Sequence record: MN850578.1
Source: Escherichia phage nomo
Strand: one strand, 5' to 3'
DNA: 64,000 nt
Shown here: piece by piece, positions 1 through 64,000 of the stretch
How positions within the stretch are numbered: the stretch's first letter is position 1
Layout of the letters: the number at the start of each line of letters is the position of its first letter
Position numbers and translations under genes: made by a program
Notes under the pieces: generated by a model
Told to the model about the DNA's origin: nothing
The model's database searches: none
What the model saw: only the letters and a program-made list of their open reading frames with translations

Positions 1-2
1 TG

Positions 3-203
3 GAAGAGCTGGAGAAAGACCTCATCTTAGTGAAAAACAGTATGGTTACAAAAGATAAACTTGATTCCGTTATAGAGACCCGGTTAAGCAAGCTAGAGGC
101 CGATATTAACGACCTTAAGCAGGATGTCAGGACAGATGTCTCCGGCATCAGAGCCGATGTACAAAAGATTTTGCACATGCTCGTAGAGCATAGTAAAAGG
201 TAA
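3..203 (+). CDS. 3' end of upstream gene (partial), coiled-coil-like C-terminal fragment
   Basis: Frame open from window edge (..EELEKDLILVKNSMVTKDKL..VEHSKR) to TAA at 201-203; terminator follows. Confidence 0.4.
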   Translation, partial: EELEKDLILVKNSMVTKDKLDSVIETRLSKLEADINDLKQDVRTDVSGIRADVQKILHMLVEHSKR

Positions 204-213
204 ACAAAGGTCA

Positions 214-245
214 GAACGGAAAGGACTCCGTTCTTGCATTTTGTT
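214..245 (+). terminator. rho-independent terminator
   Basis: Stem gaacgga/tccgttc with loop aaggac, then ttgcattttgtt. Confidence 0.5.
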
Positions 246-292
246 CCCTAAAGTGTTAAAATAGTCCTAAGGAATTTTCTCAGGAGAACGTG

Positions 293-1336
293 ATGACTAA
301 ACCAGTTATCCCTCTTGATATTTGGGCCAATCAGGATGTTGTGCTTGAAAATACGGGAGAGTTGAATAAGTCTCAACCAAAAAAAGAAGAGAGATTGAAA
401 GGTTGGGATATGACACAAAGAGTGGCATGTGAAGTTGTTAACTTTGAACTTCACATGCTTTCTGCGTGGTTAAAGCATTTAACAGAAGATGTTGTCCCAG
501 GATGGGATAATAGATTCTTAAGGGTCACTAATAATCTAGCAGACGTTCCAGACAAAGCTGCTGCACGTCAAGTTCTCAATGTATACTCGCCTGAAGAAAT
601 GGACGATCTGTATGTTGACAAGTCTGGAGACATAATGACTCAGACTCAAACTTTAGGCCTTCAAAGAATCGAGTTTGCATCTGCGTCAACAGACAATGCG
701 GCAATATATACCACCATAACTCCAGACAAGACGACGATGGACTTCTGGATTATGGACAACATCGGTGGTGCTGACGGCACAGACCTTGATGATCCTTCTC
801 ACCAAATAGACGGGTTCCGTTGGAGATTTCAACCTTCTGGTGGGCAGCCTGTGTTTTCGGCTATGAAGCTCAATGCTATAACTGCCAACCGTGCAAGACT
901 GGCTATCCAAGGAAATCTTGAATGCAACGATGCAAAAAGTTCCTCTGCAAATGCCAATGCGGTCACGATACCAAGAGCCACTGTTAACGGACAACAATCC
1001 TGCGGAAGCGCTCAAATAGGTGGAAGAGTTGATTGTAACGATGAAACCGTTAGAGGCCAATATGCAACCGTTGGTGGAAGAAACGTGGTCCGCAGGGTAA
1101 ACGGTAACAGCGCAGACGGTAGTGGTAACCTTACTGTCCCTATGCCCAGTAGAGGGGTTGACGATGTAAGGATAGCGAACCGTTTCAAAACCACCTACAG
1201 AGAGTCAAGAGTCTACCCTGGACATGTGATGTGCTCTGGTAACTACGCTTATAAACACCCTTATCAAGGTGATTACTGGACAGGTGCTATCCAAAAACTT
1301 GTAAACGGTCAATGGATCACTATATCTTATGCTTAA
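293..1336 (+). CDS. putative tail fibre / receptor-binding protein
   Basis: ATG 293 six nt after AGGAG; 347 aa, Gly/Asn/Thr-rich; sits in fibre gene cluster; function by context only. Confidence 0.45.
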   Translation: MTKPVIPLDIWANQDVVLENTGELNKSQPKKEERLKGWDMTQRVACEVVNFELHMLSAWLKHLTEDVVPGWDNRFLRVTNNLADVPDKAAARQVLNVYSPEEMDDLYVDKSGDIMTQTQTLGLQRIEFASASTDNAAIYTTITPDKTTMDFWIMDNIGGADGTDLDDPSHQIDGFRWRFQPSGGQPVFSAMKLNAITANRARLAIQGNLECNDAKSSSANANAVTIPRATVNGQQSCGSAQIGGRVDCNDETVRGQYATVGGRNVVRRVNGNSADGSGNLTVPMPSRGVDDVRIANRFKTTYRESRVYPGHVMCSGNYAYKHPYQGDYWTGAIQKLVNGQWITISYA

Positions 1337-1347
1337 AAAGAGGGTAA

Positions 1348-1614
1348 ATGAAACTAACTCAGTTTTTATGGGGACTGGTTGCGGCATCTGATGACCCTAC
1401 GAAAGTATCCCAATCTAAGCTATGGTCGAACATAGGCATGGCGGTGATGACTGGGGTGTTTATTCATATGGGGTATAATGATACGCTTCCTGAATGGTAT
1501 GCGTGGATATATGCACCTTCAGTAGCCTGCCCCCAGCTTATTAGCAAATTCATCTCGCTCCGGTGGGGTTGCCAGCACCCTGACCACGTTAAAAACGAAG
1601 AGCAAAAAGCTTAA
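1348..1614 (+). CDS. hypothetical protein between fibre genes (possible fibre chaperone)
   Basis: RBS aagaggg upstream of ATG; 88 aa; context only. Confidence 0.4.
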   Translation: MKLTQFLWGLVAASDDPTKVSQSKLWSNIGMAVMTGVFIHMGYNDTLPEWYAWIYAPSVACPQLISKFISLRWGCQHPDHVKNEEQKA

Positions 1615-1623
1615 GGAGAAATC

Positions 1624-3369
1624 ATGGCGCAAGACATGACAAGCTTCGAGCAGGCGGTAGATCAAGTAATTGTTGATTCTGAACGTTTGCACTTGATTGT
1701 CAACGGTAACGCTGTGGATGAAGTTGTCGTAGAGGATGGGACCACTATCCCTACGGTACGAAAAGCCATGCTTGACACCCTTTATTTTAAAACGCCACCA
1801 ATCCCTTGGGCGTATGGTGCATCCACAACAGTTTTTAACCAGTTGTATGAGTTTAAAGGGGATACAGGCACTCAGTGGTGGTACGCCCCAGCAGCATCAA
1901 AATCTAACCCGGTTAGAATGCCAGCAGATCCTTCACAATCTCCAAACTGGAGATTATACACCGACTCTGCAGTAATGGCAAAATACTACGCAAAACTTAA
2001 CAGCCCAAGGTTCGAAGGTGACCCGCGAGTACCTACACCTCCAATGGACGATAAGTCAGAGTCCATAGCAAACACAGAGTTTGTTGTTGACTATGTTGAT
2101 AGCATATTTAAAGCCATGGAGGGGATGAAAGTTACTGTAGGATCTTTGGTGGTAAAAGGTCTTACAGAACTCGCTAACACTATAGTTGGTGGCACCCTTA
2201 CCTTACATGGACCTGTTAATGGGGCAGATTCTACTGCACGCTTTAGGAATCTAATCCTCACGGCAAATACTTCTACACTTACTTTTGCGTGGAGCGATCC
2301 TAAGCATGCAGACTGGAGAAGTACAGAGCTGCAACCTCATGAAGTGTCCACCCACAGGGTTATAGCTGACACTATAACTTCTGGGAAACCAGTGGCTAAT
2401 AATAACGATGTGCATTTTGATGGTCTGGGTAATAACTTTTTTGACTACGTGTACATTCGTGGTAATGCCATGAAGGCAGCAACCGAACCGACATTGCAGG
2501 TAGATGGGACCACCAGGGTTAAGAACCTTGAGGTGACAGGTACCGTTACAGGGATAACATACTCTGTCGATGGCACCATGATCTACCCTAGCTATATTGA
2601 AAGCACTGGTGATGCATTGATAAATGGCGATTTGGAGGTTGGCGGGTCTGTAGTTATTCGAGGTACGGCCTCTATCCAAAACATAGCTCTGAATACCTTA
2701 AGAGTCAATGAGCGTGCAACTTTTGAAGGAGAAGGGCTTACAGCCAACAAAGGTGTAATTACCGAGCTGACAACAACCACTTTAACTGCAACAACTGCAA
2801 ACTCTGAAAACTGCAACGTTACCCGCAACTTGCAGGTAAATGGAGATGTCAGTTTAAACGCAGCAGGGACTGGCACCACCTCTGTTCACAACCTTGAAAT
2901 ATCCGGCACGGTGACTGGGTGGTTGCCTGACTTCTCTAATGTCAACTTTGTCTGTAATGGCATTAACTCCAGTGGCAAGATAACCACCTCTCAAGAAATT
3001 GAGGCGGGTAAAACCATTACTGCCCCTACTTTCCACGCAGGAAAGGTAGATTTTGATTTAGAGGAGGTTGACGCGTCCAGTGGGACATGGACACCTAACG
3101 GGCAGGCCAGTATGTATGTTGTTCACGCGAAAGGGGATTTTACAATAGGACAGTGGCCTGGGACATCAGCGGAAGATAAACCTTATCCATTCACTGCGGT
3201 TATCTATGTAATTCAGGATGCTGTAGGTCACAACGTGACTTTGCACGATAAGTATGCTATCCTGTCGGCAACACCTGTTATTAACAACAAGGCTAACAGT
3301 GTTACCTTGCTGCAATTAACGTATTGTGGTGTTGGTGATATCGTAGACGTAGTAATTGCACAACGTTAA
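1624..3369 (+). CDS. putative tail fibre protein
   Basis: RBS aaggag; 581 aa with internal repeats (LEVTGTVTG, LEISGTVTG) typical of fibre shafts. Confidence 0.55.
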   Translation: MAQDMTSFEQAVDQVIVDSERLHLIVNGNAVDEVVVEDGTTIPTVRKAMLDTLYFKTPPIPWAYGASTTVFNQLYEFKGDTGTQWWYAPAASKSNPVRMPADPSQSPNWRLYTDSAVMAKYYAKLNSPRFEGDPRVPTPPMDDKSESIANTEFVVDYVDSIFKAMEGMKVTVGSLVVKGLTELANTIVGGTLTLHGPVNGADSTARFRNLILTANTSTLTFAWSDPKHADWRSTELQPHEVSTHRVIADTITSGKPVANNNDVHFDGLGNNFFDYVYIRGNAMKAATEPTLQVDGTTRVKNLEVTGTVTGITYSVDGTMIYPSYIESTGDALINGDLEVGGSVVIRGTASIQNIALNTLRVNERATFEGEGLTANKGVITELTTTTLTATTANSENCNVTRNLQVNGDVSLNAAGTGTTSVHNLEISGTVTGWLPDFSNVNFVCNGINSSGKITTSQEIEAGKTITAPTFHAGKVDFDLEEVDASSGTWTPNGQASMYVVHAKGDFTIGQWPGTSAEDKPYPFTAVIYVIQDAVGHNVTLHDKYAILSATPVINNKANSVTLLQLTYCGVGDIVDVVIAQR

Positions 3370-3377
3370 TATATCTA

Positions 3378-3403
3378 ACCGCTCCTGACGGGGCGGTTTT
3401 CTT
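3378..3403 (+). terminator. putative intrinsic terminator/attenuator
   Basis: Imperfect hairpin ccgctcc-tgac-ggggcgg followed by ttttctt. Confidence 0.35.
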
Positions 3404-3417
3404 ATCTGGAGAACACA

Positions 3418-6400
3418 ATGCTTCCAATCCCTTTGCTAAAACTTGGTCGTCATTTCCTCGATAAGAGGGGTGGAATTAAGGAACTTGCTGTTCTGTCATA
3501 CCCAATAGACAACAGTGATGGTACAAGCAACACAGTATCCTATGTAAATAGCTTAGCTATACTTTTTGATGATGGTCAGCTTAATATTACTGGCTATAAC
3601 AAGTTCGGAGAGTGCCGCACTGGGGATCGTAGCCCTATAAACTATCCGAGCGAAACAGCCTGGAATGTTGATCATGTGTGGAGAGCAGACCGCGCGTTTG
3701 TGATCCGGACTTTTGATAACCAGTTTTTCTACATCGGCTGCACTGCAGGTCTTATCGGATCCACTGCGGCAGGCGGTAATGATGTTTGCGTAAACGAGTG
3801 GACACCACTCCCAGAGCAGATTGTTAAAGGATTGCACCTTGACACCCACCCAGAACGCCTTATTGAGGTGATGGGCGGTATTAACAACACTGTCTGGGTT
3901 ATTGCAGAGGCAGAAGGTACTGGCATACTTAACCTGTATGGATCTGGTAACAACACCTACGGATCTTTGCATGTAGATAAAAATCAGCATGCAACTCCTG
4001 TAAAGATCGGCGAGACATCGGAAAATCCTGAAACAGGCCCTTGGAAAAACCCAAGCATCAACTGCGAGGTGCATGACAACTCGGTTATTTTTGGTGGTCC
4101 TAACGGATTCTGGATTGCAGGTTACGATTTCTTAAGAAATAACAGCAAAAACACACTAGTTTATCCAGCCGAGCATGTGACTCTTGACCAGTTTAAAGGC
4201 ATCCCGGTGGGCGAGACATGGAAAGGGTTCATGTGTGGACCTAATGGTGCAATTATAGCCACAGAAAGGATGCACAAACCTGATGACCAACAGCTTGTTA
4301 ACGTATTCTACGGGCAAGACGTCTGGGGAGATGACACATGGCGTTCCTTAAATATCACCTACACCCATGAGGTGATAATGGCTCGTGGATACGGCACAAG
4401 TGGCATTTTCTTCAATAATGGCACCAAACAGTATCGTGGCTTCTCTCGCAATCTGTGCAATGATATTGGTGCACAATCTGCAAACAACAGTCCTAGGGCT
4501 AATTTTATTCACTATCAGGCTCTGGCTACGGCTAAATACGTCGAGCAACGGATGCCAGTAAGCTGGACAGAAAGTGTTTATTTCCAGGGTATCCACAGAG
4601 AAGGTTTCTTAGGAACCTTTACTGTTGTTAATGGTAAACTTTGGTGGTCAGGTATCCCAAGGGGAAGTTTTACAGGCTCTAATAACCTGTTTGGCGGCAG
4701 ACTTAATAGTCAGGGGTTCACAGAGGTTCCTGAGAATTGGTATAAAAATGTCCCAGTAGACAGTTGGGGCGTTGATGATATTTTCGACGTTAATGGTGTT
4801 AGCAGTGTTAGCAATATCTACATTGGTGACACGGTCAAGATGAAATTGAAGCCTCAGCCAGAGGGAGCTACGTTCATCATTGACAAGATTGAACTGGTGA
4901 ATTCTGCAGGTACGGTTGTTACAGATGCAAATTACCAATTCTCCACCAACTGGAACCACGGCGGGGCCAACGAAGTTGTTGTTACCCAGTATAACAGAAA
5001 TGTTAACAGACGTGGCCTGTACTCTGTAAAAATAACCTATCATGACAAGCATGGCACAGGCAGAACTCACACGACAAGGACTTTGAACTGGAACACCATA
5101 GTTCCTGCGTATCCGTCCAACGGCAAGTGGCATACCGTTGGTAGAAACAAGCAGTTCCATGTTAACGATACTGTATACTTTGGGCTGAATGGGACCCAGC
5201 CTGCAGTAGAAGGGGATACATCGTATATGGTCAGACTCCACAGAATGGATGCTGGATCAGTCACTTATGATGTGACCCAAGAGATCTACGATCAAAGACG
5301 CGCCACGTATGACAATATTGTGAAAACACAAGCCTTGTGGGAGTTCAATCCTAATGGCAAGGGTGGTAAAATGTTGCAGGTTAATGAGCAGAACGGAACG
5401 TCGTTGACTGTTCACGAACACCCAGACCCTTGGCCTGATCCTGGAAAACCTCACCCGGGAGCTCGTACACTGAAAATTGTCAGCCATGATGCAGGATATT
5501 TCGGAATACGCTGGGAAGCTACAGTAAGATATGTCGACGGGACAACAAACAACATAGGGATTACACTTGGCGGCACTAGTGAAGATAGCTCGCTGAAAAT
5601 TGCCTACACGCCCAGAGGTATCTCTATTGATAATATGGATGTTGTTCGCAATGGTTACGGCGATGTGAATGTCAAAGTTACTCTTGGCGAACATCTTGGT
5701 GGGGAAAGGATCATCATGTATGCCTTTGATCATGATCCACGCACCAATGGAACTTATGCAAATCAGGCATGGAGTTACCTGATAAATGCACCTGAGCCGA
5801 ATACTAAAGAGTTCTACTATGGTATGAAGCGAGATGTGTGCAAGAAAACAGGAACACATGACTGGATTGCTATCTGCGTTAAAGATGAGCGCACAGCTTG
5901 GGATGAGCCTGTTAACAGATGGTTCATAGGTATTCCTACCAGAAGTGATAAGTATGTCGCAGAATATATTGTATGCATGGGCGGTACCAACCTAAACATG
6001 TGTTGGAACGAAGATGTAAACAAATACTCTGATTATGACTATATGAGGGATTACTCTTGTAATTTGTGGTTTAACCAAACTACAGGTTACCCTCCAAGAC
6101 AGGCGAGAGTAAACCCTGCAATCTTCACAGACACGCAGGTTTTCTTGACAAAACAGGCCAACGAGGTTCAGACCTTCAAGAATAAATACGATCCTAACAA
6201 GTGGTTCTACAACTGTTACGGCGCATTTTTCTGGGGACCTGGTGAGTTACCTGGTGGAGGATCTTGCTTGAATGAGGCAACTTACGCAAGTGACTACATC
6301 ATGGGGCAGGTCAAGAAGTATAAGATAATCCCCGGTCCTGAGACTTTGGGCAATGCAGTTGACCCTTATATCATCATGACTGCACTGAGATCAAACATGG

Positions 6401-9054
6401 ATGGGACATCCATGTCCATGCAAATTCCGGTAACAAACGGATACAAACGTGTTGTGATGATCATTAAGTGCGACCTGATAGGTAAACAAGTTCTTGCAGA
6501 AAACGGGACATCCACACATCCTTTTGAGATCGCTCTGCACTATCAGTTTGCTGACTCACCTTTTGCAGGGGATAAGAGAATATCTGATACAGACGCACAG
6601 CGTTGTAAGAAAGTATTGTTGGGTGCAGGTTGGTGGTGGTATGAGTTTGATTTAACAGACAAATTCACCGACACGTCTAAAGTTGTAACAGGACTTCGTC
6701 TAGACCTTGGCGAGAACATGCACAAAGCTGTTTGTGATGGCACCTATGGTGACCCTACAATATACCTAAAATATGTTTCTTTTGAGCATCCGGAAGATGT
6801 TGTCTACGGTCCAAAACTGAGATTGTTTGGCAGCTGGATTGCAAAAGATAGGGTAGGCATGGGTAAGAAGGTAAGAGGGTTCTTGGTTGATGCAGGAACA
6901 GAAGACATGCTGGTTAATGCAGTATGGCCTGAATTACCTGGGACTCAGTGGGACAACTCAGCCAAATCTATAAACTGGTTTAACATTCATAGGGCCATGT
7001 GGACCACTAACTGCTACTTGTGGAGAGAGCTTAACGATCAGGCCTTTGGATTCAGCGATGGTAGAAGGATGGCGATCATTTGCTGGACAACACTGCAAAG
7101 ATGTTATGACCATGACTATGAGATTGGGGGCAGGGCATGGAAAAATATCAGGGATAGAATCATAACCAATTTTGCAGACGACAACGGTGGTGGAGCACAT
7201 AACTTTGGCACAAGCCGACTCATCCATTTGAACGGATCCTCAGCCTACAAGAAAGAAGGTTACTCTGGGTCTATGATCGAGTGGGGTCTGGTGAAAGATG
7301 CTCGCGTATTGATGGGCCAGCAACTTGCTGCCGCAATAGGTCCCAGCGCAGTGCAGTCGGTTAAACCAGCGTGGTTCGATATTCCATTGTGGTCACCCGG
7401 AACACCGGGAACTGCTGCAATCAACCCTACCACTGGGGATCTGGAAATCTCCTGGGAAGACCTGAAGCAGGTCGGTGGTTGGGACAAAACAGGGTATCAG
7501 GTTCAATGGTGGAGGGCTGACGGATCTTTAGCCGCTGATGAGTTTGTTAAGGACAATTTCTACACTATGTCCTCTGCAAAAGCACAGCAATTATTTGGTC
7601 AGGCAACTCCGTCAACGATCACCATGTCTATGTGCTGTAAAGACAACAGGACTGGAGCTTTGGGGCCAAGGGTTGCTAAAGTTTTCTCAGGTATTAAATG
7701 GAATCTACCTGTCCAAAGTATTTCATGGAAGCAAATAGGTGATAACAAGCTGCTGGTTACCCCTGCCTGTCAGTTCAACGCAACTCTTAACGTTGATCCT
7801 GCTGTTGCGGCAAACTCAGCTAAAGCTTCTGACTTCTCTGTGTCTAACACTGCTATGGCAGATGTGAGGAAGATTGACACGCTGAACGCCAGAATTACCT
7901 GTAAAAACACTTATGGCACATTCCAAATCATCAACAACTTCACAGATGCTGATTCTAAGGTAGTGAGGACAGCAAGCCAGACTCTGAGTTTAGGAACTCT
8001 GGCCTATGCGGCCCTGATCACCGAACAGTCGGCAACACTCCAAGGAGGTGGTGTAGGCAAGTCCATTACAACACCTGTGTGGAAGCCAAATGAGTGGGTT
8101 GTGTTTGATTTGACTGTGGACTTCTCCAGCGATAATAACTGGACATGGGTAAGGAATTGTTTGTCACAGTTGATGGGCGGTCCAAGCTCCGTTAGTGATA
8201 GTCACGACTCTACTGACCCGAGTGTGTTCCAGGTAGGTAAAACTCACCCAGAGACTGGAGAAACGTTGCCTGACAGGAAGTATGCTTTGGTTTGCATCTC
8301 TTACGGGAAGGCAGATGTCGCCTTCTCAGGGACACACACTTATAACGGAACCTACAACTTCTCAAGGAAGTATAGTCTCAAAGCAGGGAACATTATAGAC
8401 GAGGTTGGTGCGCTGTATAATCCGGGCAACGGCATAGGGATTGTTGGTGGTAAACTGCAGATGCAGGAACCTTCTATTACCCCTTCCAACGTATCCGGGA
8501 TTAGAAAGACTTGGGAAAGTAGTAATACCAACATTGCAACAGTGGATGCCACCACAGGACTGGTAACATTTAAAGCTACTGGGAATGTCACCATAAAGTT
8601 TGTAGTTACAGATGATGCAGGGCGCAAAACGTCTTCAACATCTTTTACTGTCAAACAGATGGCACCACAGTGGAGAATGTGGATAGGTACAGCAACAAAC
8701 GGGGCATACCCTAATCCGGCAGGTACTTCTGGTATGAAGACTTTCTCTACAAGCAAACCGATGGAGTACGGCAGCGGTCCTAAGGTAGGGCAGATGGTGT
8801 ACTTTGGTGCGTATATTCCTGAAATTATAGGGCTTCCGAGAAGTCAGCTTCAGTTGCTGTTTGGGGCTGGTGTTGACGATCTTGCCACTTTCGGGTATAG
8901 CGACAACATCGAGGCTGCAAGGAGTTCAGGATGGGTAGGGTTCAGAATGGAGTCTGGAAAGGAAGGCAGGATTCTAGGGACAGCCTCTATAGGTGTTATG
9001 TTCCCTGGTGACCAGCAGTATCGTCTAGAAGCCTACGCAACCTTTTCTCGTTAA
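3418..9054 (+). CDS. giant tail fibre / virion structural protein (1878 aa) with Big_2-like Ig domain
   Basis: Single uninterrupted ORF; C-terminal segment TWESSNTNIATVDATTGLVTFKATGNVTIKFVVTDDAGRK resembles bacterial Ig-like group 2 domains. Confidence 0.6.
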   Translation: MLPIPLLKLGRHFLDKRGGIKELAVLSYPIDNSDGTSNTVSYVNSLAILFDDGQLNITGYNKFGECRTGDRSPINYPSETAWNVDHVWRADRAFVIRTFDNQFFYIGCTAGLIGSTAAGGNDVCVNEWTPLPEQIVKGLHLDTHPERLIEVMGGINNTVWVIAEAEGTGILNLYGSGNNTYGSLHVDKNQHATPVKIGETSENPETGPWKNPSINCEVHDNSVIFGGPNGFWIAGYDFLRNNSKNTLVYPAEHVTLDQFKGIPVGETWKGFMCGPNGAIIATERMHKPDDQQLVNVFYGQDVWGDDTWRSLNITYTHEVIMARGYGTSGIFFNNGTKQYRGFSRNLCNDIGAQSANNSPRANFIHYQALATAKYVEQRMPVSWTESVYFQGIHREGFLGTFTVVNGKLWWSGIPRGSFTGSNNLFGGRLNSQGFTEVPENWYKNVPVDSWGVDDIFDVNGVSSVSNIYIGDTVKMKLKPQPEGATFIIDKIELVNSAGTVVTDANYQFSTNWNHGGANEVVVTQYNRNVNRRGLYSVKITYHDKHGTGRTHTTRTLNWNTIVPAYPSNGKWHTVGRNKQFHVNDTVYFGLNGTQPAVEGDTSYMVRLHRMDAGSVTYDVTQEIYDQRRATYDNIVKTQALWEFNPNGKGGKMLQVNEQNGTSLTVHEHPDPWPDPGKPHPGARTLKIVSHDAGYFGIRWEATVRYVDGTTNNIGITLGGTSEDSSLKIAYTPRGISIDNMDVVRNGYGDVNVKVTLGEHLGGERIIMYAFDHDPRTNGTYANQAWSYLINAPEPNTKEFYYGMKRDVCKKTGTHDWIAICVKDERTAWDEPVNRWFIGIPTRSDKYVAEYIVCMGGTNLNMCWNEDVNKYSDYDYMRDYSCNLWFNQTTGYPPRQARVNPAIFTDTQVFLTKQANEVQTFKNKYDPNKWFYNCYGAFFWGPGELPGGGSCLNEATYASDYIMGQVKKYKIIPGPETLGNAVDPYIIMTALRSNMDGTSMSMQIPVTNGYKRVVMIIKCDLIGKQVLAENGTSTHPFEIALHYQFADSPFAGDKRISDTDAQRCKKVLLGAGWWWYEFDLTDKFTDTSKVVTGLRLDLGENMHKAVCDGTYGDPTIYLKYVSFEHPEDVVYGPKLRLFGSWIAKDRVGMGKKVRGFLVDAGTEDMLVNAVWPELPGTQWDNSAKSINWFNIHRAMWTTNCYLWRELNDQAFGFSDGRRMAIICWTTLQRCYDHDYEIGGRAWKNIRDRIITNFADDNGGGAHNFGTSRLIHLNGSSAYKKEGYSGSMIEWGLVKDARVLMGQQLAAAIGPSAVQSVKPAWFDIPLWSPGTPGTAAINPTTGDLEISWEDLKQVGGWDKTGYQVQWWRADGSLAADEFVKDNFYTMSSAKAQQLFGQATPSTITMSMCCKDNRTGALGPRVAKVFSGIKWNLPVQSISWKQIGDNKLLVTPACQFNATLNVDPAVAANSAKASDFSVSNTAMADVRKIDTLNARITCKNTYGTFQIINNFTDADSKVVRTASQTLSLGTLAYAALITEQSATLQGGGVGKSITTPVWKPNEWVVFDLTVDFSSDNNWTWVRNCLSQLMGGPSSVSDSHDSTDPSVFQVGKTHPETGETLPDRKYALVCISYGKADVAFSGTHTYNGTYNFSRKYSLKAGNIIDEVGALYNPGNGIGIVGGKLQMQEPSITPSNVSGIRKTWESSNTNIATVDATTGLVTFKATGNVTIKFVVTDDAGRKTSSTSFTVKQMAPQWRMWIGTATNGAYPNPAGTSGMKTFSTSKPMEYGSGPKVGQMVYFGAYIPEIIGLPRSQLQLLFGAGVDDLATFGYSDNIEAARSSGWVGFRMESGKEGRILGTASIGVMFPGDQQYRLEAYATFSR

Positions 9055-9072
9055 CAAGGGGGTAAATAAAAA

Positions 9073-9098
9073 GGGGCCAAACGGCCCCTTTCTTTTTA
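9073..9098. terminator. bidirectional rho-independent terminator between convergent genes
   Basis: Perfect hairpin ggggcc-aaac-ggcccc flanked by aaaaa on the left and tttcttttt on the right. Confidence 0.7.
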
Positions 9099-9101
9099 TA
9101 G

Positions 9102-9302
9102 TTAGTAATACTCCCAACATGCCCCATCTTCAGACGGCTTGACGCGCTTACCTTTATGGTCAACATAGGTATAGCCACAACCTTCACAAATAACAGGTGC
9201 TGCATAGCCTTCCTTCCACTGATCCTCAGTGATCAGACCTTCCAAATCTTTGCAGTCAAAGCCAAACAACTCTTCAGAGCAATCTTTACAAAAATCAGCC
9301 AT
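9102..9302 (-). CDS. small Cys-rich protein (zinc-ribbon-like)
   Basis: RBS gagga upstream; CxxC...CxxC pairs (CKDC, CEGC). Confidence 0.5.
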   Translation of the reverse strand: MADFCKDCSEELFGFDCKDLEGLITEDQWKEGYAAPVICEGCGYTYVDHKGKRVKPSEDGACWEYY

Positions 9303-9305
9303 TTC

Positions 9306-9713
9306 TCAGTCCTCGCATTTAACAAATTTTTCTATAGATCCACCAAGCACAGCTTGTTGTTTGATGGCACTTTCTTCATCATAGTGGATAGACTTATGTT
9401 CCGTACCTCCAAACTTACCTGTGTGGAAGGTGTGCACCCAAATCTCTTTAGGAAGGGATTTATTCTCTTCCTCCACCAACTCCCACATACCCCACAAGTG
9501 ATCTGTGATATCTCTGATGAAATATCCCTCGCCGAGGTTTGTATTCACACTGTAAGCTGATTCGTGATCTCCGCAAATATAACGGAAGGCAGTGTACTCT
9601 TTACCTGGTGTGAAGTGAGTATCCATTAGTATGGCTGTTAAAGAATAAGGGTCTCGAAAGCCCAAGAACTTTAGTTTAACAATTTCGACATTTACATCTG
9701 CAAGATTATCCAT
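9306..9713 (-). CDS. hypothetical protein
   Basis: Start moved to internal ATG (MDNLADV..) preceded by aggag; track start 9770 lacks RBS. Confidence 0.45.
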   Translation of the reverse strand: MDNLADVNVEIVKLKFLGFRDPYSLTAILMDTHFTPGKEYTAFRYICGDHESAYSVNTNLGEGYFIRDITDHLWGMWELVEEENKSLPKEIWVHTFHTGKFGGTEHKSIHYDEESAIKQQAVLGGSIEKFVKCED

Positions 9714-9874
9714 GACGATCTCCTCTGTTTGGTTGGTGAGAATTATATATAGATCTGGTGGTGGTGTCAAGCTTAATTTTAAGAGATCTGAGAGGGTATT
9801 TTATTCAGGAAGGCAATCGCACAGGGTGGAGAAATTTATGAAGGCACAGGCCTCGTTTGAGGCCTTAAATTCTA

Positions 9875-10255
9875 TTATGACACTTTGACATAGCGCTCTG
9901 ACAAAGCTGGGAAGCCAAAAGTAGTGCCTATACTACCATAGGCTATCCACCATTGGAGTTCATCGTGACACCATTTTCCGATCAGGAAGGTGCTGGGATA
10001 GCGGGTCAGTATTTTGGCATAAGCTTTAGGATCTGCATCTTCTGGGATAATGATGCTTGGAATATCTTTGTTATGACCACAGCAGCAGTTTAGCGTTTTC
10101 AAACCTGCTGCCCACAAACTCATGATAGGCTTAGCCATACACTTATCAAGGCACACACGTTTTTTGCCGTCACGAAGATTTTTAGGCACATCAACGATAA
10201 CATTTGGATGCTTGGCACCTTTCACTTTCCAATTATAGGATTTACACTTGCACAT
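9875..10255 (-). CDS. hypothetical Cys-rich protein
   Basis: RBS ggag 8 nt upstream; CCCGH motif; no family recognised. Confidence 0.5.
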   Translation of the reverse strand: MCKCKSYNWKVKGAKHPNVIVDVPKNLRDGKKRVCLDKCMAKPIMSLWAAGLKTLNCCCGHNKDIPSIIIPEDADPKAYAKILTRYPSTFLIGKWCHDELQWWIAYGSIGTTFGFPALSERYVKVS

Positions 10256-10481
10256 TTAATCAGTCTCCGTCTAGAAAGCCGCACTATACGTTTTTGAGGT
10301 ATACTTTACTTAAAGTCTTTATCACCTGCCACGATTGCATGAATCCACTCATTGTGATGCTCAATAGCGGTGAGATGTAACATGATGTAGTGATCGTCAT
10401 TGCCAAACATGATATGATAGGCTTTGGCAGCATTTTGATATAACTTCCACATCAGGTAATGATATCTTCGCCTCATGGCTC

Positions 10482-10946
10482 TTACTCCGGTGCAGGATCT
10501 GGGTAATCTTCAATAATAAAGGGCCATCCGTTCCGCTTAGCCTCAGACTTATACTCAATCTCCTTCATTGCAAACTCTAACTGATTCTTAGCCGGAATAC
10601 ATGCCGGAGAATCATCAATCCAGATATCTGGGTAGATATCAAACTGCGCCAGGTAGGCTGCCTTCTGAACACCACCTGTGTAGAACACACCAACATCGAG
10701 CTCCTTGCGCCAATACTCAATGTCTACATTGTCTTGAGTAATGAATCGGAAAGTCACAAGGTAGACTGTCCACCCCTCCTTCTTCAGATCCCTGATCAGG
10801 CGGGAGAAGATGAAAGGGCTCGCATTAAACGTTCCATCAAAGTCGATGGCAATGATGTGCGTGCCGTGGCGAGTCTCATATGGATTGCTCGTGGTAAGAT
10901 TGCTGTAATTAAAAGGGACTTCTTCCCCGCAGTAGCTGTAGTCCAT
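10482..10946 (-). CDS. HAD-superfamily phosphatase-like protein
   Basis: Motif I IAIDFDGT (DxDGT) and downstream IWIDDS; start taken at ATG after GTG. Confidence 0.55.
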   Translation of the reverse strand: MDYSYCGEEVPFNYSNLTTSNPYETRHGTHIIAIDFDGTFNASPFIFSRLIRDLKKEGWTVYLVTFRFITQDNVDIEYWRKELDVGVFYTGGVQKAAYLAQFDIYPDIWIDDSPACIPAKNQLEFAMKEIEYKSEAKRNGWPFIIEDYPDPAPE

Positions 10947-10948
10947 AT

Positions 10949-11224
10949 TCACACCTTCTCGTTGATAAATTTACGGGCGGTTTGGTGAGTTGTTTCTGCT
11001 GTCTTCAGAATGATATTAATTTTATCGTCAAGATCATTCATCTCGGCAGTTAATTCAGGAATCTCTCCGGCATGCATGGTGAAATCATACATAGACATGC
11101 CCAAGATCTCATTGATGCGGCGGTTGCATTCTGCAGCACGCTGGTTCATTTTCCAAGCTAACACCAAAGCCTCCTGCGTAGCCTCTAGTGCAAAATCTAA
11201 TACGTCGGCCTCTTCTTTCGTCAT
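10949..11224 (-). CDS. hypothetical protein
   Basis: ORF with RBS, tightly packed with neighbours. Confidence 0.5.
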   Translation of the reverse strand: MTKEEADVLDFALEATQEALVLAWKMNQRAAECNRRINEILGMSMYDFTMHAGEIPELTAEMNDLDDKINIILKTAETTHQTARKFINEKV

Positions 11225-11281
11225 CTTAGTCTCTCCTGTTGTATTGTTGGTAGGTGTATGAATACCTTATAACTCACCTTT

Positions 11282-11848
11282 TTATTCAAACTGCAATAGT
11301 AAGTCCACCACCGCGCTAGGTCTGTCAACAAATTCCCCAGGTCCACATGCCCACAGAGGGTATCCGTCTACATACCGCCAAATCCAACCTGCAGTGTGGA
11401 GTTCGAGCAGGGCAGTACCGTCCTTACTGTCAACCACTCTTTCCCACAGTGTCGGGCAGCGAAGCTTGAGGATCGGATCCCCTCCCTTATACCCATCCAT
11501 GTAGATACCCATTGCAAAGTTCAGCATCATCTTTTTGTGCACTGATCTTTTACTGAGGGTACTCATCACTTCCTCTTTGTGAATGTTTGTAAGCTTCTCC
11601 TTGGCTACCCGCAGATCGTTGCAACCATTGTTCAGCAGATCTTCCAGACACTTGATCCGAAGGTCGTGAATGTCTTTGTCGTGTACCGTTGGCACAGGGT
11701 CGTAGCGGTATAGCACTGTTGATACAAGGTTGCTCGGGTGTGGGTCTGACAGCAACCCATAACCCCAATACTCTTCTGTATCTGAAAGGACAAGACACCC
11801 AATGTCTCTGTCAAGCTTTCCTGTGTTGTAAGCCACATTGACCGCCAT
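11282..11848 (-). CDS. hypothetical protein
   Basis: 188-aa ORF, RBS ggag upstream. Confidence 0.5.
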   Translation of the reverse strand: MAVNVAYNTGKLDRDIGCLVLSDTEEYWGYGLLSDPHPSNLVSTVLYRYDPVPTVHDKDIHDLRIKCLEDLLNNGCNDLRVAKEKLTNIHKEEVMSTLSKRSVHKKMMLNFAMGIYMDGYKGGDPILKLRCPTLWERVVDSKDGTALLELHTAGWIWRYVDGYPLWACGPGEFVDRPSAVVDLLLQFE

Positions 11849-11850
11849 GA

Positions 11851-12096
11851 CTATAGCTCCACTAGCAAAGTGCTTTCAAAGTGACGTTCATGCAGACCGT
11901 TGTAAGGGACCACTTCCACAACGCCATCACGGACATATGGGGCCATCATGGTGGTATAATCTCCAAACGGGTTGGTATTGTCACTAACCACAACCACCTT
12001 CTGCCCTTCCTTGGCAGAGTGCCAAATAGATCTGCACTTCATCAGGTGTTCGAGAGCCCCAGGTAAAATTTTGTTACGTTCTTTACGGGTCTTCAT
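11851..12096 (-). CDS. hypothetical protein
   Basis: RBS aaggag upstream. Confidence 0.5.
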   Translation of the reverse strand: MKTRKERNKILPGALEHLMKCRSIWHSAKEGQKVVVVSDNTNPFGDYTTMMAPYVRDGVVEVVPYNGLHERHFESTLLVEL

Positions 12097-12542
12097 AACA
12101 GGTATAGCTCCTTATGAAAGTGATCTTTTAATTTCTCACTGAGAAACTTCTTGATACCTTCCTCTAAAGTGTTTTCGATGTAGTCCAGCTTAACTGCTTC
12201 GATGGACATATCATAGATCGCCAGCTCTAAGCTGTCAAGTCCCATCATAGCATGAACCATAAGATTTTCATCTTCAGATACATTCAGGGGACTTCCTATA
12301 ACATCTGGAGGCAGAATAGTTTCCCAATTATTCTGGGTGGTAGTTCTCCCTCCCTCTACTTTACGGCGCAGTTCGAATGTGTTCTTAGTGTAGAACACTT
12401 CATAAGAAACGATACGACTGTCGCTCTCGTAATAAACGAAGTTCAGGTAGGAGCCTAGCCGAAGTCGGCAAACTTCTACCCCAAACCATTGTTTCTTATA
12501 AGAATTCAGGCTAATGCTGTCGCATTCACGTTTGCTCAACAC
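12093..12542 (-). CDS. hypothetical protein
   Basis: Track ORF uses TTG; alternative GTG start at 12545 sits 4 nt after aaggagag. Confidence 0.45.
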   Translation of the reverse strand: MLSKRECDSISLNSYKKQWFGVEVCRLRLGSYLNFVYYESDSRIVSYEVFYTKNTFELRRKVEGGRTTTQNNWETILPPDVIGSPLNVSEDENLMVHAMMGLDSLELAIYDMSIEAVKLDYIENTLEEGIKKFLSEKLKDHFHKELYLL

Positions 12543-12558
12543 GGCTCTCTCCTTTTTG

Positions 12559-12795
12559 TTAATCTTCGTAAATCAGGATTTCTGCTTTAGGTTTTCGTGC
12601 TTTCATGTCCAGCTCTATCCAGTGCACCATAGCTGTTTCAAGAAAAACAGCCTGGATGCATCCGTCCTCAGCAGCGTGTCCTAGCAGCATAACAAGATCT
12701 TCTCCTTCGTCATCTGCATCACGAACATACAGAATCTCCCCGGGTTCAAAATCTTTAACAACCTGATTGTTGGATAATTTACGAATTTTCGCCAT
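12559..12795 (-). CDS. hypothetical acidic protein
   Basis: 78-aa ORF with RBS. Confidence 0.5.
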   Translation of the reverse strand: MAKIRKLSNNQVVKDFEPGEILYVRDADDEGEDLVMLLGHAAEDGCIQAVFLETAMVHWIELDMKARKPKAEILIYED

Positions 12796-12796
12796 A

Positions 12797-13060
12797 TCAG
12801 AAACCCTCTAAAAAGCTCTTGTAGAAAACAATCTCAGTATCCACACCAGTCACAATCTTGTCGTTCCTGATTTCATCGGTAAGATAGGTGTCAAAACGCA
12901 GAACCTGTGTGGTGTTGTCACACATCCACTCAGCTGTGACCATTGCGAAAATCTTAGCATCTTCATTATCTGGTGTGAATGTTACCACCTCACCGCACTT
13001 AAACTTTTCGATAGGCTGAGTGTTAGCTTTCGGTTCTGCGATAGTGATTTTTGTGGTCAT
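12797..13060 (-). CDS. hypothetical protein, tandem paralog 1 of 3
   Basis: 87 aa; shares length and pattern (CG.VV, ...TE.D..I.ILGE) with the next two genes. Confidence 0.55.
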   Translation of the reverse strand: MTTKITIAEPKANTQPIEKFKCGEVVTFTPDNEDAKIFAMVTAEWMCDNTTQVLRFDTYLTDEIRNDKIVTGVDTEIVFYKSFLEGF

Positions 13061-13323
13061 TATTCTCCTCCTTCTTTTGAATAGCTTGTCTCTCCAAGGA
13101 TGGTAATTTTGGTGTCAAGCTCTGTAACTTTCATGTTTGGCGGCAGATCGTACAACTCATTATTTTCTAAATCGAACCCCCACACACAATGTTCTCCTGT
13201 TTTGACAATCATAACTATGTTTTGAATGCCGTCTCCGTCGCAACTTACCACGGTCCCACACGGAAAACTGTCTGCACGCTTTTTGTTCTTCACCTTAGAA
13301 TTGAATACAATGCTGGTAGCCAT
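13060..13323 (-). CDS. hypothetical protein, tandem paralog 2 of 3
   Basis: 87 aa; start overlaps the stop of the adjacent paralog. Confidence 0.55.
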   Translation of the reverse strand: MATSIVFNSKVKNKKRADSFPCGTVVSCDGDGIQNIVMIVKTGEHCVWGFDLENNELYDLPPNMKVTELDTKITILGETSYSKEGGE

Positions 13324-13586
13324 TATTGTTCCTCCACCATAACTTCGCCAAGAATTTCTATGCAGGCATCCATTTCTGTAACAACCAAACTGTGAGGCAG
13401 TTCTACAAACACCTTTCTGAACAGGTCAAATACCCCAACATATATGTTTGCAGGATGTGATTTTACAACAAGTGCTGTATTCACATCCCCAAGTTCATCA
13501 ACAAACATCACCACAGTGCCTGGAGCTACTGAGGACAGATACTTCTTAGTTTTACGGTTTGATGCAAATTTTAACTCTGTTGCCAT
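13323..13586 (-). CDS. hypothetical protein, tandem paralog 3 of 3
   Basis: 87 aa; same architecture. Confidence 0.55.
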   Translation of the reverse strand: MATELKFASNRKTKKYLSSVAPGTVVMFVDELGDVNTALVVKSHPANIYVGVFDLFRKVFVELPHSLVVTEMDACIEILGEVMVEEQ

Positions 13587-13601
13587 AAATAACCTCCTCT
13601 C

Positions 13602-15083
13602 TTACTTAGCGTACTCGATTAATTCCACAGTTTTCCCAAAGCTCGGGATATAATTTTTATTATACCCCTCAGTGAGGACCCATAGAGTATCGTACTTTTT
13701 CCACTTGTTGTCAACAACCTTTTGTTCAAAGTTATGCTCAAAGTATAGGTCGGTCAGGACGATGACATCTTTTGCATTAGGTATGTTGGCATCCAGATAC
13801 TCGAACACGCAAGCAGCTGTTGTGCCCCATGTTGAGTGGACCTCATAGTTGACCATCTCGTCTATGTTGCCGCGAGTGTATACTTTAACCTCTCCAACCT
13901 CAGTTGACCAACAGAACATTGTAACCTTAAACTCTTTATACAGATTGCACAATCCGGTGATTTCATTGAACATTTTCTTTAAAGTTCTTTGAGAGATCGA
14001 GCCAGAAACGTCTAAAGCCACCACAATATCTATAGTGTTTTCCGGATTACGACCAGGAACAATAACGTGCTGGTTCTTGTTTATAGCCCCAACTTTTCGC
14101 ATTGTGCTGGTCAAAGACCCAGATCGGCGACCAGGTTTTCTGTAGGTCAGTTCGGCCTTTCTTTTAGACAACATACGTTGCTTAATGATGTCTATATAGT
14201 TGATTACAGGCCTACCTCTGTTCTTGACAAACTCACGCACCGCCTCAGGGCAACGGCCTCCGGACGCTTGCATTGCTGCCTCCAGCATATCACCAGAGTC
14301 CTGCATGGCCTGATCTTTATCAGATTGGCTGATTACAGGTTGTGGCTGATCATACCCCATAGCCTTTCCAAGATTATCACTGGTGCCACCGTTCCCACTC
14401 ATGTGATCATCGGTTTGTCGCTTATCACTTTGAGAGTTCTCACCTTTACCGTTCTTACTTTTACCGTTATTCTGATCTCTTTGCTTATCAAGAACTGCAT
14501 AAACGTTCTCAGCAATCCATCCATGAAACTTCATGTCGCAGTAGCAGCTGGCTAAGAAGCCAAAAGGCTTACCTTTCATGAACGTAGTGCTTTTCCCCTT
14601 CGGGAAGAAAACACAAGGAGGTTTGCTAAAGTCAACCACAAGGCCTGTGTTGATAACGTGATCACAAGCAATATTGAACAGTTCCGGCTCAAAGCTTTTA
14701 CCACGGACTAGGTGATCACAGATAATATGCCCCACCTCATGTGACAGAAGGAAGGCCACCTCTTTCACAGATTTTGGGGAATAGAAAACTTCAGCCATCT
14801 CAAACTGCTCGTCAGTTAGAGAAGCCTTAAGAATAGCCTTGCGTTCATCAGCCAATCCCATAATGAACTCAGGACTGTAATAGATGCGTTTATGGTCGGT
14901 TGCCATGGTGGAGCACCATGTGTGGTTTTCTACGAACTGCAACCCTGACAATAGTGTGCCATAAAACGGCAGCTTTTCAAGGAGATACATACGTGCAGCC
15001 TGCAACATTCTCAGGGAATCATCTTTCTGCGAGGCAATGATTTCTGAACTTCTGCTATCCATTAAAACTCCAGAAGGGGCCAT
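13602..15083 (-). CDS. vWA-domain protein with putative Zn-metallopeptidase motif
   Basis: HExxH (SHEVGHIICDH) in N-terminal half; MIDAS DxSGS (VVALDVSGSIS) in C-terminal half; alternative start at 15062 has better RBS (ctggag). Confidence 0.65.
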   Translation of the reverse strand: MAPSGVLMDSRSSEIIASQKDDSLRMLQAARMYLLEKLPFYGTLLSGLQFVENHTWCSTMATDHKRIYYSPEFIMGLADERKAILKASLTDEQFEMAEVFYSPKSVKEVAFLLSHEVGHIICDHLVRGKSFEPELFNIACDHVINTGLVVDFSKPPCVFFPKGKSTTFMKGKPFGFLASCYCDMKFHGWIAENVYAVLDKQRDQNNGKSKNGKGENSQSDKRQTDDHMSGNGGTSDNLGKAMGYDQPQPVISQSDKDQAMQDSGDMLEAAMQASGGRCPEAVREFVKNRGRPVINYIDIIKQRMLSKRKAELTYRKPGRRSGSLTSTMRKVGAINKNQHVIVPGRNPENTIDIVVALDVSGSISQRTLKKMFNEITGLCNLYKEFKVTMFCWSTEVGEVKVYTRGNIDEMVNYEVHSTWGTTAACVFEYLDANIPNAKDVIVLTDLYFEHNFEQKVVDNKWKKYDTLWVLTEGYNKNYIPSFGKTVELIEYAK

Positions 15084-15095
15084 TGGCCCCTGTCA

Positions 15096-16139
15096 TTATT
15101 TAACGTGTTTGAAAATACCTGCCAACTCGGTCATTGTCATGCGGGTGGTCTTCATAAGATCTGTCATAGCTTTCTCCATAATTGGAGATACTACCATAAA
15201 GTTTCCTTTAGTGAAACCTTTATTCCAGTCGGTCACCAACAGGGGTTTAAGTCCAGCTCCAAGACGTTCACCAGTTAAAGCACAGCATTTGCGAATATAC
15301 GAACTCTTAAATTGGCTGAACGACAGATCAACTTTCATACCTACATCGTAGAACGTTTGACAATAGAAAGTGTAAGCTTTGGCAATCTCAACATCATCAG
15401 GTAGTGCAGGAACCTCTTCTGTAAGCTCCTCTTCGACCTCCTGAGTCTCTTTTTCCTCTTCATGCACCTGTTGCGTCATTTCTTCAATCTCTTCTGTGAT
15501 AGGCTCGTTTACAATGTCGGAAATGTGCTTCTTGGGTGCACGATAAGTAACTTTAGACATCGGTAGCATATCTTCCTCCTCTTCTTCGTCAAAGAGTGCT
15601 AGTTTATCCTCTTCCGTTCCATATTGCAAGATGAAATCTTCAAAAGTATAATCACCTTTCAATTTCTCCATACGCTCTTCGCTCAGGTGGAGCATCATCT
15701 GCTGGACAATTTTTCGATCAGTTTCGTCTTTAATCAAGACTGCAGTCTTTTTATCTACCAGACAGTCCTTTAGAGAGTTGCATCTCAATCCCACCACACA
15801 ACAGTTATCAACCGCATAAGGACCTTCATCATCTATCCGCTCCAGAGATGGGTAGAAAGGATTTCCCAGCCCGTTTTCATCTGTGTGCATGTCAAAAGGT
15901 ATAAGGGTATAGTCGCATACTCCATCTCCTAAAAGTTTTTTACCAAATAGGAGGTATTCTTCCCATGACAGGTCGAACTCTATATCTCGTTTCCGTGCGT
16001 TATTCTGTTTGCGTCTATATTTTTTGAGCAAGCGCTCTAACTCTTCTGGTGTATAATATTTTTCAAGATTCATGAGTCGTCTCTCGTGCTCTGTAAGTGA
16101 AGAAATCGTATCAATTGTCTCAACAGATGTCAACATCAA
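15096..16139 (-). CDS. hypothetical protein with degenerate endonuclease VII/HNH-like motif and acidic linker
   Basis: KRDIEFDLSWEEYLL..GDGVCDYT..ERIDDEGPYAVDNCCVVGLRCNSLK resembles phage endo VII/HNH core but lacks canonical His; internal in-frame start MLPMSKVTYRA has AGGAGG RBS, so may be two genes. Confidence 0.4.
   Translation of the reverse strand: MMLTSVETIDTISSLTEHERRLMNLEKYYTPEELERLLKKYRRKQNNARKRDIEFDLSWEEYLLFGKKLLGDGVCDYTLIPFDMHTDENGLGNPFYPSLERIDDEGPYAVDNCCVVGLRCNSLKDCLVDKKTAVLIKDETDRKIVQQMMLHLSEERMEKLKGDYTFEDFILQYGTEEDKLALFDEEEEEDMLPMSKVTYRAPKKHISDIVNEPITEEIEEMTQQVHEEEKETQEVEEELTEEVPALPDDVEIAKAYTFYCQTFYDVGMKVDLSFSQFKSSYIRKCCALTGERLGAGLKPLLVTDWNKGFTKGNFMVVSPIMEKAMTDLMKTTRMTMTELAGIFKHVK
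15537..15565. repeat. left arm of perfect 29-bp inverted repeat
   Basis: tgcacgataagtaactttagacatcggta is the exact reverse complement of 17399-17427. Confidence 0.9.
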
Positions 16140-16145
16140 AAACGT

Positions 16146-16174
16146 GTTGACTTTACTCTAACTCCACAATATAG
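16146..16174 (+). promoter_or_regulatory. sigma70-like promoter for 16216 gene
   Basis: TTGACT, 17-bp spacer, TATAGT; lies in palindrome tgtcaacatcaaaaacgtgttgac. Confidence 0.55.
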
Positions 16175-16215
16175 TGCACACATTCGAAAGAAAACTAACA
16201 TAGGAGCACTTACTT

Positions 16216-17115
16216 ATGGCAAATCTTAACAGTTTTAGTACGCGGTGGAAACAGGACATAACAACCAATCTTTCAGCTGGGGACATCCTTTCTGCAATTT
16301 ACGAGGCTTTAGATGATAAAGCTACTTCAAAAGCGGTTTGTACCAACCCACTAATTCCTGTAGTGATGAAGGTTATTGAGCGTAGATTGGTATCTGGGTC
16401 TGATAAGTGGACATATTTAGATAATGAAGGACACACCTATTCCAATGGGTACGTCGATATAAAAGTAGAATACGCGGTATCATACCGCCGGAGCGGTTCT
16501 GTAACTTTCAACTTCTCTGGAGGTTTTCGATCTCTGGCTACCTCACCTTTTGTTTCCTCAGAGGAGAAGTATGAGCTACCATTTCTTTGGATGATGGCTA
16601 ACGCGACAGGAAAAACCCCCGTTAGCATCCGAGTAAAATACAACTACAACGGATCTAGTAAGATCTATGCCGAAAGTGTCTCAGCAAGTTTTTATTTTGT
16701 GATGGGGGATGGAATCCTCAAACATATAAAGATGTGCGATATGCATGATGTTATAAATGAAGTGACTGATAAGAATGTTCTAGTGAAAGACCTCAACAAT
16801 TTTTATACACCCGGAGACTATTACGTCAGCCGTCCACTGTGCATCTTTAATGCCGCACACCCTCTAGGTGAGTATTTGATCGCCAATAGCGATATTGCCA
16901 ATAACCGCTTCGAGGTAGCAAGAGTTCAGAATGAGGTATTGACATCTTGCAAGAGCGGTGATAAGTTTACCGAAGAAGAGATGGGTGTTTTAGAAATGAT
17001 GGGATATAAGTGTAGCCTTTGGGTAGATGAGGTGTTTAATGATTGCATCTATGGACAGGATATTTACCCATTAAAGAAGTATACTGATACAAGTTTAATT
17101 TATGCGAGGGTTTGA
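16216..17115 (+). CDS. hypothetical protein
   Basis: RBS taggag; 299 aa. Confidence 0.55.
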   Translation: MANLNSFSTRWKQDITTNLSAGDILSAIYEALDDKATSKAVCTNPLIPVVMKVIERRLVSGSDKWTYLDNEGHTYSNGYVDIKVEYAVSYRRSGSVTFNFSGGFRSLATSPFVSSEEKYELPFLWMMANATGKTPVSIRVKYNYNGSSKIYAESVSASFYFVMGDGILKHIKMCDMHDVINEVTDKNVLVKDLNNFYTPGDYYVSRPLCIFNAAHPLGEYLIANSDIANNRFEVARVQNEVLTSCKSGDKFTEEEMGVLEMMGYKCSLWVDEVFNDCIYGQDIYPLKKYTDTSLIYARV

Positions 17116-17390
17116 CTATGATGAAGGCGTGTGGTAATGTATACTACGTCGGTGAACATGTTCAGGCAGACAGTGTGTGGAAATCTATTAAGTCCACCAC
17201 TGACGATGCCTTTCTGAGTGGACTATGTTTCCCCAATCCGGGAGACATCCTCCCTCATCCTGGAGATTTTGTTGTCAACAAGATGGACGGTTATACCGTG
17301 TGCCTGATGGTTGAAAAAATATTTTTAGACACTAGACACAATCACCGTCTTGTGTTAAAATTTCAAGAATGTAAAATGACAATTGCCTAA
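17112..17390 (+). CDS. hypothetical protein
   Basis: ATGA overlap with upstream stop; RBS gaggg. Confidence 0.5.
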   Translation: MTMMKACGNVYYVGEHVQADSVWKSIKSTTDDAFLSGLCFPNPGDILPHPGDFVVNKMDGYTVCLMVEKIFLDTRHNHRLVLKFQECKMTIA

Positions 17391-17398
17391 GGAGACCT

Positions 17399-17427
17399 TA
17401 CCGATGTCTAAAGTTACTTATCGTGCA
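17399..17427. repeat. right arm of perfect 29-bp inverted repeat
   Basis: taccgATGTCTAAAGTTACTTATCGTGCA; contains the start codon and first 8 codons of the 17404 gene. Confidence 0.9.
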
Positions 17428-17760
17428 GCTATTTACTGCAATGAACACCCAATCAATAATGATGGTCACTGCCTTTTTAAAGAAAATCAATTGGGCTGTA
17501 TTGTCCTCCCTGATGAAGGGGAAGGTTATCTTATTGCATTGACAGGGTTTGAACCTGAGGCTCTGGAAGCCAATCTGGACTACCTGGTAGAAGAGGGTGC
17601 TGCAGACCTGGTTGCCAATGGCCTCTCCATAAGCCTTGACGAAGTAGAGCGCTTCATGGGCAATTACCGTGTAGTGCGTGAGTTTACTATCGAGGTGGAA
17701 ACTCCCGAGTGGAGTAGCCATGAAACTAATGCCGAAGAAAAAGAAGAGGAGGTAGAATAA
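17404..17760 (+). CDS. hypothetical acidic protein (N-terminus MSKVTYRA)
   Basis: ATG 17404 nine nt after AAGGAG; track TTG start at 17383 less likely. Confidence 0.5.
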   Translation: MSKVTYRAAIYCNEHPINNDGHCLFKENQLGCIVLPDEGEGYLIALTGFEPEALEANLDYLVEEGAADLVANGLSISLDEVERFMGNYRVVREFTIEVETPEWSSHETNAEEKEEEVE

Positions 17761-18017
17761 TGAAAGTGCAGATCTTGACTAATGCCGAGAAGATGTTTAT
17801 TGAAGATACACCTTTTGAAGCTGGTGAGCTACAGTTCGTTTATTTTGTTGACTTAGATAAGGTGTTTCCTGCACTGAATCTAGGTTTGGATGAAGTTCCT
17901 CATAAGGTTTTGTGCCAAGTTGTTCGTGCCTTAGCGGCAGAGGGGGAGTTCCACACCCTTCAAGATGTCCAGACCTACGGGTATCTTGAACTACAACGAG
18001 AAGAAGAGGTGGACTGA
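17760..18017 (+). CDS. hypothetical protein
   Basis: RBS ggagg; ATGA-coupled. Confidence 0.5.
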   Translation: MKVQILTNAEKMFIEDTPFEAGELQFVYFVDLDKVFPALNLGLDEVPHKVLCQVVRALAAEGEFHTLQDVQTYGYLELQREEEVD

Positions 18018-18019
18018 TA

Positions 18020-18400
18020 ATGGCTCAGTGGAAGACAACAGTTGACCTTCATGATCAGTGGTTAGGACGCATCACTGAAGACGGGAAGCTAGTGGAGTGG
18101 GACAATAAGCATGTTAGCGAGTTGGCAAGTATTGTGGCTGGCAAGTTACGCTCCAAGTTCCCTGAACAACTGGATCCTGATAGTTCAAAGTTCGATCCTG
18201 AGTTGGAGGATGTTGTATACTACTTCGATACCGTGGATGACTACGATGCGTGGTTTGCAGCACGGGAGCTTTACCCACAAGGCTCTGCTATGCGCCAGAT
18301 GGAAGAAGATTATCCTCCGTGTGAGCAATTCAATAGTGCAATGACTTGCCTCTATGATTGGGCAGATAAGAACCTTGTCTGGATTCGGACTGCATTTTAG
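18020..18400 (+). CDS. hypothetical protein
   Basis: RBS gaggtgg. Confidence 0.5.
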   Translation: MAQWKTTVDLHDQWLGRITEDGKLVEWDNKHVSELASIVAGKLRSKFPEQLDPDSSKFDPELEDVVYYFDTVDDYDAWFAARELYPQGSAMRQMEEDYPPCEQFNSAMTCLYDWADKNLVWIRTAF

Positions 18401-18444
18401 TGGGCAGGAATGGCGGCAAGGATGCCGCTTAAGGAGTAGTAGAG

Positions 18445-18714
18445 ATGTTATACCAGCAATATGAACTTCGTGCAGAAAAAGAGTTAAATTTTGACAAAGA
18501 TATTCACAGATATTATTATGGGAAAGTTAGAGGGCAAGCAAGAAAGTGTACTCCAACACTCTTTTATGCCAGCAGACGACTAGCGCCAGAAGAGGCAACA
18601 GCAGAAAGGGTTGCGTACAACTGGAGAGTCACGTATGATATTGACAGATTCGATGTGATATCTGTTTTGGAAAACTTTGAAAACACTTACACACAAGTAG
18701 AGGACTTTTACTAA
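18445..18714 (+). CDS. hypothetical protein
   Basis: RBS aggag. Confidence 0.5.
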   Translation: MLYQQYELRAEKELNFDKDIHRYYYGKVRGQARKCTPTLFYASRRLAPEEATAERVAYNWRVTYDIDRFDVISVLENFENTYTQVEDFY

Positions 18715-19898
18715 TGTCAAGAAACGTATTCGAAAGTGGTCAAATCACTGTCCGTGAGTTGCCAGCTATTATTCAGTTTGCCCAACGTCATAGCCGATCT
18801 GTCCTAATTTTGGGACCAATGGGTGTGGGTAAAAGCCAGGTGATGAAGCAGATCGCTGATAATATGTTCGGTGAGCGAGATGACAACCTTGTTGACGTGC
18901 GACTGTCAGATAAAGATCCTGCCGACTTATCTGGGCTACCTATCCCTGTAGAAGCGGATGGAACTACACGTACAGTGTTTGCAATTCCAGAATTTTGGCC
19001 TGCGGATCCTGACTGGAGCGGAATTATCTTTCTGGATGAGCTCACTCATGCAGATAACTACCTGCAAAAGGTTGCAATGCAAATTATGCTTGACCACAAG
19101 TGCGGCACCTATGCATTCCCTAAGGGTTCTGTTTTTGTGGCTGCGGGTAACCGTTCTACAGATGGTGCGGTTCTTTCGGCGCTCGAAGCCCCTCTGGCTA
19201 ACCGTTTTATCATTGTAGAGGTTACAAGCAATGCAGAGGTGTTTATTGAGGACTACGCATTCCTCAACGGGGTTCACTCCTCTGTAATTGGGTATCTGAA
19301 AAGAGTTCCATCAGCTATTGATAATTATGAGGCTATGGCTGAGATTAATTGTCCATCTTTTGCCACACCACGATCTTGGGTTGCTGCATCTGACATCTTG
19401 CACGATTTTGACAGCGGTATTATTTCTGACGCTATGGCCCGTGTTCTTCTGCAAGGTGCTATTGGTCACACTGCAGCGGTAGAGATCTGGACATACCACA
19501 CCAAGAAACGCAATTTACCGGAAATCGGTCGGATTATGGCAGGTGGCTGCAAAGAATACGTAGGTCCTAAGCAGCCAGATATTTTGTGGATTCTTGGATC
19601 TGAAGGTTGTATCGCTATTCGTAATATGATGGAAAATGCAAGTATCTCAGACGAAGATCTTGTCAGCTGTGTGGCAAACTTCCTCGATTTCCTTTGGGAA
19701 AACTTCAAGGACGAGAACCGAGATTTTGTATTCTCAGTCTTTATGGCGATGATGAAACCTAATGCCTTAGGAAATGCCTTGCTTATCGGTAAAGGGCGTG
19801 ACAAGATTGTTGCTCAGCTGATCAAAGCATACCCAAACCTGATGAAGATTGTAAAAGAGTTTGGTGAAGAGTTTAGCGCCATTTTGGCTAAAGCTTAA
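18714..19898 (+). CDS. MoxR-like AAA+ ATPase
   Basis: Walker A LILGPMGVGKSQ, Walker B IIFLDELTHAD, sensor region AAGNRS, MoxR-like ALEAPLANRF. Confidence 0.7.
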   Translation: MSRNVFESGQITVRELPAIIQFAQRHSRSVLILGPMGVGKSQVMKQIADNMFGERDDNLVDVRLSDKDPADLSGLPIPVEADGTTRTVFAIPEFWPADPDWSGIIFLDELTHADNYLQKVAMQIMLDHKCGTYAFPKGSVFVAAGNRSTDGAVLSALEAPLANRFIIVEVTSNAEVFIEDYAFLNGVHSSVIGYLKRVPSAIDNYEAMAEINCPSFATPRSWVAASDILHDFDSGIISDAMARVLLQGAIGHTAAVEIWTYHTKKRNLPEIGRIMAGGCKEYVGPKQPDILWILGSEGCIAIRNMMENASISDEDLVSCVANFLDFLWENFKDENRDFVFSVFMAMMKPNALGNALLIGKGRDKIVAQLIKAYPNLMKIVKEFGEEFSAILAKA

Positions 19899-19908
19899 GG
19901 GGGGTTGT

Positions 19909-20289
19909 ATGGCTAAAGTAGGTAAGCGGGGAAACTACCTGGTGGTATTGACCGAGGAGCCGGAGAAGGAGTACGAATGCAGCTCCACTTGCGTGATCGA
20001 TATCCGAGAAAAAGATGTAGATGAAATCTGGTTTAAAATATTGGACGCTTGCGATAGCAGTGATTATTTCTTCATTTATGTCAACGATAAGGCTGGATTC
20101 TTCCATGACGACGGAGAGTTGCCGTATGAAATCTATGAACTTGTAGAGGCTTGCCATCGTGGAGATGCGGAGTTGTTTGGCCTACGGCTGAAAAGCGGTA
20201 AATTCTTCTATCAAGATGAGTGCATGAATCTTCATAACTTTGTAGAGGGAACTTGCAACGATGGAGAGATTTTGGCACACTACGATTAA
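19909..20289 (+). CDS. hypothetical protein
   Basis: Start moved to ATG (MAKVGKRG..) after aaggggg. Confidence 0.5.
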   Translation: MAKVGKRGNYLVVLTEEPEKEYECSSTCVIDIREKDVDEIWFKILDACDSSDYFFIYVNDKAGFFHDDGELPYEIYELVEACHRGDAELFGLRLKSGKFFYQDECMNLHNFVEGTCNDGEILAHYD

Positions 20290-20301
20290 TTTCTAAGACC
20301 T

Positions 20302-20329
20302 CCCCCGCTTCGGCGGGGATTTTCTATTT
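20302..20329 (+). terminator. rho-independent terminator
   Basis: ccccgc-ttcg-gcgggg hairpin then attttctattt. Confidence 0.6.
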
Positions 20330-20338
20330 GGAGTCATT

Positions 20339-20839
20339 GTGAAAATTAAGATCTTTGCTATTATTTTGAGCGCACTTTTATCGCTGCCTGTTGTTGCAGC
20401 ACCAAAACAAAAAGTATATCATACTTGCAAGCCCTCAGATACTAAGGAAAACATTCTGGCATGCAATATCTACAGGGAGGCTAGAGGGGATGGCACGATG
20501 GGTATGCTGGCATCAGGGTTTGCCACACTAAACAGGAAATCTCACCCCAAATACCCAGACACTATAAGAAAGATTGTCTACCAACCTAACCAGTTTTCGT
20601 GGACAAACCACGGCAAAACTTTTAAGGTGACAGAAAAAGATTCATGGGATCACGCTAAAAGTCTTGCAAAGATGCTTCTAAAGGTCTATAATAACAACCA
20701 TGTTGCATACATGGCTATGGACATAACAGGTGGAGCAACACACTACCATACAACCAAAGTACGACCGAAATGGGCAAAAAAGATGCAAAGGACAGCTCAA
20801 TTCGGGAGTCATATCTACTACAAGGAGCGCAATAAATGA
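20339..20839 (+). CDS. secreted SleB-like cell-wall hydrolase (putative endolysin)
   Basis: N-terminal signal-like segment; CNIYREARGDG...ATLNR...QPNQFSW matches Hydrolase_2/SleB signature; GTG start after ggag. Confidence 0.6.
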   Translation: MKIKIFAIILSALLSLPVVAAPKQKVYHTCKPSDTKENILACNIYREARGDGTMGMLASGFATLNRKSHPKYPDTIRKIVYQPNQFSWTNHGKTFKVTEKDSWDHAKSLAKMLLKVYNNNHVAYMAMDITGGATHYHTTKVRPKWAKKMQRTAQFGSHIYYKERNK

Positions 20840-22818
20840 TTGTAAACAGTAATGAAACTAAAGCAGTACTAACCGGAAATATGGAGGTCACCAGGGGCTC
20901 AATTTCTCTGAACAAAGAGACTTTTGGGCTAATCATTAAAGGGATTTACGAAGATAAGGTGCTGGCAAGCTGCCGTGAACCAATCTTCAATGCTGTGGAC
21001 TCCCATGTTGAGTCTGGACGGGGTGATGTACCGATCATCATTCACTCTCCTACAGACCTTGAACCATACTTCTTTGTGCAGGACGTTGGATTGGGCATGT
21101 CAGAAGAGATGGTCCGCAACACTTTCATGAATCTCGGGGAGTCAACCAAGCGCAACAGCAACGCTCTGGTAGGTAATAAAGGTGTTGGTTCAAAGGCTCC
21201 GTTCAGTATGGTGGACACTTTCGATGTTATCAGTGTGCACAATGGTGTTGAAAGCACATATCTATTGTTCTTGGATCAGGGTATCCCAAACGTTACCAAG
21301 ATCCGCGAGCGAAAGACTGAAGAGCACAACGGGGTAAAAGTTCAGTTCCATGTTAAGAAAGAGCATGTTCTGAAATATCGCACTGCTATTGCGTCATGCC
21401 TACGCTATGCAAAGTTTCCGTTTACCGTTACCGACCCTATGACCAGTAAGATGCTGGAAGGTGACAAGGTTGAGGCGCAGTATCGCTACGAGAAAGATGG
21501 TTGGAAAATGACTATCCTGAAAGGTTATACCAGCTCTGATGAGAGCCGTGTGGTGATGGGACACCAACCTTACCGCTCTAAGTTTCTGGAAACATTGACA
21601 GACTACCCTGCAATCTGTGTAGAGATCCCTATCGGGGATTGCAATATTAACCCTGGGCGCGAATGGACCATAGAGGGGCACGACGATGGTGGATTCCAGG
21701 ATCGCCTGGAGGCCTTTGTCAAAGAAGGTATACGTCTTCGTGGGGCAGAAGTTGTTGCGGAATTGGAGACAGCAAAAACATCCTCAGAAGCACGTGAGAT
21801 GATGAAGAACAGTGGAGTGTTCGGACACATCTTCGGCAAAAACTTTATGTGGAACCGTTGGGAAGAAACAGGGCTTGGCGACTTAGGCGATTGTGAAATT
21901 TTCGCTGGCGGCTTAAATAAAGGCCGCATAGGCTATGCTCGTTACGGAAAGTCGGAGTTCTTACGAGGTGTATACCTTGTATTTAACGACGGAGACGGCA
22001 AATATAACCGAAATAAGTGTAACTACTTAAGCGAGATCACCGGACGCAACGTTTTCTATTGCCGTAACACGGATCTGATGGAAGAGTTTAAAGAAGCGGC
22101 ACACCACCCGTTCTTTGCAGATACGGTCAAATTGTTATCAGAGCTCCCTCGCCGTCCTGTAAAGAAAGGTGAAACAAAAACTCACTATGAGCCAGGGTAT
22201 TGGGTTAAAAAACTTGAGAAAGATGGTTACTTCCGTCGTGAGCGTATTACTAAGGCAGAGTTCAAGAAGATTAAGCACTGCATTCCTTATGAGGGTGATA
22301 TCCAACGTGGAAGTTGTTGGCTGGGACAGCTAAGTAACATCTACCAGCAAAATTATGACCGTGTGCGTGCGGCACTCAAGATTCCTGAAGGGGAAGATCT
22401 GTACCTGGTATCAGAATCTCGTCTGCTTTGGACTGATCCTGATTGCCAGTATGTTACAGAGAAAAATGTGGAACATTTGTTGAAAGAGGACGCCTGGAAA
22501 TTCTTACTGACTCGCGCAGCAAATGAAACTTCATATGACAGCCTGTATAGACAATTAGGGAAAATTATCCCCATGCAAGATTTTGGAAATTATCGGCCAC
22601 ATTTCCACAAGTGGGAAGGTAACACCGCGTGGAAGCACAGTGAGCTAAATCATCGTGCCAAAATCTTAATCGCCAACCGAGTCAAGTGCGGGAAGGCCTA
22701 TATTGCAAGATTGGAAAAGAAATATCCACTTTTGAAGCATGTGGGCTTGAAATATTGGGACACTCCTGCTATGATTGAATACCGTGAACTGATCGACGCA
22801 AAGAATAACACCAAATAA
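20836..22818 (+). CDS. rIIA: rIIA-like protein (GHKL ATPase fold)
   Basis: Bergerat-fold motifs EPIFNAVDSH, VQDVGLGMS, GNKGVGSKAPFSMVDTFDVISVHNG; closely parallels recalled T4 rIIA N-terminus. Confidence 0.75.
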   Translation: MIVNSNETKAVLTGNMEVTRGSISLNKETFGLIIKGIYEDKVLASCREPIFNAVDSHVESGRGDVPIIIHSPTDLEPYFFVQDVGLGMSEEMVRNTFMNLGESTKRNSNALVGNKGVGSKAPFSMVDTFDVISVHNGVESTYLLFLDQGIPNVTKIRERKTEEHNGVKVQFHVKKEHVLKYRTAIASCLRYAKFPFTVTDPMTSKMLEGDKVEAQYRYEKDGWKMTILKGYTSSDESRVVMGHQPYRSKFLETLTDYPAICVEIPIGDCNINPGREWTIEGHDDGGFQDRLEAFVKEGIRLRGAEVVAELETAKTSSEAREMMKNSGVFGHIFGKNFMWNRWEETGLGDLGDCEIFAGGLNKGRIGYARYGKSEFLRGVYLVFNDGDGKYNRNKCNYLSEITGRNVFYCRNTDLMEEFKEAAHHPFFADTVKLLSELPRRPVKKGETKTHYEPGYWVKKLEKDGYFRRERITKAEFKKIKHCIPYEGDIQRGSCWLGQLSNIYQQNYDRVRAALKIPEGEDLYLVSESRLLWTDPDCQYVTEKNVEHLLKEDAWKFLLTRAANETSYDSLYRQLGKIIPMQDFGNYRPHFHKWEGNTAWKHSELNHRAKILIANRVKCGKAYIARLEKKYPLLKHVGLKYWDTPAMIEYRELIDAKNNTK

Positions 22819-22828
22819 GGAGACAGCT

Positions 22829-24034
22829 ATGATTTTCATCTACGAACATTTCAAAACTCGTAAAGAAGCACGCGACCGCCGTGCAGAACTTGAGAAGAAG
22901 GGTTTCACATGTGCTATTGAGAAAGGTACTACAACATGGACACTGGCAGTAGGTGCCCCAGAGCTGTTTGATCCTGACCGAGACAGTGTCTGCTATACCC
23001 GTGAGGATTTTGAAACCCGCGAAGAGGCCCGTTTATTCCGCTACGGACTGGAAGACAACGGTAAGTACGCCATGATCTTAGATTCAGGTGAAGGTTCCGT
23101 TAAACGTTGGGGCGTGGTATACCCACTGTGTGTTGTTCACGGTGTGGGGGTCACTGGGGTAGCAATCAAGTCAGAAGAACCTTTAGTAGAAGTCAAAGAT
23201 CCGGTGCTGGAAGTGGTGAGCAGTGTGTCTCAGCAACAGTCTCGAAGCATCGAGCCTTTGGTAGTTATTTGCGGGGAACTCCTCCAGATCACCTGCAACG
23301 AAGGCATTTTTGAAATTCGCCGCAGCGAAAGTGAGGAAGTTTACCAGAAAGTCTTCGACCATATTTCTGTTCAGGAATATGATGAGGCAATTGGTGAAAT
23401 CCTTGTCTGGCTGGAACGCAAGAATGAGTTCACCACACTTGCAGACAACCTGATCATGAAAGATGGTAAGCTCTACTACTACGGTGTAGAGATGCGATCC
23501 ACCATTGCAAAGAAAATTGAGGAAGATTATGTAGATGGAACACTGGACGACCGATATGTTAAATTCCTTGTCCGTCTGCTACGCAACCCGTCTGCAAAAT
23601 CTGTGAACATGCTCTACGATTTCATGCAGGCTAATGACATCCAGGTTGCAGAAGATGGTCGAATCATTTGCTATAAGGGGGTTCAGTTTAACGGGAGCAG
23701 GTGGGTGGATTGGCACAGTGGTAAAGTTCCACAATACCAGGGTGCTTTTGTGTCCATGCCTCGTAACTTTGTAGAAGATGATCCGGAAGCTGCGTGTTCT
23801 TATGGCCTGCACTGCGCCAGCAAAGAGTATGCAGCGGGCTATGGCACTGTAATGATGGTTATGGTTGACCCTGCGGATGTGGTTAGTGTGCCATACCAAC
23901 ACAACAGTGCTAAGTGCCGTGCATGCCGCTACGAAATCGTAGCAGCACCGGAATCACGCAAAGATGGCGATCCGATTGAATACGTAGTTGACCGTGATGG
24001 TAACATCATCGACATTATCTACGAGGAGGCGTAA
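22829..24034 (+). CDS. rIIB: rIIB-like protein
   Basis: C-terminal blocks LYDFMQANDIQVAEDG, CSYGLHCASKEY, DPADVVSVPYQHNSAKCRACRYEIV parallel recalled T4 rIIB; immediately downstream of rIIA. Confidence 0.75.
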   Translation: MIFIYEHFKTRKEARDRRAELEKKGFTCAIEKGTTTWTLAVGAPELFDPDRDSVCYTREDFETREEARLFRYGLEDNGKYAMILDSGEGSVKRWGVVYPLCVVHGVGVTGVAIKSEEPLVEVKDPVLEVVSSVSQQQSRSIEPLVVICGELLQITCNEGIFEIRRSESEEVYQKVFDHISVQEYDEAIGEILVWLERKNEFTTLADNLIMKDGKLYYYGVEMRSTIAKKIEEDYVDGTLDDRYVKFLVRLLRNPSAKSVNMLYDFMQANDIQVAEDGRIICYKGVQFNGSRWVDWHSGKVPQYQGAFVSMPRNFVEDDPEAACSYGLHCASKEYAAGYGTVMMVMVDPADVVSVPYQHNSAKCRACRYEIVAAPESRKDGDPIEYVVDRDGNIIDIIYEEA

Positions 24035-25404
24035 TGGAAAAAGGGCAGTATGACGTAGGCACAGATGCTGCCCTCATTGCAATCATGAGTGGTGAGAATG
24101 TCTTCGTTTCAGGACCTGCAGGTTGTGGGAAGACGTATCTCATCAACATGATCCAGTCAATGTATGGAGACTCTTGCATAACGGTTGCCCCGACAGGGGT
24201 AGCCGCTTTAAACGTTAATGGAGCAACAGCACACCGAACATTCGATCTTGCAGCAGGTGTGAGCATGGAGTCGGACTGGACCGCAATAAGGGCAAAAACA
24301 GCAAAGCCTTTGAAAAGCAAGGCATTTACCATCCTAATTATCGATGAAATCTCTATGATCCGTGCTGATAAGTTTATAGAGATGGATAGGAAACTCCGCT
24401 TCCTTCGAAAAAATGACAAACCTTTCGGAGGCATACAGGTCATATTGTTTGGCGATTTTTACCAGGCACCTCCTGTTGTCTCTTCTATGGAGAAGGAAGC
24501 CTACTTCAACTTCTACCATACGGACCTGTGTTGCTACACCGAATCTTGGAAAGAGCTTGACCTCCACAACATAGCCCTAATAGATCAGTTCCGACAGGAG
24601 TCTATTCGATTTGCCACAATGCTCAACTGTGTTCGTGAGGGTCGTCGCATAAAAGAGGTTGTAGCAGAACTTAATGCTCGCTGTTACAAAGGTGGTGTAC
24701 CAACAGATGCTCTCACAATTTGCGCCACCAACAAACAAGCAGAGGAAGTAAACAGAAGGTTCTATGATGCCATCAACGCCCCAGAGAAGGTATACACTGG
24801 TGAAATGAAGGGTAAGTTTCCCTCCACCCTGCCAGTTGAGCAGGAGATGAAGTTGAAAATTGGCATGAAAGTTATGATAACCGCCAACGATGTTGACCCG
24901 ACGCACAAAGTACCTTATTATGTTAACGGAACACGTGCCACAATTGTTAAATTTAAGAACAAGGCGGTGGTGGTAGAGCTTGAAGATGGAACACAGGTTG
25001 ACATAGAGCAGAGGTTGTGGGAGAATAACGAGTATAAGCCCTCTCAGAGATACAACATTGCAGAAAGGAAGATGGAGAAGTTTATAGAGAGGGTAGTGAT
25101 TGGGTCATACAAGCAACTTCCTCTGAAATCTGGGTACGCCGTAACATCTCATAAAAGTCAAGGACTTACGCTAGATTGTTACAACCTAGACCTTGGAAAG
25201 AACGGAGCTTTCTCTCCTGGGATGACGTATGTCGCTTTGAGTAGAGTTAAGACAATACAAGGAATAAACTTGTTGCGTCCCCTAAGAGAAGTTGACATTA
25301 TTGTTGACCCGCGAGTAGTAGAGTTTTACAATACAACATTCCCTGACTTAGACAAAATTGTCAGGAAAGATTTTGAAACCAGAGCAGAAGAGGGGGACGT
25401 ATGA
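24034..25404 (+). CDS. Dda/RecD-like SF1B DNA helicase
   Basis: Walker A VSGPAGCGKTY, IIDEISMI, FGDFYQAPPV, C-terminal VTSHKSQGLTLD. Confidence 0.7.
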   Translation: MEKGQYDVGTDAALIAIMSGENVFVSGPAGCGKTYLINMIQSMYGDSCITVAPTGVAALNVNGATAHRTFDLAAGVSMESDWTAIRAKTAKPLKSKAFTILIIDEISMIRADKFIEMDRKLRFLRKNDKPFGGIQVILFGDFYQAPPVVSSMEKEAYFNFYHTDLCCYTESWKELDLHNIALIDQFRQESIRFATMLNCVREGRRIKEVVAELNARCYKGGVPTDALTICATNKQAEEVNRRFYDAINAPEKVYTGEMKGKFPSTLPVEQEMKLKIGMKVMITANDVDPTHKVPYYVNGTRATIVKFKNKAVVVELEDGTQVDIEQRLWENNEYKPSQRYNIAERKMEKFIERVVIGSYKQLPLKSGYAVTSHKSQGLTLDCYNLDLGKNGAFSPGMTYVALSRVKTIQGINLLRPLREVDIIVDPRVVEFYNTTFPDLDKIVRKDFETRAEEGDV

Positions 25405-25742
25405 GTTTGTGGAGAAATATCGTTAACTACGTGTGTGGCAATCCGACTCCTGAAGAGAAGGATGTTGTGATTCACGATTTTACTAAAAGATCTCGTGAAA
25501 AAGATCTACTGCTAACAAAGGTGACTGATAAAGATCCTGCAGTAGGGGACTGGGCAGGTTTTGCGTTTACATCGGACAAATACACCTTTAACAAAGGTGA
25601 CTACCTTGTTGTGGATTTTAACGAAGACATTGAGGGTGCTGAACCTTACTATCAAACCCTTATTGTTGCAGGGTGTGTTAATCTCTCTGCAGGTATGCAC
25701 AGTTTGATTCTTTTTGAGCTTGACTCTGAAGACCTTGAGTAG
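25401..25742 (+). CDS. hypothetical protein
   Basis: ATGA overlap, RBS gaggggg. Confidence 0.5.
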   Translation: MSLWRNIVNYVCGNPTPEEKDVVIHDFTKRSREKDLLLTKVTDKDPAVGDWAGFAFTSDKYTFNKGDYLVVDFNEDIEGAEPYYQTLIVAGCVNLSAGMHSLILFELDSEDLE

Positions 25743-25803
25743 TAAGATGTGAGTATAAAGGGGAGGCACTCCTCCCCACAAAAACTAAGGAGAGCACCAA
25801 ACG

Positions 25804-27129
25804 ATGAGTAAAACCAAATTAGAACTAACCTGGATAGGTAAAAACGAGCGCAAAAAGTTAGAGCCGCACATTTTGTTAGAAGATTCTAGCAAGTCTTACC
25901 ACAGCCAGAAAGTGACCGAAAACGATATTTTTGATAATAAACTGATTTTTGGAGATAACTTATTAGCATTGAAGGCGCTAGAGCAAGAGTATGCAGGCAA
26001 AGTGAAGTGTGTTTACATAGACCCACCATTCAATACTGGAAGGGCTTTTGAGCACTACGATGATAGCCTTGAGCATTCCATTTGGCTGGGCTTAATGAGG
26101 GATAGGTTAGAAATAATTCGTAATCTTCTAAGTGATGATGGGGTAATATTCGTTCACTTAGATGATTGCGAAATGGCGTATTTAAAAGTTTTGATGGACG
26201 AGATTTTTGGTCGTGCAAATCAGTTAAATACCATATCGATGACCACAAATTCCCCTTCGGGATTTAAGGCAACAGGAGCCACAGTTTTCTCCACAGCAAA
26301 CTTTTTGCTTGTATATGCAAAAGATCGCACCCAGAAACCGCTTAACAAAATCTATATACCTAAAGGGTATGATACAGGATATAACAAATACCTATTAAAC
26401 CCGGATGACCATTATAAAAATTGGACGTGGTGCGGTATTGCCGATGCGTTTGCAAAGGCCAATGGCTATAAAGATGCAAAAGAGGCCAAGAAAAAACTGC
26501 CTGATACATTCGATGATGAATTAGCACAATTCGCAATTGATAATGCAGAACGTGTATTTCAATCTGTTGCAATCGGCGGTGGTGCTAAAATAAAGAGAAA
26601 AGAAACTATCGAGAAGTCAAAGAAAGATAGGGATAAGGTTTATGTACATCCAAATGAAGATGTTGAAGGATTTTATATCGTAAATGGTAGGCAAATGGTC
26701 TTTTACTCCAACAGGCTTTTGGAAATTGACGGTGATATGCAACCTGCGGAACTAATAACTGATGTTTGGACAGACATTAGTTGGAATGGAATAGCAAATG
26801 AAGGCGGCGTTAGTTTCAAAAATGGGAAAAAACCAGAAGCGCTTTTGAAGCGAATTTTCGAAATGTGTACGCGAGAAGGCGATTTGGTATTGGATTCATT
26901 CGGTGGTTCGGGAACTACTGCTGCTGTAGCTCACAAGATGAAAAGACGTTGGATCTCAATCGAGCTAGGTGATCATTGTCATACCCATATTATTCCGCGC
27001 TTGGAAAAAGTGATCGATGGTGAAGATCAAGGTGGTATTTCTAAGTCTGTAAACTGGCAAGGTGGTGGTGGCTTCCGTTATTACAAACTTGCCCCGACCT
27101 TAATTGCGAAAGATAAGTCTGATCAATAA
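25804..27129 (+). CDS. DNA methyltransferase (beta-class N6-adenine or N4-cytosine)
   Basis: Motif IV VYIDPPFNTG precedes motif I LDSFGGSGTT, the beta-class order. Confidence 0.7.
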   Translation: MSKTKLELTWIGKNERKKLEPHILLEDSSKSYHSQKVTENDIFDNKLIFGDNLLALKALEQEYAGKVKCVYIDPPFNTGRAFEHYDDSLEHSIWLGLMRDRLEIIRNLLSDDGVIFVHLDDCEMAYLKVLMDEIFGRANQLNTISMTTNSPSGFKATGATVFSTANFLLVYAKDRTQKPLNKIYIPKGYDTGYNKYLLNPDDHYKNWTWCGIADAFAKANGYKDAKEAKKKLPDTFDDELAQFAIDNAERVFQSVAIGGGAKIKRKETIEKSKKDRDKVYVHPNEDVEGFYIVNGRQMVFYSNRLLEIDGDMQPAELITDVWTDISWNGIANEGGVSFKNGKKPEALLKRIFEMCTREGDLVLDSFGGSGTTAAVAHKMKRRWISIELGDHCHTHIIPRLEKVIDGEDQGGISKSVNWQGGGGFRYYKLAPTLIAKDKSDQ

Positions 27130-27142
27130 AGAGTACAATCAA

Positions 27143-27448
27143 ATGATGAAATGTTATAAACCATACACTTTTGAAATCGATTTCGAACTTGACGATATGT
27201 TCACTGTGGAAGCTCAGGCAGTTGTCCAGTTGCCAGACCCAGAGTGCCGTGATTCTGATGTTGACTATTACGGATTTAGACAAATTACCGATGTGTATGT
27301 TTACCACAACGGTGAAGAGGTGGACTTCCACCAACTGCCAAACGATTTGCGACACTCAATTTACAAACGTGCAGCCCGTGAACTAGAGTCCTATCTGGAT
27401 GCAGCGACGACAGCAGCTGCATTTGCTGAAGAAGTGGGAGGTTTCTGA
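27143..27448 (+). CDS. hypothetical protein
   Basis: Start moved to ATG 27143 just past the methyltransferase stop. Confidence 0.45.
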   Translation: MMKCYKPYTFEIDFELDDMFTVEAQAVVQLPDPECRDSDVDYYGFRQITDVYVYHNGEEVDFHQLPNDLRHSIYKRAARELESYLDAATTAAAFAEEVGGF

Positions 27449-27846
27449 TGATTACAGGTGTGAAGGTTATCCAATACCACTTAACCAAATTGGAAGATGC
27501 TGAAAAAGAGCTTGCAGAAGTTCTGAATAGTGGATATACTTTGCTATCATGCGCCTGCTCAGACACCTACGTTGTGTGGACACTTATCCGGAAGGAAGAG
27601 CCTGCAGGGATCTTGGTGCCAAACCCTAAGATTATTAGTGAGGTGGATGACTATCCCCAGGACGGCCTGCCAGAAGGCTGGGAAGTATGGGAAGGTGGTG
27701 AAAACCCTGCACCAGGTAAGTGGGTAAAATATAAACTACGTAGTGGTGCACAGTACGCTGACTACTCCGATGACCTAGACTGGAGTCATTCTTCACCAGG
27801 ATCGTCTGCAAGTTCATATGATATCGTTGCTTTTCAGGAAGAATAA
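27448..27846 (+). CDS. hypothetical protein
   Basis: RBS gggagg. Confidence 0.5.
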   Translation: MITGVKVIQYHLTKLEDAEKELAEVLNSGYTLLSCACSDTYVVWTLIRKEEPAGILVPNPKIISEVDDYPQDGLPEGWEVWEGGENPAPGKWVKYKLRSGAQYADYSDDLDWSHSSPGSSASSYDIVAFQEE

Positions 27847-27858
27847 GGGGATAGTGTT

Positions 27859-28341
27859 ATGTCAGATTTTATGTGGAAAGTTGGTTACGCAGCTCCTGAA
27901 ATGTGTGAGGCTTGCTTTGTGAAAATAGGCCGCGAGGATATCGACAAAGTGATCCTTAAGTTTCGTGATGTGGCTGTGATCGGTAACCGAGTGCTTAAGC
28001 ACTTAAAGAATCTGAAGCTCACCAAAAAGAAGTTCTTCGGACTTTTCGAAGAGAAAGTTGATGCTTGGACCCATTGCATCCAGGAAGCTAAATCTCACTA
28101 CAGTGCTATCGTTACCCCAGAACGGGTAGCCAAGATGGAAGGACTCATCAACAGCACAGAGTTTGAGTGCCTAAAGGCTGCCCTTGATAGTTATCCGAAA
28201 TGCCTCAAGCACTTGGACAAGTATGTAGAAAAGGATGGGGAAATGTATCTCACCCTGGATGCATACTATGAGATGCAAGAAATTTTAAATTTAGATTTGA
28301 CATTGGTATCCACCGAGTATACAATAGGTATCCGGGTTTAA
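27859..28341 (+). CDS. hypothetical protein
   Basis: RBS aagggg. Confidence 0.5.
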   Translation: MSDFMWKVGYAAPEMCEACFVKIGREDIDKVILKFRDVAVIGNRVLKHLKNLKLTKKKFFGLFEEKVDAWTHCIQEAKSHYSAIVTPERVAKMEGLINSTEFECLKAALDSYPKCLKHLDKYVEKDGEMYLTLDAYYEMQEILNLDLTLVSTEYTIGIRV

Positions 28342-28348
28342 CACTAGG

Positions 28349-28375
28349 CCCTGCCCGAAAGGGTAGGGCTTTTTG
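28349..28375 (+). terminator. rho-independent terminator
   Basis: gccctgccc-gaaa-gggtagggc then ttttt; near-identical copy at 38482. Confidence 0.65.
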
Positions 28376-28392
28376 CATTAGGAGACAGCAAA

Positions 28393-29157
28393 TTGAAATT
28401 TATCTATAAAGAACACTACCACAAAGGTGTTGTGTGGAGTCTATTTGACGGATCTGGCGGTGCAGTCATTGACTGGGCAAAAGCTGGATATCTGTGCCTG
28501 TGCTTTAACGCAGAAGGTGCTGACCACGGCAGTTATGCAGAGGTGATCACCGATCATCCAAATATTCACTATGTAGATTATTGGATTGATCCATGGTTCC
28601 CTCAGGAAACTTTCTGCATGTACCCAGCTCCGGACTTTGTTCTTGCATTTCCTCCGTGCACCCACTTAGCGGTGTCAGGTGCTGCACACTTTAAGAAGAA
28701 GCTGGCTAAGGACCCGCTGATCCAAATTAATGCTGTAAAGGATGCTCGGGTTGCAGAAGAGTTGGGAGAGATTTACGATTGCCCGTGGCATGTAGAGAAT
28801 CCTGTGGGTGTTATGTCCACACTGTGGCGCAAACCTGATTACCGTTTTCACCCTTCTGACTATGGCGGGTATTTACCGGAGGATGATGTAAACCCCTGGT
28901 TTCCTGAATTTATAGCTCCACGTGATGCCTATCCAAAAATAACTTGCGGCTGGATAGGTAATGGATTTATAATCCCGGCCACAAAACCTGTCCAGCAAAT
29001 AGTTGACGCGGTTAGCGGGTATTCCATGCAACACGCCAAGCTGGGTGGAAAGAGTGCAAGAACGAAGATGATCCGAAGCCTCACACCACGTGGCTGGGCA
29101 AAAGCCGTATTCTTAGCAAACGAGCCTGTAGTAAGGAGCAGAATTAATGGGAAGTAA
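28393..29157 (+). CDS. compact C5-cytosine methyltransferase-like protein
   Basis: Motif I-like LFDGSGG, motif IV-like AFPPCTHLAVSGA with Cys, motif VI-like HVENPVG; TTG start 7 nt after aggaga; only 254 aa, no obvious target-recognition domain. Confidence 0.45.
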   Translation: MKFIYKEHYHKGVVWSLFDGSGGAVIDWAKAGYLCLCFNAEGADHGSYAEVITDHPNIHYVDYWIDPWFPQETFCMYPAPDFVLAFPPCTHLAVSGAAHFKKKLAKDPLIQINAVKDARVAEELGEIYDCPWHVENPVGVMSTLWRKPDYRFHPSDYGGYLPEDDVNPWFPEFIAPRDAYPKITCGWIGNGFIIPATKPVQQIVDAVSGYSMQHAKLGGKSARTKMIRSLTPRGWAKAVFLANEPVVRSRINGK

Positions 29158-31225
29158 ATTTATGGCATCTGCATACAACCGTTTCGGTGAGCCAAACCCG
29201 AAAGCAACTAAGTATAAAAGTGGGGGAAGTGTGAAACGAGACTATCGTGATGAAAAAGAAGTTGAAACTGTAGAGACTGTTTTAGAAAATACTAAAATTG
29301 TCCCTGTCCCACAACAAAATATCGGTCTGATGGCTGCACAATATTTTGGTGTGCGATCAGCATTGTCCCAAGAAGACGGTGTGACAGTCACTGCAACATA
29401 TTTCCCATATTACGACCGCTACGGAAATCTGTCCGGTTTCAAAAAGCGCGACTGGACGATTCCTAAAGAGCAAAGGGGCCATTTCTCCGTTGTTGGCATC
29501 GTAAAGGCTAACTCCCAGATGTTTGGTCAAAAGCTGTGTGCATCTTCCAACAACCGTAAGCAGATTAACGTTTGCGAGGGAGAAGGTGATGTTATTGCAG
29601 CATGGCAGGCTGCATATCAGATACAAGTAAAAGGGATTCTCACCAACGCTAAAGCCCCGGCAAAGGTGAAGCAGTGGGCTAAAGAGGTACAGGACGGGAT
29701 CGATGCAGTTATCAACGGTGGTGATCTGGCAGGAAAACCCTGCCTACCTTTTGTTGGAATTAACTGCGGATGTGCAAACGCAGTAGATACTTTTGCAAAC
29801 AATGAGAAGTTTATCCGTAGCTATGGAACAGTTGTGCTGGCAATGGATAACGATGCAGCTAACGAGGTAGAGAAGCAAAAACACGTCATTAAAGGTGTTG
29901 AGGCTACGCACAATATCGCAGCATTTTTGATGGCTGATAACGTTTACCACGTAGAGTACCCTGGTGAAGTAAACGATCCTGACGGTGTAAAAGATATCCG
30001 TGACATGCTGAAGGCTAAAAAGCTGGAAGATATTGTAAACATGTTCCGGCATCCTGTTAAGTATGTACCGGATGCTGTATCGGATTTAGAAGACTTCTCT
30101 ATCGAATCTTTGCGGAAAAAGACTTCCAACGGGGTAGATATCAGCGCAGAGTTCCCAAAACTGCAAAAAATGCTAAAAGGCTTGCACAAAGGGACACTCG
30201 TAATGCTTACAGGTCCATCAGGAGGCGGTAAAACAACTGTAGCTAAAAAACTGGAACACTGTATTGCAAGATACCTAATGGACCCGACATGTCCAAAGGC
30301 TGATGATTACGAAGAGGATGATCGTCTATGCATGATTCATCTTGAGGAGGACCCAGAGGAAGCAATTAACTCCTTGTATGCAAACCAGTTAGGGTTTGAT
30401 GTTAAAGAGTTTGTTGAAGATCCTAGCCAGTTTTTAACTGATCAAGAACACGCAGAGATTCACCAATCATGGGCAAAAGCTGGAAAAATCAAAGTGTTCA
30501 AACATTTCGGGTCTATTCCAGTGGACGAGTTGATTACCAAGCTTAAGCAAATGGTTTGCCTGTACCATTGTCGTTATATTGTGCTGGATCACCTGTCCAT
30601 GGTAATTTCAGGGCTTAATGTTAAGGATGAGCGAAAAGAACTGGACATGGCTATGACCCAACTGGCTGCGTTTTGTAAGCAGTTTAACGTGTTTATCTTG
30701 GTGATCGCTCACCTCAAACGTACAGAGATTGTGCCCCCTAAGGACAAGGATGGTAACCCATTACCTTTCTGGTATCCTGTGCGAAAAGAGAATTTGCGAG
30801 GATCGGCTGGGCTTGAACAGTTGAGTTGGGTAGTCATAGGTGTCGAGGCCGAAGAAATGGTGGATCGTTCTCGTGGACGTGTCCGTCTGGTAGGTCTTAA
30901 AAACCGTCCAGCAAAAACTTTAGGTATTGCTGACACTTTAGTTATGGATCCGCATACAGGTAAGTTCCATGATGCCAGTAATTGGTACTGGGACAAAGAA
31001 ATGCAGATGTTTACAGACGGAGAAGGTGGGGAGGTTGTTTGGAGACCTCAGGCTATGTTTGAGGATCAGGAGCATGCAGTTGTAGAAACACCTATGGGCA
31101 AGGTTGTGGCTGATAAGGTTGTAACACCCACTGTCAAGCCTATTGACACGCAGGAAGACCTCCAATACGATGATCCATCCTCTGATCCGGTCCCTGGTTT
31201 TGAGGATGATGAAACACCTTTTTAA
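29147..31225 (+). CDS. bifunctional DNA primase-helicase
   Basis: N-terminal Toprim-like residues (CEGEGD, LAMDNDAANE), C-terminal Walker A LTGPSGGGKTT and Walker B-like VLDHLS. Confidence 0.7.
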   Translation: MGSKFMASAYNRFGEPNPKATKYKSGGSVKRDYRDEKEVETVETVLENTKIVPVPQQNIGLMAAQYFGVRSALSQEDGVTVTATYFPYYDRYGNLSGFKKRDWTIPKEQRGHFSVVGIVKANSQMFGQKLCASSNNRKQINVCEGEGDVIAAWQAAYQIQVKGILTNAKAPAKVKQWAKEVQDGIDAVINGGDLAGKPCLPFVGINCGCANAVDTFANNEKFIRSYGTVVLAMDNDAANEVEKQKHVIKGVEATHNIAAFLMADNVYHVEYPGEVNDPDGVKDIRDMLKAKKLEDIVNMFRHPVKYVPDAVSDLEDFSIESLRKKTSNGVDISAEFPKLQKMLKGLHKGTLVMLTGPSGGGKTTVAKKLEHCIARYLMDPTCPKADDYEEDDRLCMIHLEEDPEEAINSLYANQLGFDVKEFVEDPSQFLTDQEHAEIHQSWAKAGKIKVFKHFGSIPVDELITKLKQMVCLYHCRYIVLDHLSMVISGLNVKDERKELDMAMTQLAAFCKQFNVFILVIAHLKRTEIVPPKDKDGNPLPFWYPVRKENLRGSAGLEQLSWVVIGVEAEEMVDRSRGRVRLVGLKNRPAKTLGIADTLVMDPHTGKFHDASNWYWDKEMQMFTDGEGGEVVWRPQAMFEDQEHAVVETPMGKVVADKVVTPTVKPIDTQEDLQYDDPSSDPVPGFEDDETPF

Positions 31226-31283
31226 TGTTTAACAAAGAGTGGGAGGGGTAGTACAACCGCCTCCCCTTTAAGGAGAACTGTAT

Positions 31284-34061
31284 ATGAGCATGTGGTCGTT
31301 CGACTTTGAGTCATCCGGTTTGCTGGAAGATCCAGATCTTTATTATCACTGCGGCCTGTTTAAAGAGCTGAATAAGAACCGTTTTATGCTGTTCCTTCCT
31401 CTAAATGACCGCACACACTACTCCGAAGAGGATATAGAGAAGGCTAAGAACTTTATTCTGGCAAAGAAAACTCTTCATAAAGATTTTGAAGTTCGCATAG
31501 CAGATTTTTCGGAGTTGGAAGGTTGGCTTACAGGCAATTCCGACTGGTCACCAACAGCTTTGAACTGCCATAACTGCTACAGTTATGACTTTATGCTGAT
31601 GGAAAGATTATCCGGTATTCATTTTGATATGTTCCGTGATCCTAAATGCATGGGGACTATCAACGACCACCAGGTTAACCTGTTTGATACGTTGGCGATG
31701 AGCAGAATCTTGTGGCCTGATCGCCCTTTACCAAAAGGTTGTCCGGACTCTGTATTCAACCCGGTTACTAAGAAAATGCAGCCTGTTGGTCCTCACGGCC
31801 TTATGGCATGGGGCTACGCCCTTGGTAACCAGAAAGTTCAAATTGATGACTGGCGCGATCTTCCGTTGTGGAAGTATGTGGATCGTGTATTCGAGGACGT
31901 TATCATCCAGGAGCTGCTCTGGAAAGAGCTGGTAGCGGAATCAAAAGGTGTATTCTACGGCAAATCTGACATGCAGAACTTTATGTACGATCCAGCCAAA
32001 GAGAAGCCGAAAGGGTTCAAGAAAATCACCTGGAAGAACGCATTACGCCGAGGCATGCTGCAGCACTTCCTGATGGAGCTGCAGGCCCGTCAGGGTGTGT
32101 ATTTCGACATAGATGGGGCTATTGCTTTACGTGACCGTTGCGATGCGTGGATGAAAGAGATCGCTGATCGTGTTGAACCTCAACTTCCTTTAAAAGAGTT
32201 GTCAATGTCTCAGCGGCCCAAGTTCCCTGAAAAGCCGTTTAACCAAGATGGGACAATCTCCAATAATGGTTGGAAATGGTTAAAAGATAAGCTTGGCTAT
32301 CCTGTAGACATGAGCGCTTTAGAATTCAAAGCCCCGCCTAAGCGAGCATTTACCTCCACAGGAGATGTCAGCAAGATGGGGATAAAATGGTGCGAAGAGA
32401 TGGGCTGCAAAGACCCCGACAAGATGGCTGATTTCTTGAGAGGTTATATTAAGGGCACCTCCACACCACAACCTTTACCTAAAGAGCTGATGGATCAGGC
32501 AATAAGTGATCTGCAGCAGAAGCGAATGCCTGACTGCAAGATACCTATGAAAATCAGCAATCAGGACGACATTAAGCGATACCTGATCAGTGCTGGTTGG
32601 CTTCCGACAATGTGGAGAACTAAGGATGTAACTAAGGACAGCAAGAAGAAAGCTCTACCTGATGCAGATGTTGATGCACGAGTATATGCATACATGGACG
32701 AGCTTTTAGAGTCAGAGTATTGTGACCTAATTATCAACTTCTGGAACAAAACTGATGCTAAGTTTCAGACAACAGTGCACAAGTTCCGAAGCTTTCCTAA
32801 CTCCGAAAGGATTAAAAAGGAAGTGTTCGGGAAAATACGCAGAAAAGCCAGGGCACTTATTACTTCTCCGCAACTGAAAGATACGTTTGGACACCTATGT
32901 CCGAATCTTGAAAAATTGAACGGAGAGATGGCTAAAGATATCGTCTTGTGGTTATCATTGCGAAACCGCAGATCGGTCCTTGATCCAATCAAGGAGGATA
33001 AGGTTGATACTGGTCTTCTTAATCACCCACGTTTGAAGATTGACCATAAGCTTCCTGCTAAAAGCTCTGGATTAACAAACACTTCCCGACAGAAACACAG
33101 TATTTGTGCAAACATGCCTAAACCATCTCCTAAAGTGGTTATGGGTAAAGAGATGCGTAGCTTGTGGGGTGTTCCTCCTGGATACTTTGAGATCGGTATT
33201 GACGGGTCCAACTTAGAGCAGCTTATCGGGGCTTGGGGTGCCTTTGAGTTCGACAACGGCTTGTACTATGATGTTGTAAGTAACGGGGACGCACACCAAA
33301 ACAATGCTGAGGCATATACAAAAGTAGCAGGCAGAGAGGTGTCTCGTAACGACGGTAAACCTATCACGTATGGGGTTATGTACGGGGCACAAAAAGATAA
33401 AGTTGCAGATATGCTGGATATCTCCCCAGAGTTAGGGCAAAGAGTGATCGATGCACTTTGGGATGCCAACCCCGGTCTTAAGGGGCGCAAAGAGGATCTG
33501 GAGAAATTCTGGGAAGCAACAGGTAAGAAGTTTATCTACTCTTTTGATGGTCATGCTATCTGGACCCGATCTAAACACTCTTTACTTAATGCATACCAAC
33601 AAAATGGTGGTGCATCGCTGTGTGACTTAGTTGGGATACTCATGCACCACCAAATGGTGAAGCGTGGGTGGTACGATGAAGGTGTCCGTCGTATTATCTA
33701 TTACCATGACGAATATCAGCTTCAAGTGCCTGACACACCGAAGTATAAGACTGTGTACACCTTCGACACAATTGAAGAACTGGAAGCATTTAAGGCAGAG
33801 CAGGAAGCCAAACTTCATGTGTTCGACGGTCATAAGTACAAAAAGGCACGCAAGGATGAGGACGGAAACGAAGTGGTTGACAGAGACGGAAACACGGTGT
33901 ACGATCCTATCCTGAACGATGACGGAAAGCTTGAACTTATCTGGAGCCCTGTGGGTGAAATGGTGGTGCATTGCTTCTGGCAAGCTTCTAAAATGATGGG
34001 AGTCCCGTTCCAGATCACAGGTGAATACTTGTGTGGTCGTAACTGGGGTGATTGTCACTAA
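31284..34061 (+). CDS. family A DNA polymerase with 3'-5' exonuclease domain
   Basis: Exo I FDFESSGL; motif A IGIDGSNLEQ; motif B R..GKPITYGVMYGA; motif C YYHDEYQL. Confidence 0.75.
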   Translation: MSMWSFDFESSGLLEDPDLYYHCGLFKELNKNRFMLFLPLNDRTHYSEEDIEKAKNFILAKKTLHKDFEVRIADFSELEGWLTGNSDWSPTALNCHNCYSYDFMLMERLSGIHFDMFRDPKCMGTINDHQVNLFDTLAMSRILWPDRPLPKGCPDSVFNPVTKKMQPVGPHGLMAWGYALGNQKVQIDDWRDLPLWKYVDRVFEDVIIQELLWKELVAESKGVFYGKSDMQNFMYDPAKEKPKGFKKITWKNALRRGMLQHFLMELQARQGVYFDIDGAIALRDRCDAWMKEIADRVEPQLPLKELSMSQRPKFPEKPFNQDGTISNNGWKWLKDKLGYPVDMSALEFKAPPKRAFTSTGDVSKMGIKWCEEMGCKDPDKMADFLRGYIKGTSTPQPLPKELMDQAISDLQQKRMPDCKIPMKISNQDDIKRYLISAGWLPTMWRTKDVTKDSKKKALPDADVDARVYAYMDELLESEYCDLIINFWNKTDAKFQTTVHKFRSFPNSERIKKEVFGKIRRKARALITSPQLKDTFGHLCPNLEKLNGEMAKDIVLWLSLRNRRSVLDPIKEDKVDTGLLNHPRLKIDHKLPAKSSGLTNTSRQKHSICANMPKPSPKVVMGKEMRSLWGVPPGYFEIGIDGSNLEQLIGAWGAFEFDNGLYYDVVSNGDAHQNNAEAYTKVAGREVSRNDGKPITYGVMYGAQKDKVADMLDISPELGQRVIDALWDANPGLKGRKEDLEKFWEATGKKFIYSFDGHAIWTRSKHSLLNAYQQNGGASLCDLVGILMHHQMVKRGWYDEGVRRIIYYHDEYQLQVPDTPKYKTVYTFDTIEELEAFKAEQEAKLHVFDGHKYKKARKDEDGNEVVDRDGNTVYDPILNDDGKLELIWSPVGEMVVHCFWQASKMMGVPFQITGEYLCGRNWGDCH

Positions 34062-34110
34062 TGTAAACTATCAGCACAGGGAGGTGCTGTTGAGCAAAGA
34101 GGAGACTTTT

Positions 34111-34395
34111 ATGGTAGTAGAGCCAACAAAAACATTTACATCCATGACCATTCCTGTTATTATGCAGGTGGAGTGTGTTCAGGTATCTCAAGTGTGGCCT
34201 GGCACCAAAATCCCAACAGGGCCTGATTTCTTTCAGGTTGGGAAAGTGTACAATGTCTGGAAGGCACCAGATTGTTACCCTTTCATTAAAGATGACCGTG
34301 GGATGCTGTGGTATCTTGGAAATGACTTGACACTGCACCTTGGGAATGCTATTATTGCAGTATTCAGACTTAACAAGAAGGAGACCGATCAATGA
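34111..34395 (+). CDS. hypothetical protein (small paralog family)
   Basis: Start moved to ATG after gaggag; shares W/Y-rich pattern with 34392 and 34616 genes. Confidence 0.45.
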   Translation: MVVEPTKTFTSMTIPVIMQVECVQVSQVWPGTKIPTGPDFFQVGKVYNVWKAPDCYPFIKDDRGMLWYLGNDLTLHLGNAIIAVFRLNKKETDQ

Positions 34396-34619
34396 CGACT
34401 TTGGTTAAAGCTACTTTTGTAGAAGAAAAGATGACAGACCTGTCATTCTTTAAAGAAGGAAAGACCTACGAGGTTTATTACGATAAAGCTCGTGCAAACA
34501 AAATGATTAAAGATGAGGAAGGGGTTGCCTGGTATATCTCTCACCTGGCAAACGGTGAGTATCATATCTACGGAACCACTTTGCTTGCCAAGTTTGTAGT
34601 TGTTGAAGAGGACCTATGA
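34392..34619 (+). CDS. hypothetical protein (small paralog family)
   Basis: RBS aaggag; ATGA-coupled. Confidence 0.5.
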   Translation: MTTLVKATFVEEKMTDLSFFKEGKTYEVYYDKARANKMIKDEEGVAWYISHLANGEYHIYGTTLLAKFVVVEEDL

Positions 34620-34810
34620 AAGTAAAGTATCTTGCTGAAGGTATGAATAGGTATTTTACCCTTGGGGAAGAATATTGGCCCTTTACAAACAACGGTGATG
34701 TCTACGTGAAAGATAATTTCGGCACGCCGTGGTTTCTGCACTCTAATGGGCTGGGATACTCCATTTACTGCGGTGCAGTGAACAACACAACTCTTGCAGA
34801 GTTCGTTTAG
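34616..34810 (+). CDS. hypothetical protein (small paralog family)
   Basis: RBS gaagagg. Confidence 0.5.
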   Translation: MKVKYLAEGMNRYFTLGEEYWPFTNNGDVYVKDNFGTPWFLHSNGLGYSIYCGAVNNTTLAEFV

Positions 34811-34820
34811 AGGAGGTAGG

Positions 34821-35192
34821 ATGTTAGTAAAAGGTACCCACACAGTCAAACAACGTATTGAAGTTGAGATTGATGATTGTGAGCTGAAGCATATTTTACG
34901 GTCATGCTCCAACGTTTTGCTCCTTAGTATTCTTCAGGAGCGAGCGGAGAACGAGTTCTTAAATGCATTGGCAGGCCGTCCCGGTGACTTCTGTGTGCGT
35001 AAGCGTGGTGACAACAAGTCATGGTTGTGGGAAATCGATGCCGACTGGGATTACCACAAAAATGAGGGTATAGATGAGCCTATTCGTGAACTGACTGACA
35101 AAGAGATTCAGATGTACAATGAAGTTTGTCATTGGGCAACACGCCAACAAATTTACCTAGACCCTGTGTGGCTGATTGAAAATAGCCATTGA
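34821..35192 (+). CDS. hypothetical protein
   Basis: Start moved to ATG after gaggagg. Confidence 0.5.
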   Translation: MLVKGTHTVKQRIEVEIDDCELKHILRSCSNVLLLSILQERAENEFLNALAGRPGDFCVRKRGDNKSWLWEIDADWDYHKNEGIDEPIRELTDKEIQMYNEVCHWATRQQIYLDPVWLIENSH

Positions 35193-35268
35193 CAAGAAGT
35201 AAGATTAGATATAAGATGCTTCGCACAAACAGAGTGTTGATTTTTAAATAACTAAGGAGACTGCTAAG

Positions 35269-35523
35269 ATGAAAATTACTTTGAAGTCAGAATGCGTTGC
35301 AAATGACCGAGCTTTTAAAGATTGCACAGTCGGTGCAATTTATGAAGCAGAGTTTTGTGAGAACCCTCTGGTAAAAGCCCTCCTGGAAGAAGGGGCCCCT
35401 TTATCACAAGAAGAGATCGATGAGCTGGAAAACTCAGCACAGTGCCTTACCTTTAAAGATGATGAAGGAGACTCTGTATGGTGCACTGTTAATGAAGTAG
35501 TTTTTGTAAAACCTGAACATTAA
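35269..35523 (+). CDS. hypothetical protein (paralog of 35587 gene)
   Basis: RBS aaggag; AFKDCTVGAIYEA / DDEGDSVWCTVNEV blocks shared with next gene. Confidence 0.5.
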   Translation: MKITLKSECVANDRAFKDCTVGAIYEAEFCENPLVKALLEEGAPLSQEEIDELENSAQCLTFKDDEGDSVWCTVNEVVFVKPEH

Positions 35524-35526
35524 TAC

Positions 35527-35555
35527 TTGACAACAGTGATGGGGCCTAATATAAT
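35527..35555 (+). promoter_or_regulatory. consensus sigma70 promoter
   Basis: TTGACA, 17-bp spacer, TATAAT. Confidence 0.6.
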
Positions 35556-35586
35556 GGCCCTATCAAAACGAAAGGGGACCACAGCA

Positions 35587-35847
35587 ATGACCAAACAATA
35601 CCAACGAATTAAAGCCAAGGTTAAGCCAGACTATCTGGAGAAAGACTCTGCTTTTCGGGACTGCACAGCCGACAAAGTTTACACAGGGGCTGTCCTGTTG
35701 AACGATAAACTTGAAGTAGATGTGCTGGGTAAAGAGGCCGTTATCGAGGATGACAACGGTGACTGTGTTTTCTGCACCACACGGGAGCTAGAAGTCTTAG
35801 AATACTTCGGTGAAATCTTCAACTCTTTAGACGACGAGGAAGCGTGA
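35587..35847 (+). CDS. hypothetical protein (paralog of 35269 gene)
   Basis: Start moved downstream of the promoter to ATG (MTKQYQ..) after aaagggg. Confidence 0.45.
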   Translation: MTKQYQRIKAKVKPDYLEKDSAFRDCTADKVYTGAVLLNDKLEVDVLGKEAVIEDDNGDCVFCTTRELEVLEYFGEIFNSLDDEEA

Positions 35848-36236
35848 TGAAAAATATTTGGGATATTGATATCTTTGAAGCCTCTAAGCTTGACGGTGCT
35901 GATGGAGTTATTATGGTGTCTGATGGCAAGGCAACACTAACTTCCGGAGATATCATCTATGCCTTGGACGAGCTGGCGCTTCTGAAATCTACCGGTAACA
36001 CTTTAGAGGAGCGTCTTCAAGGCTTCGCCTTCAAAGAAGGCACAAATACCGCCATGATGTGCACCACACGGACAGTTCAGGTTGGTAACGGTGTCTATAT
36101 GATCATTGCGGTGTGTCCTAAATTCAGCAACGTCAATAAAGATGATGCTGACGCTGTCAACGATGTGGTTGTTCTCTTCGTAGGTGACGCTATGGCAGAC
36201 CTGATGAATGCAGGAGAAGCGGCAAATGAAGACTGA
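35844..36236 (+). CDS. hypothetical protein
   Basis: RBS gagga; ATGA overlap. Confidence 0.5.
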   Translation: MMKNIWDIDIFEASKLDGADGVIMVSDGKATLTSGDIIYALDELALLKSTGNTLEERLQGFAFKEGTNTAMMCTTRTVQVGNGVYMIIAVCPKFSNVNKDDADAVNDVVVLFVGDAMADLMNAGEAANED

Positions 36237-36528
36237 AAACATTACCCCAGCAGGGTTCTTAAAAGTATACCGTGAACTGCTATATACTACAGAGGACAGT
36301 GTTCTAGAGTATCCAGAATATCTTTTGCTGTATAAGTATCTGCAGGAGGCTGGTGAAAATCTGCCAGTTAGTGCAGAAGGTGGTCCGAACTGGATATACA
36401 GCGCATGGAGAAAGGTTGACATTCTCCCAGATCCAGGTAAAGATATGGTAGTTTGGCAGCTTATCAACAACATTGGGATTCCAATCTTTGATGAAGCTGT
36501 TAAAATCTATTTTGAACTTGACGATTAA
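36226..36528 (+). CDS. hypothetical protein
   Basis: Start at ATG after ggagaag. Confidence 0.45.
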   Translation: MKTENITPAGFLKVYRELLYTTEDSVLEYPEYLLLYKYLQEAGENLPVSAEGGPNWIYSAWRKVDILPDPGKDMVVWQLINNIGIPIFDEAVKIYFELDD

Positions 36529-36545
36529 TATCAGGAGACCTTAAG

Positions 36546-36791
36546 ATGACTGAAGTAGTTGCTCGCGCAGGACAGAAAGTACGTTGTGTTGAAGTAGGTT
36601 TTGGTGGCAAAGGGTGTCAAAACTTGACTCAAGGTAAGGAATATGCTGTTATTTCTGGTGGTGGCGACGAAAGTATTGTGTTCGAGGGCCACATCCTGGA
36701 TGCTGAAAACTTTGAAATCTTTGACGACGATGGGGATCCAATCACCTGCCTGCTGGACGGGAATTGGGGAACTTTCGAAGTGATTGGCTAA
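36546..36791 (+). CDS. hypothetical protein
   Basis: RBS caggaga. Confidence 0.5.
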   Translation: MTEVVARAGQKVRCVEVGFGGKGCQNLTQGKEYAVISGGGDESIVFEGHILDAENFEIFDDDGDPITCLLDGNWGTFEVIG

Positions 36792-36874
36792 CAAATACCT
36801 ATTGTAATTTGCAGAAGGGGATGCTAAAATAGTGTCTCCTTCTATGTTGTTCAAATAAAATCGGAGATTCCATA

Positions 36875-37240
36875 ATGGAACAAATGAACGATCAAGCGTC
36901 GGTTGCGATGAACGAGCAAGAACAACCTCAAGAATTTTTCTTAGGGTTAAGTAAAGATCAAGTGTCTCTTCTGCTAGTGCTTTCTTCTTTCATGGGAAGA
37001 CTTCAGGAGCTCACACAACAACCAGAGGCTGAACAATTATTTCAAGCTCTGCGTGAAGAAGAAAAATATCGTCGTTTGGACTATGCCTTAGGTTGGGTAG
37101 CTCAACAACGAGATATGCTGATGGCCCTCTCTGGGACCACAAGTTTTGCAATGGGGCTGTTGGCTCAAGTTCAGGACAAATTAATTCAAGCAGGGTTTGC
37201 ACACACGGCAAACACTAACGAAGAACAAGGAGACAAATAA
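36875..37240 (+). CDS. hypothetical protein
   Basis: RBS cggaga. Confidence 0.5.
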   Translation: MEQMNDQASVAMNEQEQPQEFFLGLSKDQVSLLLVLSSFMGRLQELTQQPEAEQLFQALREEEKYRRLDYALGWVAQQRDMLMALSGTTSFAMGLLAQVQDKLIQAGFAHTANTNEEQGDK

Positions 37241-38466
37241 TGAGCGTTATTCAACAATTCGCTAACCCGATGAATCCGCGTGAAACTGTTTTACTGGCTC
37301 ACGGCATGATTAAACGTGTCAGCATCAAGCCTATCAAAGGTGCTGATCCTACAACAGGTATTAAAACCACTGTGTGGCAAGGTAAGAAAATTGAATCCAG
37401 CCACACCATCTCTTTACTGATTTCTGAACTGGATTCCTCTGATAACCTGCTTCAAGGTGGTGAAGAAGTTTGGATCAGCATGGGTGATAAGCTGCTTAAA
37501 CCTGGTCATCAAGACTCTGTCTCTGTTAAAATTGATGACAAGTGGGAAACCGTAACGCCGGGATGGATCGTAAATATTCCTTTGAAGGCAAACGAGCATA
37601 ACGGTAAGACCTATTACAAAGGCTCACTGGCTAAGATGGTCAAGCTGGGTGCAGGAGAGGCTCCAGCAGCGACTCAGCAGCAAAAACAGCAACAAGGTGC
37701 ACAATCACAAGGCCAGAAGCAGAAACCTCAGCAGAATGCCAATCAGGACGTTTTACGCATCTATGGCGATGTGACTCAGATTGTTGGCAACGTGGTTACT
37801 GTTAATGACCACAAGATTGGCGAAGGTGCTATGGTTGTAACTGATGAGCAGCTTAAAGACCTGGTGGTAGGTGGTCGTGTTGCAGCCATTGTTGACAAAG
37901 ACACCGGAAACATTATCAGTGGTTTCAAAGCCTATCCCCCTAAGGCAGAGAACGGCACTCAAGGCTCCGGTGGCAAGCGTAAATCCTCTTACGACCCTAT
38001 CGGTGTGGAAACGGGGCATAGCATCAATGCGTTGCAGATCATCCTGGATCGCGGGTTTAAGGTAGACGACCCACTGGGCGTGGCTAAAACACTGCACGTA
38101 GTCACCATTGAGCTTAAGAAAGAGTATGCTCAAGCCACCAACCGAACTGAAGATGAAGTAGGTGCCAGTGTCGGTAATGCGGTGTTGAACGCTTGTCGCC
38201 GTATTGACAAGAAAACGAAAGTTGATGATTTTGCAGCGGCAATTACTGCAGAAGCAAAAGATGTCTTGACTAATCTGGCTGAACCGTTGTACGATTGGAT
38301 CAAGAACGGTGCTGGGTCAACTGACTATCAAGAACCCCAGGCTGCCAAACAGGAAGCAGCTCCACAGCAAAACACTGTAGACGCTCCTCCTGTAAATGAT
38401 GAGGAAGATGACCCAATGGATCAGAATCCAGCACAGTATACCTTTGATGATGACATCCCTTTTTAA
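37240..38466 (+). CDS. putative ssDNA-binding protein with bacterial SSB-type C-terminal tail
   Basis: Ends ..NPAQYTFDDDIPF, identical in its last six residues to the E. coli SSB C-terminal tip DDDIPF; Gln-rich linker before acidic tail. Confidence 0.55.
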   Translation: MSVIQQFANPMNPRETVLLAHGMIKRVSIKPIKGADPTTGIKTTVWQGKKIESSHTISLLISELDSSDNLLQGGEEVWISMGDKLLKPGHQDSVSVKIDDKWETVTPGWIVNIPLKANEHNGKTYYKGSLAKMVKLGAGEAPAATQQQKQQQGAQSQGQKQKPQQNANQDVLRIYGDVTQIVGNVVTVNDHKIGEGAMVVTDEQLKDLVVGGRVAAIVDKDTGNIISGFKAYPPKAENGTQGSGGKRKSSYDPIGVETGHSINALQIILDRGFKVDDPLGVAKTLHVVTIELKKEYAQATNRTEDEVGASVGNAVLNACRRIDKKTKVDDFAAAITAEAKDVLTNLAEPLYDWIKNGAGSTDYQEPQAAKQEAAPQQNTVDAPPVNDEEDDPMDQNPAQYTFDDDIPF

Positions 38467-38481
38467 CATCTAGTTAACATA

Positions 38482-38509
38482 GCCCTGCCCGAAAGGGTGG
38501 GGCATTTTT
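38482..38509 (+). terminator. rho-independent terminator
   Basis: gccctgccc-gaaa-gggtggggc then atttttg; sequence copy of the 28349 terminator. Confidence 0.6.
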
Positions 38510-38528
38510 GTATAAGGAGATCTGAAAA

Positions 38529-38945
38529 ATGACATTAGAAGATATCATTGTTAAGCCTGAGAACTATGACCAATACAACCTGTCAACTCAATCTGTAGAC
38601 CTTGGATGCGCCACGGTCAGTGCGTGGCTGGTTAACGGAAAAGAGCTGGATAAATGCTTAGAAGCTCACATGTCTATTAACAAGTTTCTGGATGAAAATA
38701 CTCACTGGCTTGAGGGTGCAGGCGTATATGCTTCATGGTTGGATAGTATGGGATTCGACTACCAATCTGAAGAGGGGTGGTGGAGCTATTTAGCTATCTG
38801 TCCAGAGACGCTACAATGCTTCATGAAATATTCTGAAGATTTGGAGTACCGGGCGGTGGTTGATAGTGCTATTGCCCGTTATAGCCGTAAACCTTTTTCC
38901 CACGACATTAAAACTGTGGAAGAATTTGTTGAAGTTTTCTGTTGA
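38529..38945 (+). CDS. hypothetical protein
   Basis: RBS aaggag. Confidence 0.5.
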   Translation: MTLEDIIVKPENYDQYNLSTQSVDLGCATVSAWLVNGKELDKCLEAHMSINKFLDENTHWLEGAGVYASWLDSMGFDYQSEEGWWSYLAICPETLQCFMKYSEDLEYRAVVDSAIARYSRKPFSHDIKTVEEFVEVFC

Positions 38946-39041
38946 CACAGATTGAAAGGTGTGCAATTATAACTTCATAGAACGGGAGGACGTGATGAAC
39001 GAAGAAAACTGGGATGTATAACTAACAGGAGGCCACTGCCC

Positions 39042-39239
39042 ATGATTTATCGAATCCGTGTAAGAGAAGATGCACCAGGCTGTTACTTTGACTGGCGTGG
39101 GTGGTGGTTTATCCACCCAATGGATGGACTCACAGATAGAATGCTGGATGCTGCCCTTTACACAGATACCGACATAGAATATAATCTCTATCTGAAGGAC
39201 GGTATAGATAACGGCCTGTTTGAAGCAATTCCTGTGTAA
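39042..39239 (+). CDS. hypothetical protein
   Basis: RBS caggagg. Confidence 0.45.
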   Translation: MIYRIRVREDAPGCYFDWRGWWFIHPMDGLTDRMLDAALYTDTDIEYNLYLKDGIDNGLFEAIPV

Positions 39240-39307
39240 GAGACTGTGATAGCTATGTTTTATGATCTTCCTGTAGCGCCACCACCTGTTGAACCAGGAG
39301 AACTAAG

Positions 39308-39733
39308 ATGATCTATGAAATGCCAAAACTGATTCGTGACGATGCCCAAAACGCTCACACCATTATTATGGGCAAACGCATGGATATTATTTGTCATAAA
39401 GATTTCTGGGAAGGAAGTTACTTCACAGAGTATTTTGGTAAACTGGACAATGGTCTGCTGATCCAGTTCTACACCGATGCGGAAAACAACATTCCCTGGG
39501 AGTTCGAAACTGAAGATGTCCATAAACTTTTCACCTTCCTCGGTATTAAGGTTAAGGCCAAGTTTGAAGAAGGTGAGTGCGACGATTGTGGATTTTATGA
39601 GGTAACAGATTTCTACCTTCCTAGCGGTAAGAACCTTTACTATGAAAGCCACTTCGGTAACTCCAATATGCCACAGTGCTGGACTGAGTTTTTTGAAATT
39701 GCGGAAGAGGAGCTGGCTTACCGTGATTATTGA
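39308..39733 (+). CDS. hypothetical protein
   Basis: RBS caggaga. Confidence 0.5.
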   Translation: MIYEMPKLIRDDAQNAHTIIMGKRMDIICHKDFWEGSYFTEYFGKLDNGLLIQFYTDAENNIPWEFETEDVHKLFTFLGIKVKAKFEEGECDDCGFYEVTDFYLPSGKNLYYESHFGNSNMPQCWTEFFEIAEEELAYRDY

Positions 39734-40181
39734 TACTGTAGAGGGGGATTTAATCTCCCTTTTTAAGAGCGGTGCTGGTCACCTGATCCACGGTTGTAAC
39801 TGCTTCCACACAATGGGCAAGGGTATAGCAAAACAGATTGCCCGTGAGTTTCCTCAAGCACTGTCAGCCGACAAAGAGACTAGATACGGTTGCCTAAGTA
39901 AACTGGGTGCGTTCTCCCGATGGGAGCACTTATCTCCGATAGGTATTGTCTACGGAATCAATCTATATACCCAGTTCTACCCAGGACCTAATGCTGAGTA
40001 TTTCTCAATCCTGAAAGGCTTTGAGCTAGTCAATGAAGTATTCAGCGGATCGACTTTACCATTCTACATCCCTAAGATCGGGTGCGGCATAGGCGGTTTG
40101 AAGTGGGAACACGTAGAGGACGTTATTAACCTTGCCACTTTCGACATAGATATTGTCGTGGTGGAGTACAAAAAGTGTTGA
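39723..40181 (+). CDS. macrodomain protein (TARG1/OARD1-like, putative ADP-ribose hydrolase)
   Basis: EGDLISLF..AGHLIHGCNCFHTMGKGIAKQIAREFP matches the GDL...H.(S/N)..C.MG.GIA..F core of TARG1-type macrodomains; start uncertain (GTG 39723 or ATG 39642). Confidence 0.5.
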   Translation: MIIDTVEGDLISLFKSGAGHLIHGCNCFHTMGKGIAKQIAREFPQALSADKETRYGCLSKLGAFSRWEHLSPIGIVYGINLYTQFYPGPNAEYFSILKGFELVNEVFSGSTLPFYIPKIGCGIGGLKWEHVEDVINLATFDIDIVVVEYKKC

Positions 40182-40235
40182 CGACCATCTTCTGAGGTGA
40201 TATAGTTTCCACGACAACTAAGAGAGGAGAGCACT

Positions 40236-40406
40236 GTGGAGACTAAAATCTTAATTCTTGCTGTGGTAGATACAACCGAAGGAGCTATATTCGAATCTGC
40301 AGGAGGGTATTTCTACCTACCATACGGAAAAAGAACTTCCGAGCCAAGTAAAGATTCAATCATCAAAGTGTTCCCGTGTGCTTTCTGGCTGGAGATTTTG
40401 GTATAA
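40236..40406 (+). CDS. possible small protein (56 aa)
   Basis: GTG start after agaggagag; below track length threshold. Confidence 0.3.
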   Translation: METKILILAVVDTTEGAIFESAGGYFYLPYGKRTSEPSKDSIIKVFPCAFWLEILV

Positions 40407-40432
40407 GATTGCAGAGGATTTGGGAGAGAATT

Positions 40433-40627
40433 ATGAGAAACAAGAAAGAACTTTACTCCGGTGAGTGGATCAACGATCAACAGGTGGGAGAGGTAACCTG
40501 CTTCCGATGTTTTACCAGGTACAATCTTAAAACTGCACCAAAAAGTGTTCCAAAGACTGACGGTTACTACATAAAAGAACCTCATTGCCCAAAATGTAAA
40601 TGCCGATTGTACTGGAGCAATCTGTAA
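40433..40627 (+). CDS. small zinc-ribbon protein
   Basis: ATG after gggagag; CFRC...CPKCKC cysteine pairs. Confidence 0.45.
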   Translation: MRNKKELYSGEWINDQQVGEVTCFRCFTRYNLKTAPKSVPKTDGYYIKEPHCPKCKCRLYWSNL

Positions 40628-40631
40628 GAGG

Positions 40632-40659
40632 TTGACATCTGAAAACTGCAGTGTATAAT
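40632..40659 (+). promoter_or_regulatory. sigma70-like promoter
   Basis: TTGACA, 16-bp spacer, TATAAT. Confidence 0.6.
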
Positions 40660-40690
40660 ATACGCATAAACTAACAGAGGGTGATGTATT

Positions 40691-40882
40691 ATGGTAATTT
40701 TTAACCGGGATGGTATCATAGTTAGACAGCACCCGTTCCTTGAATACTATCAAATTGAGCAATGGTGCTACGGGGATTGCAGTCACTCCTATGGGCAAAG
40801 TTGGGGATATCGTACAGTTTTTGAATCCACAGACCTTGACAAAGTAAAACAGAAAGTTTTAGAACTTCTTAACAACAAGTGA
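40691..40882 (+). CDS. hypothetical protein
   Basis: RBS agagggtg. Confidence 0.45.
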   Translation: MVIFNRDGIIVRQHPFLEYYQIEQWCYGDCSHSYGQSWGYRTVFESTDLDKVKQKVLELLNNK

Positions 40883-40892
40883 GTATCGTGCC

Positions 40893-41225
40893 ATGGTAAC
40901 ATTGGAAAGACGTAAAGCTATTGCCGCCACACTGGCAGACATCTTTTGGGATTGTAATTTAAAATCTACCCGAAATTGTGGTGCATCTGTAGATGTATTA
41001 TTCCCACGGCCTACTATTGTTGCAATGGGCAACCTGCTCGATGTGGTATATGGAGCATGGGACAAGGAAGGTGGATTCTATATCTGGCAACCTGACTACG
41101 GGACTTGGAAAGAGGTTAGTGGTTCTTCGGACTTCACTCCTGCAGTGGCTAAAATGGATGGCTGGAAAATCTATGTCGGTAACGACATGGAACTGAAAGG
41201 CGAAATTGTTTACTGGTTACCTTAA
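40893..41225 (+). CDS. hypothetical protein
   Basis: ORF with weak RBS. Confidence 0.4.
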   Translation: MVTLERRKAIAATLADIFWDCNLKSTRNCGASVDVLFPRPTIVAMGNLLDVVYGAWDKEGGFYIWQPDYGTWKEVSGSSDFTPAVAKMDGWKIYVGNDMELKGEIVYWLP

Positions 41226-41246
41226 GAAAGTCCAGGAGATAAAGTT

Positions 41247-41492
41247 ATGAACAAAGGGTGGACATTTGTAGACGGCGTTAAAAACATGCCTCTAGGAAAG
41301 TATATTGTAGCCATGGCAGATGAGAATGGCAAGGTTGATTTCGGAGTTTGCGAGGTTGTTCTTGCAGGATCTGGTGACTATGCTCACAAAACTGGGATAA
41401 TTAACGGTCATTTCTACTTTGATTACAACCCTGTTGTGGCGTATATGGCTATGCCAGAGTTCGAGCTCCCAAAGGAAGGTGCAGATGTTTAA
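41247..41492 (+). CDS. hypothetical protein
   Basis: RBS caggaga. Confidence 0.5.
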   Translation: MNKGWTFVDGVKNMPLGKYIVAMADENGKVDFGVCEVVLAGSGDYAHKTGIINGHFYFDYNPVVAYMAMPEFELPKEGADV

Positions 41493-41682
41493 GCTTAAAT
41501 CTGCATGGAACATCGCTGTGGGGGACGAGATCCGTATCCCAGGTGGAAAGACCATTATGAAAATATCTCGTATCGAGTACGAAGGTGATCGTGTATTTCA
41601 TATCTTTGCAGAAGATGGTCGAGAAATTTATATACAGGCAGGCTCTCACATCTATATTCGTAAGAAAGGGGAGGACAAATGA
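41485..41682 (+). CDS. hypothetical protein
   Basis: Start moved to ATG after aaggaagg. Confidence 0.45.
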   Translation: MFKLKSAWNIAVGDEIRIPGGKTIMKISRIEYEGDRVFHIFAEDGREIYIQAGSHIYIRKKGEDK

Positions 41683-42008
41683 CAGAGATCATCATTTCAA
41701 CTGCAGGGTATGTATTCCTGACAATCATTGCGCTGGCTATTCTGGTGGCGGTGTATGGATTTGTTATCCTTCCTATCCTTGAGACATTTAGTTTGTGTCG
41801 GTGTTGGAGAAAAGCTTACGGTCCACAACCATGGAAGGACTGGCCCCACCTGGTGCGCTTAGCGTTCTCTTATGCTTACGATCACTCCAGTAGTGCATGC
41901 ATAACCGGATACCACGCCAACAACTGGAGCTGGGAAGGGTTGAGGAAATGGAATGTTACAAAGACCATACCTCTGCGCATGTACAAACCTAAAAACAAAG
42001 ACAACTGA
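41679..42008 (+). CDS. hypothetical membrane protein
   Basis: ATGA overlap; N-terminal hydrophobic helix IISTAGYVFLTIIALAILVAVYGFVILPIL. Confidence 0.5.
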   Translation: MTEIIISTAGYVFLTIIALAILVAVYGFVILPILETFSLCRCWRKAYGPQPWKDWPHLVRLAFSYAYDHSSSACITGYHANNWSWEGLRKWNVTKTIPLRMYKPKNKDN

Positions 42009-42039
42009 TACTTGAAAATTCCTGGCATATCAAGTATAA

Positions 42040-42540
42040 GGGGGATTTCTAAAATGGATTTCCTCCTTTTGATATTTCACCGGGCTGGATATTTTAAAAT
42101 TCTTAGAAAATCAGAAAATGGATCGAAAACTAAAATGGATTTTTCAGAGTAGGCGCGACAAGCTGAATAACTCATCCTATCGTTTGCACCATATTCCAGG
42201 CCACCATTATAGATTTCCCACACATGCTAACCTCCCTCTACTAGAACTTCCTCCACTTACCCTTGACCTTCTATGGTAACAATCTAACCGCTATCTTGAA
42301 GTTGCGGTGCAGCTTTCCAGGTACTCGATCTACTTTTCATTTCAGGGCTTGGATTTTCTGAAAATTTTTCTCGATAAATTTCTCAGTACTCGATCTGTTT
42401 TTCGTCTTCTGAATCGGATTTTCTGGAAATCGTTCCGGCTCTCAACCTGAAATTTTTGGGGACGAAATCGATTTTTCGTTTTCAGAAATGGATTTTTAAA
42501 ATTTCTATATGGGAATATTTTAGTGGATACTATTTTATAG
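42040..42540. repeat. iteron-like direct-repeat region (non-coding)
   Basis: At least six copies of aaatggattt / cggattttctgg and two copies of caggtactcgatct / cagtactcgatct; no credible ORF. Confidence 0.6.
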
Positions 42541-42643
42541 TAAATTGTTACGGAGGGTAATTAGCGTGCTAATTAAATTTATTAAATGCGAGGAGTTCTC
42601 ATTTAGAATCTTGAATGATAATCATTCTCGTTTGCAGAATAAC

Positions 42644-42677
42644 GGGCAGGCCCGGTGATTGTCTCCCGGCCCCTGTT
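42644..42677 (+). repeat. conserved motif, copy A
   Basis: gggcaggcccggtgattgtctccc..cctgtt; degenerate copy at 42789-42806; inverted copy at 52271-52299. Confidence 0.6.
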
Positions 42678-43023
42678 GCCCCGGCTTGTTATTATAGTAT
42701 CACACAGGACAAAGAAAGCAAGGATTTTTTTTTGCATAAATTTTTAAATGATAATGATAACCGTTCTCATTTTATGCAGCGCTCATCCCTGGTGGTTGTC
42801 TCCCCCGTCACCGGTGCCTGCCGTCCTTTCGATAGGTATATTGTGCCACCTGTCGGGGCCGCTGTCAACACTTTTCAAAAAATTTTTCTAACCTGATGCG
42901 CTAACCGCTGCAACCTGGCGGGGCCAGCCTGGCAGGACCTAACTGACCAGGTGGGAGAGGGTGAAATCTTGCAAACCTGGTAGGCCCATGCTGTAGGGTA
43001 AACAATTGAAGAGGAGGTACAAA

Positions 43024-43161
43024 AATGAAAGGTAATGCTACTCACCTGGGAAATGTAGTGATTAATGATACAGAAGCGCGGGAACATAAAGAAGAGTACG
43101 AAAAAATGGTGGTTAACCTGGCGGGGGGCGGCAGGTGGATTCTATCATAAAAATAATTTAA
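43024..43161 (+). CDS. possible small protein (45 aa)
   Basis: Perfect AGGAGG 7 nt before ATG; below track threshold. Confidence 0.35.
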
Positions 43162-43169
43162 AATAATCG

Positions 43170-43198
43170 TTGACAACAAGGTTAATCATGGTATTATT
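43170..43198 (+). promoter_or_regulatory. sigma70-like promoter
   Basis: TTGACA, 17 bp, ATTATT. Confidence 0.5.
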
Positions 43199-43247
43199 AC
43201 CCTACAAGGTGAACAACACCGCACTAACCAGTAAAGAGGATAAATTT

Positions 43248-43445
43248 ATGAACGCATACGGGATCAAAGTACGTCGCAACACTCGCCAGGTGGTCACCGA
43301 TCAAATGGTTTGCCAGGTGGACGTAACCATCAACAACGGGCAAGGCCTTTATAAATTCCGTCGCGGTCAGAGCTATACCCGGCAACAGCTTAATCGTTGC
43401 GCCCTGACAAAAGGACAGATCAACCACTGGTTTAATAAAAAATAA
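43248..43445 (+). CDS. hypothetical basic protein
   Basis: ATG after aaagagga; track TTG start at 43170 is the promoter -35. Confidence 0.5.
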   Translation: MNAYGIKVRRNTRQVVTDQMVCQVDVTINNGQGLYKFRRGQSYTRQQLNRCALTKGQINHWFNKK

Positions 43446-43448
43446 GTA

Positions 43449-43477
43449 TTGACATATAGTCCGACACCAAATACACT
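43449..43477 (+). promoter_or_regulatory. sigma70-like promoter
   Basis: TTGACA, 17 bp, TACACT. Confidence 0.5.
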
Positions 43478-43509
43478 AAAAGCACAAAAGACACTAAGAG
43501 GATAAAATC

Positions 43510-43908
43510 ATGAAAACCACTACCTTTAATTTTGATAATGCGGACTTTTCTTTTTCTGATGTCAAGAACTACCGCCGTGATCGTGGATTTTACAAGGCTT
43601 ATAATCTGGTGGGCCTGGACGATGACAATAATTTGCACGAAGTAGCTGAGATCCGGTATTATGCCGCCGCCAGCGGGAACACTCACTACTGCGTGTTTTG
43701 GATTCACGACAACAAGAACAATAAGTACGGTTATACTGGCGGCAAGGCGAGCGGTCACGGTTACGATAAAGCTAACGCAGCACTTGAGAGCGCATTAAAT
43801 GCTATGGGGATCACTGCCGACGGCTGGATCTACGAAGAAGAGTTTTTGTCGGCACTTGCTGACCACCTGGGCTATAAAAAACACATTGTAACATGCGCCC
43901 ACGAATAA
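43510..43908 (+). CDS. hypothetical protein
   Basis: RBS aagagga. Confidence 0.55.
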   Translation: MKTTTFNFDNADFSFSDVKNYRRDRGFYKAYNLVGLDDDNNLHEVAEIRYYAAASGNTHYCVFWIHDNKNNKYGYTGGKASGHGYDKANAALESALNAMGITADGWIYEEEFLSALADHLGYKKHIVTCAHE

Positions 43909-43914
43909 AAATCA

Positions 43915-43942
43915 TTGACACGCTGCAAAATTTAAGTAAACT
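43915..43942 (+). promoter_or_regulatory. sigma70-like promoter
   Basis: TTGACA, 16 bp, TAAACT; followed by hairpin ggcgggaatgtttcccgcc (43953-43971). Confidence 0.45.
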
Positions 43943-43990
43943 AGACACAAAAGGCGGGAATGTTTCCCGCCAGCACAAAGGAAAAAGATC

Positions 43991-44386
43991 ATGAATAAGA
44001 ACGTACGCCGCATCATGAACGAACTGGCAAACGATGAAAAAATTATTGATATGCATTTGGTCAACATTTGCCGCCGTTGTGTAACATATAACAACCGCGC
44101 CGCAAAAGCGTGTGAGATGAACGCAAAAGGCACCTTAAAGCCCTTTCAGGTGGTTGTAAAATCTATAACTAGCGCAGCAGGCCAGGCGCAGGACCACAAC
44201 AACGAGAGCGCTAATATTGATCCGTCTTACGTAATGAAACGGATCCGGACTTGCAAGAATAAAGAGCAGGTATATAACGTCATAGATTGGCTGGACTCCC
44301 TGGGCGATGTGGTTTACAATAGGTTTTCTGCAGCTATCGAGATCCAGCTTGACAGATTGGACGGGAAAGTACTAAAAACTTATTGA
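43991..44386 (+). CDS. hypothetical protein
   Basis: ATG after aaaggaaaaag. Confidence 0.55.
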   Translation: MNKNVRRIMNELANDEKIIDMHLVNICRRCVTYNNRAAKACEMNAKGTLKPFQVVVKSITSAAGQAQDHNNESANIDPSYVMKRIRTCKNKEQVYNVIDWLDSLGDVVYNRFSAAIEIQLDRLDGKVLKTY

Positions 44387-44387
44387 G

Positions 44388-44434
44388 TTTATTTTTAGAT
44401 GGCCTTGACACCAGGGCCATCAATAAAGTAAACT
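44388..44434 (+). promoter_or_regulatory. repeated promoter/operator cassette, copy 1
   Basis: tttatttttagATGGCCttgacaccagGGCCATcaataaagtaaac; -35 TTGACA inside 6-bp inverted repeat; near-identical at 45010 and 48745. Confidence 0.55.
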
Positions 44435-44465
44435 AACCACAGTTGAGCGGAAAAGGAGGCTTAAA

Positions 44466-44585
44466 GATGAGCACTACACGCCAGCACACAAAGGTAACCA
44501 TCATCGTTTGCATCATTGGGTACATCCTGGCGCAAATGTTGATGGGTAGCGCCAACGGTGTCGCAAAATTTTTCTTAAACTTTTA
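44466..44585 (+). CDS. small hydrophobic peptide (39 aa)
   Basis: RBS aaaaggagg; MSTTRQHTKVTIIVCIIGYILAQMLMGSANGVAKFFLNF; single predicted TM helix. Confidence 0.4.
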
Positions 44586-44586
44586 A

Positions 44587-44614
44587 TTGACAAGCTAACT
44601 TAAATCGATATAAT
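44587..44614 (+). promoter_or_regulatory. sigma70-like promoter
   Basis: TTGACA, 16 bp, TATAAT. Confidence 0.6.
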
Positions 44615-44665
44615 AAGCACATAAACGGGAAAACTTCCCAGAACACACAAAAGGAGAAAAACACC

Positions 44666-45007
44666 ATGACTACTATGACCGCCTCAGAAAAAGCTATGCA
44701 GATCGCTGAACTGAAAAAACAGATCGCAGACCTTGAGAATAAGATCGATAACTTTGAAATCGACGAGGACAAGTACGACGAAAACTATGATGAATGGTTA
44801 GACGAGATCTACGGAGAAATTATGATCGGAAACATTTCTTTTCTTCCGTCGCGTATCCTCAAGGAGCTAGATCCTATCGCTTACCGCTGCGGATTTAGCG
44901 ACTACATCGACAGCCTGGATATTGAGGACGATGAAGAATACCAGGAATTACAGACAGAGTTAGAAGAAGCAAAAGAAGAGCTTGCGGAGCTGGAAGAAAA
45001 CGAGTAA
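44666..45007 (+). CDS. hypothetical acidic coiled-coil protein
   Basis: RBS aaaggag; 113 aa, Glu/Asp-rich. Confidence 0.55.
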   Translation: MTTMTASEKAMQIAELKKQIADLENKIDNFEIDEDKYDENYDEWLDEIYGEIMIGNISFLPSRILKELDPIAYRCGFSDYIDSLDIEDDEEYQELQTELEEAKEELAELEENE

Positions 45008-45009
45008 GC

Positions 45010-45054
45010 TTATTTTTAGATGGCCTTGACACCAGGGCCATCAATAAAGTAAAC
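45010..45054 (+). promoter_or_regulatory. repeated promoter/operator cassette, copy 2
   Basis: Identical core to copy 1. Confidence 0.55.
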
Positions 45055-45096
45055 TTTATACTGTTAACACTGAACTAATGCATAGGAGTTAAAACC

Positions 45097-45342
45097 ATGG
45101 CAGCACTAATCACCAAATATTATGCCCCTACCAACACCAAAAGCGCCCGTATCATGGTAAAAGGCTTCGGACGTAAAAAGGTGTACACCTGGGATTATGC
45201 CTTAGACACGGAAGACAACTACACCAACGCAATGACCGATTTTATTAATGAACTAAATAAGCAGATCTTGACAAGTTATAAAGTGACTGATATTGCTTAT
45301 ATAGGTGAAGGCGGGATCTGTTTTGTAGGCATTGTGAAATAG
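45097..45342 (+). CDS. hypothetical protein
   Basis: RBS aggag. Confidence 0.55.
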   Translation: MAALITKYYAPTNTKSARIMVKGFGRKKVYTWDYALDTEDNYTNAMTDFINELNKQILTSYKVTDIAYIGEGGICFVGIVK

Positions 45343-45416
45343 TTATTTTTTCGGTGGTCCTGGCTGCAGGGCCATCTATAAAGATAATTTATCAACACCA
45401 TGAAAGGAGAAAGTAC

Positions 45417-45770
45417 ATGATCAGCGGGGCTAGTTTTATTATTGGCGCTATTGCTACGGCTTTAATTGTAAACAAGATCCAATCTAAAAACGAAAAAGAT
45501 AGCAACGCGCTCACAGAATACCCATTTTGGGTATTCAACGACAACGAAGACTACATAATCAAGTACAAAGATGAGAGAGGCGACCAGGTAACACCGCGAC
45601 CGATCCCAGCTTACAAGATGCAGGAAACACTATACCGCCTAAAGGCCGGAGGCGCAAAGATCGTAGACTTTTGGGGATATGATTGCAAGGATCAGGAGGT
45701 CATAAAACGTCGTATCCGGGCGATTCAGGCAAATATTGAAATTAGTAAAGGGGAAATTTATGAAAATTAA
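45417..45770 (+). CDS. hypothetical membrane-anchored protein
   Basis: ATG after aaaggaga; N-terminal helix ISGASFIIGAIATALIV; preceded by a diverged cassette copy at about 45345-45395. Confidence 0.5.
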   Translation: MISGASFIIGAIATALIVNKIQSKNEKDSNALTEYPFWVFNDNEDYIIKYKDERGDQVTPRPIPAYKMQETLYRLKAGGAKIVDFWGYDCKDQEVIKRRIRAIQANIEISKGEIYEN

Positions 45771-45957
45771 TTTCGAAAAAATTGTAAAGCGCCCCCACGA
45801 TTCCGAAGAGCTGCCGGAACGCCGCCAGCGTAACAATAAACTGAATAAACCGAAAAGGTTCGGGAAGATCTGGAGGAATCACTATGATCGCAAATTACCG
45901 GGCCTGCTTTTGGAACGTGAACGACAGGCGGAACGATACCGCCACAAAGGCAAATAA
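45760..45957 (+). CDS. hypothetical basic protein
   Basis: ATG after aagggg, overlapping upstream stop; Arg/Lys-rich. Confidence 0.4.
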   Translation: MKINFEKIVKRPHDSEELPERRQRNNKLNKPKRFGKIWRNHYDRKLPGLLLERERQAERYRHKGK

Positions 45958-45965
45958 CAACCAAC

Positions 45966-45991
45966 GCCCCGCCATTGTGCGGGGCTTTTTA
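45966..45991 (+). terminator. rho-independent terminator
   Basis: gccccgc-cattgt-gcggggc then tttttattt. Confidence 0.7.
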
Positions 45992-46127
45992 TTTCTATCC
46001 TACGAATAGCGCCCCTGGTTGGCACCACAAACGCCACAAAAGCCCCTACCTATGCAATCCCCTTTCTTAGCCTGAAAACATCACCCAGGACCGTTTTATG
46101 GTGTTAAAAATATCTTTTATTTAAAGC

Positions 46128-46156
46128 TTGACACCTTGGAATCGCCTGGATATACT
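46128..46156 (+). promoter_or_regulatory. sigma70-like promoter
   Basis: TTGACA, 17 bp, TATACT. Confidence 0.6.
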
Positions 46157-46191
46157 AACCACATCAAAGCAAGAAGAAAGGAGTAAACGCC

Positions 46192-46452
46192 ATGCGTAAA
46201 TTAAAAAATTTTGATAAAGTCGATGTTGTCCTGAATAATTTTTACTACTGCAATAATAAGGCCGTTTGGTGGCGTGATAGTTCCACCGATAAAGTTAAAG
46301 CGCGCTTTCTCCAGGGGCACTGGCAAGGCCGCCCAGTGATTAAGATCCGGGGGCAATTGGTAGCGTTTAAAAATTGCCGCCGTGTTGATGACGTTGAAGA
46401 GATTCTAAACATTTTACGCCACAATAATTTAAAAAATAGTGTTGACAAGTAA
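46192..46452 (+). CDS. hypothetical protein
   Basis: RBS aaaggag. Confidence 0.55.
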   Translation: MRKLKNFDKVDVVLNNFYYCNNKAVWWRDSSTDKVKARFLQGHWQGRPVIKIRGQLVAFKNCRRVDDVEEILNILRHNNLKNSVDK

Positions 46453-46469
46453 GCCTCAATAAGTATACT
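46442..46469 (+). promoter_or_regulatory. sigma70-like promoter
   Basis: TTGACA, 16 bp, TATACT; followed by hairpin ggcgggaaaacttcccgcc (46480-46498). Confidence 0.55.
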
Positions 46470-46526
46470 TAAACACACAGGCGGGAAAACTTCCCGCCAC
46501 TAACAAAGAAAATAGGAGAAAATATC

Positions 46527-47150
46527 ATGACCACCGTTAACATTACCGCAGGTTACAATTTATCTTTCGACGTGCTGACCGACGAACAAAAAGAAAAAGC
46601 CGTTGAAATGGTCCGCGAAAGAGAAGAACACAGCGGGGATAACTTTTTTGCAGAAAGTGTAATTGAATACTATAAAGAATATGTTTTTCCAGAGTATGGC
46701 CTTGAAGATACCGAAGTACATTGGTCAGGCTTTTGGTGCCAGGGTGACGGCGCGTCAATCAGTGCTGAAAACGTGGATTTAGAAAAATTTTTGCGTAAAG
46801 TAAAGGCCCTGACCAAGTTCCGATCAATTCGTCACTTGTTCGGCACAATGCACGATGGCGAGTTATCAGCCAGTGTTGAGCGTGATCCATATAGCCGCTA
46901 TAGTCACGAAAACACTGTAAGCGGATACATTGATACCACCTGGCTAGATCTGACCGCCAAACAAGAAAACAAAGTGGAAGACTTGGAAGAGCTGATCACC
47001 GAGACGGTACGGGAGCTATCCCGCAAGGTTTACGTAGACCTGGAGGAGGCCTATCTTGAACAGTTTACTACCGAAAACCTGATCGGCCTTATTGAGGCCA
47101 ATGATTGGCGGTTTGATGTGGATGAATATGGCGAGATGACTTTTTCATAA
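46527..47150 (+). CDS. hypothetical protein
   Basis: RBS ataggaga; 207 aa. Confidence 0.55.
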   Translation: MTTVNITAGYNLSFDVLTDEQKEKAVEMVREREEHSGDNFFAESVIEYYKEYVFPEYGLEDTEVHWSGFWCQGDGASISAENVDLEKFLRKVKALTKFRSIRHLFGTMHDGELSASVERDPYSRYSHENTVSGYIDTTWLDLTAKQENKVEDLEELITETVRELSRKVYVDLEEAYLEQFTTENLIGLIEANDWRFDVDEYGEMTFS

Positions 47151-47158
47151 ATAAAGTG

Positions 47159-47186
47159 TTGCAATAACCTAAAAACCTGCTATATT
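47159..47186 (+). promoter_or_regulatory. sigma70-like promoter
   Basis: TTGCAA, 16 bp, TATATT; followed by hairpin ggggcaagacgtttgcccc. Confidence 0.5.
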
Positions 47187-47239
47187 AAAACTCAAGGGGG
47201 CAAGACGTTTGCCCCACACAAAACAAAGAGGAAAACATT

Positions 47240-47620
47240 ATGAAAAACACTACCAAGGCTATTGACACCGTTATGTTTAACCTGGTTACATTCCGTGAAG
47301 ATATGAAAGATCTTCCACGTGAAACAGTGTGCGATCACATTGAAAACTATCGCAAACTAATCAAAGAGTTGCCCCTAAAACGTGACCAGTATGCGGCTAA
47401 CGCTATGCTCAACGCCATGATCAAAAAGATGATCCAGTGTGATTTAACCCTGGCCTATGACTATGCGGGTGGTCGTTTTGCAGTATACAATCAGCCCGTG
47501 CCCGGTATGGGCACCACCGAAGAATTGCACGCGCTCAATCTAAAACAAGACGTATGGGATAACATGCCCCGCGTGGTGGTGTGGGCAGAAAGCGGAAAGA
47601 TTTACGGCGATAATTTTTAA
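47240..47620 (+). CDS. hypothetical protein
   Basis: RBS aaagagga. Confidence 0.55.
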   Translation: MKNTTKAIDTVMFNLVTFREDMKDLPRETVCDHIENYRKLIKELPLKRDQYAANAMLNAMIKKMIQCDLTLAYDYAGGRFAVYNQPVPGMGTTEELHALNLKQDVWDNMPRVVVWAESGKIYGDNF

Positions 47621-47630
47621 TCAGGTAACA

Positions 47631-47656
47631 GGCGGCATATTTGCCGCCTTATTGTT
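47631..47656 (+). terminator. rho-independent terminator
   Basis: ggcggc-atattt-gccgcc then ttattgtt. Confidence 0.6.
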
Positions 47657-47684
47657 AAACAGAACTGCAAAAGAGGTACATAGA

Positions 47685-48056
47685 ATGGAATTTATTATTT
47701 TGGCTGTAGTAGTTGCCTTGTTCAACGCCTGGATCGCTGGCAAGATGGGTAGATCCGCCTTTTTATGGTTTATTATATCTATTTTCCTGGGGGTGGTTGC
47801 AACTATTGTACTTGTTATCCTTGCAATTGTTGACAAGGGGAATAATAGAAAGGGTAAAGTATTTTCAGACCTGTACGACGCTCAAACGTTTGTCAACGCC
47901 TATTATAGTGATCTTCCAGTCTCCCTACGCTGCAGCCTGGCACAACAAGTTTTCGATGAGGCTAAAACCAGAGATCAAGCCCATGAGATATGTTTAACTG
48001 AGGCGGATCGCCTATTTGAGAGGAATAGAAAATATGTGGGCCAACCGTTTAAATAA
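47685..48056 (+). CDS. hypothetical membrane protein
   Basis: ATG after aaagaggt; two hydrophobic helices at N-terminus. Confidence 0.5.
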   Translation: MEFIILAVVVALFNAWIAGKMGRSAFLWFIISIFLGVVATIVLVILAIVDKGNNRKGKVFSDLYDAQTFVNAYYSDLPVSLRCSLAQQVFDEAKTRDQAHEICLTEADRLFERNRKYVGQPFK

Positions 48057-48275
48057 TGCCACGTTAATTAATCCCTTTAGTGAAGATTTGAAGCCAGCCG
48101 CCTGGCGTGATGGATTCAATAACGAACGCTTTATTTTCAAGCCTGATCTTGAGGAATTTTATAACAATGGATCGAACAACGACAGAGATAATTTTTCTTG
48201 TGGTGTGCGTAGTGATGGTACTCCTGGGGGCCATTGTAAACCACGTCGCTACTAACAGGGGGAAAGGGGGAGACG

Positions 48276-48395
48276 ATGACACCCAAGGATAAGCCCCGCA
48301 CCGATAAGGCGCGCCGTGTTATGGTATGGCTTGAGATCATCGCCCTTGAAATATTGTTAGGGGTAGGGATGTACTTTATCGCTGTAAGTAACTAA
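48276..48395 (+). CDS. small hydrophobic peptide (39 aa)
   Basis: ATG after gggggaga; MTPKDKPRTDKARRVMVWLEIIALEILLGVGMYFIAVSN; region 48016-48292 also holds overlapping alternative frames, unresolved. Confidence 0.35.
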   Translation: MTPKDKPRTDKARRVMVWLEIIALEILLGVGMYFIAVSN

Positions 48396-48399
48396 GAAC

Positions 48400-48427
48400 G
48401 GCCCCCCGATCATGGGGGCCTATCTTT
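48400..48427 (+). terminator. putative terminator followed by A14 tract
   Basis: ggccccc-cgatcat-gggggcc then tatcttt and 14 consecutive A (48428-48441). Confidence 0.4.
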
Positions 48428-48454
48428 AAAAAAAAAAAAAATTCTTCCGGGGTG

Positions 48455-48482
48455 TTGCAATCCGGTCCGGAATGTGGATAAT
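48455..48482 (+). promoter_or_regulatory. sigma70-like promoter
   Basis: TTGCAA, 16 bp, GATAAT; followed by hairpin ggggagacactcccc. Confidence 0.5.
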
Positions 48483-48541
48483 AACAATCAACGGGGAGAC
48501 ACTCCCCACCGCATAGACAAAGTTCCAAAAGGAGAAACAAA

Positions 48542-48742
48542 ATGAGCAACAATATCCGCGTTATTAACTTCAAAAAAGAAGAAAAAATTGCCGTGCTGAT
48601 TGACGGTCAAGAAATCTTTAAAGGTGATTATGAAGATCATCAAACGGCGATTAGTATCACTCGCGTGATTGGTTACCATAATTTTTACCCTCAAGGCGCT
48701 GAGGCAGCAGTAAAACGAATTAAAGAGATTGTAGGCCTGTAA
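48542..48742 (+). CDS. hypothetical protein
   Basis: RBS aaaaggag. Confidence 0.5.
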   Translation: MSNNIRVINFKKEEKIAVLIDGQEIFKGDYEDHQTAISITRVIGYHNFYPQGAEAAVKRIKEIVGL

Positions 48743-48744
48743 AA

Positions 48745-48790
48745 TTTATTTTTAGATGGCCTTGACTCCAGGGCCATCAATAAAGTAAAT
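48745..48790 (+). promoter_or_regulatory. repeated promoter/operator cassette, copy 3
   Basis: Same 46-bp cassette with one substitution in the -35 (TTGACT). Confidence 0.55.
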
Positions 48791-48833
48791 TTAAACCCTG
48801 TTAAAATAATCAGTGCAAAAAGGAGTAATGATC

Positions 48834-49133
48834 ATGTTTATCCAGGCTAATAATCTTTATTTCTTTGATGGTCAGATCGTAGACGGCGTGGAGGTGGAAA
48901 TCACCGGGTGCCCTGGCGGTCAGGTTATGACTTTTCGGAATAATGCCTTTGATGATTCTCATATCGTTATGAGAATGGAAGTTAGTAAGCTGGATGACAA
49001 GAAAACACTTATCGACTATTCCGTCAAAGATCATCCAGACTACCACATGATCTATGGTGATTTGTGCATTGTTGACCGTGACAAGGTGGGCGGCATTGTG
49101 ATCGCTATTGTGAACGATGTTTTCTCAAACTAA
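48834..49133 (+). CDS. hypothetical protein
   Basis: ATG 9 nt after aaaaggag. Confidence 0.5.
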   Translation: MFIQANNLYFFDGQIVDGVEVEITGCPGGQVMTFRNNAFDDSHIVMRMEVSKLDDKKTLIDYSVKDHPDYHMIYGDLCIVDRDKVGGIVIAIVNDVFSN

Positions 49134-49150
49134 TTTCAGCAGGTGATTTT

Positions 49151-49501
49151 ATGAAAGTAAAACTATATTACCTTAATGAGCTTAACCCCCTTGCCCAGGT
49201 CCGCGCCCTGGCTAATACCTTGATTTGTGAGAAATCTGTATATTGTGTTGAGCTTAACGCCATGCGTGAACGTCTCAAAGGTGGTTACTTTGACATCCAT
49301 GCTGCAATCAACGGCCTGAATATAGAATTTATCCGCTTACGTAACAGCCGCCAGAATCTGGCAAGAATGGAACAAGATCCGGCCCACCTTCGTAAGCTGG
49401 TTATTGAAAATCATCTGATGTTTAATGCCGATGGTGATTATTACCATTTTCACCGTAAACGCTGGTACCGTGGCGGCAATACAGGCAAGAATGCAAAATA
49501 A
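49151..49501 (+). CDS. hypothetical protein
   Basis: RBS aggtga. Confidence 0.5.
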   Translation: MKVKLYYLNELNPLAQVRALANTLICEKSVYCVELNAMRERLKGGYFDIHAAINGLNIEFIRLRNSRQNLARMEQDPAHLRKLVIENHLMFNADGDYYHFHRKRWYRGGNTGKNAK

Positions 49502-49538
49502 GGCCCCAGGCAGGGCCTGCAGCGATATAATCACATAA

Positions 49539-49570
49539 AGGCTATGCGGTTGCATGGCCTTTATTATTTT
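49539..49570 (+). terminator. rho-independent terminator
   Basis: aaggctatgc-ggtt-gcatggcctt then tattatttt. Confidence 0.55.
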
Positions 49571-49617
49571 AGCGTTACAGCGGCCCCAAGGCGCTTAAAA
49601 AATTTTTAAAGAAGTAC

Positions 49618-49645
49618 TTGCATCAAGTCCTACAATATGGATAAT
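49618..49645 (+). promoter_or_regulatory. sigma70-like promoter
   Basis: TTGCAT, 16 bp, GATAAT; followed by hairpin gggggcggccccc. Confidence 0.5.
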
Positions 49646-49702
49646 AGGACGTGTCAGGGGGGCGGCCCCCAATCATTAACCGGATAGATAGGAGTTAAAA
49701 TC

Positions 49703-49987
49703 ATGGCTATTGTCACCGTTGGCGATGTAGTGGAAATGGAAGCAAAATACTTAAAAGCGGGTATGCATATCCTACGGAATGATCAAGAATTGTTATTAAC
49801 GATGGTAGACTATAATCCCGGCCAGGATTATCCAAGCATCGACTACTTTTTTGAGTATGTTGATGAAGAATTGAAAGAGGATGAGGCTTATCAGGGTGAA
49901 TTCTGCAATTTCTTTTGCCCTGATGAGGTTGTAAAAGTTATCTATCAACCTGGAGTACCTTTCCCGCTGCACGCTATCAATAAATAA
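49703..49987 (+). CDS. hypothetical protein
   Basis: RBS ataggag. Confidence 0.5.
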   Translation: MAIVTVGDVVEMEAKYLKAGMHILRNDQELLLTMVDYNPGQDYPSIDYFFEYVDEELKEDEAYQGEFCNFFCPDEVVKVIYQPGVPFPLHAINK

Positions 49988-50041
49988 ACCTGGCGGGGCC
50001 GAAAAGGCCCCAATTATGAAAATAAAGAGAGGTAAATCATC

Positions 50042-50275
50042 ATGATGGAACAAATTAAACGCGCTGAGGCTATTAATGGCAATGTGATCTATTTTGTCAG
50101 CAAAAACGAAAAAGGCGTACCATATGCGGCGGTAATAGTACAACCTGACGGCGATTATTGGTTTACTGTATACGGATCTTATTCTTTCGGGCGTCCGGTT
50201 CATGATAGAATTTTGAAAGTAGCAAATCCGACCGGGAAAAATATCACAGCAGAAAAATTTTTTGAAAATAGTTGA
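50042..50275 (+). CDS. hypothetical protein
   Basis: RBS aagagagg; preceded by hairpin ggggccgaaaaggcccc. Confidence 0.5.
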   Translation: MMEQIKRAEAINGNVIYFVSKNEKGVPYAAVIVQPDGDYWFTVYGSYSFGRPVHDRILKVANPTGKNITAEKFFENS

Positions 50276-50299
50276 CATGACCATATAAGACTGTAATAT
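50272..50299 (+). promoter_or_regulatory. sigma70-like promoter
   Basis: TTGACA, 16 bp, TAATAT; followed by hairpin ggggggcaacaagcccc. Confidence 0.55.
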
Positions 50300-50351
50300 A
50301 TAAATCAAAGGGGGGCAACAAGCCCCACCAACCACAAAGAGGATAAAAATC

Positions 50352-50531
50352 ATGGCTATTATTGCAAAGACTGAGATCGTAGGCTTAGATTCTATTCTCC
50401 TCGCATATGAGGAAGCTATAGAAATGTATGTGGTTTCCTATGGTGAATATATCCGTGAATATAAATCTATTGATCTAGCTTTTGAATGTTATATTCGCCA
50501 GGTCAATAAAGCATATGATGATTATCGTTAA
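50352..50531 (+). CDS. small protein (59 aa)
   Basis: ATG after aaagagga; below track threshold. Confidence 0.45.
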   Translation: MAIIAKTEIVGLDSILLAYEEAIEMYVVSYGEYIREYKSIDLAFECYIRQVNKAYDDYR

Positions 50532-50613
50532 AATAGTTTGACAACAGTCAACAATCTGGTAAAGTGTACTACATAGCGCGGGAATACTTCCCGCCATTAA
50601 TGAGGGTAATTTA

Positions 50614-50751
50614 ATGAAAACTTTCAACGCAACAGCCTCGACAATTGGTTATATTATTACAGTACAAGCCGTGGATCTGGTAGCAGCAGCAAACAAGATT
50701 AAAAAGATGATTCCGCCAGGTAGTGAATTTTCCGTTTGGGAAGTAAAATAA
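50614..50751 (+). CDS. small protein (45 aa)
   Basis: ATG after gagggtaa; preceded by promoter-like TTGACA at 50538 and hairpin gcgggaatacttcccgc. Confidence 0.4.
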   Translation: MKTFNATASTIGYIITVQAVDLVAAANKIKKMIPPGSEFSVWEVK

Positions 50752-50754
50752 ATC

Positions 50755-50782
50755 TTGACAATAATTTATTACTTGATAGACT
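50755..50782 (+). promoter_or_regulatory. sigma70-like promoter
   Basis: TTGACA, 16 bp, TAGACT. Confidence 0.5.
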
Positions 50783-50834
50783 GTATTTCGTAGTGCGGGG
50801 CAATAAGGCAACGCCCATTAATGAGGGTAGAATC

Positions 50835-50939
50835 ATGTTAGAGAAAATTTTCACGGTTGTAGTAGTTGGCCTGGCATTATCGGTTGGATGGGTTGCAACT
50901 ATGGCTAACATGATCCTATCTTCCCACGGTATCGGTTAA
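50835..50939 (+). CDS. small hydrophobic peptide (34 aa)
   Basis: ATG after gagggtag; MLEKIFTVVVVGLALSVGWVATMANMILSSHGIG. Confidence 0.4.
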   Translation: MLEKIFTVVVVGLALSVGWVATMANMILSSHGIG

Positions 50940-50940
50940 A

Positions 50941-51165
50941 GTGAATCAAATGATCACGAATAAAACAGGTAAAACGGAATTCTTGCGCGGCTTGCAGGTC
51001 GGCAAGCCTGAGATCTGGCATTGCACTAAAACACCACGTGACGAAATGAAAGACTTCACCGCCACGCTGCAACGGGTAAAGATATCCATCACGCAGAAAA
51101 AGGCCTTGATAGTGGTGGAAGGTGAGATCCCTCAAACCGTTGTTATAGTTGAGCGTACAGCATAG
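50941..51165 (+). CDS. hypothetical protein
   Basis: ORF without clear RBS; start GTG 50941 or ATG 50950. Confidence 0.3.
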   Translation: MNQMITNKTGKTEFLRGLQVGKPEIWHCTKTPRDEMKDFTATLQRVKISITQKKALIVVEGEIPQTVVIVERTA

Positions 51166-51256
51166 TTTAATTTATACCGATACCCGAAAATTAACCAACA
51201 AAGCATAAACAGGCGGTTACCGCCGCCTTAAACGTAGCAGAAAGAGGATAGACACA

Positions 51257-51541
51257 ATGAAAAAGATGATCGCAGTGGTTGCCCTGGTTGTTGGACTTAA
51301 TGCGCCTGTAATGGCTAAAGAGCTGGCAAAAGAGGTTAATCTAACGGATATCCATGCCGTCAATCAAATCGGGGTTACTTATCGCTTATGCCTTGCCGCT
51401 AAAACTTTTAATGACGGTACAACAGAGTACTACGGATTCGAGGGTATCCGGTGCGGTGAGCTTGCTCGCGACCTTAAGGAAGATCCAGACCTGGAGGATC
51501 TACCCATAACCGTGAACGGTAAAGCTTACTTTAACCGTTAA
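51257..51541 (+). CDS. hypothetical secreted protein
   Basis: RBS aaagagga; signal-peptide-like MKKMIAVVALVVGLNAPVMA. Confidence 0.55.
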   Translation: MKKMIAVVALVVGLNAPVMAKELAKEVNLTDIHAVNQIGVTYRLCLAAKTFNDGTTEYYGFEGIRCGELARDLKEDPDLEDLPITVNGKAYFNR

Positions 51542-51690
51542 CCGTGAAAAAGATAATCATTACCTTGGGGATTGTGGCGGGATCGCTGGCGCTCTTTCCC
51601 CTTATGGTTAGATATGTGCTGATCAGTATTGTCCTGGTGGTCAGTGATCTACTAGAAACGGTTGGCACCTTGTTTTAAAGAGCGATAAAA

Positions 51691-51882
51691 ATGAATGTTG
51701 AACAAGTTAGAAAGGTATTGGCGGTACTGCGTTATCATAATCATTGCAAGGTGAAGAATGATCCTGATTATCTTGATTCATCCCTTGAAGAGGATACACT
51801 ACAAGCCATAAGCAACATGCAAGAATTGCTTAAGCGTATGACAGAGAAAAACCGACCGGACTACATAGGGGGTAAAATATGA
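51691..51882 (+). CDS. hypothetical protein
   Basis: RBS aaagag. Confidence 0.45.
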   Translation: MNVEQVRKVLAVLRYHNHCKVKNDPDYLDSSLEEDTLQAISNMQELLKRMTEKNRPDYIGGKI

Positions 51883-52190
51883 TCGCTATTACGCCAACCG
51901 TTTTAGATTGGTATCGGCAACGCATAGCGCCTCCGCTGGCTATCTTCAAAGATGCGGAAGCAAAACAACGCCGGATCTCAATACATGAGATCATCAACCT
52001 TAACGCTGGAGGCACACCATACCGCCCAGGACCTGGCCGTGAGATGGACAATACGTTAGCGATCCTGAAGATACGCCGTAAACGGTCCTCCCTTACGCTG
52101 GACTCATTACACACAATGCAGCCTCCGTTCCAGGTGACCGGGAAACGGATCGCCAGGTCCTGGACAAAGGCCAATGATCGGACCGTATAA
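51879..52190 (+). CDS. hypothetical protein
   Basis: ATGA overlap; RBS aggggggt. Confidence 0.45.
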   Translation: MIAITPTVLDWYRQRIAPPLAIFKDAEAKQRRISIHEIINLNAGGTPYRPGPGREMDNTLAILKIRRKRSSLTLDSLHTMQPPFQVTGKRIARSWTKANDRTV

Positions 52191-52270
52191 ATAAAAGTGT
52201 TTTGGTACTGATTTTGGGGTTGACTTGTTCGGCCCCTTTTGCTATTCTTATTAAACGGGCGGCACTTGGG

Positions 52271-52299
52271 AACAGGGGGAGACAATCACCAGGCCTGCC
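52271..52299 (-). repeat. conserved motif, inverted copy
   Basis: Reverse complement reads ggcaggcctggtgattgtctccccctgtt, matching 42644-42677. Confidence 0.6.
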
Positions 52300-52324
52300 T
52301 GTCATATAAGAACTATAAAAACCG

Positions 52325-52353
52325 TTGACATCTGCCATGGGGTGAGGTAACAT
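52325..52353 (+). promoter_or_regulatory. sigma70-like promoter
   Basis: TTGACA, 17 bp, TAACAT; followed by hairpin gggcaaaagtgccc. Confidence 0.5.
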
Positions 52354-52407
52354 TTATCTTGAAGGGGCAAAAGTGCCCACACAACAACCAGAAGAGAGGA
52401 AAACATT

Positions 52408-52680
52408 ATGTCAAGCTGGATTAATCAAGAAGTCGAATCACGTTTTAATGCTATTTGGGATCTCATCGAAAAAGAGGACGGAACATCAAGCCCTTATCTC
52501 AATAATCTTGAATTCCATTTCGTGGAAGCGATGAACGCAGAACATGATCACGAAGGTGGTGCGGATGAGTTCGCTAAAGGGTATGGCTTCAACAATGCCA
52601 ACGAAATGATCGAGGCGGTTGTACTCCAGGCTGAGGAAGATTATCAATTAAAAACGCTTGAATTCTGCCGCCGTAAGTAA
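52408..52680 (+). CDS. hypothetical protein
   Basis: RBS agagagga. Confidence 0.5.
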   Translation: MSSWINQEVESRFNAIWDLIEKEDGTSSPYLNNLEFHFVEAMNAEHDHEGGADEFAKGYGFNNANEMIEAVVLQAEEDYQLKTLEFCRRK

Positions 52681-52742
52681 TAAGATAATGACACGGGCCA
52701 AAAGGCCCACTAAACAAAAACCACATAAAGAGGAAAAACATC

Positions 52743-53006
52743 ATGAAACGTCTTGACCAGCTCAAACTAGTTCAATATATGGCTTATCGTGTTCTGGAAG
52801 TCCAGAAAGGTAGCAAAAAAGAGGTTTGCGAGAAAGCTTATAAGATCTTTACCCGCAAAAAAGATGACTGGATGCTACGCCAGACCAAAAAGGCTGACAT
52901 CTTGGGGTACCTGGAAGAAGAGATCCGACTTGAAGAACAAGAAGAGATCCGCCGTAGTGAGGCAGATTATCAGGCAGCTTGGGAAAACTGGATGAGCAAC
53001 AAATAA
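52743..53006 (+). CDS. hypothetical protein
   Basis: RBS aaagagga; preceded by hairpin gggccaaaaggccc. Confidence 0.55.
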   Translation: MKRLDQLKLVQYMAYRVLEVQKGSKKEVCEKAYKIFTRKKDDWMLRQTKKADILGYLEEEIRLEEQEEIRRSEADYQAAWENWMSNK

Positions 53007-53025
53007 TACAACAAGATGAACGGTC

Positions 53026-53050
53026 AGGGGCTTAAAGCCCCTTTCTTTTT
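53026..53050 (+). terminator. rho-independent terminator ending the plus-strand early block
   Basis: aggggc-ttaa-agcccct then ttctttttg. Confidence 0.7.
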
Positions 53051-55500
53051 GTCTTCTCTTTTCCTACCATAAACGGCCCTACCTGGCAAGTGGAATAATT
53101 GACGAGCCATCAATCCCACACACTGTACAAATATACATGGAAAATAACTATTGCATAATTTTTCATTGTGTGGTAGCAAGGCCATTTTTACACGTTTTTC
53201 CTTCCAAAATTGCACGTAATGCAGCATTTGCACAAAATTTAACCTGATGCATATCTTCAATAGCTTGTCAACAACTAAAAATCTTTATAAGTCATACACT
53301 TACATAACTACAAAAACGTTTTCTACGTGAAAAATCGAGTATAACTATAGCCGCCAGATCTCAGAATTTACGTACGCTCGCCATTCTATAGCCTGCTAAG
53401 CATTTATTCCAACCATAGAATAACTGAATAGTCAATACCTGCATAAAATAATTATTCGTGTAAACTGCATAACATAAATCGGCCCAGGTGTCAACATTTT
53501 TCGTAAACAGTCTGGAATTGTCACGTTAGGTTACCATAAGTAGAGAAATCTTTAGTCGTCTAATGTTTACTGTACGTTACTATATTAACTGAAATCATTA
53601 GATGACTAATAGAAAGATAAGAAATAATTAACAATACAATTATTTTATCTGTAACAATAAGGCAACTATGCAAACGAATGGCATGGCGCGACGGAGTCGC
53701 GACATAATATAAAAGCAGTAACCATCACCCCCGTGATAGTTTGTCTGCAAACTATTAATCAGATCATAGTTGCCTTGTATTTAGTTAATCATGACATAAC
53801 AAGCAAGGCAACTATAGATCTGCTAATAGTTGCCCTGCTTTTATATTATGTCATGCTAATTATAATCAGTGCGATTATTGTCATGTATAATTATTGTCAT
53901 GCAAACGAATGGCATGGCTGATTATCGGTGTGTAAACAGTCAATCATGTAAATGGTTAGCATGTGAACAATCAGGAATGTAAACAATCCAGTGTGTAAAC
54001 TAATAGGTGTGTAAAAGTGTCATGTTGTGTCAGTTAGGTCACATTATGTCAGACAAGTTTTTCTCCTCTTTGTCAAGTGCTGCATGAAAAATTTACAAGC
54101 TTGTATGGTAGCATTTTTGCGGCCCTGTTTACATTCAGGAGTGTATGTATAATCCTTGTTGTGTGGGCGTTTAGACGTCTGGACGGTCAGAAGTCTGCAG
54201 GTCAATATCTAATCTATTGGCTGCTAACTATATCCCCCACAAATAATAAGAAATATAATTGTTATGTGCGTAAACAGTAACCCATGTTATCAATCCCTGT
54301 ATGTATCGCCAGTTGTGCGCATAATGGGTATTATGTTAAATTGCCCGTAATGATAACTATTCTCACAATGATAGGTATTCTCATTCACCCCCACAAGATA
54401 GGTTGCAAATGTTGTGCCACTGTGTGAACGGCCTCACCTATTAATTTGCCTCACTGCCTCGATATTTGAGAATTGTTATAAGAATGAGAAGTATTCCCAT
54501 TCCGTCCGCCTGGCAGCACTCCAGTCGCTACGGCTCCTGACAGGGCAGCACTCCTGTAGGTCAGGTCAAAATCGTGGTAGAACTGGACCTGTTCGGATAT
54601 TTCTGGCTGACTCTTCAGGTCTGTGTGGGAAAAGCCAACCCCTCCGGCGGGGCAGGGGATATCTGCAGGAAAATTGCAGGTCAATTAAAAATTTACGTGG
54701 TGTATGAAGCGCTCTTCAGGCAAGGCATGTATTAGAGGATGAAACCCTCTTCAGGCAATGATATTTGTGGGTGGGATATTTGCTGGAAAGCCAGATATGA
54801 CGGGACTCCCGGCGGGGCAGGGGTAGTACAGACAGGGAAAATATGAGGATGTAATTGGGGAAATTGATCAGACAGGTAGAGTATGGAATATGTTACAGGT
54901 ATGTTAAATATGGAGGTTGAATATCTGTAGGATTTGTGTGTAAAATCAAAGACTTAAGGGGTGTTGTGGTATTTTCTATAAATAATTCAAGTTTAATAGG
55001 CAATATTTGTCTCTATCCGCTTTGTGTGGTAAACAGATTCAGATGAAATTGGTTTACAAGTGTATACATAATATACAAATTAAAGATACAAGAAACCCCC
55101 CTCCCCCCTCGGCTACCATTCACCTTTTCCTCTGACTGGTACTTAAACACTTATTCAGACTCTTCAGGTTATCACCCATATATCATATGGCAGTGACTGG
55201 TGTCCTCCGGCCCCTCTTTCGTCACCCGTCCGCTTCGCCATGCTAATGCCATAGCCAATGGTTCGGTTGTTCACCCTGTTCACTCAGGTGTATCTCCATA
55301 CCCCTTCAAACCGAAGAGAACAGAAAACCCGAATTACTCGGTAAAAGAAAAGAGAAGAACTTAATTTTATCAGGATAGGCAAGAATGTCAAGGCATGACT
55401 GCTCACTAAACAAGCAAACAGTCATGTGTGGAAGGTAAGTGATTGTGGTGGTGGGAAATTTAGTTGAAAGATGTGTTATAGGTGCGCTTCCAGCACTTTA
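53051..55500. repeat. 2.4-kb non-coding, AT-rich, repeat-dense region between convergent gene blocks
   Basis: No ORF with RBS; contains palindrome ggcaactatagatctgctaatagttgcc (53797-53824), inverted ggcaactat copies, direct repeats gcaaacgaatggcatgg (53660, 53891), GTAAACAG-type repeats, about 75-bp imperfect direct repeats with ccggcggggcagggg (54643, 54799) and ctcttcagg (x4). Confidence 0.7.
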
Positions 55501-55520
55501 GCCTGGCAGCTAATTGTGTG

Positions 55521-55736
55521 TCAGTCCAGCGGTTCATCCTCTACTTCACTGAAATCAATGTTCATGGTCTCTTCCCAACCATCGATCTCAGCACAAGAGT
55601 GGAGTTCTTTAGGGTTTACTCCCAAAGCCTCAGCAACAGAGTCTATATTTAACACCTCTGGTAGGTATGATTCATCGAATTCAAGGTAAATCAGGCCACG
55701 AGTGTTGTCAGCCCCACCAAATATTTCTATCTTCAT
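55521..55736 (-). CDS. hypothetical acidic protein
   Basis: RBS gaggag. Confidence 0.5.
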   Translation of the reverse strand: MKIEIFGGADNTRGLIYLEFDESYLPEVLNIDSVAEALGVNPKELHSCAEIDGWEETMNIDFSEVEDEPLD

Positions 55737-55857
55737 GAAATCTCCTCTGGAAATGAGAGTGTGAACAGGGTTTTATACGTTCCAATGCACAAGAATTATA
55801 CACGTTTGCCTCTTCAGGCCATGCTTTAGCATGAGGAACCTGTGTGGGCTCGGTGCT

Positions 55858-56274
55858 TCATAGTCTACCACCTCTGAACTCTTCGTGCTCAGGCATAATA
55901 GAGAACCAGATATCTACGATGTCTCCCCACGTCAGGTCATCAGCCTCAGGATCTATCTGGGACGAAGATGAAGAGTCATCAGAATCTAAGTTTTCCTCTT
56001 TCACTGGCTCAGCCAATGGACAACATATGGTCACTCCTTCAGATGTCTCTTCAGATGCATGCGTGTTGATCATGTTCCACCCGTGAGTATTCCGGCAACA
56101 GCCGCTATGGACGTAATGATCATCAGGATCACCACTAAAACTTCGGACAATGTTCTCATTGTGTATCCCATATTCTCCAAACGATGTGTGGATACTATCA
56201 CTGGAACGGTAATGTGTCAACAGAAACGCCGCGAGGGTTTGGTTAAAATCCGAGCGTATGGTGATTTGGGTCAA
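55858..56274 (-). CDS. hypothetical protein (doubtful start)
   Basis: 138-aa ORF, TTG start only, no SD. Confidence 0.3.
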   Translation of the reverse strand: MTQITIRSDFNQTLAAFLLTHYRSSDSIHTSFGEYGIHNENIVRSFSGDPDDHYVHSGCCRNTHGWNMINTHASEETSEGVTICCPLAEPVKEENLDSDDSSSSSQIDPEADDLTWGDIVDIWFSIMPEHEEFRGGRL

Positions 56275-56433
56275 AACGGACGTGCGTTCTCGCTACGCTC
56301 GAAAGAGAGATTTGTTTGTAGGAAGCTCTTAAACGCTCTGTAATGAGATTATCTGTCCAAGGTATGCAATCGTGCACCAGATAAAGAAAAGGACGCCACA
56401 GAGCGTCCTAGGTGTCTTAAATTTGATATTTTG

Positions 56434-56733
56434 TTATACCCATGAGGGTTTATCAAGGTTGGAGTAGCTGAAAGGTGTCAAAAGGTGATTGTCAAAATCT
56501 CTCAAACTATCCAGATCTTTCTCCTCGTCCTGACACCATCTGTGCCTACATTTATTGTTGTAGTGCATAGAATGCATAGCGTTCTGCAACTTAACAGGTA
56601 CAAGTGATTCAGGAGTAGATAGTATTGTTGGGTATGCCAGAACCACCTCAAACAGTGGAAACACATCGAAACTAAAGTCTACCTCTGCAGAGGTTGATGG
56701 CATATAGGAGTATTTAGCCGCCTTTGTAGACAT
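56434..56733 (-). CDS. hypothetical protein
   Basis: Start moved to ATG (MSTKAAK..) after gaggtgg. Confidence 0.45.
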   Translation of the reverse strand: MSTKAAKYSYMPSTSAEVDFSFDVFPLFEVVLAYPTILSTPESLVPVKLQNAMHSMHYNNKCRHRWCQDEEKDLDSLRDFDNHLLTPFSYSNLDKPSWV

Positions 56734-56741
56734 AATCCACC

Positions 56742-57074
56742 TCACACAGGTTTGATAATACCTTCACCGAATAGCTCTTCGTATCTAATCTTGTCCGGAT
56801 CCCACTCCTGGATAATTTCGAAGACAATATCCAACCCAGGAACAATCACTTCTCCAGTGTCAAGCTTAGCAAGAACAAAACCTGAAGGTTGAATGGTTTC
56901 CCAGTTACGGCGATCAGAATAAAATACTTCGAAAATATCACCAACCTCAATCCGTTTCTGTTGCTCAAGATGCTCAAGGTTCTCTTTCATACGGATGCAG
57001 CGTATTTTTCGTGCAGGCCATAGACCACCTGCATCACGTTCATTCAATTCTTTTACAGTGATCGGTATACCCAT
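56742..57074 (-). CDS. hypothetical protein
   Basis: RBS aaggag. Confidence 0.5.
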   Translation of the reverse strand: MGIPITVKELNERDAGGLWPARKIRCIRMKENLEHLEQQKRIEVGDIFEVFYSDRRNWETIQPSGFVLAKLDTGEVIVPGLDIVFEIIQEWDPDKIRYEELFGEGIIKPV

Positions 57075-57129
57075 CTCAAATCTCCTTCATAGATAGTAAA
57101 AAGAGGGGCCCAAGCCCCTCTCTTTGTCA

Positions 57130-57435
57130 TTATTCTACAGAGCGTTTGAACAGAATGTCTGCCTCGGACATGTGCTCAACCTCTTCTTCGATTTTAGCTC
57201 GACGTTTTTCAGCCTCATAGCGAATATCGAACTCGGTAGCCACCAGAGATTTGATGAATTTAGGAGAATACAGGTGATCCTGCTTCTCAACGAGAATGAT
57301 ATCCTTAATGGCATCTTTCAGATCTTTAATCTGAAGTTGGAGTTCCACCAGTTCTTCGATTGTCTTGCGAAGGCGATCACGCTCTGCAGTGTCAGAAGGA
57401 AGAGAGGTGAACAGTTCAACTTTAGATTTAGCCAT
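57130..57435 (-). CDS. hypothetical coiled-coil protein
   Basis: RBS aaggag; plus-strand overlapping ORF rejected. Confidence 0.5.
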   Translation of the reverse strand: MAKSKVELFTSLPSDTAERDRLRKTIEELVELQLQIKDLKDAIKDIILVEKQDHLYSPKFIKSLVATEFDIRYEAEKRRAKIEEEVEHMSEADILFKRSVE

Positions 57436-57463
57436 AGTAAGAGTCTCCTTATGTTGTTTTAAA

Positions 57464-57717
57464 TTAACGTTCTACAAAAATACCGTTCAGTTCAATAACC
57501 AGGAATTTCTGGTCTTCACTGTCGTCTCGTGCCAGCACCTCACAGACGTATCGGTCATCTCCATCATCATCGCAGTCAAATACAAGACTGAGGACTTTAT
57601 CATGATAAACCTTCGCCACTACCGCCTCGTAAGTATTGCCGATTGTGAATCCAAGATAATCTCCGATGCATTTGACAACAACATGGTCGCCAGCATTCAA
57701 GTCAATCTTCGTCATTA
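57464..57717 (-). CDS. hypothetical acidic protein
   Basis: Start moved to ATG (MTKIDLN..) after aaggag. Confidence 0.5.
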
Positions 57718-57842
57718 CTGCGCTCCTTGGGTAATAATACTGTATGTAAAACTTTAACCAGAGATGTGAATAACGCCCCAAAACACACCGATAGCGCTAA
57801 AACAGACAAGGCCATCATCAAAGCTTCAGTAAAATCAGTCAT
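57702..57842 (-). CDS. small hydrophobic protein (46 aa)
   Basis: ATG after gaggtgagga; MTDFTEALMMALSVLALSVCFGALFTSLVK..; not in track. Confidence 0.4.
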   Translation of the reverse strand: MTDFTEALMMALSVLALSVCFGALFTSLVKVLHTVLLPKERSNDED

Positions 57843-57861
57843 TCCTCACCTCTTGTTAGTC

Positions 57862-57890
57862 ACTATACTATCATTTATCCTTGCCGTCAA
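57862..57890 (-). promoter_or_regulatory. sigma70-like promoter (minus strand)
   Basis: Minus-strand TTGACG, 17 bp, TATAGT, upstream of 57842 peptide. Confidence 0.5.
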
Positions 57891-58134
57891 GAACTTTTTT
57901 AAATCTTTCAGGGATATCCCCCGTTCTTAGATAGTTCATGACCTCACAAGGTTCCCACTTGAATTTCTTACAGAGCAGGGCGGCTGAGATTGTTTCATTG
58001 CGAAAAGAAAGGATATTAATATCCCACTCTGAGAACCCCAACTTCCGAAGGGTAGCTACAGAAATCCTCACCGCAACCCAGCAGCAAAAACATGCAACAA
58101 ACGCCACTGCTACAACCCACATCAGGATGTTCAT
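57871..58134 (-). CDS. hypothetical membrane protein
   Basis: RBS aaggtg; N-terminal helix ILMWVVAVAFVACFCCWVAV. Confidence 0.5.
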   Translation of the reverse strand: MNILMWVVAVAFVACFCCWVAVRISVATLRKLGFSEWDINILSFRNETISAALLCKKFKWEPCEVMNYLRTGDIPERFKKVLDGKDK

Positions 58135-58143
58135 ATAAGCACC

Positions 58144-58227
58144 TTACTGAAATACAAGACACAGTGTTAAGGTTACTGACCAGCAAATAATTAACAGTGC
58201 CGTTGCAACCTTGGCAAGATTTATCAT
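58144..58227 (-). CDS. possible small hydrophobic peptide (27 aa)
   Basis: ATGA overlap with upstream stop; MINLAKVATALLIICWSVTLTLCLVFQ. Confidence 0.3.
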   Translation of the reverse strand: MINLAKVATALLIICWSVTLTLCLVFQ

Positions 58228-58511
58228 AGTGCCTCTAAGATTTCATACCCTTCGGGTCGGAATACAAGCCACTCCGTGGCTCCGTTTGGTCGATACGCTT
58301 TATACAGAACAACCTGGTCTCGGCACATGCACATGGCTACATAGTTTTCATCCACACCTGCAGCCTGCATTGCATCTTCTTCTCCGGCAACTGCTTTGCT
58401 TACAACTTCCTTGGTAGGCAGGTGTGCGATCAGCTCGTCACCATCATTAATTCCAAAATGGCTGAGTTCGCCGTTGGTATCTTTAATCTTAATCTTAACC
58501 AGATCTTTCAT
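58224..58511 (-). CDS. hypothetical acidic protein (MK[IV]K paralog group)
   Basis: RBS ggggga; N-terminus MKDLVKIKIKD. Confidence 0.5.
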   Translation of the reverse strand: MKDLVKIKIKDTNGELSHFGINDGDELIAHLPTKEVVSKAVAGEEDAMQAAGVDENYVAMCMCRDQVVLYKAYRPNGATEWLVFRPEGYEILEAL

Positions 58512-58840
58512 TAGTCTTCCCCCAGGTTCAAAGGTCCTAAGATTTCATATGCCAGATTAGAAGTTACCAGAGGGTCTTCTGCATCTTTAGTATTGTACCA
58601 CCCGTGAATAACCAGAGTCCCACTTTGTTTCATATCCAACTGGAACTGTTCTGCAGTTTCCTCATCCATCTCTAAGATCTCCATGAGGTATTTGATGTTA
58701 GGAAGGTATGCAGCTGTTACAGTTCCCTCCACCAAACCTTCGGGCCAACCTACATCCGGATGACAAGTAGGAACCAGATTAGTCAGCTTAATAGTGTACG
58801 CTTTTTCTGCACGAGCCTTCAGTAACGGGTCAATCTTCAT
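58511..58840 (-). CDS. hypothetical protein
   Basis: RBS gaggagg. Confidence 0.5.
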   Translation of the reverse strand: MKIDPLLKARAEKAYTIKLTNLVPTCHPDVGWPEGLVEGTVTAAYLPNIKYLMEILEMDEETAEQFQLDMKQSGTLVIHGWYNTKDAEDPLVTSNLAYEILGPLNLGED

Positions 58841-59190
58841 TATTCGTCCTCCTCTTCGGTGCCTGCTTCCAGTAATAAGTTAAGAATATCTTCTGCACAA
58901 GGTTCATAGAACTCTTGGCCTTCATTATCGATGATTTTGTAGTCATCTCCACGAATAATCAGGGGATCACTCTCAAAATTATCGAGACCTTTAACAACTA
59001 CAACACGATCGATTGCCATCATCGTAAGAACTTTATCGACATCTTCCTCTGCTACACCATACTGCAGCAGAATGTCTTTGGTAGGAGGAACAGCATCCAC
59101 CACAACGCCGTTACCAAAACCTTCTGGAAGTTTAGCTAAAATATCTTCCGGAACCACATTCACATCAAAACCGGTAATTTCTACTTTCAT
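58840..59190 (-). CDS. hypothetical acidic protein (MK[IV]K paralog group)
   Basis: RBS gaagaggtg; MKVEITGFDV.. Confidence 0.5.
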   Translation of the reverse strand: MKVEITGFDVNVVPEDILAKLPEGFGNGVVVDAVPPTKDILLQYGVAEEDVDKVLTMMAIDRVVVVKGLDNFESDPLIIRGDDYKIIDNEGQEFYEPCAEDILNLLLEAGTEEEDE

Positions 59191-59451
59191 TTACAGCACC
59201 TCTTCGTCAACTACTTCATAAAAATGGCCTGGGATTGCAATAGCGTTCTCACCTTCACCTACAAACACAGTTCCGTCAAGAATCAACATCATAAGAATTT
59301 CTGTAATATCCTCTTCCGGAACGTTGCCAAAACCTTTAATCAGCTCGTAGGTTGGAATATTTACCTCTAAGATGTCACCATCTTTAGAACGGAAATCAAC
59401 ACCGTCCTGAATCTCTGCCTTTTCAAGGTTTTTCAATTTAATCTTCATCAA
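59191..59451 (-). CDS. hypothetical acidic protein (MK[IV]K paralog group)
   Basis: RBS caggaga; MMKIKLKNL.. Confidence 0.5.
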   Translation of the reverse strand: MMKIKLKNLEKAEIQDGVDFRSKDGDILEVNIPTYELIKGFGNVPEEDITEILMMLILDGTVFVGEGENAIAIPGHFYEVVDEEVL

Positions 59452-59480
59452 TCGGTCTCCTGTCTTGTTAAGATGAAGGT

Positions 59481-59509
59481 ATTATTTCACACAGGGTTGG
59501 CGTTGTCAA
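59481..59509 (-). promoter_or_regulatory. sigma70-like promoter (minus strand)
   Basis: Minus-strand TTGACA, 17 bp, AATAAT. Confidence 0.55.
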
Positions 59510-59527
59510 CACCTGTGTGCAAGAAAA

Positions 59528-59923
59528 TTACTGAAACAGTGCGGATAAATTACCTTCTGGTGGGAACTTATCTGCCAAAAACGGTGTTAGCACAGTAGCC
59601 TTCTGAAGATCTGGGGTCCACTCGTTGTTCAGAACATCCCAGTAGTACGCAATGTTGCTGTGTGGGTGCCGCATTACGAACTTTTTCCCTTCGTAGTCAT
59701 CTGAAACCTCTACAGAAGAAATAACAACAGAATCTTCAAGGGTTTCTTCATAGAAAGATCCGCCTTCAAATTTCCAACGAGATGCAAGAGCCCCTGCCTT
59801 GAACGCTGCAGATAACGGACTGTCGGCAAGAACATACATTTCTTGCACTCTGTCGCTGCGATCTTTGCTTCTTACGTTGTATACAGTATCTGAGCTATAC
59901 TCAACACGGTATAGGCTTACCAT
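59528..59923 (-). CDS. hypothetical protein (paralog of 61735 gene)
   Basis: RBS gaggagg; shares HP.S...YW.....WTP block with 61735-62133. Confidence 0.5.
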   Translation of the reverse strand: MVSLYRVEYSSDTVYNVRSKDRSDRVQEMYVLADSPLSAAFKAGALASRWKFEGGSFYEETLEDSVVISSVEVSDDYEGKKFVMRHPHSNIAYYWDVLNNEWTPDLQKATVLTPFLADKFPPEGNLSALFQ

Positions 59924-60255
59924 TACCGCACCTCCTCAATAACTTCCACATCTGAACCTACCACAAATGCAAAAGGACAGGTTTCATGAAAGACATCCGG
60001 ATCGCCGCCAAGCTTGCTAACAATCTCTCCACCACTAATAAACACAAGCTCACCGATATTCATCAGATTGCTGAAATAGTACCCATAATGATTAAAGAAT
60101 GCAGCAGGGTCAGGTAGATTAGTAGCCTCAAGCACTACATCGGTTGAGGTTACTTTCTTATCATAACCTCTCGCCTTTTGAGATGCAAGATCTGCAGAAT
60201 CCTCAGGCGACCGGAGATGCACAGGAATTGTTTCACCAATAAAGCGTACTTTCAT
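59923..60255 (-). CDS. hypothetical protein
   Basis: Start moved to ATG (MKVRFIGE..) after gggtga. Confidence 0.45.
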   Translation of the reverse strand: MKVRFIGETIPVHLRSPEDSADLASQKARGYDKKVTSTDVVLEATNLPDPAAFFNHYGYYFSNLMNIGELVFISGGEIVSKLGGDPDVFHETCPFAFVVGSDVEVIEEVR

Positions 60256-60259
60256 ATTA

Positions 60260-60523
60260 TCACCCAACAACCATAGCTTCAAAAGGAGTCATGAACGAAT
60301 AAACGGCATCATCATCTGCTTCAGGGAATGCTCCCAAAGACTTCATATCTGAGCCCTTGACAAATACAAGGTTTTGATCAAAGGCTTCTTGGGGGTCAAT
60401 CCGATACATATTTCGTAAAATATCGCTTACCTCCTCATCAAGAGGTGAGTATGCTGTGCACGTTTTTCCGATCAAGCTTTGAGAATCAGGGTATCCACCT
60501 GAAGTTTTAAAATAAACAATCAT
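60260..60523 (-). CDS. hypothetical protein
   Basis: RBS agaggtg. Confidence 0.5.
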   Translation of the reverse strand: MIVYFKTSGGYPDSQSLIGKTCTAYSPLDEEVSDILRNMYRIDPQEAFDQNLVFVKGSDMKSLGAFPEADDDAVYSFMTPFEAMVVG

Positions 60524-60569
60524 ATAGTATCACCTCTGGTAAGAGATTGGGACTCCTTTCCCACAAATA

Positions 60570-60597
60570 ATTACAAATCTTCCTTAGCGAGGAAGTA
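60570..60597 (-). terminator. putative minus-strand terminator
   Basis: Hairpin cttcctcgctaaggaag followed by T/A-rich run on minus strand. Confidence 0.35.
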
Positions 60598-60614
60598 TGC
60601 TAATCCAAGCAGGA

Positions 60615-60884
60615 TTATTCCTCTACAATCTCATACACATCAGGAGTTACAATCAACTCTTCTCCGTTACCCGGTGCAACAAACACCACCAAACCTTCAG
60701 GTGTGTGCTTTTTAGCCATCTCGATAACATCTTCTCGCAGAGCTGGCTCCATCAGATCAAAACCTTCACCTAGGGCATCACGAACCACCTTCATATAGTC
60801 CACTGGTTGTGCTTCAACAATCATGCCTTCAACCAGTCCACAGTTTTTGTCTGCCAGCTCAGTTTTGAATAATTTAATTTTCAT
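60615..60884 (-). CDS. hypothetical acidic protein (MK[IV]K paralog group)
   Basis: RBS gaggag; MKIKLFKTEL.. Confidence 0.5.
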   Translation of the reverse strand: MKIKLFKTELADKNCGLVEGMIVEAQPVDYMKVVRDALGEGFDLMEPALREDVIEMAKKHTPEGLVVFVAPGNGEELIVTPDVYEIVEE

Positions 60885-60910
60885 TTAGAGGTCTCCTCAA
60901 TTATTTGATA

Positions 60911-61012
60911 TTAATAGCCGTAACCTAACACATTAACTACAACTGCGATTGCAAACATAATTTCAAAGCATGCAATCTCTACATTTGGGACTAATTTCTT
61001 AATCACACCCAT
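60911..61012 (-). CDS. possible small hydrophobic peptide (33 aa)
   Basis: ATG after gaggtg; MGVIKKLVPNVEIACFEIMFAIAVVVNVLGYGY. Confidence 0.35.
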   Translation of the reverse strand: MGVIKKLVPNVEIACFEIMFAIAVVVNVLGYGY

Positions 61013-61021
61013 TGTAGCACC

Positions 61022-61342
61022 TCATTCTCCAAAGTCAATCTTTACTTTGCCTTTCCCCTTACCTTTCTTTCCACCGCATTTAGCCAGCTGACGTGCTGCG
61101 ACATCTACCATACGGTCAGTTGCCTCGTAAGCATCACTGACTTTAGCCTTGGCAATAACTTCTTTTCCAGAATTGTCAAAAATGAACGCCATAACTTCCT
61201 GGTGATCATTTTCAACTTTTACACTCACACGTGCATAGTTAACAGAGGGATGTAAACGCTCCAGCTTGGACATTTTGCGGGAAATAAAAGATACCATACC
61301 TTCTGTGATTTCTACATTGTTGCCAGTGATTTCAATTTGCAT
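61022..61342 (-). CDS. hpf: ribosome hibernation promoting factor (HPF/RaiA family) homolog
   Basis: N-terminus MQIEITGNNVEITEGM.. parallels E. coli HPF MQLNITGNNVEITEAL; conserved ARQL block; Lys/Gly-rich tail; RBS aaaggaa. Confidence 0.75.
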   Translation of the reverse strand: MQIEITGNNVEITEGMVSFISRKMSKLERLHPSVNYARVSVKVENDHQEVMAFIFDNSGKEVIAKAKVSDAYEATDRMVDVAARQLAKCGGKKGKGKGKVKIDFGE

Positions 61343-61426
61343 AACGTGTTCCTTTTAAGGAAGAGGGAATAACTATCTCTCTTTGAAAACAATGATACTA
61401 AATCTGAAGCGTTGTGTCAACAGTTT

Positions 61427-61717
61427 TTACAGCTTGTTGTCGATAGTTTTTAAAATATCCACAGCAAGATCTGCCATTTTTCGAACATACTCTGCAAACT
61501 CAACAGGATCCTTGATCAAAGAATTCACAGGGTCGTACCCTAGAGCGTTTAAAATGGCTGCAGCATCTACAACCTTCTCATCATTTGCGAAGATCTCTCC
61601 GTCAAACTTGTAGGTCCATTTTGAGTCAACCTTAGCAGAGCAGGGTTTGTCCATGCTTGTTACACCATCGTCTTTAAACTCTCCTGCGTTATCAATATTT
61701 AGAATTAAATCCATCAT
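61427..61717 (-). CDS. hypothetical protein
   Basis: RBS gaggtg. Confidence 0.5.
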   Translation of the reverse strand: MMDLILNIDNAGEFKDDGVTSMDKPCSAKVDSKWTYKFDGEIFANDEKVVDAAAILNALGYDPVNSLIKDPVEFAEYVRKMADLAVDILKTIDNKL

Positions 61718-61734
61718 GGTGACACCTCACTGTT

Positions 61735-62133
61735 TCAGTCTAGCTTTTCTTCAACAACCCCATAACTTGGGGCAGAGTCAAGAGCTTTCTGGTTTAAAAG
61801 TGGCGTAGCAGAATCTGCAAACGGTGTCCAAGTTTTTGTTCTGGCATTCCAGTAATGCTTCACTCTGGAATCTGGATGCACTATAACAAAAACTTTTTCA
61901 CTTGTCAACACATTAATTTCTTCTACACCCTTGCTGATAATTTCTCCGTCGTAGCCCCCAGTCTGGTATCCTTCGTACCAGGTTCTTGCATAGGCATAGC
62001 CAGCCTGCCAGCATGCAGCCTCCTCCGAGGTGGAGACTACGTAGAAGTCTTTCTCAAATTCCGGAATACGCCCTTGCTTTACGCTCCAAGCTCCGCGAAT
62101 TTTCATTGTTACTTTGAAAAGCTTGTTCTTCAT
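61735..62133 (-). CDS. hypothetical protein (paralog of 59528 gene)
   Basis: VIVHPDSRVKHYWNARTKTWTP aligns with FVMRHPHSNIAYYWDVLNNEWTP. Confidence 0.5.
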   Translation of the reverse strand: MKNKLFKVTMKIRGAWSVKQGRIPEFEKDFYVVSTSEEAACWQAGYAYARTWYEGYQTGGYDGEIISKGVEEINVLTSEKVFVIVHPDSRVKHYWNARTKTWTPFADSATPLLNQKALDSAPSYGVVEEKLD

Positions 62134-62134
62134 A

Positions 62135-62389
62135 CTACCGCTCTACAATCTCTACGTCTGTTCCTACACCGAAGGCATAGTAATGTTCTTCCCCAAAGTA
62201 ATACTTGGGGACACCCGCTTTGATCAGATCTAACCCGCGAATAAATACCACACCGTGTGATACAGTGGAATGCTTCTGACGCACAGGATCGTTGTCAGGC
62301 AACCATTCAAAGTACACCGCAGGTACAACCTTTCCCTTCAGGAAGGATTGTCCCAAGTAGACGTTAGAATCAAGAATTTTAACCTTCAT
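62135..62389 (-). CDS. hypothetical protein (MKVK.LDS paralog pair)
   Basis: MKVKILDSNVYLGQ.. similar to next gene MMKVKVLDSSFYIGQ..; both end ..DVEIVE. Confidence 0.5.
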   Translation of the reverse strand: MKVKILDSNVYLGQSFLKGKVVPAVYFEWLPDNDPVRQKHSTVSHGVVFIRGLDLIKAGVPKYYFGEEHYYAFGVGTDVEIVER

Positions 62390-62606
62390 TCTCGTCCTCC
62401 ACTATCTCTACATCCTCACCAAGGGCAAAGTTGTAGGTCCACTGGCTGTCAAAGCAGTCCTGAGATGCACCAGCGGCAATAAGATCTGCACCTTTTATTT
62501 TTAAAAGGTCAGGATAATCTTCGTTAGGGATAGCGGTAAACACTTTCCCCACTAAGGGCTCCTGACCAATATAGAAGCTTGAATCTAAAACTTTAACTTT
62601 CATCAA
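62379..62606 (-). CDS. hypothetical protein (MKVK.LDS paralog pair)
   Basis: See 62135-62389. Confidence 0.5.
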   Translation of the reverse strand: MMKVKVLDSSFYIGQEPLVGKVFTAIPNEDYPDLLKIKGADLIAAGASQDCFDSQWTYNFALGEDVEIVEDENEG

Positions 62607-62890
62607 CGGTCTCCCTCAGGCGGTTGTGGGACGTAAACACTGTTACGAATATCGTCAGCAGTGTAGTAATAAGTGGTTCCAACCCTATCTCGGGCTGCAA
62701 TGTACTCTGCTATACCAACAAGTGCCATTGATTTGGTGGCGTATCTTCCCCACTCGTTAGCTCCCCAGTAGAATTTAGACCAGTAGGGAATAAGACCGAA
62801 CAAATATACCTTTTGACGAACTTCCCAGTAAGTGCCTTTTCCGACAAGTTTAAACTCTACTTCACTACTGTTAATCTTTTTCATTATCAA
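62603..62890 (-). CDS. hypothetical protein
   Basis: Overlap-coupled ORF. Confidence 0.5.
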   Translation of the reverse strand: MIMKKINSSEVEFKLVGKGTYWEVRQKVYLFGLIPYWSKFYWGANEWGRYATKSMALVGIAEYIAARDRVGTTYYYTADDIRNSVYVPQPPEGDR

Positions 62891-63183
62891 TCTCCCTCTA
62901 CCGTGGTCGGATTGTCAGTAAGAAATTGAGCATTGGCTGGAGGCACGCCTGACATTTTCCACACAACCATAAGTTTATAACCAGGCACTCTATTAAGTGC
63001 AGATCGAGTAGAGTTTGTGCACGTATACTTTCGCTTTCCAAACCCGTTCTCCATCATAATCCAGTACCCAGTATCTTTGTCACCAGGTATCGGTAGACCA
63101 CCTTCATCAACCCACTGAATTGACCACGGCACGATGGCTACAGCTTTATATTTAAACTTTTTAAACCACTCAAAAAGTTTCAT
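62887..63183 (-). CDS. hypothetical protein
   Basis: Overlap-coupled ORF. Confidence 0.5.
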   Translation of the reverse strand: MKLFEWFKKFKYKAVAIVPWSIQWVDEGGLPIPGDKDTGYWIMMENGFGKRKYTCTNSTRSALNRVPGYKLMVVWKMSGVPPANAQFLTDNPTTVEGD

Positions 63184-63186
63184 AAT

Positions 63187-63276
63187 TCAGCCCCGCATAG
63201 ACATAATCACTATAAACAGGCAAACAATGAATCCGAATGCCACGCCACCCATAAACGTTAATATTGATGCAATCAT
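63187..63276 (-). CDS. possible small hydrophobic peptide (29 aa)
   Basis: MIASILTFMGGVAFGFIVCLFIVIMSMRG; gagg 11 nt upstream. Confidence 0.3.
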   Translation of the reverse strand: MIASILTFMGGVAFGFIVCLFIVIMSMRG

Positions 63277-63278
63277 AG

Positions 63279-63464
63279 TCAATCAGCCTCGCCTGGCAAC
63301 TCTTCTACCTTAACATGCCGAAAAGTGTTACCGTAATGGTTGATCCATGACATCAGCTCACTTTCTTGCTCTTCCTCTGGGATGAACTCTCGAATACTGA
63401 CAAGTTTTAAGAAAACCCAATCACAATCTGCACCCATTCTACCAGACAGACAATAGTGCTTCAT
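63279..63464 (-). CDS. hypothetical protein
   Basis: Start moved to ATG (MKHYCLSG..) after gggagg. Confidence 0.45.
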   Translation of the reverse strand: MKHYCLSGRMGADCDWVFLKLVSIREFIPEEEQESELMSWINHYGNTFRHVKVEELPGEAD

Positions 63465-63483
63465 AAAAACCCTCCCGCCCGGT

Positions 63484-63678
63484 TTAGAATATTGCTTCTT
63501 CCATTGCGCCTGAGAGCAACAAAGAGGTGATCTGGCTAACATTCATCTCAGACTCTACTTCCTCCCCTTTGAAAGGTTCGCGGCAGAATAGGACTGTTTC
63601 AGGACTTTTACTTCGAACAATATAATACAAATCATTCAATGTGTTGTAGTAATAAGTGTTAAAACGTAAGTTTTTCAT
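63484..63678 (-). CDS. hypothetical protein
   Basis: RBS gaagagg. Confidence 0.5.
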   Translation of the reverse strand: MKNLRFNTYYYNTLNDLYYIVRSKSPETVLFCREPFKGEEVESEMNVSQITSLLLSGAMEEAIF

Positions 63679-63962
63679 TTTCTAGTCCTCTTCTTAGATT
63701 TTTGGGGAGAAACGCTTTCTGCAATACGAGACAGACGTTCTTCTGAAGCCTTACCTACTCCAGGTTTTTTGAGTGGATTATCTTTATGACCACAATCCAA
63801 CTGGATATTGGATACCTCTCCAACTTTGTAAGTCAATTCTAGCAAAAGGTTGTCGTCCTTGTCAAATGTTTTTACGATAAATTTTTTATCGTTCTCCTGA
63901 ACTTCATATCTGGTACCTGCAGTATACAGCATGGTGCCATCAGCATAGGATATCCAGATCAT
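63675..63962 (-). CDS. hypothetical protein
   Basis: RBS aaggagg. Confidence 0.5.
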   Translation of the reverse strand: MIWISYADGTMLYTAGTRYEVQENDKKFIVKTFDKDDNLLLELTYKVGEVSNIQLDCGHKDNPLKKPGVGKASEERLSRIAESVSPQKSKKRTRK

Positions 63963-64000
63963 TGAGCCTCCTTTTGCTGCAACAGCATTAACTCTTTGTT

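What the first reader, a model, noticed from the sequence alone, without database searches (positions are those of the whole stretch)
39723..40181. TARG1-type macrodomain protein, candidate ADP-ribosylation reversal or anti-defence factor
The motif GDL...HLIHGCNCFHTMGKGIAKQIAREFP is characteristic of the TARG1/OARD1 branch of macrodomains. This is the same branch as the DarG antitoxin macrodomain, which removes ADP-ribose from DNA. A phage copy could reverse DNA or protein ADP-ribosylation imposed by host defences such as DarT-like toxins, or degrade ADP-ribose-derived signals.
Basis: partly seen in the sequence, partly recalled or inferred. Interest (0 to 1): 0.6.

Follow-up and report, generated by a model that had tools for sequence, protein, structure and literature searches.

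The report
Phage macrodomain of the AdfM (Tk.4) family
This gene in an rV5-like E. coli phage encodes a small ADP-ribose-removing enzyme related to a phage T4 protein recently shown to defeat the DarTG2 bacterial defence, so it is a plausible but untested new member of a known counter-defence family.

Summary

It is not a strict TARG1 or DarG. The catalytic lysine is replaced by an invariant glutamine (Q84), TARG1's Asp125 is a glycine, and there is no DarT-binding domain. The same Lys-to-Gln replacement occurs in SCO6735, a proven hydrolase of thymidine-linked ADP-ribose on DNA.

The protein is a full-length homologue of T4 Tk.4 (39% identity, same motifs), which was named AdfM in a 2025 preprint after its knockout made T4 sensitive to DarTG2. 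The tk.4-position gene of phage GEC-3S is 70% identical.

The main rival is Adpp, a 31-35% identical ADPR-1''-phosphate phosphatase linked to the NARP1 pathway. It is disfavoured because this phage has no NARP1 genes and lacks the Adpp sequence signature.

Verdict: a new, untested member of a known kind.

The parts
39723..40181 (+). Macrodomain gene (152 aa plus stop), a member of the T4 Tk.4/AdfM family (PHROG 335)
39798..39800 (+). Codon AAC for Asn26 in HGCNC. It is invariant in the family and equivalent to DarG N22 and SCO6735 N27.
   Evidence: Sequence; invariant column; role of N22/N27 in PMC13309987 and PMC9411070
39972..39974 (+). Codon CAG for Gln84 in NLYTQ. It is invariant in the family and occupies the position of the catalytic Lys of TARG1 (K84) and DarG (K80), as Gln85 does in SCO6735.
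   Evidence: gap-free alignments to DarG and TARG1; the SCO6735 Q85A mutant is inactive
40071..40097 (+). Codons for P117-G125 (PKIGCGIGG), the glycine-rich loop that binds the diphosphate. G124 sits where TARG1 has Asp125.
39705..39712 (+). Shine-Dalgarno-like AAGAGGAG, 10 nt upstream of the GTG start
   Evidence: Sequence
39308..39733 (+). Upstream ORF (141 aa, phrog_8157, function unknown). It overlaps the macro gene by 11 nt and is probably co-transcribed and translationally coupled. There is no evidence that it is a functional partner.
39157..39185 (+). Sigma-70-like promoter candidate (TTTACA, 17 nt, TATAAT; 11 of 12 matches) that could drive the two-gene unit. It is a consensus match only.
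   Evidence: A terminator-like hairpin at 38482-38503 closes the preceding unit.

Best explanation
The gene encodes a single-domain ADP-ribosyl glycohydrolase of the T4 Tk.4/AdfM family, an anti-DarT factor. The proposed mechanism is as follows. The gene is expressed from the replication/early gene block. The enzyme binds the ADP-ribose that the host toxin DarT2 attaches to thymidines of single-stranded phage DNA. It cleaves the ribose-thymine bond, releasing free ADP-ribose and restoring DNA that can be replicated. Catalysis would not use a lysine. As in SCO6735, Gln84 (held in place by Asn26) would position the distal ribose while the loops HGCNCFHTMGKGIA and PKIGCGIGG hold the diphosphate. 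What is shown here: the gene, the macro fold, its class, its active-site residues and its homology to Tk.4. What comes from the literature: Tk.4 protects T4 from DarTG2, and a Gln-type enzyme can cleave thymidine-linked ADP-ribose on DNA. What is inferred: that the rV5-type protein has this activity and this role.
For: (1) The macro fold is predicted with high confidence, and the closest structures are all of the TARG1/DarG/Poa1p/BT1257 class. (2) The protein is 39% identical to T4 Tk.4 over its full length (E=3e-41), with the same motifs HGCNCFHTMG, NLYTQFxPGPN and IGxGIG. (3) tk.4 was the single hit in a DarTG2 transposon screen of T4, and a clean knockout made T4 sensitive to DarTG2. (4) The gene at the tk.4 position of Krischvirus GEC-3S, between vs and tk, is 70% identical to the window protein and groups with it in 92% of bootstrap replicates. 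It is 44% identical to T4 Tk.4, so the distance from rV5 to T4 lies within the spread of positional orthologues. (5) Q84 and N26 are invariant across 57 homologues of 33-85% identity. SCO6735 has Gln85 and Asn27 at the same positions, its Q85A and N27S mutants lose activity, and it efficiently cleaves DarT-made thymidine-linked ADP-ribose on DNA. (6) The loop after Q84 has the same length as in DarG and TARG1, giving gap-free alignments. (7) The best hit in both PADLOC and NCBIfam is the DarG macrodomain (48 and 47 bits). (8) Several related phage contigs carry deleted or frameshifted copies, as expected for an accessory gene that is useful only under some conditions.
Against: No experiment exists for any Vequintavirus copy. 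The Bas54 screens in the HIDEN-SEQ preprint did not report a DarTG2 test. Tk.4 itself has genetic evidence only, with no biochemistry. Identity to Tk.4 (39%) is only a little higher than identity to the validated phosphatase Adpp (31-35%), and deep nodes of the family tree are unresolved. The protein scores far below the DarG equivalog cut-off (47 against 250 bits). The biochemically proven chimallivirus AdfM (PhiKZ gp104) uses a lysine and is only 20% identical. Macrodomains are often promiscuous.
Confidence: 0.6

Rival explanations
1. It is an Adpp-type ADP-ribose-1''-phosphate phosphatase. It would convert the ADPR-1''-phosphate made by RES-domain (aRES) NAD+-degrading defences into ADP-ribose, as the NARP1-associated macrodomain of Vibrio phage Gary does.
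For: It belongs to the same PHROG (335, named 'phosphatase'). It is 31-35% identical to Gary Adpp (KNV71_gp137) and its Ceto orthologue, which sit between Adps and Namat. Purified Gary Adpp converts ADPR-1''-phosphate to ADP-ribose and is needed to override aRES. Poa1p is among the top structural matches, and Poa1p His23 has an equivalent, H23.
Against: The product is useful only as input for NARP1. tblastn with Ceto Adps and Namat finds nothing with E below 1 in the window plus the 77 kb of the close relative APECc02 that I fetched, 40-117 kb. The sequence where the window's first bases join that stretch was not aligned, so the join is unchecked. T4, whose Tk.4 acts against DarTG2, is not known to have NARP1 either (my own knowledge, not tested here). 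All four NARP1-linked macrodomains examined share a signature: HQ[CA]NC, Y-G-Q-Y, a loop 5-7 residues longer, and GLAG[GE]DW. The window protein lacks this signature and has the Tk.4 signature instead. The NARP1-linked set separates from window/GEC-3S/T4 in 53% of bootstrap replicates, which is only weak support.
Confidence: 0.15
2. It reverses or processes ADP-ribosylation of substrates other than DNA. Candidates are protein Glu/Asp-linked ADP-ribose, uracil-linked ADP-ribose on RNA, and O-acetyl-ADP-ribose made by the phage's own Sir2-like enzyme.
For: TARG1 and SCO6735 also act on protein substrates and on uracil-linked ADP-ribose in RNA. The close relative APECc02 carries a gene annotated Sir2 outside the window. 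TARG1/OARD1 is named an O-acetyl-ADP-ribose deacetylase in the PDB.
Against: No ADP-ribosyltransferase, Sir2 or NADAR Pfam domain was found among 88 ORFs of the window. The Sir2 gene lies about 50 kb away. T4-like phages keep Tk.4 without a Sir2 gene (my own knowledge). The one genetic phenotype known for the family is against DarTG2.
Confidence: 0.1
3. It does not hydrolyse anything. It binds and sequesters an ADP-ribose-derived immune signal, for example the Thoeris signals His-ADPR or gcADPR.
Against: The residues needed for catalysis in SCO6735 and DarG (N26, Q84 and the glycine loops) are invariant. The closest structures are all hydrolases. No sponge of this family is known.
Confidence: 0.04

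Closest known systems
Phage T4 Tk.4 = AdfM (anti-DarT factor macrodomain; bioRxiv 10.1101/2025.11.20.689424)
   Same: Single-domain protein of about 150 aa. 39% identity over the full length (E=3e-41). The same HGCNCFHTMG, NLYTQFxPGPN and IGxGIG motifs, including Gln at the catalytic-lysine position and the short loop. Encoded among early or replication-period genes.
   Different: Different phage family and genomic neighbourhood (T4: between vs and tk; here: downstream of the DNA polymerase block). Loop 2 reads GIGGLKW here and GIGKGNW in T4. The anti-DarTG2 phenotype is shown for T4 only.
Streptomyces coelicolor SCO6735 (PDB 5E3B)
   Same: ALC1/TARG1-class macrodomain with Gln in place of the catalytic Lys and a conserved Asn that positions it. 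It lacks TARG1's Asp125. It is a proven hydrolase of thymidine-linked ADP-ribose on DNA.
   Different: Cellular protein, about 23% identical. Its mobile loop is 5 residues longer, whereas the window protein has the short DarG/TARG1-length loop.
DarG2 antitoxin macrodomain (PDB 5M3I, 5M31, 7OMU) and chimallivirus AdfM (PhiKZ gp104)
   Different: DarG and PhiKZ AdfM use a catalytic Lys (K80, K78), and this protein has Gln. There is no C-terminal DarT-binding domain and no adjacent darT. It scores 47-48 bits on the DarG models against 133-138 for PhiKZ gp104, and it is 20% identical to gp104.
Adpp, the NARP1-associated ADPR-1''-phosphate phosphatase (Vibrio phage Gary KNV71_gp137), and yeast Poa1p
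   Same: Same PHROG and fold class. 31-35% identity. Conserved His23, Asn26 and Gln84 equivalents.
   Different: Adpp genes sit inside Adps-Namat operons, and this phage has neither gene. Adpp carries HQxNC, YGQY, a longer loop and GLAG[GE]DW.
Human TARG1/OARD1
   Same: Best Foldseek match (TM-score 0.78 normalised to the query, 0.84 to the target). 23-26% identity. Same class.
   Different: The catalytic dyad K84/D125 is replaced by Q84/G124.

Membership tests
Macrodomain (Pfam PF01661) | Score above the Pfam gathering threshold and a three-layer alpha/beta/alpha macro fold | tested here: met
ALC1-like / TARG1-like macrodomain class | Closer in sequence and structure to TARG1, DarG, Poa1p, SCO6735 and BT1257 than to MacroD, macroH2A or PARG types | tested here: met
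TARG1/OARD1 proper | Catalytic dyad Lys84 and Asp125 | tested here: not met
   The family profile aligns invariant Q84 with K84, and G124 with D125. The dyad is described in PMC9411070.
DarG2 antitoxin | Catalytic Lys80 in the PTKK motif | tested here: not met
   NLYTQF aligns without gaps to NFPTKK.
DarG2 antitoxin | Conserved Asn22 | tested here: met
   N26 is invariant in 57 homologues and aligns with the second Asn of the NTVN motif.
DarG2 antitoxin | C-terminal DarT-binding domain, an adjacent darT gene, and the NCBIfam equivalog score | tested here: not met
   The protein is 152 aa and covers only profile positions 3-141 of 338. It scores 46.8 bits against a cut-off of 250. No ADP-ribosyltransferase was found among the window ORFs.
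SCO6735-type (Gln) hydrolases | Gln at the catalytic-Lys position together with the Asn that positions it | tested here: met
   Q84 and N26 are invariant. The equivalence rests on alignment to TARG1 K84 and DarG K80 plus the paper's statement that Gln85 occupies that position. SCO6735 was not aligned directly residue by residue.
SCO6735-type (Gln) hydrolases | Mobile loop 5 residues longer than in DarG/TARG1 | tested here: not met
   The loop has DarG/TARG1 length, with no gap. The long loop is found in the Adpp-type relatives instead.
T4 Tk.4 / AdfM family | Full-length homology to Tk.4 with the shared motif signature | tested here: met
   39% identity, E=3e-41. Signature shared. The GEC-3S gene at the tk.4 position is 70% identical.
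T4 Tk.4 / AdfM family | Protects the phage against DarTG2 | not testable with these tools
   Shown only for T4. No data were found for Vequintavirinae.
Adpp (NARP1-AP phosphatase) | Encoded within or next to an Adps-Namat (NARP1) operon | tested here: not met
   No Adps or Namat homologue in the window plus 77 kb (40-117 kb) of the close relative APECc02 (tblastn E above 1). Annotated genes agree.
Adpp (NARP1-AP phosphatase) | Sequence signature of NARP1-linked macrodomains (HQxNC, YGQY, extended loop, GLAG[GE]DW). This signature was derived here from four examples. | tested here: not met
   The window protein has HGCNC, YTQF, a short loop and GIGGLKW.
Poa1p | Equivalents of the residues mutated in the Poa1p crystal structures (H23, S30, F152) | tested here: inconclusive
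   H23 is conserved, S30 aligns with T30, and F152 aligns with G124. The roles of these residues were not checked in the Poa1p paper.

The most novel reading that the evidence does not exclude
The Gln-type, short-loop Tk.4 class, including this Vequintavirus enzyme, is a broad-spectrum eraser rather than a dedicated anti-DarT2 factor. One small protein would remove thymine-linked ADP-ribose from DNA, remove uracil-linked ADP-ribose from RNA, and dephosphorylate ADPR-1''-phosphate. In that case one PHROG would have been tuned repeatedly between the AdfM and Adpp roles by a loop indel and a few active-site changes.
Probability: 0.15. Interest if true: 0.55.

Novelty: new member of a known kind. 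Interest (0 to 1): 0.3.

Why it matters
If confirmed, it would extend the AdfM anti-DarTG2 strategy from T-even and nucleus-forming phages to the V5-like phages, which are used in phage-therapy cocktails. It would help predict host range on E. coli strains that carry DarTG2. It also flags an annotation problem. PHROG 335 is labelled 'phosphatase', but it contains two experimentally distinct counter-defence functions, AdfM and Adpp. These appear separable by a simple sequence signature together with NARP1 context.

Tried and rejected
**Search for a partner gene.** A Pfam scan of 88 window ORFs found no ADP-ribosyltransferase, NADAR, Tpt1, RNA ligase or NAD-salvage gene. The ten neighbouring ORFs fall in PHROGs of unknown function.

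**The overlapping upstream ORF as a partner.** It has only 4 homologues, all from rV5-like contigs. Its AlphaFold2 model is mediocre: the best model has pLDDT 77 and the other four 37-52. Foldseek against PDB gave nothing with E below 0.1. This was a dead end.

**Phylogeny to separate AdfM from Adpp.** The first Biopython bootstrap timed out. A second run had invalid distances and its support values were discarded. The corrected neighbour-joining bootstrap resolves only shallow clades, and deep nodes have about 0% support.

**Net charge and pI as a proxy for DNA binding.** This was not informative. Both validated AdfM proteins are acidic, and the Adpp proteins vary.

**Synonymous versus non-synonymous changes among close Vequintavirus copies.** There were only 1-3 codon differences, too few to use.

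**RNA genes.** Rfam and tRNA scans of the window found nothing. Base composition around the gene is unremarkable.

**Literature on Vequintavirinae and DarTG2.** The extended BASEL paper does not mention DarTG. The 2022 DarTG paper by LeRoux and colleagues is not held.

**Direct alignment to SCO6735.** It never ranked among the printed PDB alignments.

Full report
**Origin of the window.** The 2-kb stretch around the finding is 99.9% identical to Escherichia phages naswa and magaca and 98% identical to rV5 derivatives. The window therefore comes from an rV5-like Vequintavirus. The gene lies on the + strand in a block that runs through the rIIA and rIIB genes, a helicase, the helicase-primase, a T7-like DNA polymerase, an endonuclease and then many small ORFs of unknown function.

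**The observation.** An ORF ending at TGA 40179-40181 is present. The finding's start, GTG 39723, is the right one for four reasons:
- It has an AAGAGGAG box 10 nt upstream.
- It overlaps the upstream ORF by only 11 nt.
- It yields 152 aa beginning MIIDTVEGDL, like homologues of 150-155 aa.
- It is the start annotated in rV5_ev168, and the GTG is conserved in two related genomes.

Some GenBank records start the CDS at Met31, which would remove the first two strands and Asn26. The quoted motif is present as written.

**Fold and class.** Sequence and structure searches all point the same way:
- Pfam Macro passes its threshold (28 against 22 bits).
- PHROG 335 matches at 2e-59.
- A 57-sequence family alignment used as a profile hits PDB chains of Mtb DarG (2e-17), TARG1 (1.5e-15), Taq DarG, BT1257, SCO6735 (6e-15) and Poa1p (1e-13). 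The next family scores only 6e-5.
- AlphaFold2 on that alignment gives pLDDT 97.0 and pTM 0.91.
- Foldseek puts TARG1, Poa1p, DarG, BT1257 and SCO6735 first.

**Active site.** The invariant residues in the family are G24, N26, G34, A36, N80, Q84, P117, I119, G120 and G125.
- In gap-free alignments, NLYTQF lies on NFPTKK of DarG and on LITKKR of TARG1. Q84 therefore occupies the position of the catalytic Lys (K80 in DarG, K84 in TARG1).
- G124 occupies the position of TARG1 Asp125.
- By its defining catalytic residues, the protein is not a TARG1 or a DarG.
- It is a single domain with no DarT-binding C-terminal region. It scores 47-48 bits on the DarG models, far below the equivalog cut-off of 250.

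The Lys-to-Gln replacement has a characterised precedent. SCO6735 has Gln85 at this position and lacks both TARG1 catalytic residues. Its Q85A mutant is inactive and its N27S mutant nearly so. It cleaves thymidine-linked ADP-ribose on DarT-modified ssDNA efficiently (PMC9411070), and it also cleaves uracil-linked ADP-ribose on RNA (PMC13036486).

**Closest functional relatives.** tblastn finds homologues in 2,771 phage records, many of them T4-like phages where the gene is annotated tk.4 next to vs.
- T4 Tk.4, taken from NC_000866, is 39% identical over its full length (E=3e-41). It shares HGCNCFHTMG, NLYTQFxPGPN and IGxGIG.
- A November 2025 preprint reports tk.4 as the only significant hit when a T4 transposon library was passed through a DarTG2 host. 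A clean knockout became sensitive to DarTG2, and the authors named the gene adfM.
- An independent Cell Reports 2026 paper used the same name for the chimallivirus macrodomain PhiKZ gp104 and showed that it removes DarT2 modifications from DNA in vitro. That protein uses a lysine (N23, K78), scores 133-138 bits on the DarG models, and is only 20% identical to the window protein. It is a separate lineage.
- In Krischvirus GEC-3S, the gene in the tk.4 slot between vs and tk is 70% identical to the window protein and 44% identical to T4 Tk.4. It groups with the window protein in 92% of bootstrap replicates. The rV5-type gene therefore lies inside the spread of true tk.4 positional orthologues, and lateral transfer between these two phage groups is likely.

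**The main rival.** Vibrio phage Ceto has a homologue (35% identical) between a 'ribose-phosphate pyrophosphokinase' and a 'nicotinamide phosphoribosyl transferase', which are the NARP1 genes Adps and Namat. Its orthologue in Vibrio phage Gary, 88% identical, is the Adpp protein of a January 2026 preprint. Purified Adpp converts ADPR-1''-phosphate to ADP-ribose, and the three-gene operon overrides the RES-domain defence aRES.

One PHROG thus holds two experimentally distinct counter-defence functions. Two tests discriminate between them, and both favour AdfM:
- **Genomic context.** Adpp is useful only as a feeder for NARP1. tblastn with Ceto Adps and Namat against the window plus 77 kb (40-117 kb) of the close relative APECc02 finds nothing with E below 1. 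In the same search, the Ceto ATPase and phosphoesterase genes are found at 1e-32 to 1e-34, which serves as a positive control. The sequence where the window's first bases join the APECc02 stretch was not aligned.
- **Sequence signature.** The four NARP1-linked macrodomains examined (Gary, Ceto, JSF10 and Pakpunavirus PA10) share HQ[CA]NC, Y-G-Q-Y, a loop 5-7 residues longer after the Gln, and GLAG[GE]DW. The window protein, T4 Tk.4, GEC-3S and phiEa2809 share HG[CA]NC, LYTQF-PGPN with the short DarG-length loop, and GIG.

The tree adds only weak support. The NARP1-linked set is separated from window/GEC-3S/T4 in 53% of replicates, and deep nodes are unresolved.

**Other context.**
- No ADP-ribosyltransferase, NADAR, Sir2 or NAD-salvage domain occurs among 88 window ORFs. 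A gene annotated Sir2 exists elsewhere in the genome of the close relative APECc02.
- A sigma-70-like promoter candidate at 39157-39185 and the 11-nt overlap suggest a two-gene unit with the upstream ORF. That ORF is restricted to rV5-like phages and gave no structural match.
- Several related contigs carry deleted, fused or frameshifted copies of the macro gene. The vB_Eco_Alma record has a 1-nt gap. This fits a dispensable accessory gene.

**Conclusion.** The most likely function is an AdfM-type hydrolase that removes DarT2-made thymidine-linked ADP-ribose from phage DNA, using a lysine-independent mechanism like that of SCO6735 (confidence about 0.6). Adpp-type phosphatase activity gets about 0.15, other ADP-ribose substrates about 0.1, and a non-catalytic binder about 0.04. 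The family's role has already been published for T4, so this is a new and untested member of a known kind.

Noticed in passing
window 39308-40181; related proteins P0017, P0019, P0035, P0037, P0052; L001:12724-13181: Natural disrupted alleles of the macro gene occur in related phage contigs. P0017 fuses the first 55 aa of the upstream ORF to the macro gene at a shared QFY microhomology, which deletes the N-terminal half. P0019 has an internal deletion. P0037 and P0052 are frameshifted. P0035 has a replaced 3' end. The vB_Eco_Alma record has a 1-nt gap.
   Followed up: partly
L003:20814-21182 (OR062943.1) and L001:12813-13181 (OV101294.1): Several GenBank records annotate the gene from an internal ATG (Met31, 369 bp). 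That start would remove strands 1-2 and Asn26. The GTG start is conserved in the two relatives whose copy aligns to the window gene without gaps. In OV101294.1 the label 'macro domain protein' is attached to the wrong neighbouring small ORF.
   Followed up: partly
L006:3001-3456 (Enterobacteria phage GEC-3S): The gene in the tk.4 slot of this T4-like Krischvirus is 70% identical to the Vequintavirus gene but only 44% identical to T4 Tk.4. This points to lateral transfer between unrelated myovirus groups.
   Followed up: partly
L016:2483-2974 (Salmonella phage PVP-SE1 gp232): Another genus of Vequintavirinae (Seunavirus) carries a macrodomain of the long-loop, Adpp-like type (31% identical on the trimmed alignment, 34% by tblastn) at a different locus. 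Namat homologues occur in phages of about 146-147 kb. The two genera may have opposite AdfM and Adpp solutions.
   Followed up: no
window 37240-38466 (+): A 408-aa ORF (phrog_4477, no Pfam hit) has a Gln-rich linker and ends in DDDIPF, the same tip I recall at the C-terminus of E. coli SSB. It may be the phage SSB or an SSB-tail mimic. It lies 1.2 kb upstream of the macro gene.
   Followed up: no
window 61022-61342 (-): A phage-encoded homologue of the ribosome hibernation factor HPF/RaiA (Pfam Ribosomal_S30AE, 1.6e-14). APECc02 also annotates the neighbouring ORF, equivalent to window 60615-60884, as 'sigma 54 modulation factor'.
   Followed up: no
window 13602-15083 (-): A 493-aa protein with a DUF2201 putative metallopeptidase domain plus a VWA-like domain. 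In the related phage Bas54, a MoxR ATPase was reported as an anti-defence gene against DS-28. I did not establish whether the adjacent 347-aa ORF is that ATPase.
   Followed up: no
window 40632-40659 (+): A perfect sigma-70 consensus (TTGACA, 16 nt, TATAAT) lies 450 nt downstream of the macro gene. The 6-kb region has more promoter-like sites than shuffled controls (19 against 10.3 ± 3.2), which suggests many short early transcription units.
   Followed up: no
window about 53000-55850: A stretch with only very short ORFs and a GC dip (0.35 at 53-54 kb), located where + strand and - strand gene blocks meet. It may correspond to the roughly 2-kb intergenic region of Bas54 that tolerated no transposon insertions. 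Rfam and tRNA scans found nothing there.
   Followed up: partly
L008:31200-31961 (APECc02 gp140, outside the window): The close relative APECc02 carries a gene annotated as Sir2, next to genes annotated as a nucleotide pyrophosphohydrolase and an RNA-ligase-like protein. An ATPase and phosphoesterase pair nearby also flanks the NARP1-AP operon in the Vibrio phages.
   Followed up: no

What the first reader, a model, noticed from the sequence alone, without database searches (positions are those of the whole stretch)
42040..42540. Iteron-like direct repeats in a second non-coding gap
A roughly 1-kb intergenic gap contains at least six copies of an aaatggattt / ggattttctg motif and two copies of cag(g)tactcgatct, with AT-rich spacers. 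Arrays of short direct repeats are typical of iteron origins or regulator-binding arrays, and no ORF here has an RBS.
Basis: seen in the sequence. Interest (0 to 1): 0.5.

Follow-up and report, generated by a model that had tools for sequence, protein, structure and literature searches.

The report
Conserved single-copy repeat array in rV5-like phage
The flagged repeats are real: they form a one-of-a-kind, evolutionarily conserved array of probable protein-binding sites in a non-coding gap of an rV5-like E. coli phage, about 12 kb from the physical end of the genome. The array is most likely a replication origin, or else a border element like the unexplained repeat region of phage T5.

Summary
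The window is a Vequintavirus (rV5-like coliphage). The repeats exist and exceed chance. GGATTT occurs 6 times in 552 nt against 0.25 expected, always on one strand. The exact motifs occur nowhere else in a 137-kb near-identical genome.

The right-hand copies belong to three 65-74-bp units. In each, box A (CTCGATC) lies exactly 26 nt before box B (YGKATT). All three units persist in five Vequintavirinae genera, with a constant 139-142-bp span.

The repeat blocks are as conserved as the flanking genes (0.93 identity), while the C-rich centre drifts (0.73). There is no conserved ORF, no Rfam hit and no significant RNA fold. This points to a DNA-level protein-binding element.

Published 459-bp terminal repeats of a sister phage map to window 54052-54510. 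That places the array 8.7-9.1% in from the physical end, at the inner border of the early-gene block. T5's putative injection-stop region has the same position and the same order of element types.

Function is unproven. My estimates: replication origin about 0.3, T5-like entry or border element about 0.2, transcription control about 0.2. Classic iteron geometry, DnaA/IHF sites and a packaging role were tested and not found.

The parts
42038..42068 (+). Hairpin AAGGGGGA / TCCTCCTT followed by TTTGATATTT. It looks like an intrinsic terminator for the upstream operon. One motif copy (AAATGGATTT, 42052-42061) sits in its loop.
   Evidence: Fold. In the pair count on 8 genomes, 98% of cells are paired, with one compensatory GC-to-AU change (slur16) and a 4:4 split between GU and AU at one pair. 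This is not significant on its own.
42039..42148 (+). Left repeat block. It holds GGATTT/GGATCG-core copies at 42043, 42056, 42120 and 42137, within (A)AAATGGAT(T/C) motifs. It also holds GATATTT motifs (42071 and 42088), which recur at this position in every related genus.
   Evidence: (families D5 and D7, 81-nt register). Mean pairwise identity is 0.93 across 9 vequintaviruses. GATATTT and GAAATGG(A/T)TTTT motifs are present in CR3, SPLA5a, Av-05, KPP-1 and Schickermooser.
42149..42318 (+). Variable centre. The sequence drifts, but the strongly C-rich, G-poor composition of the + strand is kept (GC skew -0.44 to -0.72). This makes it either rut-like for rightward RNA or R-loop-prone for leftward RNA.
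   Evidence: Mean identity is 0.73, against 0.93 for the flanking blocks. The skew profile is the same in the window, rV5 and FV3, and an analogous patch exists in the T5-like phage Spc35.
42318..42382 (+). Unit 1 of the three-unit array: box A CTCGATC at 42324-42330 and box B TGGATTTT at 42350-42357, followed by the AAAATTTTT tract.
   Evidence: (family D1).
42383..42456 (+). Unit 2: box A CTCGATC at 42389-42395 and box B CGGATTTT at 42415-42422.
   Evidence: (family D1). BLAST-level similarity to the units of SPLA5a and CR3.
42457..42520 (+). Unit 3: a degenerate box A, CGAAATC, at 42463-42469 and box B TGGATTTT at 42489-42496. It overlaps a 16-pair hairpin (42452-42489) followed by GGATTTTT, which looks like a terminator.
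   Evidence: for the unit. for the hairpin, which is mostly invariant, so there is no covariation test.
42480..42600 (.). AT-rich stretch (GC 0.25-0.30), the second least stable duplex in the 64-kb window. It contains a leftward sigma-70-like promoter (TTTACT-16-TAAAAT, 42544 to 42517) and the 16-bp palindrome AATTAGCGTGCTAATT (42559-42574).
   Evidence: stability; promoter scan; conservation.

Best explanation
The repeats are a single-copy cis-acting DNA element: an array of binding sites for one sequence-specific protein. That protein is probably phage-encoded, because the repeats change between phage lineages that share E. coli as host.

The core of the element is three bipartite sites. In each, box A (CTCGATC) lies exactly 26 nt before box B (YGKATT). 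The three sites together span about 140 bp. Extra box-B-like half-sites lie in a second cluster on the far side of a C-rich spacer.

I think the most likely role is a replication origin, or one of several. In this model the protein-loaded array sits beside the most easily melted DNA of the region (42480-42600). Leftward host-polymerase transcripts, which have no gene to express, run through the array into a C-rich template patch, where a G-rich RNA would form a stable R-loop. That R-loop would give the phage's T7-gp4-type primase-helicase single-stranded DNA to load on.

Shown here: the repeats, their uniqueness, their conservation, the strict geometry, the absence of coding or RNA-structure signal, and the composition. 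Inferred: protein binding, which protein binds, the transcripts, the R-loop, and initiation itself.
For: The element is unique in the genome and confined to one strand.

The three units keep a 26-nt box A to box B register and a 139-142-bp total span in Vequintavirus, Certrevirus, Seunavirus, Avunavirus and Mydovirus. The spacers between the boxes and the unit-to-unit distances vary.

The repeat blocks show 0.93 identity, like the flanking CDSs at 0.90-0.94. The neutral parts of the same gap show 0.62-0.74.

There is no conserved ORF, no Rfam match and no significant RNA fold (z between -1.7 and +1.3).

Stephanstirmvirinae, which share the host, carry different repeats at the same position, as expected if sites and binding protein co-evolve.

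The AT-rich stretch at 42480-42590 is the second least stable duplex in 64 kb.

Leftward promoter-like sites at 42544 and 42868 have no leftward genes within 26 kb. The counterpart in Av-05 is a consensus TTGACA-17-TATAAT.

The C-rich patch is kept in composition but not in sequence.

The rV5 authors could not locate an origin.
Against: This is not classic iteron geometry: the units are 63-78 bp and irregularly spaced, with no helical phasing.

There are no DnaA boxes and no IHF site in the gap.

No initiator gene has been identified, adjacent or elsewhere.

GC skew only weakens here and does not switch.

Low duplex stability is also typical of this phage's early-promoter upstream regions, so it is weak evidence.

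The architecturally parallel region of T5 is not where electron microscopy placed the T5 origins, according to Davison.

The promoters, transcripts and R-loop are predictions only.
Confidence: 0.3

Rival explanations
1. Border or DNA-entry pause element, the counterpart of T5 Repeat Region 3 (the presumed injection-stop signal). In this reading the array marks the inner edge of the terminal early-gene segment. A nucleoprotein or structural block there would halt genome delivery after the first 12 kb or so, until early products are made.
For: Vequintavirus Gotham has fixed ends with 459-bp terminal repeats. These map to window 54052-54510. The repeats therefore lie 11,970-12,470 bp, or 8.7-9.1% of the genome, in from the end. 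For comparison, the T5 first-step-transfer segment is 7.9% and Repeat Region 3 lies at about 7.6-8.6%.

Everything between the array and the end is a block of tiny genes with their own sigma-70 promoters, transcribed toward the end. The pre-early genes of the T5-like phage Spc35 are arranged the same way.

Going from the inside toward the end, the order of element types is the same in the window and in Spc35: same-strand direct repeats with a GGATTT core, then a C-rich patch, then more repeats, then Fur-box-like palindromes, then early genes, then the end.

BLAST links the Fur-like arrays of the two phage groups.

In Mydovirus KPP-1 the homologous array lies about 9 kb from the published terminal repeat.

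Vequintaviruses share the high sensitivity of T5-like phages to DNA intercalators. This is circumstantial, because Drexlerviridae share it too.
Against: No homologue of T5 A1, A2 or dmp is found in the 64-kb window, which includes the whole terminal block.

Sequence similarity to T5 is confined to the Fur-like palindromes. The direct repeats share only a 6-7-nt core.

The DnaA-box pairs of the T5 region are absent from this gap.

The early block is not duplicated as a long terminal repeat.

A stop signal acting during entry needs a binding protein that already exists (from the host or the virion), whereas the lineage-specific repeats argue for a phage-made protein.

The function of the T5 region itself is untested.
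Confidence: 0.2
2. Transcription-control region at the junction of the middle and early gene blocks. It would combine terminators and a Rho-loading site that stop the long upstream operon with an operator array for a phage regulator. That regulator would govern the gap's own promoters or antisense transcripts, or shut off early genes.
For: Two terminator-like hairpins with T-runs lie on the + strand (42038-42068 and 42452-42489).

The C-rich, G-poor patch of about 120 nt, conserved in composition only, fits a Rho utilisation site.

Promoter-like sites lie on both strands just to the right, including a Fur-box-overlapped TTGAAT-N18-CAGAAT that is conserved across genera.

In Klebsiella phage KP13-16 the repeats at this position are TTGACA-17-CATAAT promoters with a CGGATTTTAAAATCC palindrome in the spacer.
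Against: The units carry no sigma-70 -35/-10 match on the + strand.

The box A-N19-box B motif occurs nowhere else in the genome, so it is not a promoter class.

Terminators and Rho sites do not explain a three-fold bipartite array held constant over five genera.

The statistics for the hairpins are weak.
Confidence: 0.2
3. The repeats encode, or are part of, a structured non-coding RNA or a small RNA with repeated modules.
For: The region is conserved and non-coding. Predicted promoters point into it from the right. The + strand of the right block folds slightly better than shuffles (z = -1.73).
Against: There is no Rfam match at gathering or permissive thresholds.

The other three folds are not better than shuffles.

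No hairpin is conserved within the units across genera. A candidate pairing between box A and the sequence upstream of box B holds in KPP-1 and CR3 unit 2 but fails in the window's units (inspection).

Boxes at a fixed distance separated by a variable spacer are a DNA-recognition signature.
Confidence: 0.05
4. Packaging signal (pac or cos-like terminase-binding repeats) or a genome terminus.
For: Two repeat clusters flanking a variable centre resemble the P1 pac and SPP1 pacL/pacR layouts (recalled from my own knowledge, not tested). rV5 was described as circularly permuted.
Against: Gotham has fixed ends whose 459-bp repeat maps 12 kb away, at window 54052-54510. The terminal repeat of KPP-1 is likewise in the other non-coding region, about 9 kb from its copy of the array.
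Confidence: 0.03

Closest known systems
Phage T5 'Repeat Region 3', the long untranslated region at the inner end of the left terminal repeat and the presumed injection-stop signal (Heusterspreute 1987; Davison 2015 and 2020)
   Same: Both are non-coding regions of about 1 kb conserved across a phage lineage. Both lie about 8-9% in from a fixed physical end and border a block of small early or pre-early genes transcribed toward that end. Both show the same order of elements: same-strand direct repeats with a GGATTT core, a C-rich patch, more repeats, then Fur-box-like palindromes. The palindrome arrays are similar at BLAST level. In both, the function has not been tested experimentally.
   Different: The T5 direct repeat (DRD) is GTCGGATTTGCACA in 9 copies, not a bipartite 33-bp site in three units. 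T5 adds paired DnaA boxes, which are absent here. The T5 region lies in or straddles a 10-kb terminal repeat, whereas the repeat here is 459 bp and 12 kb away. No A1 or A2 homologues are present. Two-step entry has never been examined in rV5-like myoviruses.
Iteron-type replication origins (lambda ori, P1 oriR, plasmids such as pSC101 and RK2)
   Same: Both have several same-orientation direct repeats that are unique in the replicon, lie next to an AT-rich, easily melted stretch, and differ between lineages.
   Different: Iterons are about 17-22 bp at roughly 22-bp, helically regular spacing, usually lie in or beside the initiator gene, and often come with DnaA or IHF sites. Here the units are 63-78 bp with a bipartite 33-bp core and irregular spacing. 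No initiator is known and no DnaA or IHF sites are present.
Transcription-primed phage and plasmid origins (T7 primary origin, T4 oriF/oriG, ColE1)
   Same: These share promoters that fire into a non-coding, AT-rich or R-loop-prone segment. The position near the early/middle border recalls T7 (about 15% from the end). The primase-helicase is of the T7-gp4 type and needs pre-opened DNA.
   Different: Those origins need no separate array of repeated protein sites. The promoters and the R-loop here are predictions only.
Terminase recognition arrays (lambda cosB R sites, P1 pac hexamers, SPP1 pacL/pacR)
   Same: Both have small numbers of repeated sites in clusters flanking a central segment.
   Different: The physical ends of two related phages map 9-12 kb away from the array.

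Membership tests
Iteron-type replication origin | Three or more direct repeats of about 17-22 bp at regular, helically phased spacing | tested here: not met
   The core copies are spaced 13, 64, 17, 214, 65 and 74 nt. The units are 63-78 bp and the unit-to-unit distance varies between genera: 65/74, 78/63, 75/67 and 74/67.
Iteron-type replication origin | An adjacent AT-rich DNA-unwinding element | tested here: inconclusive
   The stretch 42480-42590 is the second least stable duplex in 64 kb. However, the other stability minima are early-promoter upstream regions, so the signal is not specific.
Iteron-type replication origin | A cognate initiator gene next to or containing the repeats, with initiator binding | not testable with these tools
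   The flanking genes are small proteins of unknown function. No binding data exist.
Iteron-type replication origin | Host-factor sites (DnaA boxes, IHF) | tested here: not met
   No TTWTNCACA match is convincing or conserved, and there is no WATCAANNNNTTR match in 42009-43024.
Iteron-type replication origin | Supports initiation of replication | not testable with these tools
   This needs marker-frequency analysis, 2D gels or plasmid amplification assays.
T5-type injection-stop region (Repeat Region 3) | A long untranslated repeat region at the inner border of the terminal pre-early block, about 8% from a fixed end | tested here: met
   The Gotham terminal repeat maps to window 54052-54510. 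The array lies 8.7-9.1% in from the end, with the early block in between.
T5-type injection-stop region (Repeat Region 3) | Sequence homology of the repeats to T5 DRD, IRD' or IRC' | tested here: not met
   BLAST similarity is limited to the Fur-like palindromes, which lie outside the flagged coordinates. The direct repeats share only GGATTT.
T5-type injection-stop region (Repeat Region 3) | Paired DnaA boxes | tested here: not met
   There are none in this gap. DnaA-like boxes are mildly enriched in the other, terminal non-coding region instead: 13 found against 6.6 expected.
T5-type injection-stop region (Repeat Region 3) | The trans-acting factors A1 and A2 | tested here: not met
   tblastn of Spc35 A1, A2, dmp and five neighbouring proteins against the window gave nothing below E = 0.01. 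The remaining 73 kb of the genome was not searched.
T5-type injection-stop region (Repeat Region 3) | Two-step DNA transfer demonstrated | not testable with these tools
   No experiment was found in the literature library.
Sigma-70 promoter cluster | -35 and -10 hexamers at 16-18-nt spacing within each unit | tested here: not met
   The scan found no + strand site in 42040-42540. Box B reads TATTTG in Av-05, which lacks the -7 T. The motif is unique in the genome.
Known structured RNA family (Rfam) | A covariance-model match | tested here: not met
   There were no hits at gathering score. The permissive hits were all 12-16 bits against thresholds of 38-167.
pac/cos packaging site or terminus | Coincides with the physical DNA ends or terminase cut sites | tested here: not met
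   The ends of Gotham and KPP-1 lie 12 kb and 9 kb away, in the other non-coding region.

The most novel reading that the evidence does not exclude
rV5-like myoviruses (Vequintavirinae) deliver their genome in stages, as T5 does. The terminal 12 kb or so, which carries the host-takeover genes, would enter first, and entry would pause at this repeat array. On this reading the Vequintavirinae array and T5 Repeat Region 3 are two versions of one kind of DNA-entry checkpoint, and host Fur, bound to the adjoining palindromes, is part of it.
Probability: 0.12. Interest if true: 0.85.

Novelty: new variant of a known kind. Interest (0 to 1): 0.58.

Why it matters
No origin, entry signal or early/middle control element has been defined for Vequintavirinae, although these phages are widely used in therapy and biocontrol collections. 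This work delimits a unique element with precise site geometry that is conserved across five genera. It can be deleted, pulled down or tested directly for replication.

The element also shares its position and architecture with the T5 region that has been proposed as the injection-stop signal since 1987 but never tested. That gives a second, independent phage lineage in which to ask what such regions do.

The Fur-box-like palindromes next to the array and at the genome end hint that these phages read or titrate the host iron regulator.

Tried and rejected
- Coding. Annotators disagree on ORFs in the gap. The ORFs have unconserved starts, stops and lengths.
- Tandem repeat finder. It found only a trivial 12-nt repeat.
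- CRISPR-like mini-array. Whole units repeat and there are no unique spacers.
- Other copies. None exist in the window or genome.
- Host or plasmid-like origin. blastn of the whole gap against 5,426 E. coli genomes gave no match at E <= 1. The plasmid collection was not searched.
- IMG/VR scan with CTCGATC-N19-CGTATTT. It returned mostly single chance hits because only 14 bases were specified, and was uninformative.
- PHROGs on ten early-block proteins, to find a DNA binder or a T5 A2-like protein. All were 'unknown function'.
- GATC/SeqA clustering. There are 3 GATC in 552 nt against 2.8 expected in the window. It is enriched only in some other genera.
- Cruciform or hairpin pairing between box A and the sequence upstream of box B. 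It holds in KPP-1 and CR3 unit 2 only.
- Homology between the T5 DRD repeats and these units. Not supported by BLAST.
- ECF, sigma-54 and sigma-28 promoter readings of box A and box B. Spacing or consensus does not fit (by inspection against consensus sequences from my own knowledge).
- Literature. No transcriptome or origin mapping exists for Vequintavirus, and no report of Fur boxes in T5.

Full report
IDENTITY AND CONTEXT. The window is a Vequintavirus, an rV5-like E. coli myovirus. The 1.2 kb around the finding is 99.4-99.6% identical to phages pangalan, nomine and CarlMeissner (Bas48), and 121 phage records match it. Window coordinates coincide, to within 3 nt, with CarlMeissner 38440-88400.

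On the + strand the gene order is as follows. From 16.2 to 42.0 kb come rIIA/B, a helicase, methyltransferases, primase/helicase, DNA polymerase and about 25 small genes. The gap runs from 42009 to 43024. From 43.0 to 53.4 kb come about 35 tiny genes, most with their own strong sigma-70 promoters and terminators. From 53357 to 55842 there is a 2.5-kb stretch with no genes, followed by minus-strand genes. Different annotators place different short ORFs in the gap.

Exact AAATGGATTT (3 copies), GGATTTTCTG (2 copies) and GTACTCGATCT (2 copies) occur only in this gap, both in the 64-kb window and in the full 137,623-bp genome of CarlMeissner, and always on one strand.

The core GGATTT occurs six times in 552 nt, against 0.25 expected from the window-wide density, with none on the other strand. 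This is the densest GGATTT cluster in the genome. Repeated 8-mers and 10-mers greatly exceed dinucleotide-preserving shuffles of the gap itself: 25 against 5.9 +/- 3.1, and 10 against 0.56 +/- 1.0.

ANATOMY. The short motifs are pieces of larger structures.

- Left block (42039-42148). It holds four GGAT-core copies and GATATTT motifs in an 81-nt duplicated register (families D5 and D7). Its first copy lies in the loop of a hairpin (42038-42068) that is followed by a T-run.
- Centre (42149-42318). It has no repeats and is strongly C-rich and G-poor on the + strand (GC skew -0.44 to -0.72).
- Right block (42318-42520). It consists of three direct units of 65 and 74 bp (family D1).

Anchoring the units on CTCGATC shows that each carries box A (CTCGATC, degenerate as CGAAATC in unit 3). 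Exactly 26 nt downstream lies box B ((C/T)G(G/T)ATT). A T-rich but variable spacer separates the boxes, and an AAAATTTTT-type tract follows.

To the right of unit 3 lies the second least stable duplex of the whole window (42480-42590). It contains a leftward sigma-70-like site and a 16-bp palindrome.

CONSERVATION. Across nine vequintaviruses spanning about 82-99% identity, the two repeat blocks show 0.93 mean pairwise identity. This equals the flanking CDSs (0.90-0.94). The centre shows 0.73 and the edges of the gap 0.62-0.74. The blocks are therefore under purifying selection, and the centre keeps only its composition.

Beyond the genus, tblastn with a downstream protein located the syntenic gap in other genera. 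The same three units, with the same 26-nt register, are present in Certrevirus CR3, Seunavirus SPLA5a, Avunavirus Av-05 and Mydovirus KPP-1. In those genera box B reads CGTATT. Unit-to-unit distances differ (65/74, 78/63, 75/67, 74/67), but the distance from unit 1 to unit 3 stays at 139-142 bp. Local BLAST supports homology of the units with SPLA5a and CR3.

The GATATTT and GAAATGG(A/T)TTTT motifs of the left block also recur at the same place in every genus. Stephanstirmvirinae occupy the position with different repeats. In KP13-16 these are two 45-mers that read as TTGACA-17-CATAAT promoters with a CGGATTTTAAAATCC palindrome in the spacer. Schickermooser has other A/T-rich repeats.

NOT CODING, NOT A KNOWN OR EVIDENT RNA.
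- The 32-aa ORF at 42054 is cut to 7 aa in slur16 and extended to 35-84 aa elsewhere by indels.
- The minus-strand ORF at 42225 varies from 9 to 17 aa.
- The GTG of the annotated 47-aa ORF at 42307 is GTA or ATA in six of nine genomes.
- Rfam gives nothing at gathering score and only noise at permissive thresholds. There are no tRNAs.
- Folding z-scores are -1.73, -0.46, -0.64 and +1.27 for the two blocks on both strands.
- Two + strand hairpins with T-runs are compatible with terminators. The first shows one compensatory change and a GU/AU alternation, and the second is nearly invariant. Neither is statistically compelling.

Two boxes at a fixed distance separated by a variable spacer are what protein recognition of DNA produces.

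WHERE THE ELEMENT SITS ON THE PHYSICAL CHROMOSOME. rV5 was reported as circularly permuted. More recent read-based work differs. [quoted passage not shown] A third report infers headful packaging with partial permutation.

The Gotham record starts and ends with its repeat. The repeat maps to window 54052-54510, with the physical end at 54510. The flagged repeats are therefore 11,970-12,470 bp from the end, or 8.7-9.1% of the genome. In Gotham's own coordinates the gap lies at 10.9-11.9 kb. In KPP-1 the homologous array is about 9 kb from the terminal repeat, which again lies in the other, gene-less region.

This rules out a terminus or packaging role for the array. It also shows that the array is the inner border of a terminal block made only of small early-type genes transcribed toward the end.

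THE T5 PARALLEL. A BLAST of the CR3 gap hit 513 phage records, including T5-like phages. In those the match falls in the untranslated part of the left terminal repeat. This is Davison's 'Repeat Region 3', proposed to hold the injection-stop signal of T5's two-step DNA transfer. Its function remains untested.

In Spc35, going from the genome interior toward the end, the order is as follows:
- direct repeats GTCGGATTTGCACA
- a C-rich patch (skew -0.6 to -1.0)
- more of the same repeats
- five or six Fur-box-like palindromes
- DnaA boxes
- pre-early genes transcribed toward the end
- the end itself

The window shows the same order and strand polarity: GGATTT-core repeats, a C-rich patch, the three units, Fur-box-like palindromes (42611 and 42750), the early genes and the end.

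The limits of the parallel are clear:
- BLAST similarity is confined to the palindromes.
- The T5 repeat is not bipartite.
- DnaA boxes are missing from this gap.
- The early block is not a long terminal repeat.
- T5 A1, A2 and dmp have no detectable homologue in the window.

Membership in the T5 system is therefore not claimed. The resemblance is one of position and layout.

WHAT IT MOST LIKELY DOES. The facts that any explanation must cover are these:
- a unique, one-stranded, gene-like-conserved array with strict site geometry
- lineage-specific repeat sequences in phages that share a host, which argues for a phage-encoded binding protein
- an adjoining AT-rich, easily melted stretch
- leftward promoter-like sites with no leftward genes
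- a composition-conserved C-rich patch
- a position at the early/middle border, 9% in from the end

I rank a replication origin first (about 0.3). In this model the array nucleates a complex next to meltable DNA. Leftward transcripts crossing into a C-rich template would be G-rich and R-loop-prone. That would supply single-stranded DNA for a T7-gp4-type primase-helicase, by analogy with the T7, T4 oriF/oriG and ColE1 origins (established knowledge). The rV5 authors found no origin by skew analysis.

Several points count against this. The geometry is not iteron-like, and there are no DnaA or IHF sites. No initiator is known, and skew does not switch here. Low stability is also typical of early-promoter upstream regions. 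The T5 counterpart is not where T5 origins were mapped.

The second reading is a T5-like entry-pause or border element (about 0.2). It is supported by the positional and architectural parallel. It is weakened by the missing A1 and A2 and by the need for a binding protein that exists before infection.

The third reading is a transcription-control zone (about 0.2): terminators, a Rho site and an operator array. It explains the hairpins and the C-rich patch but not the three-fold bipartite array. An RNA gene (about 0.05) and a packaging site (about 0.03) are unlikely. The remaining probability goes to functions not considered here.

NOVELTY. The rV5 paper marks a 'non-coding' box and reports a failed origin search. 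Nothing in the searched literature describes this array, its cross-genus conservation or its relation to the T5 region. It is best filed as a new variant of a known kind: a phage cis-acting repeat array, either origin-like or border-like. Its function is open and directly testable.

Noticed in passing
window 42611-42629 and 42750-42768; also 54346-54385 and 54483-54501: These are Fur-box-like palindromes, such as TTGAATGATAATCATTCTC, matching 15-16 of 19 positions of the consensus GATAATGATAATCATTATC. Genome-wide they occur only in the two large non-coding regions. One starts 10 nt from the mapped physical end. Arrays of the same palindrome (AATGAGAATcATTCTCATT) sit at the same place in CR3, SPLA5a, Av-05, KPP-1, KP13-16 and Schickermooser, and in the terminal-repeat untranslated region of T5-like phages. 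The library holds no paper reporting Fur boxes in T5.
   Followed up: partly
window 53357-55842: This is a 2.5-kb gene-less region where the + and - gene blocks converge. The 459-bp direct terminal repeat of sister phage Gotham maps to 54052-54510, so the physical end is at 54510. The region holds the least stable duplex of the window (about 53525-53700). It also holds 13 DnaA-box-like sites, 11 of them on one strand, against 6.6 expected (P = 0.017). It is probably the 'non-coding' box of the rV5 paper and a second origin or packaging candidate.
   Followed up: partly
window 42688-42715 and 42840-42868 (minus strand); related copies at 50251-50277 and 52277-52305 (+ strand): Leftward sigma-70-like promoters (TTGCTT-16-TACTAT with an extended -10, and TTGACA-17-CACAAT) lie in a region with no leftward genes. 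Each is followed by the conserved leader GGGAGACAAYCACC..., and both are almost invariant among vequintaviruses. The same UP-element/-35 segment and the same leader also occur on the + strand, downstream of promoters of early genes.
   Followed up: partly
window 42566-42658 (+): A 30-aa ORF (V/MLIKFIKCEEFSFRILNDNHSRLQNNGQAR) with a GGAGGG Shine-Dalgarno sequence is intact in all nine vequintaviruses compared, with an ATG start in seven. Its 3' half overlaps the first Fur-like box. It is not present in other genera.
   Followed up: partly
window 42559-42574: A 16-bp palindrome, AATTAGCGTGCTAATT, which is the perfect palindrome AATTAGCATGCTAATT in slur16, EduardKellenberger and Gotham. It is nearly invariant within the genus and looks like an operator.
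   Followed up: no
L010 690-790; L012 1480-1580; L015 1750-1840; L016 1840-1920; L014 1815-1900; L139 1440-1530 (minus strand): A GC-rich segment of about 110-150 nt (CTACCGGCGAT...GTTAGCCCCGCCTTTTCGCCGTGGGGTGGCG) is 80% or more identical between different genera and subfamilies. It lies just downstream of a strong minus-strand promoter, which in Av-05 is the consensus TTGACA-17-TATAAT. It is probably an abundant non-coding RNA. There is no Rfam match, and it is not recognisable in the Vequintavirus window.
   Followed up: partly
window 44386-44434, 45007-45055, 45341-45389, 48743-48791: Four copies of a 49-nt cassette, AGTTTATTTTTAGATGGCCTTGACACCAGGGCCATCAATAAAGTAAACT. It is a hairpin with a TTGACA embedded in it, lying between early genes, and looks like a combined terminator and promoter module.
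   Followed up: no
window 15537-15565 and 17399-17427: A perfect 29-nt inverted repeat, 1.8 kb apart, flanking the divergent promoter region between the anti-sigma factor gene and the fucosyltransferase gene.
   Followed up: no
phage collection, for example MG065644-MG065690: Sixteen GenBank records named 'Campylobacter phage' (host C. jejuni) are 93-99% identical to this E. coli Vequintavirus region. They are probably mislabelled or contaminant genomes.
   Followed up: no
literature: PMC13250531: Vequintaviruses (Bas48-59) are among the three phage groups most sensitive to DNA intercalators. The others are T5-like phages, in which the block occurs after first-step transfer, and Drexlerviridae. 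This is circumstantial for an early, entry-linked vulnerability.
   Followed up: no

Follow-up and report, generated by a model that had tools for sequence, protein, structure and literature searches.

The lambda nutL and nutR sites (boxA plus boxB) and the putL and putR sites of HK022 are promoter-proximal antitermination RNAs, and GACAA, which is found in the core of the element studied here, is the sequence of the P22 boxB pentaloop. Two further kinds of phage elements bear on this study, namely the promoter-early stem-loop (PeSL) cassettes of T4-type phages (Arbiol et al. 2010, PMC2839356; Comeau et al. 2014, PMC4122927) and pseudo-ToxI, a phage-encoded non-coding RNA of PhiTE (PMC3475682). 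We analyzed a window of 64,000 nucleotides of Escherichia phage nomo (MN850578.1), an rV5-like coliphage (Vequintavirus), in which a first-pass annotation had noticed a motif of ~25 bp repeated in opposite orientations. To judge from its sequence, this motif is the core of a previously undescribed segment of ~55 nucleotides that starts, at three dedicated promoters, exactly where host RNA polymerase should initiate. The element was not found described in the literature searched.

The repeat was borne out, and its copies sit at the positions named earlier. The 24-mer GGGCAGGCCCGGTGATTGTCTCCC is found at 42644-42667 on the plus strand and, as a reverse complement with 2 mismatches, at 52277-52300, and none of 100 shuffled controls contained any match to it. 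The arms of the inverted repeat (42639-42667 and 52277-52305) are 29 nucleotides long and 90% complementary. The third, degenerate copy was also confirmed at 42788-42806, where the sequence is 95% complementary to 52275-52293. A 14-nucleotide core, GGGAGACAAYCACC, is identical at all three sites, of which two are on the minus strand and one is on the plus strand, and allowing <=2 mismatches gave 6 matches versus 0.72 expected. The GRPGDCLP peptide common to the open reading frames (ORFs) through the copies is real, and these ORFs are, as had been assumed, not genes: the ORF at 42615-42896 is frameshifted in pangalan, a 99.5%-identical phage, and carries stop codons in the relatives L020 and L025. 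Since the ORFs across the copies are not preserved in relatives, we rejected a coding-sequence reading. The whole-genome search that had been proposed recovered the same three copies, and no further ones, in a complete 137-kb relative. A motif present just three times in a genome of 137 kb cannot define a middle or late promoter class, nor a general class of phage promoters.

It is also evident that the extent of the motif had been underestimated: the core repeat is real, but the conserved unit comprises ~55 nucleotides plus a promoter. Similarly, the idea of a phage-specific promoter holds in so far as the motif is promoter-associated, but the motif itself is no promoter and lies at ~+17 to +45 past ordinary sigma-70-type promoters. 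Copy B (52255..52308, plus strand; ACGGGCGGCACUUGGGAACAGGGGGAGACAAUCACCAGGCCUGCCUGUCAUAUA) spans 54 nucleotides from the predicted +1 A, with its core at 52277-52290 (CM match, 67.8 bits, E=3.5e-22). In its promoter region (52216..52254, plus strand), a terminator-like hairpin (GGGGTTGACTTGTTCGGCCCC) with a T-run contains the -35 TTGACT (52220-52225), and the -10 TATTCT (52243-52248), with an extended TG, precedes a 6-nucleotide spacer. A second, ordinary promoter (TTGACA-17-TAACAT; 52325..52353, plus strand), corresponding to P168 in the rV5 annotation, lies between element B and the gene at 52408-52680. Copy A (42636..42687, minus strand; AAGCCGGGGCAACAGGGGCCGGGAGACAAUCACCGGGCCUGCCCGUUAUUCU) has its core at 42667-42654 and a CM match at 42636-42689 (45.6 bits, E=9e-14). 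Its promoter (42688..42721, minus strand) consists of the -35 TTGCTT (42721-42716) and the extended -10 TGaTACTAT (hexamer 42699-42694), with an overlapping TATAAT at 42696-42691. Copy C (42771..42833, minus strand; AUCGAAAGG-ACGGCAGGCACCGGUGACGGGGGAGACAACCACCAGGGAUGAGCGCUGCAUA) has 9 additional 5′ nucleotides, its core at 42804-42791 and a CM match at 42771-42824 (17.9 bits, E=0.003), and in its 5′ half it matches copy B of pangalan and of rV5. The promoter of copy C (42834..42889, minus strand; -35 TTGACA at 42868-42863, -10 CACAAT at 42845-42840 with extended TG) shares an A/T-rich upstream tract with plus-strand early promoters, and inverted repeats match the promoters at 50251-50277 and 46423-46447.

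Among 35 distinct copies, all 35 have a -10-like hexamer 6 nucleotides before the conserved first A, although this figure is not fully independent because the +1 positions were partly set by the -10 rule. A2 and T6 are present in 34 of these 35 hexamers, and the extended TG in most. The copies have -35/-10 pairs with a spacing of 16-18 nucleotides, placed to start transcription at the element; most copies from enterobacterial phages reach a -35 score of 4-6 of 6, and most units are preceded by a terminator hairpin containing the -35. Fourteen diverse copies align across 54 columns with all 5′ ends at column 1, and short internal gaps are needed by four A-type copies only. The length of the unit from +1 is 47-55 nucleotides across all types and 51-55 nucleotides in most. 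The transcribed segment, with its invariant stretch AGAYAAnCACC, is the most conserved part, whereas the promoter and hairpin vary between copies.

The motif turned out to be widespread when other phage genomes were searched, and it keeps a strict position relative to predicted starts; it is thus neither confined to the window nor unlinked to transcription units. In Vequintavirinae, Stephanstirmvirinae and an Aeromonas phage, the unit is conserved as an isolated island, and similarity in other genera is limited to this island of ~54-90 nucleotides, from the -10 through the core. Orthologs of copy B were found in 8 or more other phage genera or groups and A-type orthologs in phAPEC8, PVP-SE1, Mydo, POP17, F1M1E and PhAER-3, and the divergent A/B layout ~10 kb apart is also present in PDX, CM1, RudolfGeigy, BI-EHEC and Mt1B1_P17. 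The GC-rich block that precedes A-type copies in PVP-SE1-like phages has no counterpart in the window. In a 46.8-kb metagenomic phage that is unrelated, at least 6 copies lie within ~10 kb, each ahead of an ordinary gene promoter. No protein common to this phage and the rV5-like phages was found in the ~10 kb of it that was compared, so a common protein partner was rejected, which points to a host partner. The genes after B-type copies are unrelated between clades, so the unit is autonomous, and the leader of one conserved gene was rejected as a reading. The element is found in more than one subfamily and even in a phage that is otherwise unrelated, and so it probably makes use of a constant feature of the host. 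Complete E. coli genomes do not contain it, and a host or bacterial origin was rejected, since its 19 matches in species-representative genomes are close to the ~17 estimated by chance and lie in coding DNA. Rfam 15 gave no gathering-level matches in the window or in 8 related loci, and permissive scans gave chance-level matches only; a known RNA family was rejected on these scans.

A regulator site, at the RNA or the DNA level, is a possible role for the motif, as had been proposed. With some reserve, and at somewhat less than an even chance, we favor the reading that the unit is a transcribed 5′-terminal RNA module working as RNA from a host sigma-70 promoter. Promoter geometry, the start of conservation, constant length, copy number, phylogenetic spread and a mosaic junction are what we observe; from them we infer transcription of the unit, its action as RNA, its fold and its mechanism. 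Each copy would be a small transcription unit, shielded from upstream transcription by a terminator-type hairpin; the host sigma-70 promoter would come next, and RNA polymerase would start at the first A of a segment of 51-55 nucleotides. The 5′ end would pair with the stretch just 3′ of the core into a 5′-terminal stem, and AGAYAAnCACC would then be mostly unpaired and readable by a host factor or by RNA polymerase itself. In rV5-like and phAPEC8-like phages, one or two units would fire leftward and one rightward, standing at both ends of a block of small early genes of ~10 kb. The RNA may mark or modify the transcripts leaving this early block, for example by elongation or termination control or through stability; alternatively, it may accumulate as a short free RNA. 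Counting against the RNA reading, the A and C copies are antisense to all annotated genes, so that a benefit to genes is not obvious.

Complementarity between the 5′ and 3′ parts of the unit is register-specific, with 76% of cells pairing versus 31-54% with slid partners, and many of these pairs are G-U, possible in the sense RNA only. Folding is more favorable for the sense than for the antisense strand (mean z -0.88 versus -0.36, paired p=0.003), with z-scores near zero for several members, including ESCO13, CR9 and phAPEC8. The core is unpaired more than in flank-shuffled controls (0.84 versus 0.77), and a stem enclosing it was not predicted consistently (p ~0.06). Shuffling the 3′ partners gave equal paired fractions (66.0 versus 66.1% and 76.4 versus 77.3%), that is, no covariation, and double-sided changes in the proposed helices amount to 1-2 pairs only. 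RNAalifold predicted no consensus structure for the full set. A covariation-supported structure, absent both in the MAFFT alignment (29 copies) and in the register-consistent set (14 copies), was rejected, and the fold is a proposed one. The L021 copy has a clean hairpin plus U terminator ~95 nucleotides from the start, and in its phage four copies have a U5-6 tract ~10 nucleotides after the core; no terminator was found after the rV5-like copies, including those in the window. Other candidates were dropped by eye: a sigma-dependent pause (-10-like GACAAT), a G-quadruplex, a CsrA GGA site and a DnaA, IHF or LexA site are not conserved across copies, and an RfaH ops site is seen in L005 only.

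The unit could instead be a PeSL-type mobile cassette, in which the conserved sequence is homology for modular gene shuffling and the transcribed 55 nucleotides have no function. The recombination footprint suggested by the first-pass annotation gains real support at copy B: homology with pangalan breaks exactly at the -10 of the copy B promoter, in PeSL-like fashion (PMC4122927), and resumes at 52237, with a mosaic insert of 345 nucleotides (51892..52236, plus strand) that ends at this promoter and replaces 31 nucleotides in pangalan. The insert holds most of the gene at 51879-52190, the protein of which is 70-75% identical to those encoded ahead of the B-type element in CR9 and FKP3, and this inserted cassette is common to both phages. 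The layout of a hairpin with the -35 plus a -10 fits published PeSLs (PMC4122927), and the hairpin, T-run and promoter design of copy B recurs in rV5, ESCO13, CR9 and the 46.8-kb phage. Further PeSL-like families exist in the same early region (D1 family), upstream promoter types are swapped between clades, and an otherwise unrelated phage also has the element. However, PeSLs would be expected in many copies across hyperplastic regions and with conservation centered on promoter and stem-loop, whereas the unit has three copies per genome, of which two lie within a noncoding region that is conserved and not between swappable genes, and its conservation peaks in the transcribed 55 nucleotides while promoter and hairpin vary. 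Recombination homology alone would not maintain the invariant AGAYAAnCACC and a constant length across subfamilies. We consider a functionless cassette rather unlikely.

A DNA-level operator, at which a phage or host protein binds the double-stranded core as a roadblock or repressor, possibly with Fur, would explain why primary sequence is conserved without covariation and why CACCnGG is a direct repeat within the segment. The Fur box consensus is GATAATGATAATCATTATC. Downstream of element C, the site GATAATGATAACCGTTCTC (42750..42768) shows 16/19 matches to the canonical Fur box, and a search of the window with <=3 mismatches gave 2 matches, one of them at 42750, versus 0.01 expected. The palindrome GAATGATAATCATTCTC (42613..42629) lies ~7 nucleotides downstream of element A, so that copies A and C have a Fur-box-like site in common, and both sites fit the 7-1-7 form tGATAATnATTATCa. 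Such a site follows every A/C-type copy, in phages of Escherichia, Salmonella, Klebsiella, Pectobacterium, Proteus and Aeromonas, and Fur-box-like operators also adjoin some B-type copies. The site at 42613-42629 also matches a generic extended palindrome, AAATGAGAATGATTATCATT, of unrelated viral contigs; as the matches listed from the viral-contig scan were unrelated contigs with no element loci among them, the Fur-like box appears to be a generic site, and a special linkage between box and motif was rejected. Unlike a Fur box over the promoter, the present sites lie ~+60 to +80 downstream of it, and they could also be iterons or operator sites for a phage protein. The core, moreover, is not palindromic and starts at a variable distance from the predicted +1 (~+17 to +36), whereas orientation relative to the promoter is strictly kept in all copies, despite copies on both strands. 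Conservation beginning exactly at +1, a thermodynamically favored sense strand and the 46.8-kb phage with no common phage protein in the ~10 kb compared also argue against an operator, which we regard as improbable.

A trans-acting base-pairing small RNA, with the conserved core as seed and phage or host mRNAs as targets, seems very improbable. In its favor, the units come with promoters of their own and one copy with a terminator of its own, the core is conserved and mostly unpaired, and there are multiple copies per genome. Most copies, however, have no terminator, and the best duplex in the whole phage genome, with the antisense strands of the three loci set aside, reaches -25.7 kcal/mol, within the range of shuffled cores (-24 to -32), so a prominent trans target in the phage genome was rejected. 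Least probable of all is an origin primer or R-loop, in which a G-rich RNA would invade adjacent A/T-rich, iteron-bearing noncoding DNA to start replication: the G-rich 5′ half is followed by A/T-rich DNA with repeated boxes of 19-21 bp, 65-nucleotide tandem repeats lie at 42311-42496, the units point into the two large noncoding regions and PVP-SE1 and Mydo keep the noncoding architecture, but GC skew tracks gene orientation only, with no inflection at 42-43 kb, the at least 6 copies within ~10 kb upstream of ordinary gene promoters in the 46.8-kb phage are too many for origins, and the B-type copies of rV5-like and ESCO13-like phages lack adjacent boxes.

The rV5-like, phi92-like and phAPEC8-like phages are common in therapy cocktails and in defense-system screens, for example the BASEL collection, and to our knowledge their early regulation is essentially unmapped. 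Few noncoding sequences in the early regions of these phages are as well conserved as this element. Should it turn out to be an RNA that targets RNA polymerase or a host factor, the protein-independent regulatory RNAs of phages, which are rare, would gain a member; should it mainly be a cassette for recombination, modular shuffling of the PeSL kind would reach past the T4-type phages. The Fur-box-like sites linked to it suggest a testable idea, namely that host iron might be sensed by early phage transcription. That all this combines into a new RNA class of ~55 nucleotides, independent of phage proteins, acting on host RNA polymerase or another host factor as a put-like elongation modifier or decoy, carried by a terminator/promoter cassette prone to recombination and passed between unrelated phages and, for A/C-type copies, coupled to host iron status via the adjacent Fur boxes, we consider unlikely.

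Compared with known systems, the RNA module proposed here resembles pseudo-ToxI in being non-coding, in its occurrence in the same subfamily of phages and in its possible action on a host factor. The PhiTE locus, however, lies elsewhere, in the tRNA region, and the present element lacks the 36-nucleotide tandem repeats; a ToxI or pseudo-ToxI mimic was rejected, as the alignment score of 9 was reached by 66 of 500 shuffles. Like nut and put, the units are short elements just past early promoters, in opposite orientations on divergent transcripts, that may act in nascent RNA. Unlike nut, the unit has no conserved boxA: the nearest likeness to a lambda-type boxA (CGCUCUUA or UGCUCUUUA beside the hairpin) is CGCUAUUC, present in some copies only, with GUCAUUC or CAUAUAAG in others. 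The pair that would close a GACAA pentaloop is variable (A-U, A-C, A-A); GA(C/U)AA is invariant, whereas the flanking A and N do not covary and the predicted enclosing stem is heterogeneous. The analysis identified no N-like gene, and copies A and C run antisense to genes. With PeSLs, the unit shares a stem-loop terminator plus a sigma-70-type early promoter, repeated among small early genes and, at copy B, placed at an insertion or replacement junction between close relatives. It differs from PeSLs in being found in rV5-like and phi92-like rather than T4-type phages, in having three copies per genome, conserved across subfamilies and in an unrelated phage, and in adding a more strongly conserved transcribed segment of 55 nucleotides with an invariant core.

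We found GGGCAGGCCCGGTGATTGTCTCCC at 42644-42667 (+) and its reverse complement, with 2 mismatches, at 52277-52300, whereas 100 dinucleotide shuffles gave 0 matches. A repeat finder pairs the arms 42639-42667 and 52277-52305 (29 nt, 90% complementarity), and a third copy at 42788-42806 pairs with 52275-52293 at 95%. The motif, its inverted copy and its third copy are therefore confirmed, by search and by repeat finder, where the first-pass annotation had placed them; they are called here copies A (~42.65 kb, minus strand), C (~42.80 kb, minus strand) and B (~52.28 kb, plus strand). All three sites share, without mismatch, a 14-nucleotide core, GGGAGACAAYCACC. The GRPGDCLP peptide that had been reported as common to the copies does exist, but it is meaningless, since ORF 42615-42896 is broken in relatives, with a frameshift in the 99.5%-identical phage pangalan and stop codons in the comparison sequences L020 and L025. 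By a relaxed search, the window and the complete pangalan genome carry only three copies. A covariance model likewise gives 3 hits in the window and 3 equivalents in pangalan, where the only other hits are two weak and short ones (27 and 17 nt). Having only three copies per genome, the motif is not a general middle or late promoter, and the earlier suggestion of a phage-specific promoter is not sustained. The observation itself is real, and the unit is much larger than had been reported, namely a conserved unit of a promoter plus 55 nt.

Over this region the sequence shares 99.5% identity with Escherichia phage pangalan and with further Vequintavirus (rV5-like) members, and all the annotated genes near the copies are on the plus strand. 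Copies A and C lie in a noncoding gap of ~0.75 kb (roughly 42280-43020) between the replication-gene block and the early-gene block, the latter consisting of roughly 9.6 kb of small promoter-rich genes. Copy B lies near the far end of the early block, two genes ahead of a 2.5-kb noncoding zone (53010-55490) between convergent gene blocks. An intrinsic terminator downstream of copy B is at 53026-53042. This convergence zone holds several repeat families, including GGCAACTAT (four times near 53660-53830), a (G/A)TGTAAAC run (53925-54020) and two copies of CCGGCGGGGCAGGGG (about 54640 and 54810); it could be an origin or a packaging site. Three ~65-nt tandem repeats (families D2 and D7) with GATCGAGTAC and TTTTCnGAAAAT were also seen at 42311-42496. 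PVP-SE1 and Mydo have CGATCGAGAAC-like motifs downstream of their element as well, and thus the noncoding architecture is conserved. At about 43025-43150 (+) there is a tiny ORF of ~41 aa with a very strong ribosome-binding site, GAGGAGG, which is a gene in the CarlMeissner annotation and a noncoding region in that of pangalan.

A sigma-70-type promoter is located just upstream of every copy (read with the core as GGGAGACAA). The copy B promoter (+) has -35 TTGACT, a spacer of 17 and -10 TATTCT, with a predicted +1 at 52255, and its -35 falls in the loop of a terminator-like hairpin with a T-run after it. The copy C promoter (-) has -35 TTGACA, a spacer of 17 and -10 CACAAT (predicted +1 at 42833), and the A/T-rich tract upstream of it is the same as that of the plus-strand early promoters (repeats I5 and I11). 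The copy A promoter (-) has -35 TTGCTT, a spacer of 16 and -10 TACTAT preceded by an extended TG (predicted +1 at about 42687). Taken together, the window, public phage genomes and IMG/VR contigs gave 35 distinct copies. All 35 have a -10-like hexamer exactly 6 nt ahead of the first base (A) of the segment, the starts having been partly chosen by this rule; the hexamer has A2 and T6 in 34 of the 35 copies, and most show the extended TG. An alignment of 14 diverse copies that puts every 5′ end at column 1 spans 54 columns, and the only gaps it needs are short internal ones in four A-type copies (counterparts of copy A). The segment is 47-55 nt long, and 51-55 nt in most copies. The rV5 annotation marks only P168, a second promoter, downstream. 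Other promoter-associated hairpins were seen among the early genes. The 49-nt D1 family (44386-44434, 45007-45055, 45341-45389 and 48743-48791) lies between small early genes and has a hairpin, GATGGCC..GGCCATC, with -35 TTGACA in the loop and then -10 TAAACT, resembling the terminator/promoter cassettes known as promoter-early stem-loops (PeSLs). A few bases past early promoters are hairpins GGCGGGAAnnnTTCCCGCC (43947-43972, 46474-46499 and 50571-50596), which look like 5′-UTR stem-loops and are possibly mRNA stabilisers.

It is also evident that the element is carried by many other phages in IMG/VR and BLAST searches, rather than confined to the window, the case that the first-pass annotation had set against it. 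The IMG/VR scans found the core in rV5-like contigs and in one 46.8-kb contig. By BLAST, the B unit matches as an isolated island of 54-90 nt running from the -10 through the core (76-89% identity), mostly without an annotated feature, in Phapecoctavirus (ESCO13 and nepoznato), Certrevirus (CR9), Justusliebigvirus (alia, FKP3 and Serratia phage KKP_3264) and the Salmonella Vequintavirinae phage SSBI34, among others. In INPHARED, ~270 records were matched by an A/C-unit query and 240 by a copy B query. The A unit and its downstream box are kept in phAPEC8, PVP-SE1, Proteus phage Mydo, Klebsiella phages, Pectobacterium POP17, Enterobacter F1M1E and Aeromonas phage PhAER-3. The divergent layout, with A leftward and B rightward at ~9-10.5 kb apart, is found in PDX, CM1, RudolfGeigy, BI-EHEC and Mt1B1_P17. 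No Rfam family matched at any threshold, and the element was found neither in 5,426 complete E. coli genomes nor in species-representative bacterial genomes, whose 19 hits are near the ~17 that we estimate by chance and all fall in coding DNA. We found no description of the element in the literature searched. The unit is phage-restricted, common to several subfamilies and apparently undescribed. In other phages a GC-rich noncoding block (ACGCCACCCCACGGCGAAAAGGCGGGGCUAACGUACCGGGC...GGAAGGUGGAUCGCCGGUAG) was also seen 60-100 nt upstream of the A-type promoter and in the same orientation (L167 535-625 in PVP-SE1, L168 521-610 in Mydo and L166 575-690 in phAPEC8; also in L170 and L171), with a gene of 60-61 aa ahead of it in PVP-SE1 and Mydo; this block of PVP-SE1-like phages has no Rfam match and is not in the window.

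The unclassifiable 46.8-kb metagenomic phage (IMG/VR contig 3300027123_000194; L015, L021 and L037) carries at least six copies of the element in ~10 kb, each laid out as terminator, -10, 6 nt and element. A U5-6 tract follows several of these copies, and a bidirectional terminator follows one. The L021 sequences tested had no INPHARED nucleotide or protein match, and only one of the seven ORFs tested has a PHROG family. In the contig parts compared, this phage and the rV5-like phages have no protein in common, which makes a host component, or RNA polymerase, the likelier candidate for any partner of the element.

Several observations favour an RNA. Conservation starts at +1, and orientation to the promoter is strictly kept. 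There is complementarity between the 5′ end (A-U/C-x-G-C-G-G-G...) and the bases directly 3′ of the core (...UGCCyGyyAU), as in F1M1E (AUAGCGGG/CCCGCUAU), L044 (GGCGGGCA/UGCCCGCU), SSBI34 (GGCGGGCA/UGCCUGUU) and rV5 (GGCAGGCA/UGCCUGUC). Pairing in this register holds in 76% of cells, compared with 31-54% when the partners are slid by 1-3 columns, and many of the pairs are G-U, possible in the sense RNA only. The sense strand folds better than the antisense (mean z -0.88 vs. -0.36, paired p = 0.003), p-values which overstate independence because the sequences are related. The core is unpaired more often than in flank-shuffled controls (0.84 vs. 0.77). Other results speak against a proven fold. 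Fold z-scores are near zero in several members, no more than about half of the copies are predicted to form a stem around the core, and RNAalifold on all 29 copies gave no consensus structure. Covariation was not detected in either of two pair-count tests, as partner shuffling gives 66.1% against the observed 66.0%, and 77.3% against 76.4%; the complementarity stems from conserved G-rich and C/U-rich columns. The invariant positions, AGA-Y-AA-n-CACC, suggest recognition of the primary sequence. The leader of one conserved gene was rejected, since B-type copies are followed by unrelated genes in different clades, whereas the window, CR9 and FKP3 share a syntenic gene upstream. A likeness of the reverse complement to ToxI failed when tested.

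The sequence AAAUGAGAAYGRUUAUCAUU is found after all A/C-type copies and, in the CR9/SSBI34 group, after the B-type copies as well. At 42750-42768, 16 of 19 positions match the canonical Fur box, and the canonical consensus at ≤3 mismatches has 2 hits in the window vs. 0.01 expected. On its own the box is common among unrelated viral contigs, where the consensus forms an extended palindrome, and in Certreviruses it occurs as a tandem array of two to four. Both large noncoding regions hold clusters of Fur-box-like sites of the 7-1-7 form tGATAATnATTCTCa (42613-42629, 42750-42768, 51546-51564, 54343-54386 and 54466-54500). Judged from their sequence, these sites could place early transcription of the phage under iron-responsive control, or alternatively could be iterons of a phage protein.

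The best-supported reading, which we hold tentatively and at somewhat short of even chances, is a transcribed 5′-terminal RNA module that a host factor or RNA polymerase recognises through its invariant core; such a module would mark transcripts running out of the early block to either side. Its main rival, which we consider rather unlikely, is a PeSL-type recombination cassette, with a conserved segment that has no function of its own. The window and pangalan are 98.7% identical up to 51891 and then from 52237, where homology returns at the -10 of the copy B promoter; between these points, 345 nt in the window stand in place of 31 nt in pangalan. Within the insert are a different terminator/-35 hairpin and the greater part of gene 51879-52190. 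The gene is absent from pangalan; its protein is 70-75% identical to those of Cronobacter phage CR9 and Klebsiella phage FKP3, in both of which a matching gene and hairpin type precede the B element, and the pangalan/rV5 hairpin is of the ESCO13 type. The gene appears to be a cassette swapped between subfamilies at the element. Because PeSLs behave in this way, the junction lends real support to the earlier idea of a recombination footprint, as do further PeSL-like families in the window, such as D1; but this idea does not account for the stronger conservation of the transcribed segment compared with the promoter. A DNA operator is less likely. So is an origin primer, as GC skew at 42-43 kb does not point to an origin, and so is a base-pairing small RNA, since no target in the phage genome stands out besides the antisense strands of the element's own loci.

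We classify the unit with phage promoter-associated noncoding elements and cassettes. A close parallel is in the composite terminator/promoter PeSL cassettes of T4-type phages, for which junction behaviour like that at copy B has been described (PMC4122927).
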